DNA of 64,000 nucleotides. Origin: Gracilinanus agilis (Eukaryota). The translations under genes and the position numbers were made by a program. The notes below the pieces were generated by a model, which did no database searches, was not told the DNA's origin, and saw only the letters and a list, made by a program, of their open reading frames with translations. Below, piece after piece: positions 1 through 64,000 of this stretch. Location: assembly GCF_016433145.1 (NCBI RefSeq), contig NC_058130.1, positions 201,611,718 through 201,675,717 of the forward strand, given 5' to 3'. Numbering within the stretch: the first letter of the stretch is position 1; the number at the start of each line of letters is the position of its first letter.

Positions 1-129
1 AAAAAAAAAAAAAAAAGTCCCTCATTGTGAGGTAAAACGGGGTCAGTCCTTAAACGATACATTTAAAAATCTTCTTTAAAAAGGAACTTTTTCTCTCCTC
101 ATCCCTATTATCAGGGACAGCCCCTTCCA

Positions 130-700
130 TGAGCTCCACTTCGCGCCCCCCCCCCCCGCCCCGCGTGGTGGTGGGCCACCCCTGGCAGGGAGGGCCAGGA
201 GTGGGTGTGTGAGTGAGGAGAGGCCCGGCTCTGCAGCCAGGCCCCAGCGTCCCTTCCTCCCCCCAGGAACAGTACTGTGGAGCCCCCGGAGGCGTACAAG
301 GTGTCTCTGGGCACCCACCATGAGATGCCTGGATCCATCAGAAACGTGAAGAACGTGTCCGAGATCCTGATTCACGAGGACTTTTCCCGACTCACGTTAT
401 TAGCAGACATAGCTCTGATGCGGCTCTCTGAGCCCGCCAACTTCAGCGACCTAGTGCAGCCTGTCTGCCTGCCCCAGGCCACTCACCACTTCCCCCACGG
501 AGCCTCCTGCTGGGCCACGGGCTGGGGAACCCCCACAGAAAAAAAAGGTATGGTGATCCGCTCTGCGGCTCCGCAGCTCTGCGCAGTCGCAGCTCCGCCC
601 GACTAAGAGCCGGTGTCGGAGCCAAATCTGAAGGCAGGACCTCCCGTCGCCGGGTGGAGCACTCCATCCACCCAGGGCGATTTAAAAAAAAAAAGCAAGC
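130..700. promoter_or_regulatory. Intragenic CpG-rich patch over a PRSS36 exon
   Basis: Many CpGs at 140-170 and 280-655 compared with the CpG-poor flanking introns. Confidence 0.5.
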
Positions 701-1846
701 AAGACAGGACAGGAGCATGAAGTGGGGGTAGTGTTGGAAGTGGGAGGGAATGAATAGATTAGTTATTTTAGCATTAGCATTTAGTGATTGATTAGAGTGA
801 TTGGTTGTGACAGATTGAATATTAAAGATGAAACTATCCCAGAGAAAGGAAAGGCTGAAGGGACCCGGGAGCTAGCTGTCCAGGAAGGTAAAACAGTTCC
901 TTTGGTTCCGTGGATAAGAGGCAGGGTGATCTTGAGTTGAAATCTAGCTGTGTGACCCTCCCTGGGAAAATCACTTAAAATGCCAATTCCCTAGCCTTTT
1001 CTTCACTTGATTTCAAGGACTGAAGGTAAAGGATGAAGGGGGGGGAATTATATATATATAATTATATATATATATATATATAATTATATATATCCAACTC
1101 TGAGGCAGGTGATACAGGCATTGTCCTCATTTTAGAAGTTAAGGGGGGAGGGGCACAGTGGGCTGAGATCCAGACCCAGAGATGGAGGTGTCCTGGGTTC
1201 CAATCTTACCTCAGGACACTTTATTTGTTGTGTGACTTTGGGTAAATCACTTAATCCCATTGCTTAGGGCTTAATGTTCTTCTGCCTTGGAATCAATACA
1301 CTGGTAAAGTTTAAAAAAAATGAATAAAATAAAATGCAAAGTGGGACATTTCAGTGGAAATGTCCTTTAAATGTTGGGAGCTACAGAGAAACTTGGGAGT
1401 GACTCTAAGATGGATTTGGGAATGATTTATCTAGAGAGGATAATGGAAATCCTAGGAGCAGAGACGTCCAAGGGAAAGAGAAGAGCAAGGACACTTCTTT
1501 TTCCTCTTTCCTCAGTCTTTTCCCCTCCAGACCAGCCTTTTCACCCACCCCATCCCCAAATCCCTCTGCCACCAATCCTATCCTCCCCATCCTGAGAATG
1601 ATTCCTTTCTCCACAGTAACTCTCAGACCCCCCAGGACCCTCCAGCAGGTAGAACTAAAGATTTTTGGAGAGAAGGCCTGCCAGTGTCTGTTTGACCACA
1701 GTCCAATTGAACACAACTTAACTTTGGACCTTGATTATGGGATGATGTGTGCAGGCTCCCTTGGAGGTGGGAAGGATACCTGCCAGGTGAGAGGGGAACA
1801 TCTCCATTCTATCCTGATCTGGCTTCCCCATGCTTCTTTAGCTACC

Positions 1847-1888
<42 letters not shown>

Positions 1889-4800
1889 ATCTTCCAGATA
1901 ACTGACTCTTACCTAACAAATTTAACATTGCTTTGCATGGTACACATATAACCCAGATTGAATTGTTTGTCAGATCTGGAAGGAGGGAGGGAGACCAATT
2001 GGAGCCTATAACTTTATTTAAAGATTTTTGTTTTGAATATTTTCCCCTAGTAACATATTCCATGTTCTTTCCCTCTCCCCTAAGCCCCCCTAACCTCCCT
2101 TAGCTGAGGCACAATTCCGCTGGGTTTTACATGTATCATTGTGGATCCTGTAACTTTAGGAAACTTAATGTGGAAATTTTATGTGTTATTGGTAAAAATT
2201 TTTAGTTAAAATGAAAACTTCATTAAAGTACTTGCTTCATTTTCCTCATCAGTAAGGTGGGGATAATACTTGTGTTGTGCTATTACCTACCTTTCAAGGT
2301 TGTTGAAATCTTAAGCCATAGGGAAATGGTGAAATATTGAGTTTTATTTGTCAAGAATGGGATAAAAACAACTCAGTAATGAAGTCTTTAGAGTCTTCTG
2401 GCAGCTGAAACAGTTGTCAGAAAGCCCAGGCACAAAAACAGCCACTTAAAGATAGAGCCTTTGACAGAGGCCACTTATTTACTCTTTAGAAGCAATCCTA
2501 ACAGACTTAGTTGTATGAAGGAACTCTTCCGCTTTCCTGTAACAATTTTTCTGGACATTGCTATGTGGAAATTTGTTTTTTGCTTGACTAAATGTTTATA
2601 GGAAGGATTTTATTTTTCCTTCTCATTGGAGGTGAGAGCGATATAAGGGAGGAAGGCTGATTTTAGTTTTTTAAAAAAGCAGAGGCCGATTTGGCCTCAG
2701 ACACTTGCTAGCTTTTTGACTCTGGGCAAGTCACTTAATCCTTATTGCCTAGCTCCTACCACTTTTCTGACTTTAATGAAATAGCAGCTAGGCATTTTTC
2801 TGTTACCTCCTCAGGAACCATTTTCGTTCTTTTCTTGTATTTTAACAGTAACCCTGTAAAGTAGGTAACACTTTTAGAAACATTAGATTTTGTTTTAGAT
2901 CACTGAGACCTAGAGAAATGAGGTGACTTATCCAAGGTCCTAGAGCAACACACCCAGGTCTTCTGACTTGGACCCCCCCAGTGTTCCATTCCATTTAAGT
3001 ACAATAGCTGTGACTTGTGGGGTCTGGTCTCCTCCAACTCAAAACCCAATTTCCACAGGGGGACTCTGGAGGCCCGCTGGTCTGTAAGGAAGGAGACCAA
3101 TGGTTCCTGGCTGGAATCACCAGCTTTGGCTTTGGTTGTGGGAGAAGAAATAAGCTGGGGGTTTTCACAGCTGTGACAAACTACGAATCCTGGATCCGGG
3201 AAAGGGTGACTGGACATAAGGTTGCCTTCCCCCCACAACTCGAACCTCTCCTACCTGATTTGCCAGAGTATTCTTTTGGGAACTGCACCCCTGCCTTGCC
3301 AGGTGAGGAATTTATTCAGGATGACCAGTAAAAAAAGGTGCTTTGATGTTCTAAGCTGGGAGATGGGAATGTTTTTTGAGTCTAATCCTCTCTTAACATG
3401 TCTCCTACACACTCAGAATGTGGAAGGGCCCAACAGCCTGGTCTTTGGCCTTGGAAGGCTATGGTGGTTAGCCCAAGATTCAAGCCCTGCCATGGAGTAT
3501 TGGTGTCAGAGAACTGGGTCCTTGTGCCGGCCAGCTGCTTTCAGGGGTGAGTGATGGCATAGGTGTCTTCCTGAAGGAGTGCCAGCAGACAGATCTTGAG
3601 TTCCTTATAGGCCACATGGAGGGATTGGATGTCTACAGTATGTTGGGGTAGAGAGCAGTAAAGTAAAAGTTCTGTATTGGATGAAGGAGAGGGGTGAAAG
3701 TTCTGTGTTGGAAGTAGAGTATTTTGGGGGAAGGCACTAACATGATGAATTAGAAACTTAATAAAAATGCTTTTCTCTCTGAACCCTTGACAGCCTGGAC
3801 CTAAACAAGATGGACTTCGAGGCAGTACTTCCACCCAAGGCCATGAGGGTACCTGTTACCCAAATTGTGTTACATGTAAACTCTACCAAGGATTATGATT
3901 ATGACCTGGCCTTGCTGGAGCTAGGAGTGCCTGTGAAGAAGAATGAAACCAGGCCTGTGTGCTTGCCCATGGAGGACCACTACTTTGTGCCTGGGAGCCA
4001 ATGCCACCTCGCCCAGTGGGGTCCGGGAGGTGAGTCCCCTCCACACTAACTTGTATGTGTATGTCAGGCAAGAAGCAGGGCAAACCATTCCCAGCAGCCT
4101 CAGCTTTTCCTCTCCTTCCTCTTTCCAGAGCCACCTCCTGTTGCTGATTCTTTGCTGGAGTCTGAGCTGATGTCCAACTGGTGGTGTCATTGCCTTCACA
4201 ACCAGAAGGGGGAGGTTGTGCCCAAGCCTAGAAAAAATCCCTTAATCCTGTGTCCGCAGTACCGCCTTGAGGAGGACACCGACCGTTGTTGGGTGATAAG
4301 AGAATTCTGATGGCTGGCTTAGGGGAGCAGGGGCTCACTTTGGGGGGATCTGGACCCATATTCCAGGGTTCCTGGGAGGGGAACAATGCTTGAGGGATAA
4401 GCTTAAGGAGTTGCCTCCAGATTCTAGGGGTCTTGGGAGAAGGAGGGGGGTCTTTGTGGAAGTCCAATGGTCCCAGAGGTAGACAGGCCATTGGCTTTGA
4501 CCTCCTGATACCTCTACTCACTTCATAGATGGGAAGCCGTTGGAGCCTCCTATGCCAAGAATCTGGGTACTGGTTTCTGGCAGCTGTTTCAGTGCCCCCA
4601 GAAAACTGTCTCCGACCTCAGATCTTCTCCCCACTACAACCTCATGAGTTCTGGATCAGGAATATTACCATTAACGCCAACATGGAGGAGCAACTGAATT
4701 GGAACTGGGAACCTGAAAAATCAAGATTAGGAGAGACAGAGCTAATTGAGAACTTGATCCGAAATACCTGTCCTTTTATTAGCACCCCTAGAGGTGAGGA

Positions 4801-7800
4801 CACTCATGGACCACTTCAAGTTCACAGGAAAACAGTTCAAGTTCCAGTTTTTGGAGTTATTACCTGGTGATGCAGTGAGGGAATTCACTGGTCCCGTGTG
4901 GTTGGGAAAGGGTGGAAATTCAATAAGTCCTTGTTGGGAATGGGTTGTATGATGAGGGGGACATTGTCAGGGGTTTCATGATTTCAGTGTTTTTTGGAGG
5001 AGAGATTAATTGGTCCCATGTCAGGGAAGTCTCAACGGTTTCATGAGAGAAGGGGGGACAGGATTCAGTATTTTGGGCTGGGGTGGAGAGGGTTCCAGGA
5101 ACAATCAATGGCTCCAGTGAGATGAGGGAAGAAGTTCAAATAGTTCCATGGAGATGGACATTGATTTCATGGGAAGAAATAGTAACCTTGCCAGGTGGCT
5201 CAGTGGCTAGAGAGAGCTAAGCCTGGAGACCTGGTCAGGCTGTGTTATCCTGGGCAAGACACTTAAACTCCATTGCCTAACCCTTACCATTCTTCTGCTT
5301 TAGAATGAATATTGATTCTAAGGCAGAAGGTAAGGGTTTAAACAAGAAAATAGTAACCTAGCAATTCCTCTGAAAGAATGAGTGGTTTCATAGGCATAAG
5401 GGGGTGGACTTAAACTTTTGGAAGGAGAAAGTTCAGCTTTCCACAGAAAGGGATTCAGTGGCTCCAAAGGGATGAGAGAGCTGGAATTTGATGTTTTCAC
5501 AAGTTTGTAAGGAGGGAAGGTGGTAGAACCATGACATGGGGAAGGGTTCCATGGAGGAACTCACTGTTTTTATGGGGGATTCCTGAAATGGAGGTTTCCA
5601 TGGTGTGTATGTGTGTGTGTGGGGGGCCTGGATTTAGTCATTGTTTGTCCAAAGAGGATTAGTTGTATGGTTGGAGTGGGGGATTTGAGTTTCATAGAGG
5701 ATTCCAAAGGTTTCATTTCATGATTGGGGAAAGACAGTGCCTTTATTAAGGGAAGGATTCAGGGTTTCCACTAGAGAGGGGAGGGAGGGAAGAAGGGAGA
5801 GGAGAGGGAGGGACTCTTATGGAGGACTTACTAGTGCTGGGTCTGGGGTAGGTGCTCAGATTCCCTGGGGAGTGGGAAACTCAATGGCTTCAGTGGTTCC
5901 ATGGCGGTCCTAGCCAATCTTCACTTCTCAATGGCTGACTGGAATCCTTTTTTCTCATTAGTTTGTGGCCTTAGACAAATGGATGTTGATTCATGGCCTT
6001 GGATGGCAGAAGTGCATGGAACCAGGGGTGGAATCTGCATGGGCATCCTGGTGAGCCCTCGTTGGATCCTAGCAGCTAGTCACTGTGTGACAAGGTAGGT
6101 TTTGCACTTGAGGGATTTTAAAGGAGGGATTTCATTTGTGTTTTTTTTGAGAGAAGGCAAGAGTTAGTAATTTTTTATTTTAAAAATTTATTGATTAATT
6201 TTAATATTTTCCATGGATTCATGATTTGTGTTCTTTCCCTCCCTATCTCCATCCCCCTTCCTGTAGCCAATGAGCATTGTCATTGATCAAGACTTATTTC
6301 TATATTAATATTTGCACTAGAACATTTAGGGTCTACATCCTCAGTCATATCCCCATTGACCCAAGTGATCAAGCAGTTGTTTTTTTCCTTGTGTTTCTGC
6401 TCCTACAGTTCTTTCTTTGAATGTGGATAGCATTCTTTTCTCATAAGTCCCTCAGAATTGCCCTGTCATTGCACTGCTGCTAGTAGAGAAGTCCATTACA
6501 TTCAATTGTACCACAGTGCATCCCTCTCTGTGTACAATGTTCTCCTGCATCCATTCCTGGAGATTTTTCCAGTTCACATGGAATTCCTCTAGTTTATATT
6601 CCATCACCAATAGACATTACAAATTATTTCATCCATTCCCCAATTGAAGGGCATCCCCTCCTTCTAATTTTTTTGCCACCACAAAGAGCCCAGCTATAAA
6701 TTTTTAAAAAATTTTTTGTACGAGTATTTTTCCTTTCCTTACAAGAGTATATCTCTTTGGGGTACAAACCCAGCAGTGGTATGGCTGGATCAAAGGGCAG
6801 TCTTTTAGCACCCTTTGTGCACAATTCCAAATTACTTTCCAGAATGGTTAGATTCACAACTCCATCAGCAATGCAATTAGTGTCCCAATTTTGCCACATC
6901 CTCTCCAACATTTATTACTTTTCTTTGCTGTCATATTAGCCAAACTGTTAGGTTCAGAGTTGTTTTAATTTGCATTCCATTAGATATTTAGAATGCTTAT
7001 TGGTGGTTTTGATTTCTTAAAAGTTGCTTATTCATGTCCCTTGCCCATCTATCAATTGGGGAATGGCTTTTTATAATTGATTTAGCTCCTTATATATTTG
7101 GGTAATTAGACCTTTGTCATGTTTTTGTTTTAAAAGATTGTTTTAAAAAATCTTTTTAAATAACTCTTGCTTGGTTTTGGAAAAATTGGAAATTTTTTTT
7201 TCCTTTCCCATAGATCTGACATGTAAGCTATGTTCACCTATGTTCACTTATTTTACTTATAGTTTCCTTCTTTATATTTAAATCCATTTACCCATTCTAA
7301 ATTTGTATTGGTGTAAGGTGTGAGATGTTGATCTAAACCTAATCTCTCCCACACTGCTTTCCAATTTTCCCAGCAGTTTTTGTCAAATAGTGGTTCTTGT
7401 CCCAAAAGCTGCAATCTTGGTTTATCAACACTATCTTGTTGAGGACATTTACCCCAAGTCTATTCCATTGTTCCTCCCTTTCTGTCTCTTAGCCAGTAAC
7501 ATTGTTTTGGTGACCACTGCTTTATAGTACAGTTTAAGATCCAGTACTGCTAGGCACCCATTTTTCGCTTTTTTTTCATTCTTTCCGTTGATATTCTTGA
7601 TCTTTTGTTCTTCTGAATGAACTTGGAATTTGGATAGGATTATTTTTTATTAGCTTGACCCACCCATGAGCAATTAATATTTTTTCCAATTACTTCAATC
7701 TAGTTTTAATTGTGTGGAAAATGTGTTGTAGATTTCTGTGTTTGTCTTGATAAATAGATTCCTAAATATTTATATTGACTAGGGTGATTTTAAATGGAAT

Positions 7801-9898
7801 TTCTCTAACTCTTGCTGCTGAGTTGTGTTGGAAATAGTTATGTGGGCTTATTTTGTATCCTGCAACTTTGCCAAAGTTGATTATTTCCACCTGTTTTTTA
7901 GTTGATTCTCTAGGATTCTTTAGGTAGACTATCATTATCTGCCTACTTTAATCCCTTCAATTCCATTTTCATTAGCAATTTCTAATACAATGCTAAATAA
8001 TAGAGGTGATAGTGGGCATCCTTGCTTCACTCCTGATCTTATTGGGAAGGCTTCTAATTTATCCCCATTGCAGATGATGCTTGCTGATAATGGTTTTAAA
8101 TATATACTGTTTATTATTTTTAGGAAGATTTAGTGATTTTATGCAGTGAAGAGGGTGACTTTAATGTTTCTTGGGGAAGGGGGCAGGGAATTGGTAATTC
8201 CATGTGAGGTGGGGATTCAAGGTTCCTACTGGAGATGGGGATAAGACTTGAGGGTTCTATTAGGAATACAATGGAGAAAACTAAGTGAATTCTTTGGGGA
8301 CATAATATTCAGTGGTTTTGGCTAAAGTGGAATTCAAGTGGACAAGAGGGTAGAGAGCAAGACTGAGAACAGTGAGATCTTTATTCTTGAGATAGAAGGA
8401 AGAGAAGATGCATCTGTAAAATACTTTGAAGCTAGAGAAAAAAAAAAGAGGAACCATTCAGGGCTTAGGAGATAAACCCCCAAGTGGGTAGTGGAAGTAG
8501 ATTCTACCCATGGGCAACAGAAGTTGCTCAAAGGGGAAAACTGGTATCATCCTAACAGGCAGGCCTATGCGGAATCTAGTCTTCGAGTTTACCTGGGCAG
8601 GGCAGGGTCCAAATCCACTGCCCAGGGCTTCCAGGTGTCAAGATTGGTCAGAAACATTCAACTACCCTCCATTGTGGGATCCGGAGCACCTCTAATCTTA
8701 CTGGAGCTAGACACCAGAGTAGAGCCTTCCCCCATTGCCCTGCCTGTCTGTCTTCATGCTAAACCTGCCCTACCTGGGACAAACTGCTTGGTGCTAGGCT
8801 GGAAAGACAACAGAGGTGAGCAAAGCCAAAAAGACTCTAGGGAATATAAAAGGGGATTTTAGGGGCCTAAGACCCTATTCTTGGGTCTTAGAGGAAATAT
8901 AAGACAAGAGGACAGAGGTGAGAAGAATGAGGTCATTACAGGAGGGATGGAGTTGGGTGACTAAAGGTCAAGAATAAAACCTTGATTCAAGATTATGGAA
9001 GAGGTTGCTTTGGAGAAAGACCCTGAGGTCCCCTGCCATTTCTGATAAAACTTAATGATTCTGCTTTCCAAAAGTCCCCTTGGCTGTTGAAGTCTACATC
9101 TTGCCCCCTGGACTTTGCCACTGCTTCTACCAGGGTGAGCTGCCCTATGGAACCATCTGTGTCAAGTATTCTGAAAAGACAGAGGACAGATTTCAGGTAT
9201 GAATGGGCAAGAAGAGAAGGGAGGAGACAGCTCTGGGATTACAGAGCCTTGCTGGGAAGAAAGCAAGGGGGAAGAGAAACTAGGATCAAGGAGGAATGAC
9301 AATGATCTTTGGGATTCAAATGAGGGGAGAAGGATCCTTTTCCCATGTTAAAGAGGGCAAATTCTAGCTGTCTGAGCCCCCAATTGCCAGAGAGATGAAG
9401 GAAGTGCTTGCTTTGGGACCCCTGGAAAGAGGGGTGAGGCAAGCAAAGTTTCCAAGTGCTGGCTCTGCCCACATCTAGGCCAGTGCTGGCCTAGAGCTTG
9501 TGAAACAGGACAAAAAGACCAAGTCCAGACCTAACCCTTTGTGACTTATTAATTTCAGATTTTGAGTCTTAAATATTTATTCCAAATTCTAGGTGGATTC
9601 AACACCAGCTCTCATGTGCCAAGAACAAGGCACCTGGGTTCTACTTGGCCTAGCCTTAAAGGGAAGCAGGAAGCTATTTGCCCCAGTGGGGCCCCTAGAG
9701 TCTTGGATCTCACACACTGTAGGGGAAGCATCCTTTTTGGAACAAGCATCCTTTTCCCACGGGTCTGACTTCACGCCACAGAGTGACTGGGACCGTTGTC
9801 CTCCAGGCCTGAGCCCTCCAACTCTGAGTGGGGCCTCAACACCTTCAAAAGCTGCTCTGTTACTGTTATTCCTTCTCTTTCTCCTACTTGGAGTCTGA
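267..9898 (+). CDS. PRSS36: Polyserase-2 (three tandem trypsin-like domains, hydrophobic GPI-type C-terminus); 5'-partial
   Basis: Exons with AG/GT boundaries: 267-547, 1617-1786, 3059-3302, 3417-3546, 3794-4029, 4129-4292, 4529-4793, 5962-6094, 8559-8815, 9075-9196, 9593-9898 (stop); the frame is preserved across all joins. Domain 1 has ADIAL, KDTCQ|GDSGGP; its His exon lies upstream of the window. Domain 2 has PASC in place of AAHC and no GDSGG. Domain 3 has ASHC but lacks the Asp and Ser motifs. This matches the known polyserase-2 pattern and the position next to PRSS8. Confidence 0.95.
1046..1093. repeat. Interrupted (AT)n microsatellite
   Basis: A/T-only run with AATT interruptions. Confidence 0.9.
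1147..1320 (+). mobile_element. CORE-SINE (marsupial SINE1/MAR-type)
   Basis: tRNA-like head (CTGGGTTCCAATC), core TGTGTGACTTTGGGTAAATCACTTAA, A-tail. Confidence 0.75.
1849..1884. repeat. (AC)n microsatellite
   Basis: Perfect CA run. Confidence 0.95.
1930..2225. mobile_element. L1 3'UTR fragments in both orientations
   Basis: Same motifs (ACCCAGATTGAATTG, TGGGTTTTACATGTATCATTG, ACTTATGTGGAAATT) as the other L1 3' ends in this window. Confidence 0.55.
5190..5345 (+). mobile_element. CORE-SINE
   Basis: GGTGGCTCAGTGG head; core TGGGCAAGACACTTAA; tail AAGGCAGAAGGTAAGGGTTTAAA. Confidence 0.75.
6170..8130 (-). mobile_element. L1 LINE (3'UTR plus degraded ORF2 3' part) in a PRSS36 intron
   Basis: T-rich plus strand; homologous to the L1 pieces at 22500-23500 and 38140-41800 (CCCCAATTGATAGATGG, AAACCCAGCAGTGGTATGGCTGGATCAAAGGG). 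Confidence 0.85.
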
Positions 9899-10173
9899 GG
9901 ACCAAGGAGAGAAGATGCAAATGTACCCATTTCTTTTTTCCCTCCCATTTTCATCTGTTAAGTCATAAGTGGCTACTCCTGCTGGAATGTGCCCAGACCA
10001 GTTCCAGGCTGGGAACCTCAAAAGCTCCCCCCCCCCAACCCCCCACCCCCCACATACACACACACCTCCCTCAAGGAGGATGATGGTGATGGTGACTAAC
10101 TGCCAACCCTGGGTGTCTAATTGGACTGCTAATTTGAGCCAAGGAATCCTGGGGGTGGAGTGAATACCTGGGC

Positions 10174-10179
10174 AATAAA
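10174..10179 (+). terminator. PRSS36 polyadenylation signal AATAAA
   Basis: First AATAAA, ~275 nt after the PRSS36 stop. Confidence 0.6.
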
Positions 10180-10904
10180 CACAAAGCCAACATTGCCAGC
10201 AGCTGCTTTCATGCCTGATGCCTTGGGAGTGGGGGAAGCACCCAAAGGCCAGAGAACAAAACTGGGGTTAAGAAAGAGGGAGAAACTTAGAACATGGCCT
10301 GGATAGTAGGTGGGAAAGGCACACCAGTTCAGCTTGGTTGAAGACCAGATAGAGGCCTCATGGGGCCATAGAACCCAAGACACAGGCCACAGAGTCTTTG
10401 GGAACTTTGGGGAAGGAGAGTGGAGAGACCACAAGATTGGGTGAGAAGATGGGGAGAAGCCACAGGGTTCAGTATCCCTAAGCCAGAAGAACAGGGAGTA
10501 TAGAACCCTGGGCTTTGAGGAAATAGGAAACTCAGTCTGAGACTGAGTTGAAGGTTCATTGAGACAAATGGAACTCAATTTTGGTTCTGGGAAACTTGGA
10601 AAAGGGGCCAGAGTAGGCTGGATCTGGAATTTGGTCATTTAGAAGGGATCCTCAGACTAGCTATTTCTGAGGCCCTGAGGGTGTTTGGGTCCAGAGCTGT
10701 CCTCACTGGAGGTTCCAGAAGTTTGAGTCAAGACACAGGGCTGGGAGAGAAATTTGTAACTGATAACGTGGCAGCTGCCACTCATTCCTACCTACCTGGA
10801 GAGGGTGTGCCCAAGGTCAGCTGGGTGTTTGTCACTGCTGTAAAGGAGTACCAGTCTCAATTCCCCTCCTCCCAGGTGTTCTATCTCCCTCCATCAAATA
10901 CATA

Positions 10905-11065
10905 CATTAGAGGCAGCTAGAAGGCTCAGTGGATGAGAGCCAAGCCTTGAAATCTGAGGCCCTAGATTCAAATCTGTCCTGTAACCTTGGGCAAGTCAGC
11001 CTCCATTGCCTAGCTTTTATTGCTCTTCTACCTTAAACTAGATACTTACTATTGATTATCTAAGA
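10905..11065 (+). mobile_element. CORE-SINE
   Basis: GGCAGCTAGAAGGCTCAGTGGATGAGAGCC head; core TTGGGCAAGTCA. Confidence 0.7.
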
Positions 11066-11959
11066 TAGAAGTGATTTCATTGATGCAGATAACTACCAGA
11101 GGGAAGAAATTCCCTTCAGTCCAGGCTTCTGTGTAACTTCTGGCTCAGGACTGTAATGACTTTGTCAGGTATAGTCTCCCTTCATGATATATATATAAAA
11201 TCACAGGTGTCTCCCATTCCCAGAGAAACACAACGTAAATACTAAGTGTTTTCACACAGCAACAAGTCTATACCAGCACACCTCTTCCCAATCTCCTTCA
11301 TGGGTCAAGACTTCTCAGGAATTCACCTACCTCCAGTCTTGGTCAGATCCAGTCCCCAGAGTTGGGGAAGAGTAGCTAGACTTAAAAAGGCCCAAGTCCT
11401 AGGACCCTGGGGGAAAGCTCTGGAAGATGGACACTGGTTGGATGGGACTTATTTGACTTCTCACAAATGCTAGGTAAGGAATTGAACTATCTAGTCAGAA
11501 CCAAAAAGGTCACATTCATATGTACATTCACATACATGGTATCATGTTTTTAAAGATCTTATTTGTCTACCTCCAACCTTTGAGCACCAGTCAGTCCTTG
11601 AATAAACCCAGACAATCCTGCAAATATATGGTACTTTTGAGGTACAAGTGATTTCCTCCTGGAGGTTTTGGTAATGCAAAGAATGTTATTCCCATATTAC
11701 CGCCTATTCAGACCTTGGTCCTGCACCCAAGGCTATACTGGTAAATGACTTCTACCATAAAATCAATCCTGGCTTTGTTCTCCCTGACCATTGGTCCACA
11801 TTCACTTTCCCAGATCCCTGAACCAAAGAAGATTTTGTCAGTAGATTTGTCAAAGGCAATGGTGGTCACAGAGAAGCCCAGGTATGCCAGAATCTGGCTT
11901 TGAATGTGGCCGTTGGGAAAGAGGCTGGAGGGTCTACAAAGACACTTGTTTATTAACAG

Positions 11960-12085
11960 TTTCCTCAACTCAAACACACTTAGCTGTGTGACCCTGGATA
12001 AGTCACTTAACCCCCATTGCCTAGCCCTTGCTGCTCTTCTGCTTTGGAACCAATACTTAGGAAGGTGCTGGTTTAAAAAACAAAC
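11960..12085 (+). mobile_element. CORE-SINE, 5'-truncated
   Basis: AGCTGTGTGACCCTGGATAAGTCACTTAACCCCCATTGCCTAGCCCTTG...TTTAAAAAA. Confidence 0.75.
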
Positions 12086-12269
12086 AATTTCCTCAGGCAC
12101 CAGGTCCCGGAGAAACGCTTAAAAATTACACAGATCCCCTCATGAGTCTCAGGGAAAAGGTTTAGAATTGGGAAGGTTGGAGTTATGGAGATTCCAGTTG
12201 AAAAGAAAACGCTAGATTCTGAGAAAGAAAATCAGGGGCACTGGGACTGACCCTAGCCCAACCCCCACT

Positions 12270-12571
12270 TCCTTCAGGTAGGGGAAAGGGGGCGGGGCTT
12301 AAGGGGGCAAGTCCCGGTTGGCCTAACCCGGGGAAGCGTAAAGGGGGAGGGGCTGACTGGCAGGTAGGGGCGGGGCAGGGCGGGAACAGGTGACACCGGT
12401 TACCAGCTCAGCCATTCCTGACCCCTCCCTGAAGTTCTCCTCATCCCCATTCCTACCCGTCGAGATAGCCTACTGCAAATTCTTTAACAACGGACAGTCT
12501 TCCTTGCCCCCTAGGACAGACCTGTCGGGGCAGGGGGAAGGCAGTCCCGGACTGGGGCCACGAGCTGGAGG
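12270..12571 (+). promoter_or_regulatory. PRSS8 proximal promoter/5'UTR with GC boxes and a G4-capable tract
   Basis: GGGGCGGGGC at ~12290-12298 and ~12367-12384; four G-runs at 12281-12307; lies directly upstream of the ATG at 12572. Confidence 0.6.
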
Positions 12572-14798
<2,227 letters not shown>

Positions 14799-15716
14799 AA
14801 CAGAGTTCAACTACTACAGACTACGACAGACAGCTTGGTTTTGCTGGAGGGCCTAGTGCCTTCTTCATCCTTTGCCTCCTGACCAGGTGACACTTTCCCG
14901 ATTCCCCCTAACCCTGGAAGACTGAGCCACTCCTTTCTCAGTGGGGCCTGAAGCTTGATTGTGGAATTGTGGATTCACCTTTTAAACTGTCTGTGGCCTC
15001 CAACACATTAACCTGTGTAACATGGCAATCACATAACCTCTCTGGGTCTTGGCTTCCTCCTCTGTAAAATGAGGGGTTGGATTAGATGCCCCCAAGGTTC
15101 TTGGAGGGCCTGAGGAGACTGCCTAATCTTTAAACCTGCTTCTTTCACACCAGGATGGCAATTGTCCTTGGCATGTGGTTGGGGGCCTTTGAGGTTGTTT
15201 GTGGCTCTATGTCGTCAGAGGTCTGTCAGCGGAGACTGTTCCCAAGAGTGGCTGAGCCAGTACTTTCTATCATTCCCAGGCTACTGCTAGAGAACTCTCC
15301 TCCTGTTCTTCTGGAGGACTTTGCCCTTTCACCCCAACCCTTACCAACCCCATAGGTTTGGTGAAGCCTGGGCATCTCCACAAAACCCAGTCTCAAAGCA
15401 TGGGTGCTTGTGTTCTATGAATGAGTACCCTCTCTCCAGTAAGGGGAAGCTGTGTGCCTATTCACATGCCTCTTCATGAAGGATCAACCTCCTCAACTGG
15501 CTGACCACCTCCATCCCCCATTACTGAAGGCCATAACAGGTCCTTTCTACACATGATCCTAGAATCAGCTGTTACTGGACTTCCTCCTCTCCTCTTCTGC
15601 ACCCTGGAGGACTGAGCCACCCCTGGGAAAAGGGCTGAGAGGTGAGGGGGTGTACACGTGTGCATGCACAGGTGCATGTACTGGGGGAGGGGGGGCAAAA
15701 TGGTCCTACTGAACAT

Positions 15717-15722
15717 AATAAA
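15717..15722 (+). terminator. PRSS8 polyadenylation signal AATAAA
   Basis: AATAAA ~920 nt after the PRSS8 stop, just short of the KAT8 3' end. Confidence 0.65.
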
Positions 15723-15835
15723 CCATTTGTATAAACAATAGGTGACCTGGAAAGTCTCATTTGCCCCCATAGCTCCCTTTTCTCCCTCCCCAAACAGCCA
15801 ATTTTGCAACTGTATTGTGACAAGCTAAAATCTCT

Positions 15836-15841
15836 TTTATT
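15836..15841 (-). terminator. KAT8 polyadenylation signal AATAAA
   Basis: Plus-strand TTTATT, ~130 nt after the KAT8 stop; GU-rich sequence follows on the minus strand. Confidence 0.75.
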
Positions 15842-15972
15842 AAAAAAATATTTAGGGCTCGAAGGTAGGCAGAGGAGTCTATACATATTTACAAACTGAA
15901 AAAGAGGCATCCCTCCCAGGTCTAAGACGATCACTGGGTAGGGAATGCAGGGGGGCTGGTCAGAACACCGGA

Positions 15973-26010
<10,038 letters not shown>

Positions 26011-26899
26011 CGAACCGGTCGGAAGTGACGTAATAATCAGGCGTCTCGACGACCCCCACACTTCCGGGTCCCTTACGGCCGACCAGGGCGCTCTAGAAGC
26101 GTGGGGGAGGCGGAGTCGCGTGACGTAGCATACCACGATTGAGTGGCTGAGGTCATGCACCGCCCTGGGGACCCTCACCTACAGGTGGATACGGTTTGGG
26201 CGGCCTCGTTTTCTCCCCACTACCATATCTTCCGTATGAATTGGAAGTGCCCTGAGTGGGCGAGAAGGGTTGACCTCTTTACTACGTCATGAAGACGTCT
26301 CAGTTTCTTCTAGGCTCCACCTGTAACCTGTCTGAAGTTCCAAGGGGATTAAGGTGGAAAGAGAACTGTATTTTTTAACCGAAAACGCTGAAATTGAAGA
26401 ATGAGTGCGCCGAGTCGCATCCCCTGTTTCCCGGTAACGGCTAAATACAGAGCTAGCAATTACATTTGGCAGGCGCTGGCTCTTTTCCGCTTCAAGGACC
26501 AACCCCAGCCCCTGACCTTTCGCTCTTATTTTCAAGGTTTGAAGAATGCGTTGCTTTTGATAACCCTGGGTGATCCATTGTGCAAGAATGAAGATTCCTA
26601 TTTTACATACGCAGAGGCTGAGGCCCAAAAGATGTGAAGTCAACTGGTCCAAGATCCCACAGCTAACAAATGGCAGGGCTGGTATTTAAAAACAACCTAA
26701 ATCCAAACTGCAGCCGTTTTCCAAGACACCACACTGGCTCTGGCAGAATGGGGTGGTGCCAGCTCAGCTCCCAACGATCTTAAAAGAGATTGTGAAAAGT
26801 ATATCTCAAACATTGCTGTAGACTGCTTAAAGAAAGGGAGGAAGGAATAAGGAGGCCTTAGAATCTAGAGATCTCTCCTCAGAATGTTTTTAAACGTTT

Positions 26900-27085
26900 G
26901 AAACAAAATGCAGGCTAAGAGGGGCAGGCCTAGAGAGGAGAGGTCCTGGGTTCAAATTTGACCTCAGACATTGCCTAGTTGTGTGACCCTGGGCAATCAT
27001 TTACACCCCATTACCTAGCTCTTTCTGCTCTTCTGCCTTGGAACCAATACATGGTATTGATACTAAGACATAAGGTAAGTTTTTT
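26900..27085 (+). mobile_element. CORE-SINE
   Basis: GGCCTAGAG...GGTCCTGGGTTCAAATTTGACCTCAGAC...TGTGTGACCCTGGGCAA. Confidence 0.75.
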
Positions 27086-28692
27086 TTTTATAGGTCTAAA
27101 AAGGAGTATCAAACTACTATCAGAAGTAGTAACTTTTCCTATCAGGAAGTTTAGCCATTCCCCCCCCCCCCCTTTACCAAGTCTATCTGTGGGCCCCAAC
27201 TTAAGAAACCCTCATCTAGAAACTTCCACTCATGAATTCCCAACAGAGCCTTTCATCAACTTGACAGTATTTACAGTATCTGAAGAGGGCTAATCTCAAA
27301 GAACAAGTCTTTGCAATCCTAAGTAACCATTATCTCTTGGATGGCTTTTTTGAGTTAGACCACCCAAAAATGTAAGTGCTAGGTACTTAATTCCACCACC
27401 CCACCCCCATCATTAAGACCTCCTCTTTTGGGAATCTTCAGTAATGAGCTAAACTCATAGAACAAGAACTTGGCAAGAGGGGTAGGGTGAAGGGCATAGA
27501 AAGAGAGAAGGTAATGAATAACTTTCTCCAGCGCCATCTGAGCTATAGGTCAGGACTCCCTCTGAACATCCTCCTGAGAAAGAAAGACAATCAGTTATGA
27601 GAGGGTGGGGCTATAAGAGTGAGTGTGTAAGTGTGTGTGAATATATAGACACATACACTCAAGATGGTAAGGACTGAATTAGCACTCATTAATGAGTCAA
27701 TAATCTAGAGGTAAGCAGGGAATTCCACACTTGTCTAGACCTGACAGATCAAGGGATTTCTCATGGGAGAGAAAAACACTACATTCCCCCAACTCCTGCT
27801 TACTTATGGGTCCTCTCATGTGATTTATTTAAAATCCAGCCTCCTTGCCACTTCTAGTTTCCCCCTATACCTTATGTTCCCCCTTTCTATCTTTTGGGCC
27901 TACCCCAAGTTCCCAGGTACCCCGAAGCCAGAAGCCTGCTGGCCAGGACTCCCAAGCACAGGCAGGAGGCCAACCTGGGTGTCACAGCCCAGCTGAGGGT
28001 GAGTATTTTTAACAGCCACCTGGCATCAGAATGTCAGGTGGCCCCAGTGACCTCATTAACCTTGGACGATGGAAAGGAAACAGAAATAAGGAGCCCTGGG
28101 AAGAATTCAAGGAGAATGAGGTTAAGTCATAAATGGCAATAATTCCCATTTTTGGATCTCATCAGACATTTCTTTTACCTCACCTCACTTTCAACAGATT
28201 TCTAACCTCAAAAAGGAACTAGCAAAAAGGCAGAAGACCTCAAAATTAGGATTAGAATTCAGGGATGACTTCCTAATTATGATAGGAGAAAAGTCCAGAA
28301 GAGGGGCTAGTGTAGAAAAAAACTGGATTTCAAAACAGTAAGGCAGTTCAAATCCCTGTTACTTGCTATGTGGTCTTAGACAAGTGCTCTATTTTCTGGG
28401 TTAAGTGTTGTCATTTGTAAAAATGAGGAGGTTTGGTCTCAGATCATTTCTAAGTTTTTTTTTCCTAACTTAAATCCTATGAATTGGAAGCTGCTATCCT
28501 TACACACTTCCCCTAAAAAAAGGAAAATGTGTCCAACCCTCAGCCAGGCCTACCTGTCTGTAGACAAGGGAAAAGAGACAAGGTGACCCCCAGCTTTGTC
28601 CTCAGAAAAGGTAGACAGGAAAGTCTGGCTGTCCCCTAGCCAGCCAGGACACACACACCCTGCCCTGGGGGAGGGGCTTTCAAAATGTGCAC

Positions 28693-28698
28693 TTTAAT
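28693..28698 (-). terminator. Probable BCKDK polyadenylation signal ATTAAA
   Basis: Plus-strand TTTAAT, ~490 nt after the BCKDK stop; TGTGT-rich sequence lies downstream on the minus strand. Confidence 0.5.
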
Positions 28699-29181
28699 AT
28701 TACAAACACAGCAGTAGGTAGGGGAAGGAAAGGGGGTTCATGAACCCCCAAACTTACTTCCCCAGAAACATGTATGATGCAGGAGGCCTCTGGGGCCCCC
28801 AAAAGCTCCCCCCACCCATCCTCCCTAGCTCTGGGCCAAAAAGCCAGAAGCAGAGAAGATAAGAAAAGGGAAGAAGGAAAGAATTGCAGTATGTGATGGG
28901 TAGAAATTCTGAGTTACCAACCCTGGACTGGTGGACTCAGGGGACCTGATTGCCCAGGGTCCAGGGTGCAACAAACAGCAAGAGAAAACAGGTTTTGAGA
29001 CCCCAGGCAGAGCCATTAACAAAGGTCCTAAGGGAAGCTCCTGGCTCCCAACACTTCAGACCAAGCTGTAAGACCTGGAAGGAAGGGGAGGAAGGACAAT
29101 ATAATGAGAGGGGGAGAGGCAGGTGGCTTCCCTTGGCAAGTCTCAGGGGGTGAAGGCCTGGGCAAGGCCAGGCAAGATGGG

Positions 29182-32215
<3,034 letters not shown>

Positions 32216-32749
32216 CTCCTTTCTCCACCTGTTTATCCTTCCTGGTGGGCCTCCAAGTGAACCCAGGAGGTGAGAACAAAATAGGCTTGGGTGTAGGTGA
32301 TATTGGGTGGGGGGGCTTACCTTAGACTTGGGGGGGGAGGGCAGGACACAGAGGGCAGGTTTTGTAGACCCACTCCCATCTGTTGGAAGAAGGCAGAGAA
32401 GGTTGTGACCCTGAGAAGAGTATCATCCCAGTTCCACCTTGGGGATTTTCCTGAAAACTGTTCTGAGCATCCTTATGTTGGGGCCCCAAATTGGAGACAA
32501 AAGGTCCAGCTAGCATTATTTCTGGGCCCCCAGCCCTAAGGAGAAGAGCATTTCTAACACTGGGGGAGAAGGGCAGGGGCTGACCCTTTCCCTCCTCTTT
32601 TGCTGGAAATAAACTTAAGCAGTCCCAGGACAAGAAGTCTCCTGAGGACAGCCAGGTTGGATCCTGGTAGAAAAGCACCAAGCATGCTGACAGCCCTCAA
32701 AGAGGATCTATGCACAAAAGAGCAGGCACAAAGATGGCCCACCAGAGAT

Positions 32750-33400
32750 GGGGAGGAGCGGGGGAGGGGTGGGGAGACCGAAGACCCCGGTTATCCGTGA
32801 GCAGCCAAACCCGGAGGATGGGGAGGAAGGCCCTCCTCCCCCACCCCAGCCGAGTTCCTCCACCCTGACGACACTTCCTACGGTCCCTTTTCCACACTCC
32901 TCCCAGACATATGGTAGCACCGGGGTAACCTCCAGCGCCCTCCTTTCCCTCCCCCCTCCCCCCGCCTCCCCCCACATCGGCGCAGTGGTAGATCCCTCCT
33001 CGGGGCCTGCAATGTAAGACCCCGCAGTGGTAGGGTCCGCGAGGGGGGTATGCCATATGAGGCAAGCACTTACCTCCTGGGTCAGGGAGGGAGGGGGCGA
33101 GGCGCAGAGCGGAGCGGAGCCAACTCGGGTGCCAGAGTGAGACGACTAAGCCGACCAAGCAGCCTGTGCCCTCTGCTGCTACCTCCCCCAGCTTCTCCCC
33201 CTCTTTTCCTTCCCTCCTCCTCCTTTTCCAGAGCCCTCCTCCCTCCTCCCGTCTCCGGTTCCTGCGTGATGACGTAAGCGAAAAAGATCCACGCCGAGGG
33301 ACCAGGACCTCCTGGGAATTGTAGTTTCTTTGGCAAGACCTCGCTGAATTCTGTAGGGAAGTCGCGGGCGCTGCTGTAGCAGGGGAATGAATCACGGATA
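32750..33400 (-). promoter_or_regulatory. BCKDK CpG island, non-coding exon 1 (donor GAG|GTAAGT at 33074/33073) and promoter
   Basis: CpG-dense; TGACGTAA at 33270-33277; ZNF143/THAP11-type ACTACAATTCCCAG on the minus strand at 33312-33325. Confidence 0.7.
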
Positions 33401-33689
33401 CCTCTGAGCTTTTGCCTACCCTGCTCCCTTATGTCCCGAGTGTTTTCTTCGCCTGCTCAGTGGCTGCTCAACCTCAAAACCTAGTACAACTCTGTTCAAC
33501 CTCAGAAAACTCTCCTCCTTTCCGTCTGTGTGGAAGGTGAAGACTATGGATCATCAGGGACTTTTGCATTTACCTTTGGATTTGGTGAATGTGTGTGACT
33601 AAATTTGCTAAATTGATTTTTTCAGTTTTTTCTTTTTCTGTTGGGAAGGATGACTCATTAGGTACGGGAGGGATGTATTTGTTGTTTGT

Positions 33690-33980
33690 TTTTTTTAATT
33701 TTTAAAAAATTATTGCCCTTTTAATTTATTTTATATTTTAAAATTTATTTTTTAGTATTTTTCCAAGGTTACATGATTCATAGTCTCTCCCTCACTTCCC
33801 TCTCCCCTCCTAGAGCTGACAAGCAATATACGTGGGCTATACATGTTATTATTACTCAATACCTATTTCCATGTTATTCGTTTTTGTAACCAGGAATTCT
33901 CTGTCCGTATAAATAAGTGATAAATCATATGTTTTTCTTCTGTGTTTCTACTCCCACAGTTCTTTCTCATAAGTGGGAGG
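33690..33980 (-). mobile_element. L1 3'UTR fragment
   Basis: GGTTACATGATTCAT...TGTTTCTACTCCCACAGTTCTTTCTC shared with other L1 copies here. Confidence 0.75.
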
Positions 33981-34064
33981 AATATATTTGTAAATTAATT
34001 TGATGGGGAAAAAAATCTGCTGAGTTTTACCCATTTAATCAATACCTAGAAGCTATGGAGAGAA

Positions 34065-34250
34065 TATTAACACTGGCACCAGAGGACCTGGGTTCAAATG
34101 CTGACTTTTATTTACTATCTGGGTAATCTTGGCCAACCTCTTACCTTCTCTGGGCCTCAGTTTCCTTATTTGTAAAATGAAAGTGCTGGATTATATGTTT
34201 GGACTGGGGCCCCTTCTAGCTCTATGTTTATGATACTATGAAGAAGCATT
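34065..34250 (+). mobile_element. MIR-like CORE-SINE
   Basis: GAGGACCTGGGTTCAAAT...CTCTGGGCCTCAGTTTCCTTATTTGTAAAATG. Confidence 0.75.
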
Positions 34251-34560
34251 TGTTAAAATACCTACTATATGCCATGTACAGTTCTAGGCATGGAAGATGA
34301 AAAAATAAAGTAGCCCCTTGCTGCTATGGAACCAAGCCCAAAGTGTTGTGGGAGAACTTGATAGTATCAGGTTCAGGAGGGTACCCTCTTAAAGAATTAC
34401 CAGTGGGTGGAATGAGAAATTAATGTGTTATTCTCAAGTTATTAATAGTTATCTCCATGACCTTAGTTAAAGCTGGTCTCCAGCCACCCCTTAACCCACC
34501 TCATCCCCATCAAGACAAGATTACCCCACCAGCAGTGACCTGAGACATGGCCACTGGCCA

Positions 34561-34562
<2 letters not shown>

Positions 34563-34646
<84 letters not shown>

Positions 34647-34956
34647 NNNNNNNNNNNNNNNNNNNNNNNNNNNNNNNNNNNNNNNNNNNNNNNNNNNNNN
34701 NNNNNNNNNNNNNNNNNNNNNNNNNNNNNNNNNNNNNNNNNNNNNNNNNNNNNNNNNNNNNNNNNNNNNNNNNNNNNNNNNNNNNNNNNNNNNNNNNNNN
34801 NNNNNNNNNNNNNNNNNNNNNNNNNNNNNNNNNNNNNNNNNNNNNNNNNNNNNNNNNNNNNNNNNNNNNNNNNNNNNNNNNNNNNNNNNNNNNNNNNNNN
34901 NNNNNNNNNNNNNNNNNNNNNNNNNNNNNNNNNNNNNNNNNNNNNNNNNNNNNNNN

Positions 34957-35003
<47 letters not shown>
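34563..35003. repeat. (CT)n microsatellite spanning the assembly gap
   Basis: Perfect CT runs at 34563-34646 and 34957-35003. Confidence 0.95.
34647..34956. other. Assembly gap (310 N)
   Basis: Run of N. Confidence 1.
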
Positions 35004-35006
<3 letters not shown>

Positions 35007-35149
35007 CCCATGATGTGAAACATTGCTCCACATTTCTTTTTTCTTTCAATAAATATTTTCCATTTTAAAGATGGTTTTTCTCGGTCTTTTTGAATAGCAG
35101 TTAAAGAGGGTGTACCTTGATATTTCAGGGTCCCTTTCAACTTCCACTT

Positions 35150-37800
35150 TACATAGCAGGCTCCAATGAATCTTTAAAAAAAGCAGAATTTATTGAGTGA
35201 GTGGCCTAGAGGCAGGTGCAAGTGAAGTCTGCCTCCCTGAGGAGAAGGGTCCAGGATTTTTATACCTTAAAGGAATAAAAAGTATGCAACCTAGAGAGGA
35301 CGGTGGGGAGGGAACAAAATAGGGCTGATTCCCCTGCAAGAAGCCTAGGAGTCTGGGGTAGAAGCACAGGTATACATTATTAATGACACATTAGGCCCCC
35401 ATAGTGAAGAATTGATTATCTTAGAGAATGCAGAGGTGTTTGAGATGCAAATGGAAGGTATGCATCCCTGCTAAAACTAAAGGACAATTCCTCCTAAACA
35501 GAAGGAAATACATCTCTCTCAGGACATTTTGTTTAAGATATTGTCTTTTTGGTTGTACCTGGGTCAGTTTTCTTTGGCCACCTGCATTTCTGGTATCCAG
35601 GATTGAGGAATTCTTCACCTATTTTTTTGACCTGGGATTCCTTTGTTGTACCCAAATTTTAATACTTAACCCAGGTTCGATCATGGCCGGAGGAAGAATC
35701 ACACTGACAATGCAATATGCAAGAAGAGGCTCATTCTTTACTAGCAATAATGGCTAGGGTCGCTAGGCAGAGAGGCATGCCTGAACGACCCCTTGGAATT
35801 CTCAGCCAAGAGTTTATATAGAAATGTTTGGGGAAGGGGGTTGTTACATACATAATTATCAAGGTAGTGTCAGGGACAGGTGGTCAGGAAGCATCTGGGG
35901 AGGGGGGGTTTCAGGGTCAGGGGGCTGGAAGCATTTGGCAAACATACATTAAATAGGCAAATATTGTAAAGCAGGCAAACATAGACAAACATTCCTCAAG
36001 ACATCAGATAAGATAGCTTCAGTTTTAGGTTTATGATAGGGGGAGATAAGGAAGACTGTGCTGGGAAACCTTGGGGGCTGGGGGTAGCTAGCCCAGGCCA
36101 GAAATAGTTCAGTAGACTGCCAGACTGATTTTTAAATCCAACACCTTTAGAGGCTTGGGGTGTCCCAGTTACCCTGTACCACCATACCAAAAGGGCCATA
36201 AAACTGTAATTACACTGTAAGCTAGCAATATCACCACTAGGCCTATCTCAAAGAAATCAGAGATGGGGGGAAAAGGAACTGTTTGTACAAAAATATTCTT
36301 AGTAGCTTTCTTTGTAGTGGCTGAATAGGTATCATTGGGGAATGGCTAAACAAGCTGTAGTATATGGCTGTAATATAAAACTATTATGTCGTAAGTGTCA
36401 AACCTGAAAAACACAGAACCACTAGTTTGAAAGAATGAGTCTTTAATCAGGATAAGAAAGACAATGCTCTGATCTGGCCACTACACAGAATCAAGCCAAA
36501 GATACCACATAGAGTCAAAGATCTGGGATTCCATGAACAATGCCTCCGGGAAAAAGCGCCTGGAAAGGAGATTTTTCAATGAGCTAAAGAACTTGGGGTT
36601 TATATACCTTTGGGGGAATATGGGACAGGAAAGTTCAATTGATTGGCTTTCTAGTGGACATAGGGGAAGGAGGAGTTAGACTACCTGGGAGAAACCTAGA
36701 CACCATGGGAGAAACTTCTAAGACAAAAGGGTACTTAAGTTTTGATTATCTCTTTTACTCCTATTCAGGATGCTTAATGGATGCTTGATGGCTTATTATT
36801 CAGTCTGGGACTAGGGTCAGTTTGGAAGTTCTCTGAAGGCCAGTTCCCTTGGGACAAAGTTTAAATAAGTTTCATAAAACAATGTTGTCAATTGGATATG
36901 GAATGTGTGTCTTCAGTCACACAGGGAATATGAAAATACATATTACATGAAAGCACTGAAATAATCTATATCAGACTATTTACCACTTTAGGGAGGTGGG
37001 AGAGGATCTAAATAAAAAAAAAGTCAGAAAACAATTGTCAAAAATTGTTTCTACATGTCATTGAAAAAAAGATGAGTAAAACTATTGTGTGAAATAATTT
37101 GACCCCTAAACCCCTACCCTATTGGAATTGATTCCAGGCTTATTGCTCAATGATTTTACCCCATGCTAATTCCTAATCAATATAATCCAGTATTTCATAG
37201 GGGAAGTGATGGTGTTAACATACCTTAACATACATGTTGTCAGTTAGGGATAATCAACTAATCCTAACACAATATAATTAAGAGTAATTATATTAGGTGT
37301 TAACTTGGAAAAAACACAGAACTATTAAATAGTCACAAAGCCACTCTTTAATCAAGGGAAAGGGGGAACAGGGCTGATTAGGCCCCTTATGCAGAGCTGT
37401 GCCTTATGCAGAGTCCAAGGATTGAACACTGCTTCCCTCTGATCCCTGACCCCCTGGGAGTGACACTGAGCTAGATGACAACTCTAAGGAACAAAGGAAA
37501 TTGGGGAACTTATATACCATTTGGGAAGATCCAGGGGCTGGGAAAGATGATTGACTTTATACTGGTAAGGATGGGATTTACAATCAAGCTTGGGAAAAGA
37601 ATCCTAACCAGAGGCTAGGGTGTAAGGGAAGGTGCTGCTTACACAATGGATACAAAAGGATGGTCCCTGCCCAGGTGTGTCTTTGATACAATGACTTTGA
37701 TACAAAGACCCAGTCTTTGATACAATGGGCAAGACTACCTAAGACAAAAGGGTATATAGCATTTACCCTAGGGTCCATTATTCAGTCTGCTACTGCTAGT
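35150..37800 (-). mobile_element. Cluster of about four LTR-like elements (starting near 35150, 35643, 36396, 37298) with L1 pieces
   Basis: Each has a minus-strand TATA followed by a minus-strand polyA hexamer. The 36396 and 37298 elements share related ends (TGT..AAC.TG.AAAAACACAGAAC...TCTTTAATCA). Confidence 0.5.
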
Positions 37801-38139
37801 CTGAGATTCCCTTCAGGGTGGATTCTCACAGGAACAGGGAAGCACAAGCTTTGGGGGTCTCCAGCCTACAAGCTATTTCTAAAACTTGGGGTTCATCAGA
37901 TCTCCCTAAGCCACAAGTTTGGGGTCTCTAGATTCCACTTCGACCTAGGTTAAATAGTTGAATAGATTCTTTAAACTTATAAAGGACCTCCACCATTGTG
38001 GCTGGTGAGTGTCAGAGTGCACAAGACCTCCAAACCTTCTTACAACCTAATCATATAAAACCAGGATAGAATTGTCTTAAGCTTCTGTGGAAAGTCTCCT
38101 AGTTAATTTAGGAGCCCCTCAGCCCTTTGTCATTTCCCT

Positions 38140-41100
38140 CTGTTGCCCAATATTAAGTGGTATACCAAGATAAATTTAAAATGGGTAAATGACTTAAATA
38201 TAAAGAGCGAAATCATAAACAAATTAGGTAAACATAGAATAATATACCTGTCAGATTTGTGGGAAAGGAAGAAATTTAAAACTAAACAAGAGAAAGAGAA
38301 CATTTCAAAATGTAAAATGAATGATTTTGATTACATCAAATTAAAAAAGTTTTGTACAAACAAAATCAATGCAACCAAAATTAGAAGGAAAGCAACAAAG
38401 CGGGAAAACATTTTTATTAAAAAAAAAAAAACCTCTCTGACAAAGGTTTAATTTCCCAAATATATAAGGAATTAAGTCAAATTTACAAAAAAAAAAAAAA
38501 TCAAGCCATTCCCCAATGGACAAATGGTCAAGAGCTATGAATAGGCAGTTCTCAGATGAAGAAATCAAAACTATCAAAAATCACATGGAAAAATGTTCTA
38601 AATCCCTCCTGATTAGAGAAATGCAAATGAAAAAAACTCTGAGGTACTACCTAGCAGATACCTGAGGTACTACCTAGCAGATGTTTTTCTTCTGGTCAAT
38701 ATGGCAGCAAAGAAAAGTGATAAATTTGGAAAGGATGTGATAAAATTGGGAGACTAATACACTACTGTCAGAGTTATGAATTAATCCAAACTTTCTGGGG
38801 GGCAATTTGGAATTATGTCCAAAGGGCTTTAAAAGATTACCTGCCCTTTGATCCAGCCATATCGCTGCTGGGTTTGAAACCCAAAGAGATAATAAGGAAA
38901 AATACTTGTGCAAAAATATTTATAGCCAATGTTAGATGCTGTATACCTATCTGACTACCCACAGGTCCCATTGCCCTGTAACTGTAAACTGGTAGGGGGT
39001 GGGTAAGTGGTTGGGGGTTAGTTTTGTCAGTCTGTGACCAATGATGAGAATTTGTATTTTGTGCCGCACTATCTGGATTGTCTAGGATTTGAGAATTATA
39101 AAACTTGTACTCTGGAACAAGGGAGTTCCTTTAGAATATTTTTCCATGGTTACATGATTCATGATTTGGCCTCCCTCCCCTTTCTTCCCCACTCCTGGCG
39201 CTGACAAGCAGTATCACTGGGTTATACATGTATCATTGTTCAAAACCCATTTCCATGTTATTCATATTTGCAGTAGATCTATCTTTTAATGCCATACTCC
39301 TAATCATATCCCCATCCAACTATGTGATCTATCATATGTTTTTCTTCTGTGTTTCTACTCTCACAGTTCTTTCTCTGACTGTGGGTAGCATTCTTTCTCA
39401 AAAGTTCCTCTGGATTGCCCTGGGTTATTGCATTGCTGCTAGTAGAGAAGATCATTACATTTGATTGTGTACAATGTTCTCCTGGTTCTGCTTCTTTCAC
39501 TCTGTATCAGTTCCTGGAGGTCTTTCCAATTCACATGGAATTCCTCCAGTTCAGCATTCCTTATAGCACAATAGTATTCCATCACCATCAGATATCACAA
39601 TTTGTTCAGCCATTCCTCAATCAAAGGACACCCTATCATTTCCCAATTTTTTGCTACCACAAAAAGTGCAGCTATAAATGTTTTTGTGCATGTTTTTTTT
39701 TCTTATTATCTCTTTGGGGTACAAACCCAGCAGTGGTATGGCTGAGTCAAAAGGGTAGGCATTTGTCAATTGGACAATGGCTTGATTTTTTGTAAATTTT
39801 ACTTAGATTTGAGAAATCAAACATTTGTCAGAGAATTTTGTTATAAAATTCCCAGTTTGTTGCTTTCCTTCTAATTTTGGTTTGATGTAATCAAAGTCAT
39901 TCATTTTACATTTTGTAATGTTCTCTGTCTCTTGCTTGGTCTTAAATTCCTTTCCCATAGATCTGACAGATATACAATTCTATGTTCACCTAATTTATAT
40001 ATGATTTCATTCTTTATATTTAAGTCATTTACTCATTTTGAATTTATCTTGGTATAGGGTGTAAGATGTTGATTTAAACCTAATTTTCTCCATAATGTTT
40101 TCCAATTTTCCCAGCAGTTTTTGTCAAATAGCAAGTTCTTGACCCAAAAGCTGGGATCTTTGGGTTTATTGAACATTAGCTTGCTGAAGTTACTTACCTC
40201 TAATCTATTCCATTGATCCAGCCTTCTCTCTCTTAGCCAGTACCATATTGTGTGTTTTTTTTTTCATTTTTTAGAATATTTTTACATGGTTACATGATTC
40301 ATGTTCTTTCCTTCCCCCCAAACCATAGCCAACCCACAATTCCACTGGGTTTTACATATATCATTGATCAAGATCTAGTTCCATATTATTGATAGTTGCA
40401 CGGGGGTGGTCGTTTAGAGTCTACATCCCAAATCATATCCCAATCAATCCATGTGTTCAAGCAGTTGTTTTTCTTCTGTGTTTCTACTCCCACAGTTCTT
40501 TCTCTGGATGTGGATAACATTCTTTCTCATAAGTCCCTAAGAATTGTTCTGGATCACTGCATTGCTGCTAGTAGAGAAGTCCATTACATGCAATTGTACC
40601 GCAGTGTGTCAGTCTCATACTGTTCTCCTGGTTCTGCTCCTTTCACTCTGCATCAATTCCTGGAGGTCATTCCAGTTCACATACCATATTGTTTTGATGA
40701 CTACTGCTTTATAGTACAGTTTAAGATCTGGTACTGCTAGGCTACCATCCTTCACATTTTTTTTTCATTATTTCAATATTAATATTGATATTCTTGATCT
40801 CTTGTTCTTCCAGAATCTGGATTCCAGATGAACTTTGTTATAATTTTTTCTGATTCTATAAAAAAGTTTTTTTGGTAGTTTGATAGGTATGGCACTAAAT
40901 AAGTAGATTAGTTGGGATAAGATCATCATTTTTATGATGTTAGCTCATCCTACCCATGAGTAATTAATGTTTTTCCAGTTATTTAGATCTAGTTTTAATT
41001 ATGTGAAAAGTGTTTTGTAGTTGTAGTCATATAATTCCTGTGTTTGTCTTGGTAGATAAATTCTTAAATATTTTATATTGTCTAGAGTGATTTTAAATGG

Positions 41101-41800
41101 AGTTTCTCTTTCTAACTCCTGCTGCTGAATTATGTTGGAAATTATAGAAATGCTGATGATTTATGTGGGTTTATCTTGTACCCTGTAACTTTGCTAAAGT
41201 TGTTAATTATTTCCACTAGTCTTTTAGTTGATTTTCTAGGATTCTTTAATACCATCATATCGAAAGAACGCAGAGAAAGAATTGTGGGAGTAGAAACACA
41301 GAAGAAAAACAACTGCTTGATCACATGGGTTGATGGAGATATGATTGGGGATATAGACTCTAAGCCAGTGATGGGCAAACTTTTTAAAGAGTGGGCCAAA
41401 GGAAAAGAAATACTCATCTGTCAGTCTGTTTCTAAGGCAACTCTTTCAAAGTTTTATTGTATTGTACCTTACTCATTGTATTCGTCAGATTAAGAATATT
41501 GTTCAGCAGCTGGATAGAACATTTCAGGGGGACCACATCTGGCCCTTGGGCCGAAGTTTGCCCATCACTGCTCTAAGGGATTACCCTAATGCAAAACTAA
41601 TAATATGGAAATAGATCTTGATCAATGATACATGTAAAACCCAGTGGAATTGCTCGTTGGCAACCAAAGGGGGATGGGAGGAGAGGAGGGAAAGAACATG
41701 AATCATGTATTCTAAATTAATTAATTAAATAAAATTAAATTTTAAAAAATGTATACCATCATATCATCTGCAAAGAGTGATAGTTTAGTTAGGAGATATC
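38140..41800. mobile_element. L1 mosaic: plus-strand L1 at 38140-38925, minus-strand L1 at 39135-41800 with nested insertions
   Basis: ORF2-like remnants (YTKINLKWVNDLNIK...). Nested L1 3' ends with TSD TACCATATTGT (40241-40251/40682-40692) and ATACCATCATATC (41249-41261/41753-41765). Confidence 0.85.
41366..41570. mobile_element. Non-autonomous hAT (Charlie-group) MITE, 205 bp
   Basis: Perfect 17-bp TIR CAGTGATGGGCAAACTT at both ends; 8-bp TSD CTCTAAGC/CTCTAAGG. Confidence 0.92.
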
Positions 41801-43289
41801 TTTAATAACTAGTTATTGGTGGATTCACAAATGAATTCTACTAAACATTCAAAGAACAATTAGAGAGATGCACTGTGGGAAGATGGTGGAATAGGGTGCC
41901 CTCTTACAAATAAACAAAAATAAATCCACAAAATCAGTTCTAAAAGAGGCAAAAGCAGTGAGGAGTCAATGAGGAATCCTGGGATTGGGGAGGAAGGTTT
42001 CTGACTTCCCTGGCTTCAGTCCCACTTTTGTGGGCCCTGGGGGCAGGAATTGGGTAAACAGCATGAAATCCACAATAGAGCCCCTGAGGGCAGGATTAGC
42101 CACCTAACCTTGTTTGGTGAGCCCCAGAGTCTACAGCCTGAAGGATACCACTGGAATCCATTTCCATCTCCAGAAGGTGAAGGTGACTGTATAGGTCTTA
42201 TACAGGGGACTGTAGTAGTTCCAAGGCAGAAGAGCAGTAAGGGATAGGCAATTGGGGTTAAATGCCTGGCCCAGGGTCATATAGCTAGTAAGTATCTGAG
42301 GTCATGTTTGAACCCAGGTCCTGCTAGCCTGGTACTCTATCTACAGAGTCACTTAGCAGCCCCGGTCTTAAATATTTTTGTTAGCACTCTATCTTAGATA
42401 CCAAAATCTTATCCCAGACATTTTATAGAAAGTTTTGTTCCCAGTAAACCACTTCCTTATTCTACATGCATTAATTTTGTTTCTGCAAAAGCTTTTAAAA
42501 ATTTTCATTAAATGAAATTTTTTTCATCTTTTGTAATTGCCTCTCTCCCTTGTTTGTTTGGTTAAGAATTTACACCCTACCCATCTGTGAAGGGTATATA
42601 ATCTACTTCTCTTCTAATTTTTTATTGTATGATCTTTAATATTCAAGTCATATATTCCTTTTGAATTTATTGTGGATATGATGGAAGATGTTAGTCAAAG
42701 CCTAATTCCTGCTAGACTGCTTCCGTGGTTTCCCAGGCCTTAACAATAGTTTTCCCCTTGTTCTCCCTACCTCCTGTCTCCTCATTCTAACCCACCCCCT
42801 CCTGTTCCCCCAATTGCCAAGGAGATTTTTTTAAAGAGAAGATCTAATCATTTTACTCAATTACTCAATACATTCGAGTTATTTCCCTATTTCCTTTAGG
42901 AGTAAATAAAAAGTTCTGTTTAGCATTTAAAGCTCTTCATAATTTAGTTTCTGCTTACCTTTCCAATCTTCTTGCTTTACTCTCCTTCACATTAGCCATA
43001 CTGGCTGGTCCTTGCTCAGAATACTCCATCTTTTATCCCTATGCCTTTGTCTCTCTGCCATTTATATTCTCCCTCTCTGTTTCCCTGGCTTTCTTCAAGA
43101 ATGTCTAAATCCCACTACCTGTAGAGTGTCTTTCCTGAGCTCCCTTAGTTGCTAGACTCCTACAGAATCACCTGTAGCTTCATCTGCACATAGGAGTCTC
43201 AATAGACAAAGTCAACAATTTGTTGTTCAGTTGTATTCCACTCTGAGGTCCTATTTGGAGTTTTCTTGACAAAGAGAGAGAAGCTATTT

Positions 43290-43460
43290 ACCATTTCCTT
43301 CTCCAGCTCATTTTACAGATGGGGAATGGAGGCAAACAGAGTTAAGTGATTTGTCCAGGGTCATGTAGGTAGTAAGTGTCTGAGGCTGGATTTGAACTCA
43401 TGAAGATGAATCTTCCTGACTTCAAGCCTGAAATTCTATCCACTTTGCTAGCTGCCTTGG
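43290..43460 (-). mobile_element. MIR/MAR1-type CORE-SINE
   Basis: CATTTTACAGATGGGGAATGGAGGCAAACAGAGTTAAGTGATTTGTCCAGGGTCA. Confidence 0.75.
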
Positions 43461-44249
43461 TGTCAACAAAACCTCAGTTCAAATCCTTTCTCAGTCACTA
43501 GGTATGTGATGTTTGGCTTGGGAGTTAAATCTGTGTGATACTTTTCAATTCTAGGTAGAACTGCTGCTAGCAATGAAAGAATTCTCTTTTTGTATCCTCA
43601 ATGATTAGCATAGTGCCTGCCACATAATAGGCTTTTAAGAAATGTTTATTGGTAGACAGTAAATGCTTGACAACATTAATTCATCAACTATTTATCTAAT
43701 CATAAATGATATGCTCTTCTACATGTGGGCTTCTTCCCAGAGTCTTTTTCTCCCTTCAAGAACCTTTCTTTGAGGAGAATCTGGAATCTAGAGATTTTTC
43801 TTTCTGATGCTGGAAGTCAGAAAAAGCAGAATCTCCTCTTCCAAGTTATTGCCAACTCCATCTTTTCGGTTTAGGATCAAAGTATGCAATAATTAGTCTT
43901 CACCAATGGGGAATCTTATGTAAATAACTTGATCTCCTAGGTACATTTATTGAATTAAGTGATCTATAAAAATTTAAGATAGTGACCCCGTATTCGCAGA
44001 GTTTAAACTGGGCTCTAATTCCACTTTCATTTGCTCTCTGAAGGTTATAATTAAAACATCAGGGTTTCACTCTGGGTTGGAGGGTGGGATATAGGTTAAA
44101 ACAGCACGAAAGGAATCGCAGTGACTATTCCCTGTGTCCTTCCTCATCCCACCCCTTGATAATTCGAGGGCCTGGCTCCCCTGGCGTGCTAGAGCATCGA
44201 AGTCCAGGGTCAGGCTAGGCCAACAAGTAACCTGAACCCATGGCGGGGC

Positions 44250-44718
44250 AGGAGGTGAAGGGGCGGGAAGTGGGAAATGGCTTCTCTTTCCCTCCCCAGC
44301 CCACTTTCGGGGGTTGGGGGGCACCAGGGAATGCCATGTAATGGTCACAAGGGCGCCACACACTCGGGTTAGTACTGCCTCCTTGTGGCAGCGGCCGGCA
44401 ACATGGCTGTACAGAGCTGACCTTCCTAGCTGAGCTAGAAGTCTTTCAAATTCCACAGGCTCCAGCCTCATCCCTACGAAGAACTTTTCCCCTACAACTC
44501 CCAGTAGCCTCTGCGCAGCGAATGTTTCCCTCTCCCCCGCCTTTCTAAGCCTCTTCCCGGAATGGACGGTCAGATTCGGAAGGCGGGCCAATTGCCTTTA
44601 AGGGCGGAATGGGAGTAGCCTCAGCCGCGCTCCTCCCTGCTTCGCGTCTCCGTCGCTGCCCCCGTGGCAGTTTGTCTAGTTTCAGGCGTCCGGGCTTCTG
44701 CTCCCTCAGGGAATCACC
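44250..44718 (+). promoter_or_regulatory. VKORC1 promoter / start of CpG island (GC boxes, ETS, possible CTCF site)
   Basis: GGGGCGGGAAGTGGG at ~44260-44275; GGGCGG at ~44601; CTCF-like CCACAAGGAGGCAG on the minus strand at 44375-44388 (one core mismatch); CpG-rich through intron 1 to ~45200. Confidence 0.55.
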
Positions 44719-46541
44719 ATGGTGTCTCACGCCGGTTGGGGGAGCCCCGGGAAGGCGCGGCTCGCGCTCTGTCTGGCGGGGCTCGCTCTCTCTGCTTACG
44801 CCCTGCATGTGAAGGCGGAGCGCGCCCGGAGCCGGGAATATCGCGCCTATTGCGACTTGGGCGAGTCCGTCAGCTGCTCCCGCGTGTTTTCCTCCCCGTG
44901 AGCGCGCAGGGCTGCATCGGGGAGCGGGGTGCTGATGGCCCGGGATGTATGGGAAGGGGGGTCGTGCTTCCTTGACTGTCCGGGGTGAAGGCGGGGACAC
45001 TCCTGGGCTCGGGGTGATGAGGGGCTGCCGTATTCGGCTTCTGAGGGTTCTCTGGGCCTGCCCGAAGGCGGGAAGAAAGGGGACCTTGGGGGCACCGCGG
45101 CTTGCATTCCTCGGATGTAGGCTGCAACCGATACGGGAAGCGCGATGTGGTTCAGTTCCCTCCCCCCACCCTGGAGGTCGTTGGCCTGACCCTCTGGGTT
45201 CAAGGCCTTGACCACTTACAGGGACACCACCTGGGAACTGAGCAGTAAGAAGGGGGCGGGGCAGATCATTATTTTAAGAGTATCCTGGGAGCGATGGATG
45301 GAGGTGAGCCCAGTGCTGAGTGGCCATCTCGTTAGCTTGACCCAAGCGTCCACTCAAAGCACTATTGGGCCATCCCCAAGGGACATTTTGGGTGGGGATA
45401 TAGCCACTCCCTATGGGCTCATACCGTTGGGTCCTGGAGGAAGAAAGGAAAGGCAAGTTTTGTGCTAATTGTTTACAAATATTATTTATTTGGTCCTCAA
45501 TTATGCCCCTCTTACAGTTGAGGAAACGGAAGCACACAAATGGGAAGTGTTGGGGTGGGGGTCATAAAGGATTCTAGGAAAGCATGGGTGGGGCTTATGG
45601 AAGAAGAGGCAGGGACTGTGGAAAAAGGGGTGGGTTCGGTATGTGTTCCCAAATTGCCCAATTTAACCACTTCCACAGAAACTGTAAACTGGGATGAGAC
45701 TTCGTCTCCTTGACTCCACCCAACCCCCCACCCTTCCTCTATCCTTCAGATGGAGTAAGGGCTTTGGGCTGGTGGAACCCTTCCTGGGTCCTGACAGCAT
45801 CCTGAACCAGTCCAACAGCATCTTCGGCCTTATCTTCTATAGCCAGCAGCTTCTTCTGGGTGAGTGGGAAGTCCCTTCACCCAAAGACCCAGCCCCCTTC
45901 CTCAGAGTGCCCACTCCTTCTCCACAGTCCCTGCCTCTTCCTCCGTAGACCCCACCCATGCTTTCCTAGAAGCCTTACTTTCTTGATGACCCCCACCCCC
46001 TCCACTTTCCCCCATTCCTAGTCACCAGTATGAACCAAACCCCTATGGACTCAACTCCTAGTTCCCATGCTTTGCCCCAGGACAGATAGGGGAGATAATG
46101 ACCTTTTTCCCAGTCCTTGAGACCTGTGACCTAACTTCTGAAGAAAGGAAACAGGAAGGAAACTAAGGCTGTTGATAGAGTTGCTTATCAGTAAGCAGTA
46201 TACATCGGTATCATACTTTGCTGGAAGCAGACTAAAGGGAAAGTCTGTGGGCCTGCTGCAAACCAGCCGCGTTTCCTGGAAGAAAATTCTCATTGTCCTG
46301 CCAATGTCTTCTTCCCCCAGGCTGCTACAGTGCTCGGTGGGCTTCTTCAGTCTTGATGTTCAGCTCCGTGCTTTCTCTTTTGGGCTCAATTTACCTAGCC
46401 TGGATCCTGCTTTTTGTGCTCTATGACTTCTGCCTGGTTTGTGTCTCTACCTATGCCATCAATTTGGGCCTAGCCATACTCAATTACCAGAGGGCAATGG
46501 GGCCCTTGAGATTACAGGACCGCAATAAAAAGAGACACTGA
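44719..46541 (+). CDS. VKORC1: Vitamin K epoxide reductase complex subunit 1, 169 aa
   Basis: Exons 44719-44897, 45750-45859, 46321-46541. Loop cysteines (YCDLG, VSCSR), NQSNS, active-site CLVC (CXXC), TYA motif and C-terminal KKRH. Confidence 0.98.
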
Positions 46542-46872
46542 CCTCCCAGACTCTAGTGGGGATTTCCAAGCCCTGATCAACCTCTGGTCCAACCCAGGAG
46601 TCTAATCCCTCAGCTGCTGGAGTTTGGATGAAGACTGAAGGATGGTGGAAGGATCCATGCTCACAACTGAGTGTGTGTTTGACTGTGCCCCACCACCAGG
46701 GGACAGCTGCTTCCAGGATGTGTAGGCAGGACCCTATTGCTCAGTACCAGTTGTCTCTGGAATCACCTGCCGATTTCACCATTTTCCCCTAGACTACCAC
46801 TTTTGGGGGAAGTTGGGATAAGAATTGCTTATCTCTTAAAAGTGGGGACAGCCTAATCCATGGTATGTATTC

Positions 46873-46882
46873 AATAAATAAA
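46873..46882 (+). terminator. VKORC1 polyadenylation signal (overlapping AATAAATAAA)
   Basis: Tandem hexamers ~330 nt after the stop. Confidence 0.75.
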
Positions 46883-47759
46883 ATTAGAAAGGCACACTGT
46901 ATGAGTATGTGGAGTCTTTTTCTGCTTTGGGCCAAGACTAGCCCCATTTCCTTCCCTTCCTTAGGTAGCCAAGCATTTAGAGCCACATGGACCCCACCTT
47001 AGGCTGCCTGGGGGCTGGTGAGGATGAGTCAGTGCTGGTACTTTGTTTAGTCCTGTTCCCCACTCTGCAAGAGTCAGCAAGGCTCCAGGCAGTATCAGTC
47101 CCAAGCCTGAGGAGTAAAACCCTAGGTCCTTACCTCATTGTTCTTATGGGATAGGGGAAATTTCTTACCCTGCTTTGGTAAGAAAGGGGTCCCTTTACTC
47201 AGACAGGAAAGGTCTTTGGAATACATTCCATCCCTCACCCCTTGGTTGGGATATCTTTCCAATGGACTTGAATTGTGCCCTTTAGACTTCAGAAAAACTT
47301 GTTGAGATGTAACCCAATTCTATTTTATAGCTATTTTGTATTTCCTTTATCTGGCTCAGGTCTGGGACTAGAGGCATGGAATGATAGGGAAGTTAACATT
47401 TGGACTGAGGTTAGGATTTGAGATAGGAAATAAGGAAAAGATTGAGGTATTATTGGATGTATAAGAACTAGGAGAATAAAGAAAGTGCTTATAATTTGAT
47501 GTTTCCAATCAGGAATCTTTTTTTAACAGTTTGGGCCTCTCAGACCAATGGATTTTGCCAGGCTAGATTGAGAAATTGCTGGGACATTAGTTAATGGAGT
47601 TATAAAGAAGAGAGGAGGAGGCCAAAAAAGAACAGAATGAAAGAAGGGAACTGGGACTGAGAAGAGTGAAAGAGAAGGAAGAAGGGAAAAGAGCTGGAGT
47701 ACATACAAGTAGGATCATGGGTCACAGTACTGGGCCAGTCTCCTTCAGAATGGGAGAAG

Positions 47760-47975
47760 GGAATAATATTTATTAAGCACCTACTGTGTACCAGGAAATT
47801 TACAAATATTTGATCCTCAACTGTGGGAGGTAGATGCTATTATGATTCCCATTTTACAGTTGAAGAAACTGAAGCAGACATTAAGTGGCTAACCCAGAGT
47901 CACTGAGACTGGATTTGAACTTAGAGCTTTCTTACTCTAGGCCTAAAACTATCCAATGCATTACTTAGCTGCCTT
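47760..47975 (-). mobile_element. MIR/MAR1-type CORE-SINE
   Basis: TATTAAGCACCTACTGTGTACCAGG...CCCATTTTACAGTTGAAGAAACTGAAGC. Confidence 0.75.
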
Positions 47976-48517
47976 GAAGAGTCTGGGCCTTATTCCTGGT
48001 AAGCAGGAATTAATACAAAGACCAAAAGGAGGTAGAGGTATTAAAGCTGGCATGGTGGGGAGGGAATATTGCCTGTTATAAATAATGTCTGCTGAATTAA
48101 AATTTGTAAGGATGTTGAAGGGATGGAGGCTGTGGAGAGTATGGCCATTTGATCAGCAAGGAGTTAAATGCCTGAATTTTTCCCTTTGTCCAGAACTGCA
48201 TCAAAAGGAAATGGAGATCTTTCTGGTGCCCTAAGAACATCCTGGTGTTAGGGTGTCAGACTGAGCCATCCTGGCCATATTCTGGGTGTGGAGGAAAATG
48301 TGCGGTGGGGGTGTTCTGAGGAAGCAATATTCCCTTGTAGTTACAACCCCCAGGGTCAGGTTAGCTAGCCCTAACCTGGAATTATGTCAGGGTGAAGGAA
48401 TTCACTTGGTGAGTGAAGCAGGATGGAGGTGGGACTTGGATGGAGGTGGGGCTCCCCAAGGAAAAGGAGACCTGGTGGCCTCCCCAAGGGCAGCATCAGA
48501 GCAGAGCTGGCAGCAGC

Positions 48518-53971
<5,454 letters not shown>

Positions 53972-54513
53972 CTGAGCTTCTCCAAGATGCCTACATTATG
54001 CATGGATAGGCCAGAGGTAAACTCCCAATTCATTTGCACCACACATAACCTCTGTTCACCTTCCTCTACCTCATGCTTTTTTCTGATTACAGGTGCCAAA
54101 GGACTTAAGATGTGATGGCTTCAAGAAGAGAATGGGTTGTTACTCCCTCTTTATACAAGGACAGGCCTCATTGAGAGACCAAAGTCTTGTGTACCTGGTT
54201 CTGTGGAAATGCACGAGCCTATTTGAACTTGGGAAGAAATGTGCAGAGCCAGGAGACAGAATCATCCCAATCTCCCTGCAATCCCTGGCAGGATAGGGAG
54301 ATCTCTGCCTAGAATCTTCTGCAGAATCTTCCTAGAATGTCTTGTTGGTTCATCCCCCAAATCCAACCAGTGCATGTCCCACCACACAGAAAAATCCCAC
54401 GAACAGACTTTTTTTCCTTTAACTACCAGATACATAATACACACTATAGCAGCCAACTTTTTTCTTAAAATTTCCTTTTTTTTTGGAGCAAATTTTCCCT
54501 TTTTTAAAACTTA

Positions 54514-54519
54514 AATAAA
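54514..54519 (+). terminator. Probable PRSS53 polyadenylation signal AATAAA
   Basis: First AATAAA downstream of all candidate PRSS53 stops. Confidence 0.45.
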
Positions 54520-55070
54520 ACCTTACAAAATAGACTTTAGAAAATAAGTTACAAATTGTAGCAAAAGGCTTTTCCCCCAAGGGAGAAATCCTGTTCTCTT
54601 CTCCCTCTTTGGGAATCTATCTCCCTTGAACCTATGCTTTCCCTCTCCCTTCATTCTTAAGACTCCAAGGTTCCTTTGTCCTCTATCTCTTTCTCCATGA
54701 CCCACACAGTAGATCTAGGGTCCTTGATGCTGAGGAAGAGAGGGGAAAAAGAACTCAGTACAACTCTAACCCTTTCCTAAGAACTGGACAACCAGCATCC
54801 TGGGAAATTAGCCCCATACGGCAGAAGACGGGAGCCAGAGAGAAATGGCAAAAGGGCAGAAACATCTTCTCCAGGGCTGGGATTTTCCTTGATCCTGAAT
54901 CTTTCATTGGAAGGGGCAGGAAGAAAGCATCTCTAACAGTTCTATTGTTCTATCCTGCCAACTCTCTTGAGTCCTTTCCAAGAGGATGACAGAAGAGATC
55001 ATATCCAAACTCTCCTGAGTTAAAAAGCAGAAATAAGAACCCCGATGTCCCAGTCTTTGGGAGAAACAAT

Positions 55071-58000
55071 TCAGAGGGAGAAGCCGAGGTCTGGAGGCCA
55101 CTGGAGTGAAGGGTCTAGGACCAGTCATGGGGGTGGATGGAGAGGAGAGGAGAGATCCCGATCTCTTGCTGTAGGTGACTGTGTATCCCCTGAGGGGAAA
55201 AAGAGAGAAAAACATCAGGTCACTAGCTAAGTAGATATATTTGTGGAACTAAACAGAACTTTAAATCCTCAAGTATCCTAAATCTCAGCCTATTGTGAAC
55301 CTAGATGCTTTACTTTCACTTATTTCCTAAGATTCAGATACTATGTCCTAATTTTCTTAAGGTAAAAAAAGGCTCATCTTTCTGTCTCCATCTTTTCTTT
55401 TTTGTCACTTTCCCCTATAAGAATCTCATTTTTCTAAGAAACTATTCTAGTTTGAGGGGTCAGTTTGCAGGGATATAAAAAGGGGATAGGGTTAGAGGTG
55501 GCTTAGTTGCAATGTAGGGAAGAGGATACCTATATTTGACATGGAATGGGCTTAGTCAAAGCAAAAGGAAGTGACATTTTACAGGGTGAGAACTAGATCT
55601 TTTGGGAACAAGTTGAAAGAACTGCCTGACTACCTCAGTTTCCCCTCTGGTATAAGAAGAGAAGGCTCACTTTAGAGTCAGAGTGTATAGGTTCTAGTCC
55701 AGATTCAGTTTTCTTTCTGGCTCATCCTTTAAGTCCTAGTGGGTGGAGGTACTTTATACTTTGATCCCTTTTGATAGAAGATGCAAAATGGGGGCTAATT
55801 ATTGTTATTGCTTTAGCCAGGGCCAGCTTCAAAGAAACAATTAACTGTGACTCACCCCTGGAGCAAGAGGCAAGCTTAGTTTTCGGAGGGAAGGGAAAGG
55901 ATGACTGAGACATAGAAAGAATTGAGACTCTGGGAGAAAAAACAAAGCCATCTGATTGAGGTTTCAAGGGGAAAAGATATCTATATTTTAGGAGAGCTAC
56001 TAGGTCTAAGGAAAAGGAATAAATTAACAAGTTGCCTAAATGGTGGGAACTGAGGGTGCATATGGCAAAACAGCAAAGGGCTGTGAAGAGTTAAAATACT
56101 GCAGAAGAGTGGGAGGCTAGGTTCTCCTAGGTTTCAGGAGGGAAGTTAGGTATAAACGTGAGGAGAGAAACACAAGTGCAATGTATGTGACACATGAACA
56201 ATTAGTAGTAAACTCTTGCTGTCTAAACAATGGGAAATGGATGCCCCTGCATATATTCCTTTACTTGCTGCCTGCTCTTGGAAAGGGAATTTTCCAAAGA
56301 AAAAAGGTACACACATTGATTTGATCTATCTCCTCGCAGAGTAAGATGATTCCAGATTTGGCTAACTGATGGGTTACACAGCTAACTTCCAAAAAGGGAG
56401 GAAATTCCCAACAGCAAAGGAACAGATACGTCAATTCCTGTGTCCTTATTTGGGCCACTCTGATTTGCTTCTTCTTTGAGCTCATGGGGTTCTCTAAAAT
56501 TGCCCTTCATCTCTTTCATAGGTCCTTGTATCTATCCTGTCTCAGGCCTTCCACCAAACTGGACTTTACCATTGTTTTCCAGAACTGAGTTATCTGCCCA
56601 TTATTCTACCAGAACATGACTCTTCCCCTATTCAATTTCTCTGAACCTCCAGAATGCAAGGACTTCATAGGTCCTCTCTTTTTTATGCAAAGGAATCTGA
56701 AACCTTTAACTTATACTCATAATCTAAATGTGCTGCTCCCCTTTAGTTTTTGCTCTCTCCTCCACTTTAGAACTCTGGCTTTCAAAGTTTCATCCCACCT
56801 TGGGTTTGCCTCCTAAGACCCTCCCTTCCACCCATCCACTCGTGTTCTCATACCAGTACTAGTCATCGTCCACTCCTCCTTATGTTGTTGCTGGTGCTGC
56901 AAGAAGCTGATTTGGCGACGAAAGCGGCGAGGGCAATGTGGGCAAGAGAAGGGTCCCTCCCGAGGTGCATGGACCCTCCCATGGCCTTCTAGCCGGGCTG
57001 CTGTCCGAAAAGCTTTGCCACAGACTCCACAGCGATGGCGCTTAGGATCTGTGTGTGTCCTTCCATGATTCTTGAGGGCCAATAGGTTAGGAAGTAGCTT
57101 GGGGCAGAGGGAGCAAGGATAGAGACCTGTGGCATGGGCTTTTTGGTGGTTTAGCAGGCTACCAGCATGACGGTAAGAGCGCCCACATTGGGTACAACAG
57201 AAAGGACGTTCTTCTTCTGTGGCTTGTTTTAACCCCACTTCTTTTGCCTCCTTCACAGCCGTCTCAGACTCTGATATTTCTTTAGTGGCTCTTTGGGTTT
57301 CCCCTTGCCCTGATATACACTTATCTTCCATATCCCTTTTAGTCTCAACCTCTTGTCCATCAGCTTCCTCCACCTGAGGTGGGGCCTGGCCTTGATCCAT
57401 AGCATGGCCTCTCTGGTGGTTAGTCAGCTCACGAGAGGCACGGAAAGCTTTTCCACAGTGAGGGCACATGAAGCGACGGGTTGCTGTGTGAATGCGACCA
57501 TGGTTTTTGGCCGCCATGGGATTTGAAAATTCCTTAGAGCAGAGATGGCAGTGGTAATGGCCTGTTTTGTGGGTATTGCGGTGGTTCAGAAGACTGCCTG
57601 CATGCCGGTAGGTCTTGCCACACTGTCCACAGCAGAAAGGGCGGATTTCTAGCTGGGATTGAGAACTGTTATCTTGGTCCTGGATCTGCCCACTATCCCA
57701 GTCTTCTAGGCTTCTTGGCTCTAGGGCATTTGGTTGACTGTCTTCTTGACTGCATGTATTCCCAAACCCACAGTCACCTGGTCTGGTGTGTTTTTGGCTA
57801 CCTGATATACTCACTGGTGTCTCATTAATATGCCATGCATCTGTTTTCCCATGGATCCAGGACAATGGCTCTCCACTGCCTTCCTGACTTCCTGATAACC
57901 CACTGGAATCCTGACCTAATTCTTGTGTGCCCTTAGTTTGGTTATTGACCTGAGCTCCAAGTTCATATTCACATGATCTTCCGTCTAGTTCACAGATATC

Positions 58001-61000
58001 TACTTGACTCTCATCTTTGACAGTTGTTTGGCTAAGTACTTTAATTACATCTAGTTCCCTCTTACTGGTCTCCTCATGCTCCCTTAGATGTCTCTCCAGA
58101 GATCCCCTTCTAGGCAAACTGTGGCCACAAAGGGCACAACGCACAGCTACCCGAGGTCCACCCCCACGCCTTACCCTTCCTGCCCGTCGCCTCCGACTTT
58201 CTGAATGTAGGCGCTGATGGTTCTTTAGCGCCATGCGGTTTGAATAGGTTTTAGGGCAGGTTGGACAGCTGTACTGCCCTATCTCATGGCTCCGACGATG
58301 GTTCAGGAGGCTTCCTGCATGCCGGTAAGTCCTCCCACACTGACCACAATGGAAAGGTCTTTCATCTCTTATCAGTGAGGGTGATGTTGACAGCAGTTTC
58401 CGAGATCCTCCAGAATTGCCATTTCGCCGTTCCCCATGAACACGCTGATGGTTGGCCAGCTGTTTTCGCAACCGAAAGGCTTTGCCACATTCTCCACAAT
58501 GGAACCGACGAGGTTCAGCATGAATACGCCGGTGGTTCTTGAGAGCCATGAGGTTAGAGAAACCCTTGGAGCAGGCCTGGCAGCCAAAATGTCCTGTCTG
58601 ATGGCTCTGTCGATGGTTGATGAGGCTACCAGCATGCTTATATGTCCGACCACACAATTCACAGCCAAAGGGACGATCCATACTGGCCTCCTCTGAATTC
58701 CCCTCTTCTATGCCATCATCTTTTGGTGGTATGTCTTCCTGCTTCATAGAGGGTTCCTCTGGCTCTTTCTTAATGGCTCTCTCTTCAACTGCCTTCTCTT
58801 TAAGCTCTTTTTGCAATTCTTCTGATGGCATCTGCAGTGGCCCTATCTCTGCTGTCTTCTCTGGTTCCTTGCTTTCTACCACAGGGATGACTCCTAACTG
58901 GGGTTCTGCCCCCTTGCAACGGGGATGATTACGCAAATGATTTCGATAGGCAGCCAAATTGGGATATCTTCGGGCACAGATAGGGCAGGCAAAGTCTCCT
59001 GTCTGGTGAGTCTTACGGTGGTTTACCAGGCTCCCACCATGGCGGTAAGTCTTACCACACTGATTGCATTGAAAGGGACGAGGCTGGGCAGGAGAGAGGG
59101 CTTCAGGAACAGCTTCAACACTGCTGCCTTCTATCCCTAATTCAGAGGTTGTGTCTACAGTGCCTACAGCTTCCATACCATCTTTGGACATAGTGTCCAA
59201 ACATGCCTCAGAAATAGTGCTTGTGCCATCTTGGGAGGTAGAGGTCACAGTGCTCTCAAAATTACCACTCAAAGTTGTCTCAGAGATCCCTTCTTTCTCT
59301 TCCAAGTCTGTAGGAATCGTATCCATTCCATCTACTGAAATGCTCCCTAGACTTTGATGGTGGCGCTCCAGACTTCCTAGGTCATCATATGTCTGGCCAC
59401 AGCAAGCACAGATATGCCCATAGCCAGCCCCATCCAACCCCTCTACCTCCCGCTGTAGTTGGTTTAGTAGTTCTGCTTCTGAGAGCTGCAAGGGAGTAGA
59501 GTTAGAGGCCAATGTCTCTTCCTCTTCATCCTCTGAAGAATCCTGGTTCTCACCAGGGGAATCATGGACCTGACTTCTATGTTGTCTATAATCTGCTCGT
59601 CCAGGAAAGATCATCCCACAGAGACAACAAAGAAAAGGTTGGCCTGATGTAGCCTCTCCTGGCCCATGGTTCTGAAAATGGCTTCGCAGAGCAGGGAGTG
59701 AGTCAAATTCCTTAGGGCAGAGTGAGCACTGGTAGATGCCTGGTGGGTGGCAAGGTCGATGATTTAATAAGCCAGCTGTATGGTGGAAAGATCGCCCACA
59801 ATCATGACATGTGTGGTGGCCAGAGGTCCGCCAACCATTGAGAGCCTCAGGGCCATGGGAAATAGTATCATACACACTCTCTTGTTTATGTACTCCTTCT
59901 ACCAAAGCTGGAGTGTCCCTACTGCCTCCCTTATTGCCTGTTATCAGGTTCCCAAGGAAACAGGACTCTTTCCCTGCCAGTCTTTTTTCATTGATTTTGT
60001 CCTCTTCATTACTCTGGAAACAGTCATTTCTTTCTAGCTTACATTTATCTTTTTCAATATCACTCTGAAAACAGTTCTCATTGTTTTCCAACTTGCCATT
60101 GGCCATATTAATTCCATTCACTTGCACATCTTTGTGAAAGTCAGTTTTCTCTTTTTCTTCCTCTTTCACAATCAAATTCTTTTCTTGGTAGCCCTCTGGG
60201 GAGGATTCATTTCTATTTGTTACTAGGACTTCACTGTCACTTCCACCAGAACTCCCAGCAGTCCGCAGCTGATGCCTCTTGCTCCTTCTCCGGCTATGAC
60301 GTCGCAAGTGGCTCTTCATGGCTGCCACAGTATGGAAATGCTTGGCACATGTTCCACAACCAAAGTCACCTGTCTGATGGGTCTGTCTATGGTTGATGAG
60401 ACTTCCTGAGTGTCGATAACTCTTCCCACAGTCTCTACAGGAATAGGCCCTTGGAGGTGACTCTGATGACTCTCCTCTATTATTCTCCCCTTCTTGATGG
60501 GTTTGGCCATGTTGTTTTAAGCTCTCTACATCATCAAAAAGCATCCCACAAAGACCACATATTTGTGCCACTGCCATATCTACTTCTGGATGGCTATCTA
60601 TCGTCCCTTCTTCACTAGGATCTTCTTCCTCTTGGGCTGTTTGCTGTTCTTCAGGGCACTCCTCCTCATGACTAGGAGTAGAATCCTCCCTTTCTAGGCC
60701 AGGTGTGATACTTTCCCCATCATGGCTTAGTGGTTCCTCTCTCCCTTGACTCCCATTGCGTCGTGCTGCCTTAAAATGCACCCTCACATGATTTCGGAGG
60801 GCCATGAGGTTTGGATACTGTCGAGGGCAAAGGGAGCACTGATATTCACCAGTCTGATGGCTGTGACGGTGGTTTACCAGGCTTCCACGATGACGGTAAG
60901 CCCGCCCACACTCACTGCATTTATAGGGGCGGTGGTCTGTAGTGGTAGTTGGAGTAGCAGGATTCTCTTCTTCCTCTGGATCAACCTCTGGTGGCAGTGC

Positions 61001-62374
61001 CATCAGGGATGGTAGTGGTGTGGGAGGTGGTGGTGGTGGCTGCGGCTGTGGCTGTGGCTGCGGCTGTTGCTCCTCTTCCCCTCCACTACGACGAGCTTTA
61101 AGATGAGCCCGCAAGTGATTTTTAAGGGCTGCAGCATTGAATAGCTGCTTTGGACAGACTGGGCAAGGATAGACACCAGTCTCATGACTCTTCCGGTGAT
61201 TGATAAGGCTTCCAGCATGTCGGTAAGTACGGCCACAATCAGCACAACGGAAAGGCCTATATTCTTCTACTCCGCCCTCATTAAGTTCTCCAGCATCAAG
61301 CTCTCCAGAAGTGCTGAACTCTCCAGAGGCATTAAGTTCCTTGGTACCATGAAGCTGACTTCTATCATGGCCATTGGCAGATGGCTCTCCTTTCTCTTCC
61401 CATGGTAGTTCTTTCCCTTCTCCTTCATGGACTTGTTGATGTCCCAACAATTCACTAGGCAGGCGGAAAGCTCGTGGGCATTGGGGACACTGGTAAGGTC
61501 TATACTGAGCATGTAACCTAGAATGATTCTTTAGGGCCATAAGATTAGAAAATTCCTTGAAGCATACAGCACAAGGGTAGACACCTAGGGCATGGCTCTG
61601 ACGGTGGTTAGTTAGGCTTCCAGCATGCTTATAAGTTTTGCCACATTGTCCACACTTATATCGACGTTCATCCTCAGCAGGGGGGGACTGAGGTGGTCTC
61701 TCATTCCCTGTAAAATCCACCATAGATTCAGCTAAATACTGCTCCAAATTGCTAAGAAGGCTACTGGTTGGAGCAGGAAGAGCAGGGGCCTCTGTGGGAC
61801 CTGATGCATTTCCCCACCCCTCTGTACTCTCCTTAGAATTTGTCCTGTTCTCCCAGCCATCCTTGTGTCCAGGTGGCTTTTCCCAGGTACCAGAGGCCTC
61901 CCTAGGATCAGGTCCAGCCTCCCATACATGTGTATTTTGTCCATGATTTGTCTGGTTGTTCCAGTTTTCCCCAGGACCAGGCATATCCCGCCAAATGTCA
62001 GTGGTAGTCATCTGACCCTGAGTATATGATGTGGCCTCTTTGTGGCGGGGAGGCCGCCGCCTCTTTCGGCCCTCCGGGACATGAGTCCTCAGGTGACTCT
62101 TGAGAGCCATAGGATTAGAGAAGTCCTTGTTGCAGGTGGTACAGGGAAAGAGGCCAATTTCATGGGTCCGTCGATGATTGACCAGACTACCTGCATGACG
62201 GTAACCTCGACCACACTGAACACATCTGTATGGCCGAGGGATCTCATCAGCCTCGTCACCATTCCTGCCTGAAGGTGAGCGATGGAGTAGCTCACGGTGA
62301 CGTGCCAGTTCTGGGAGGCTGGGGAAATGACGCTGACAATCAGGGCAGCTGATCAAGGCAGGGGTATCCTCCAT
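55071..62374 (-). CDS. ZNF646: Zinc finger protein 646 (~1,850-1,880 aa, ~30 C2H2 fingers in clusters)
   Basis: Giant coding exon from the ATG at 62374 (acceptor ~62461) to the donor G|GTATGA at 56854/56853. Terminal exon acceptor at 55189 (in-frame TGA at 55127-55125) or at 55114 (stop at 55073-55071). N-terminus MEDTPALISCPDCQRHFPSLPEL and position next to PRSS53 match ZNF646. Confidence 0.95.
61022..61078 (-). repeat. Coding low-complexity repeat (EEEQQPQPQPQPQPPPPPPTP)
   Basis: (GGCTGY)n and (GGT)n on the plus strand inside the ZNF646 exon. Confidence 0.85.
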
Positions 62375-64000
62375 GAGGTGGCAAGGAAAGCTGCAGAGGG
62401 CTCAGGAAACACAGGTAGATGGTGATAACATCTTCTTTCTTTGGAGGAGCAGCAAAGGGAACTAGGAAAAAAGGAAGCATTAAGAAAGGATTTTAGAATA
62501 TACCTTACTGCTTAAGTGGCCATGTCCATTAGTTGTATCTGAAAAGTTACTTCAAGGTCTACATTAAACTCCTAATTCTATTTGATCAAATGGAGATCCA
62601 TCATCTCATTTTTCCTCAGTTGAAAACAGAGATAAAGGCAATCAAGAACTGAAATACTGCCCTAAACTCAAATGGTTCCCTGGATCAAAGGCAGAAATTA
62701 CTATTATCTTTTATCTCTTCTGATCCTCAAAGTTTAGTACCAAGACTCCTTAACTATAGTTGCTATCATAACCTAAATAACCTTTTCCTTTTTTCTTTCT
62801 TTTAGTACTCCTCGAAAATGAATCTGTCTTTAGCTCCCCAAATCATACCCCCTCCCACCTCCTATCTTTATAGATTTGAAATGATAAACCACATTTCCCT
62901 TCCTTCACACTATGTATGGACTGGTGTGCCAGGAGTTTTCTCTCCAAAGTCTTTGAAGATAAGAATAAAGTTAACTTCTTACCACCCCAGCTAAAGTCAT
63001 TATTTGAGGTATGGCCATACTAATACCTTATTGGGACTGCTGGGGATCCAAGTCAGAGCCTCTATCACTGCTCTCCAGTTGAAGATCTGTTAGGTAAAGA
63101 AATCAAGACTCACTGTTCCAATAAATACTAGCCTCTGTAATTATCTATACCCACTTAACTGTTTCACTATTCTAGCTTCATATTTTATTAGATCTCCTCC
63201 CCCCCACTCTCTTCTTTTATTCTTAGCTCTTTGTTGACCCCTCTTCTTTCAACTCCCAAACACACAACTAGTTTCCTATCAAATAAATACCTTATACTTA
63301 TTTTTAAAAAAAGTTTCTAAGTTCAAAAAATGACTTCACAAATCCTATTTCATATACTCCTCATGATTACTCTGGGAGGTAGAGAGAACAGATTTTATCA
63401 TTCCCTCTCACCTTACAGATGAGGCTTCTGAGAAAAGAAGAAGTAACTTGGTTAAGGACACAGAGCTGAGTAAAGAGCAAAGTCAGAGAGTCTTGAACCC
63501 AGGCCTGATTCCTAGTCCTATGTTCCTTTCCCTATAACCAGGTAGTTCCCAACTGCCTTTTGTTCTCCTCTTCTGTGTACAAGTGTTCTTTCTCTCCCAT
63601 ATCTTTTCCCTTCTTCCTTGGTTAGTCTATCCCTTTCCTCTTTTTTTCCTTTGTTCCCCAAGGCACCTTGCTCTCCCACACTTCTGCTCTTGGCCTTCTT
63701 CATATACTTCACACTTATACACATACACAGGTACACACACACCTGACTTCAGCCCTGCCTCTGCTTCCAAAAGGCCCTTTCTTCTGGCTGCCCCAAGTGG
63801 ACCCCACAGTTCTGCTCTTCTCTTTAGATCAATCTCAACCACAGGATCTCTCTAGCTTTGGAAGAAGACACCTGGAAACGAACACATAAATGTTCCACTT
63901 TCTCTCCAGGGCCTTCGAACCAGAAGGGAAGGTCTTGGGTGTCCCACCCCCACCCCTGCTCCCCCCCAAGAGCAGCCAGTACTATCTTCTCCTTCTTCAG

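What the first reader, a model, noticed from the sequence alone, without database searches (positions are those of the whole stretch)
55071..56854. ZNF646 terminal exon: in-frame TGA cuts off a conserved CtBP-motif-like tail, and a second in-frame acceptor bypasses it
Seen: the phase-1 donor at 56854 spliced to the strong acceptor at 55189 reads GDTQSPTARDRDLSSPLHPPP-TGA(55127-55125)-LVLDPSLQWPPDLGFSL-TGA(55073-55071). Recalled: the human C-terminus is ...PLLDPSPQWPADLSFSL*, and PADLS fits the CtBP-binding PxDLS consensus. The 17 codons after the stop therefore still look like protein under constraint. Also seen: 10 nt after the stop is a second acceptor (CT-rich tract...GGTCCTAG|AC at 55114) that is in phase with the donor (G+AC=Asp) and gives ...TSTDPSLQWPPDLGFSL*. 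The stop context is UGA-CUG; UGA-C is the leakiest context, although not the exact UGA-CUAG motif. Unspliced read-through of the donor gives a fourth tail (GMRTRVDGWKGGS*). Inference: inclusion of a corepressor-docking tail may be switched by acceptor choice or stop read-through. A recent nonsense allele or an assembly error are the alternatives.
Basis: partly seen in the sequence, partly recalled or inferred. Interest (0 to 1): 0.8.

Follow-up and report, generated by a model that had tools for sequence, protein, structure and literature searches.

The report
Relic ZNF646 tail in marsupial 3'UTR
Marsupial ZNF646 lost its conserved 16-residue C-terminal tail before living marsupials diverged, and the old tail codons survive inside a strongly conserved 3' UTR, so the "stop followed by conserved protein" seen in this opossum is most likely a fossil, not a switch.

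Summary
The sequence observation is correct. The window is Gracilinanus agilis ZNF646. The donor at 56854 spliced to the acceptor at 55189 reads ...HPPP-TGA-LVLDPSLQWPPDLGFSL-TGA. About 70 eutherians end ...PLLDPSPQWPADLSFSL.

The TGA is not an assembly error or a recent allele. All 12 annotated marsupial species stop there, and four further runs of the same organism hold the words that span it.

The switch interpretation is mostly not supported:
- In five Australidelphia (koala, Dromiciops, Sarcophilus, Antechinus, Sminthopsis) two extra bases follow the TGA. The tail is then out of frame and read-through gives only LWS*, FWS* or LLA*, yet the tail DNA is as conserved as in opossums.
- Horse DNA points to a 1-nt frameshift in stem marsupials (77 versus 76 nt). 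Didelphids later lost 2 more nt (74 nt), which put the relic back in frame.
- The tail is no more conserved than about a fifth of the 650-nt 3' UTR that follows it.
- The second acceptor at 55114 is in phase in all species. It has a purine-rich proximal tract, no transcript support and no annotated isoform.
- No SECIS element and no stimulatory RNA structure were found.

Some hints remain unexplained. Six of seven tail substitutions fall on third codon positions (p about 0.01). A Monodelphis-like relative reads UGA-CUAG. A koala isoform model reaches the tail through a koala-specific donor.

The parts
56854..62374 (-). ZNF646 main coding exon. It has 1840 full codons plus the first base of the split Gly codon, and the phase-1 donor ACTG|GTATGAG lies at 56854/56853.
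   Evidence: It is 100% identical to Gracilinanus agilis XP_044515546.1 (P0121) over 1840 aa.
55190..56853 (-). Last intron, 1664 nt. Read on unspliced it gives GMRTRVDGWKGGS*. It contains a conserved island at about 55836-55737.
   Evidence: An RNA contig of a Monodelphis-like relative carries the 56854>55189 junction. Conservation profile.
55125..55189 (-). Translated part of the terminal exon, (G)DTQSPTARDRDLSSPLHPPP, plus the TGA at 55127-55125. Its last six or so codons are read in a frame shifted relative to eutherians.
   Evidence: The same stop occurs in 12 marsupial species. Distance from exon start to the tail is 77 nt in horse, 76 nt in Australidelphia and 74 nt in Gracilinanus.
55071..55124 (-). 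Relic of the ancestral C-terminal tail, LVLDPSLQWPPDLGFSL plus the ancestral TGA. It is now 3' UTR. It is in frame with the TGA only in didelphids.
   Evidence: It has 6 variable columns in 54, five of them at codon position 3.
55114..55116 (-). Candidate distal acceptor, with AG at 55116-55115 and the first exon base at 55114. It is in phase with the donor. The AG comes from the marsupial CTA-GAC (Leu-Asp) codons, whereas horse has CTG-GAC and so no AG.
   Evidence: No junction was seen in RNA contigs. No isoform using it is annotated in 12 species.
54420..55070 (-). Strongly conserved 3' UTR. Per 50 nt, 62-100% of columns are identical in five marsupials. It includes the block 54570-54467, which is also conserved in horse.
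   Evidence: RNA contigs of the relative cover 54601-55187.

Best explanation
This is an ancient, fixed truncation of ZNF646 in marsupials. The old tail codons are fossilised in the 3' UTR.

The therian ancestor ended ...LLDPSPQWPADLSFSL*. In the marsupial stem lineage a net 1-nt loss occurred in the proline-rich tract of the last exon. That shifted the frame, so translation now stops at a TGA (...HPPP*) 18 codons early. The stop lies in the last exon, so it should not trigger nonsense-mediated decay (established knowledge, not tested).

The downstream sequence became 3' UTR. It stayed nearly unchanged because the whole first 650 nt or so of this UTR is under strong nucleotide-level constraint in marsupials. 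In the opossum family (Gracilinanus, and Monodelphis by an RNA contig) a later 2-nt deletion just after the TGA happened to put the relic back in frame. That creates the picture of a stop codon followed by a conserved ORF.

Shown here: the stop is shared by all marsupials examined; the frame relations; the level of UTR conservation; and canonical splicing in a relative. Inferred: the order of the two indels, and that the relic is not translated at a functional level.
For: 1. All 12 annotated marsupial species, from five orders, end at ...HPPP* (koala HLPL*).
2. Genomic DNA of koala, Dromiciops, Sarcophilus (two assemblies), Antechinus and Sminthopsis shows TGA followed by 2 extra nt (CT, or TT in koala) before CTGGTCCTAG. 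Read-through there gives LWS*, FWS* or LLA*, while the tail DNA is 0-4 substitutions from Gracilinanus.
3. Distance from exon start to the tail is 77 nt in horse (in frame), 76 nt in Australidelphia (70 nt in Antechinus, after a 6-nt deletion) and 74 nt in Gracilinanus. Horse aligns without gaps to the Australidelphian tail frame: ACC CCA ACG ACC CTA CTC CTG GAC against ACC CCC ATG ACT CTG GTC CTA GAC.
4. Sarcophilus, in both assemblies, has a 1-nt deletion inside the tail, which abolishes ...FSL*.
5. Columns identical in all five species per 50 nt: tail 0.84, next UTR windows 0.82 and 0.84, range 0.62-1.0 down to about 54420, ZnF coding region 0.80-0.92, intron 0.2-0.6. Of 54-nt UTR windows, 22% have as few variable columns as the tail or fewer.
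6. RNA contigs of a Monodelphis-like relative show the canonical junction and an unbroken exon across the TGA and the 55114 AG.
7. There is no SECIS and no stable structure 3' of the UGA (z = +1.4).
8. Gracilinanus has UGA-CUGG, whereas all four nucleotides of CUAG are critical for efficient read-through (PMC4132726).
Against: - Substitutions in the tail among seven marsupials fall at third codon positions in 6 of 7 events (p = 0.007), and 5 of 7 are synonymous (p = 0.026). Only 0.3% of UTR windows show such phasing. This is the signature expected of a translated sequence, though from very few events.
- The tail has fewer variable columns (0.111 per nt) than the UTR mean (0.188 per nt).
- The AG of the distal acceptor is conserved and in phase in all species.
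- The Monodelphis-like relative has the exact UGA-CUAG motif.
- A koala RefSeq isoform model reaches the tail.
- Minor splice forms and ribosome occupancy could not be measured, because only assembled contigs were available.
- The polarity of the 2-nt indel rests on one eutherian outgroup and on an alignment in a C-rich tract.
Confidence: 0.72

Rival explanations
1. Didelphid-specific stop-codon read-through. After the 2-nt deletion restored the frame in opossums, leaky decoding of the UGA (UGA-C context, and UGA-CUAG in Monodelphis) would append the ancestral 17-residue tail to a small fraction of ZNF646, and this product would be functional.
For: The tail is in frame and open to the ancestral stop in Gracilinanus. 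The Monodelphis-like RNA contig has 55122 G>A, which gives UGA-CUA-G and is synonymous in the tail frame. UGA-CUA alone supports about 1.5% read-through, and UGA-CUAG genes show 3.5-31% (PMC4132726).
Against: Gracilinanus has CUGG, so a critical nucleotide is missing. There is no stimulatory structure. The CUAG is derived in one lineage only, since Australidelphia have CTG or CTT. Tail conservation is the same in lineages where read-through cannot reach it, so conservation gives no support. A frame restored by an indel is a 1-in-3 chance event. No ribosome profiling or peptide data exist.
Confidence: 0.09
2. An alternative distal acceptor (AG at 55116-55115) is used in marsupials generally. 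It would splice the phase-1 donor directly to AC-CCT... and produce ...TST-DPSLQWPPDLGFSL*. On this reading peptide-level selection explains the third-position substitution bias.
For: CCTAG|A(C/T) is conserved and in phase in all six genomic loci whatever indels lie upstream. All four substitutions within D...L* are at codon position 3. A pyrimidine-rich tract lies 14-41 nt upstream.
Against: The 10 nt proximal to the AG contain five purines, and +1 is A. Several AGs lie between the strong canonical acceptor and this site, and the only branch-like sequence (AUGAC) is 11 nt away. These points come from the sequence judged against general splice-site knowledge; no scoring model was run. None of the 12 marsupial annotation sets lists such an isoform, although they do list intron retention and a koala alternative donor. 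The RNA contigs of the relative are unspliced across the site. In Sarcophilus the product would run on for about 45 unrelated residues. The AG is simply the ancestral Leu-Asp codon pair, and it is as conserved as the surrounding UTR.
Confidence: 0.07
3. Assembly error or a recent, polymorphic nonsense allele in the sequenced individual.
For: None found.
Against: The TGA is at the homologous position in 12 species and in two independent Sarcophilus assemblies. Four further runs or samples of the same organism hold all sampled 31-mers across 55085-55165.
Confidence: 0.005
4. The conserved UGA encodes selenocysteine.
For: The UGA is conserved across marsupials, and the 3' UTR is conserved.
Against: No SECIS family match was found in 52500-57000 even at E <= 1. 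The downstream frame is not kept in Australidelphia. The homologous eutherian codon is Thr or Pro, not Cys.
Confidence: 0.005

Closest known systems
Lineage-specific C-terminal truncation by frameshift, with the former coding sequence left as 3' UTR
   Same: There is a net non-multiple-of-3 length change relative to the outgroup. The new stop is shared by the whole clade. The former codons are recognisable downstream but no longer frame-locked, as shown by the 2-nt indel and the 1-nt deletion in Sarcophilus.
   Different: The relic is unusually well preserved (12 of 17 residues, 39 of 45 nt against horse) after more than roughly 80 million years (a date from general knowledge). This is apparently because it sits in a UTR under nucleotide-level constraint. 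A secondary deletion has put it back in frame in opossums.
UGA-CUAG programmed read-through genes (OPRL1, OPRK1, AQP4, MAPK10, MDH1; Loughran et al. 2014, PMC4132726)
   Same: A UGA stop followed by C, an in-frame extension homologous to a conserved peptide in this species, and a close relative with the exact UGA-CUAG.
   Different: In the known cases the stop, the CUAG and the extension frame are conserved across vertebrates. Here CUAG is confined to one lineage, Gracilinanus has CUGG, and the extension is out of frame in most marsupials.
Alternative distal 3' splice sites that change a protein's C-terminus
   Same: An in-phase AG downstream of the main acceptor that would bypass the stop.
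   Different: There is no junction evidence and no annotated isoform. The proximal polypyrimidine tract is poor, and the site lies 75 nt downstream of a strong acceptor with intervening AGs.
CtBP-binding PxDLS motifs (PMC5536941: Pro-x-Asp-Leu-Ser, with x commonly hydrophobic)
   Same: Eutherian PADLS has the P..DLS spacing, and ZNF646 is a C2H2 zinc-finger protein like many CtBP partners.
   Different: No CtBP-ZNF646 link was found in the literature search. x is Ala. Several eutherians have PANLN, PADLN or PTDLS, and marsupials have PPDLG. Binding has not been tested.

Membership tests
Programmed stop-codon read-through (UGA-CUAG class) | UGA immediately followed by CUAG | tested here: not met
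   Gracilinanus has UGA-CUGG. The exact motif occurs only in the Monodelphis-like relative. Australidelphia have UGA-CUCU or UGA-UUCU.
Programmed stop-codon read-through (UGA-CUAG class) | Extension ORF kept in frame with the stop across the clade | tested here: not met
   It is in frame in didelphids only. Five Australidelphia are offset by 2 nt and would give LWS*, FWS* or LLA*.
Programmed stop-codon read-through (UGA-CUAG class) | Protein-coding substitution signature in the extension | tested here: inconclusive
   Six of seven events are at codon position 3 (p = 0.007) and five of seven are synonymous (p = 0.026). There are only seven events, plus a frameshift in Sarcophilus, and overall conservation is not above that of the UTR.
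Programmed stop-codon read-through (UGA-CUAG class) | Measured read-through (reporter assay, ribosome profiling or peptides) | not testable with these tools
   No Ribo-seq or proteome data could be reached.
Alternative 3' splice-site isoform | AG in phase that yields an open reading frame | tested here: met
   G+AC gives Asp, then PSLQWPPDLGFSL*, in Gracilinanus and in 5 other loci.
Alternative 3' splice-site isoform | Junction present in transcripts or annotated isoforms | tested here: not met
   RNA contigs of the relative show only the canonical junction and are continuous across the site. The 12 annotation sets list no such isoform. Contigs drop rare forms, so a minor isoform is not excluded.
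Alternative 3' splice-site isoform | Adequate polypyrimidine tract and branch point | tested here: inconclusive
   Positions -5 to -14 are C,T,G,G,T,C,A,G,T,A, of which five are purines. The pyrimidine-rich stretch lies further upstream. No validated splice-site scoring model was available.
Selenoprotein (UGA = Sec) | SECIS element in the 3' UTR | tested here: not met
   Rfam cmscan of 52500-57000 at E <= 1 gave no SECIS family hit.
CtBP-binding PxDLS protein | P-x-D-L-S with hydrophobic x, conserved among orthologues | tested here: inconclusive
   Most eutherians have PADLS, but PANLN, PADLN, PTDLS and PADIS also occur. Marsupials have PPDLG. Motif definition from PMC5536941.
CtBP-binding PxDLS protein | Physical binding to CtBP | not testable with these tools
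   No paper links ZNF646 functionally to CtBP.
Frameshift truncation with relic coding sequence | Length change relative to the outgroup that is not a multiple of 3, and a new stop shared by the clade | tested here: met
   77 nt in horse against 76 nt in Australidelphia. The stop is shared by 12 species.
Frameshift truncation with relic coding sequence | The relic accumulates frame-breaking changes and is no more conserved than its non-coding surroundings | tested here: met
   There is a 2-nt indel after the TGA and a 1-nt deletion in Sarcophilus. Of UTR windows, 22% are at least as conserved.

The most novel reading that the evidence does not exclude
The ancestral tail is still made in marsupials, but by different lineage-specific routes around the same old lesion. 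These would be UGA read-through in opossums (frame restored by a 2-nt deletion, with UGA-CUAG in Monodelphis), a new +10-nt splice donor in koala that shifts the frame back into the tail, and perhaps the distal CTAG acceptor elsewhere. Peptide-level selection would then explain the third-position bias of tail substitutions.
Probability: 0.12. Interest if true: 0.7.

Novelty: new member of a known kind. Interest (0 to 1): 0.3.

Why it matters
As it stands this is a cautionary case. A stop codon followed by a well-conserved homologous ORF looks like read-through or recoding in a single genome. A handful of related genomes show that the frame link is absent in most of the clade and that the conservation belongs to the 3' UTR.

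It also records that all marsupials examined lack the near-invariant eutherian ZNF646 C-terminus, or reach it only by side routes. That bears on what this uncharacterised tail does in eutherians.

If the residual coding-like signal proved real, it would be an unusual example of one peptide being rescued by different recoding or splicing routes in different lineages.

Tried and rejected
- Read laying (one call allowed). The three small runs of the window's own organism gave only one intronic contig. Only contigs of a relative's RNA run were informative, so splice junctions in Gracilinanus itself could not be counted.
- The look-up of encoding contigs. It returned no DNA for Monodelphis, Vombatus, Macrotis, Trichosurus, Petaurus and Notamacropus because the files were too large. 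The DNA comparison therefore rests on six marsupials and one horse.
- Search for partial marsupial ORFs from transcript assemblies, using the last 173 residues of wombat ZNF646. It found only eutherian fragments.
- Exact-pattern scan of metagenome contigs for host DNA. It gave one chance bacterial match.
- Selenocysteine: rejected, no SECIS.
- RNA structure stimulating read-through: rejected, z = +1.4.
- Termination-reinitiation at the overlapping ATGA. The ATG is in the tail frame in Sarcophilus, Antechinus, Sminthopsis and Dromiciops. It was rejected as a general route because koala has GTG there and in didelphids the ATG is out of the tail frame.
- The 30-nt loose end of a relative's contig at 55187 has no match in the window and remains unexplained.
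- No monotreme orthologue appeared among the best 120 hits, so the four tail residues that differ between marsupials and eutherians could not be polarised.
Full report
**Observation.** On the minus strand the window carries a 1840-codon ZNF646 exon (62374-56855). It ends at a phase-1 donor, ACTG|GTATGAG (exon end 56854). After a 1664-nt intron comes a strong acceptor, tttttcccctcag|GG (exon start 55189). The spliced reading is G-DTQSPTARDRDLSSPLHPPP-TGA(55127-55125)-LVLDPSLQWPPDLGFSL-TGA(55073-55071). An AG at 55116-55115 followed by AC is in phase with the donor. Unspliced read-on gives GMRTRVDGWKGGS*.

**Identity.** A search with the C-terminal region of the ORF returned ZNF646 orthologues. 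The cluster look-up showed that the spliced model is identical, tail included, to Gracilinanus agilis XP_044515546.1 (1861 aa). The window is therefore from that opossum. The neighbouring genes are a convergent trypsin-like gene (PRSS53) and VKORC1, as in the loci of the other species.

**Is the recalled eutherian tail right?** Yes. About 70 eutherian ZNF646 proteins end ...PPPPTPTTPLLDPSPQWPADLSFSL, with few variants such as PKWPADLSFSL, PQWPANLNFSL, PQWPADLNFSL and PQWPTDLSFSL. Reptiles end ...GDVS and amphibians ...MVEVT. The Gracilinanus post-stop peptide matches the eutherian consensus at 12 of 17 positions. From the Asp codon to the stop it matches horse DNA at 39 of 45 nt, with the terminal TGA at the same place. 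Homology is not in doubt.

**Is the TGA real?**
- All 12 annotated marsupial species end at ...HPPP* (koala isoform X2 at HLPL*). They are Monodelphis, Gracilinanus, Dromiciops, Sarcophilus, Sminthopsis, Antechinus, Macrotis, Vombatus, Phascolarctos, Notamacropus, Petaurus and Trichosurus.
- Genomic DNA of koala, Dromiciops, Sarcophilus (two assemblies), Antechinus and Sminthopsis shows the TGA at the homologous position.
- Four further runs or samples of the window's own organism hold all sampled 31-mers across 55085-55165.

An assembly error or a recent allele is excluded. The stop predates the radiation of living marsupials.

**The decisive comparison is the frame.** The distance from the exon start to the GAC of the tail is 77 nt in horse, which is in frame. 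It is 76 nt in koala, Dromiciops, Sarcophilus and Sminthopsis, and 70 nt in Antechinus, which has a 6-nt deletion; all five are out of frame. It is 74 nt in Gracilinanus, which is in frame.

After the TGA, Australidelphia read TGA-CT-CTGGTCCTAG (koala TGA-TT-CTGG, Dromiciops TGA-CT-CTTGGCCTAG). Gracilinanus reads TGA-CTGGTCCTAG. Read-through of the TGA in Australidelphia would therefore add only LWS*, FWS* or LLA*. Yet their tail DNA differs from Gracilinanus by 0-4 substitutions.

Whatever keeps the tail sequence unchanged in those five species from three orders, it cannot be read-through translation. This holds whichever indel state is ancestral.

**Probable history.** Horse aligns without gaps to the Australidelphian sequence in the tail frame: ACC CCA ACG ACC CTA CTC CTG GAC against ACC CCC ATG ACT CTG GTC CTA GAC. 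The single missing base lies upstream in the C-rich proline tract. The simplest history is a 1-nt deletion in stem marsupials. The TGA is then the out-of-frame A-TGA-C of ATG-ACT, and the next out-of-frame stop is the TAG of CTA-GAC. A 2-nt deletion in the opossum lineage later restored the frame by chance. This order is an inference from one outgroup and from an alignment in low-complexity sequence.

**Is the tail more conserved than its surroundings?** No.

| Region | Columns identical in all five marsupials, per 50 nt |
|---|---|
| Zinc-finger coding region | 0.80-0.92 |
| Intron | 0.2-0.6 |
| Translated part of the last exon | 0.80 |
| Tail | 0.84 |
| Next two UTR windows | 0.82, 0.84 |
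| Rest of the UTR down to about 54420 | 0.62-1.0 |

With six marsupials the tail has 0.111 variable columns per nt against a UTR mean of 0.188. Of 54-nt UTR windows, 22% are at least as conserved as the tail.

Sarcophilus, in both assemblies, has a 1-nt deletion in TCC-CTC. It replaces ...FSL* by ...FSSELFF... and about 40 more codons. Antechinus and Sminthopsis lack it.

Horse and marsupial UTRs are otherwise hardly alignable, except for a block at 54570-54467 (88.7% over 106 nt). The similarity of the tail across therians is therefore explained by coding constraint on the eutherian side and UTR constraint on the marsupial side.

**Read-through in this species.** The context is UGA-CUG-G. Loughran et al. 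2014 (PMC4132726) found that efficient mammalian read-through needs UGA-CUAG. The C and the three nucleotides after it are all critical, and UGA-CUA alone gives about 1.5%. Gracilinanus lacks the A. The 91 nt from the stop onward fold less stably than shuffled controls (z = +1.4). There is no SECIS in 52500-57000.

One RNA run of a coded relative is of interest. Its V-to-I change at 57025 matches the Monodelphis domestica protein. It has 55122 G>A on the gene strand, which gives UGA-CUA-G and is synonymous in the tail frame. A low level of read-through in Monodelphis is therefore physically plausible. The change is derived in that lineage only, since Australidelphia have CTG or CTT.

**The second acceptor.** CCTAG|A(C/T) is conserved and in phase in all six genomic loci. 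It would give DPSLQWPPDLGFSL* (GLSL in Dromiciops, and a run-on in Sarcophilus). The following points count against its use:
- The AG is simply the Leu-Asp codon pair CTA-GAC of the old coding sequence. Horse has CTG-GAC.
- It is no better conserved than the UTR around it.
- The ten bases before the AG region include five purines, and +1 is A.
- It lies 75 nt downstream of a near-ideal acceptor with several intervening AGs.
- The only branch-like sequence (AUGAC) is 11 nt away.

These splice-site judgements rest on the sequence and on general knowledge of splice sites, not on a scoring model.

The relative's RNA contigs show the canonical junction in a 4289-nt contig and run unbroken across the TGA and the AG. 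None of the 12 annotation sets lists such an isoform, although they do list intron retention (Monodelphis X2...GMRA*) and a koala alternative donor. Assembled contigs drop rare forms, so a minor isoform is not excluded.

**Residual evidence for translation.** Among seven marsupials the tail shows seven substitution events:
- CTG>CTA in the Monodelphis-like relative
- CTG>CTT, GTC>GGC, CTC>CTT and TTC>TTA in Dromiciops
- GAC>GAT in koala
- CTC>CTT in Antechinus

Six are at third codon positions (binomial p = 0.007) and five are synonymous (p = 0.026). Only 0.3% of UTR windows show such phasing in any frame. By contrast the truly translated 21 codons upstream vary at all three positions.

This is what a translated, constrained peptide would look like. 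It rests on seven events, four of them in one lineage, and it sits beside a frameshift in Sarcophilus. I record it as unexplained and do not treat it as decisive.

**Koala.** Isoform X1 (XP_020864088.1 and others, 1881 aa) uses a donor 10 nt downstream of the canonical one. The exon ends at L001:8025 and is followed by GTGAGT. This changes the phase so that the last exon is read in the frame that runs into the tail (...STPVILVLDPSLQWPPDLGFSL*). That GT is absent in Gracilinanus, Dromiciops, Sarcophilus and Antechinus. If the model reflects real transcripts, koala has re-recruited the fossil tail. I could not check this with reads.

**CtBP.** The consensus is Pro-x-Asp-Leu-Ser with x commonly hydrophobic (PMC5536941). 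Eutherian PADLS fits loosely, but elephant has PANLN, several rodents have PADLN and marsupials have PPDLG. No paper links ZNF646 functionally to CtBP, and the ZNF646 literature consists almost wholly of GWAS mentions. The docking idea is an untested lead.

**Verdict.** The best-supported explanation is an ancient frameshift truncation whose downstream relic is preserved by 3' UTR constraint. The in-frame arrangement in this opossum is secondary. Read-through as a conserved mechanism is excluded by the frame data. The distal acceptor has no positive support beyond phase and a small substitution bias. I give the relic reading about 0.7, and about 0.12 in total to any scenario in which the tail is functionally translated in some marsupials.

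Noticed in passing
L001:8015-8031 (koala) and protein P0133: Koala RefSeq isoform X1 uses a koala-specific donor 10 nt downstream of the canonical one (GGAC|GTGAGT). This shifts the phase so that the frame-shifted last exon reads into the ancestral tail (...STPVILVLDPSLQWPPDLGFSL*). The GT is absent in Gracilinanus, Dromiciops, Sarcophilus and Antechinus.
   Followed up: partly
window 54467-54570: A block is about 100% identical among six marsupials and 88.7% identical to horse over 106 nt. It carries AATAAA on the + strand at 54514 (PRSS53 sense). It looks like the overlapping 3' ends of the convergent ZNF646 and PRSS53 genes. No AATAAA or ATTAAA occurs on the ZNF646 strand between 55080 and 54300.
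   Followed up: partly
window 55737-55836 (last intron of ZNF646): This intronic island has 86-88% of columns identical in five marsupials, against 20-60% for the rest of the intron. It contains TAATTAG, an octamer-like ATTTTGCAT, AACAAT and two ATCAAAG-type motifs, which suggests an enhancer. Only its first 30 nt match horse.
   Followed up: partly
window 55134-55187 (relative's RNA run X10, 575-nt contig): A contig joins the exact start of the last exon to 521 nt of unrelated upstream sequence (ending ...AAGATTAACAA) that has no match in the window. It could be an alternative upstream exon in the relative, diverged intron, or a chimeric contig.
   Followed up: partly
L003 and L004 (Sarcophilus), about 47 nt after the TGA: A 1-nt deletion in the TCC-CTC of the relic tail is present in both Tasmanian devil assemblies and absent in Antechinus and Sminthopsis.
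   Followed up: yes
window 54600-55070 and homologous loci: The first 650 nt or so of the ZNF646 3' UTR is as conserved among marsupials as the zinc-finger coding region, yet is largely unalignable with horse. The cause of this marsupial-specific UTR constraint is unknown.
   Followed up: partly
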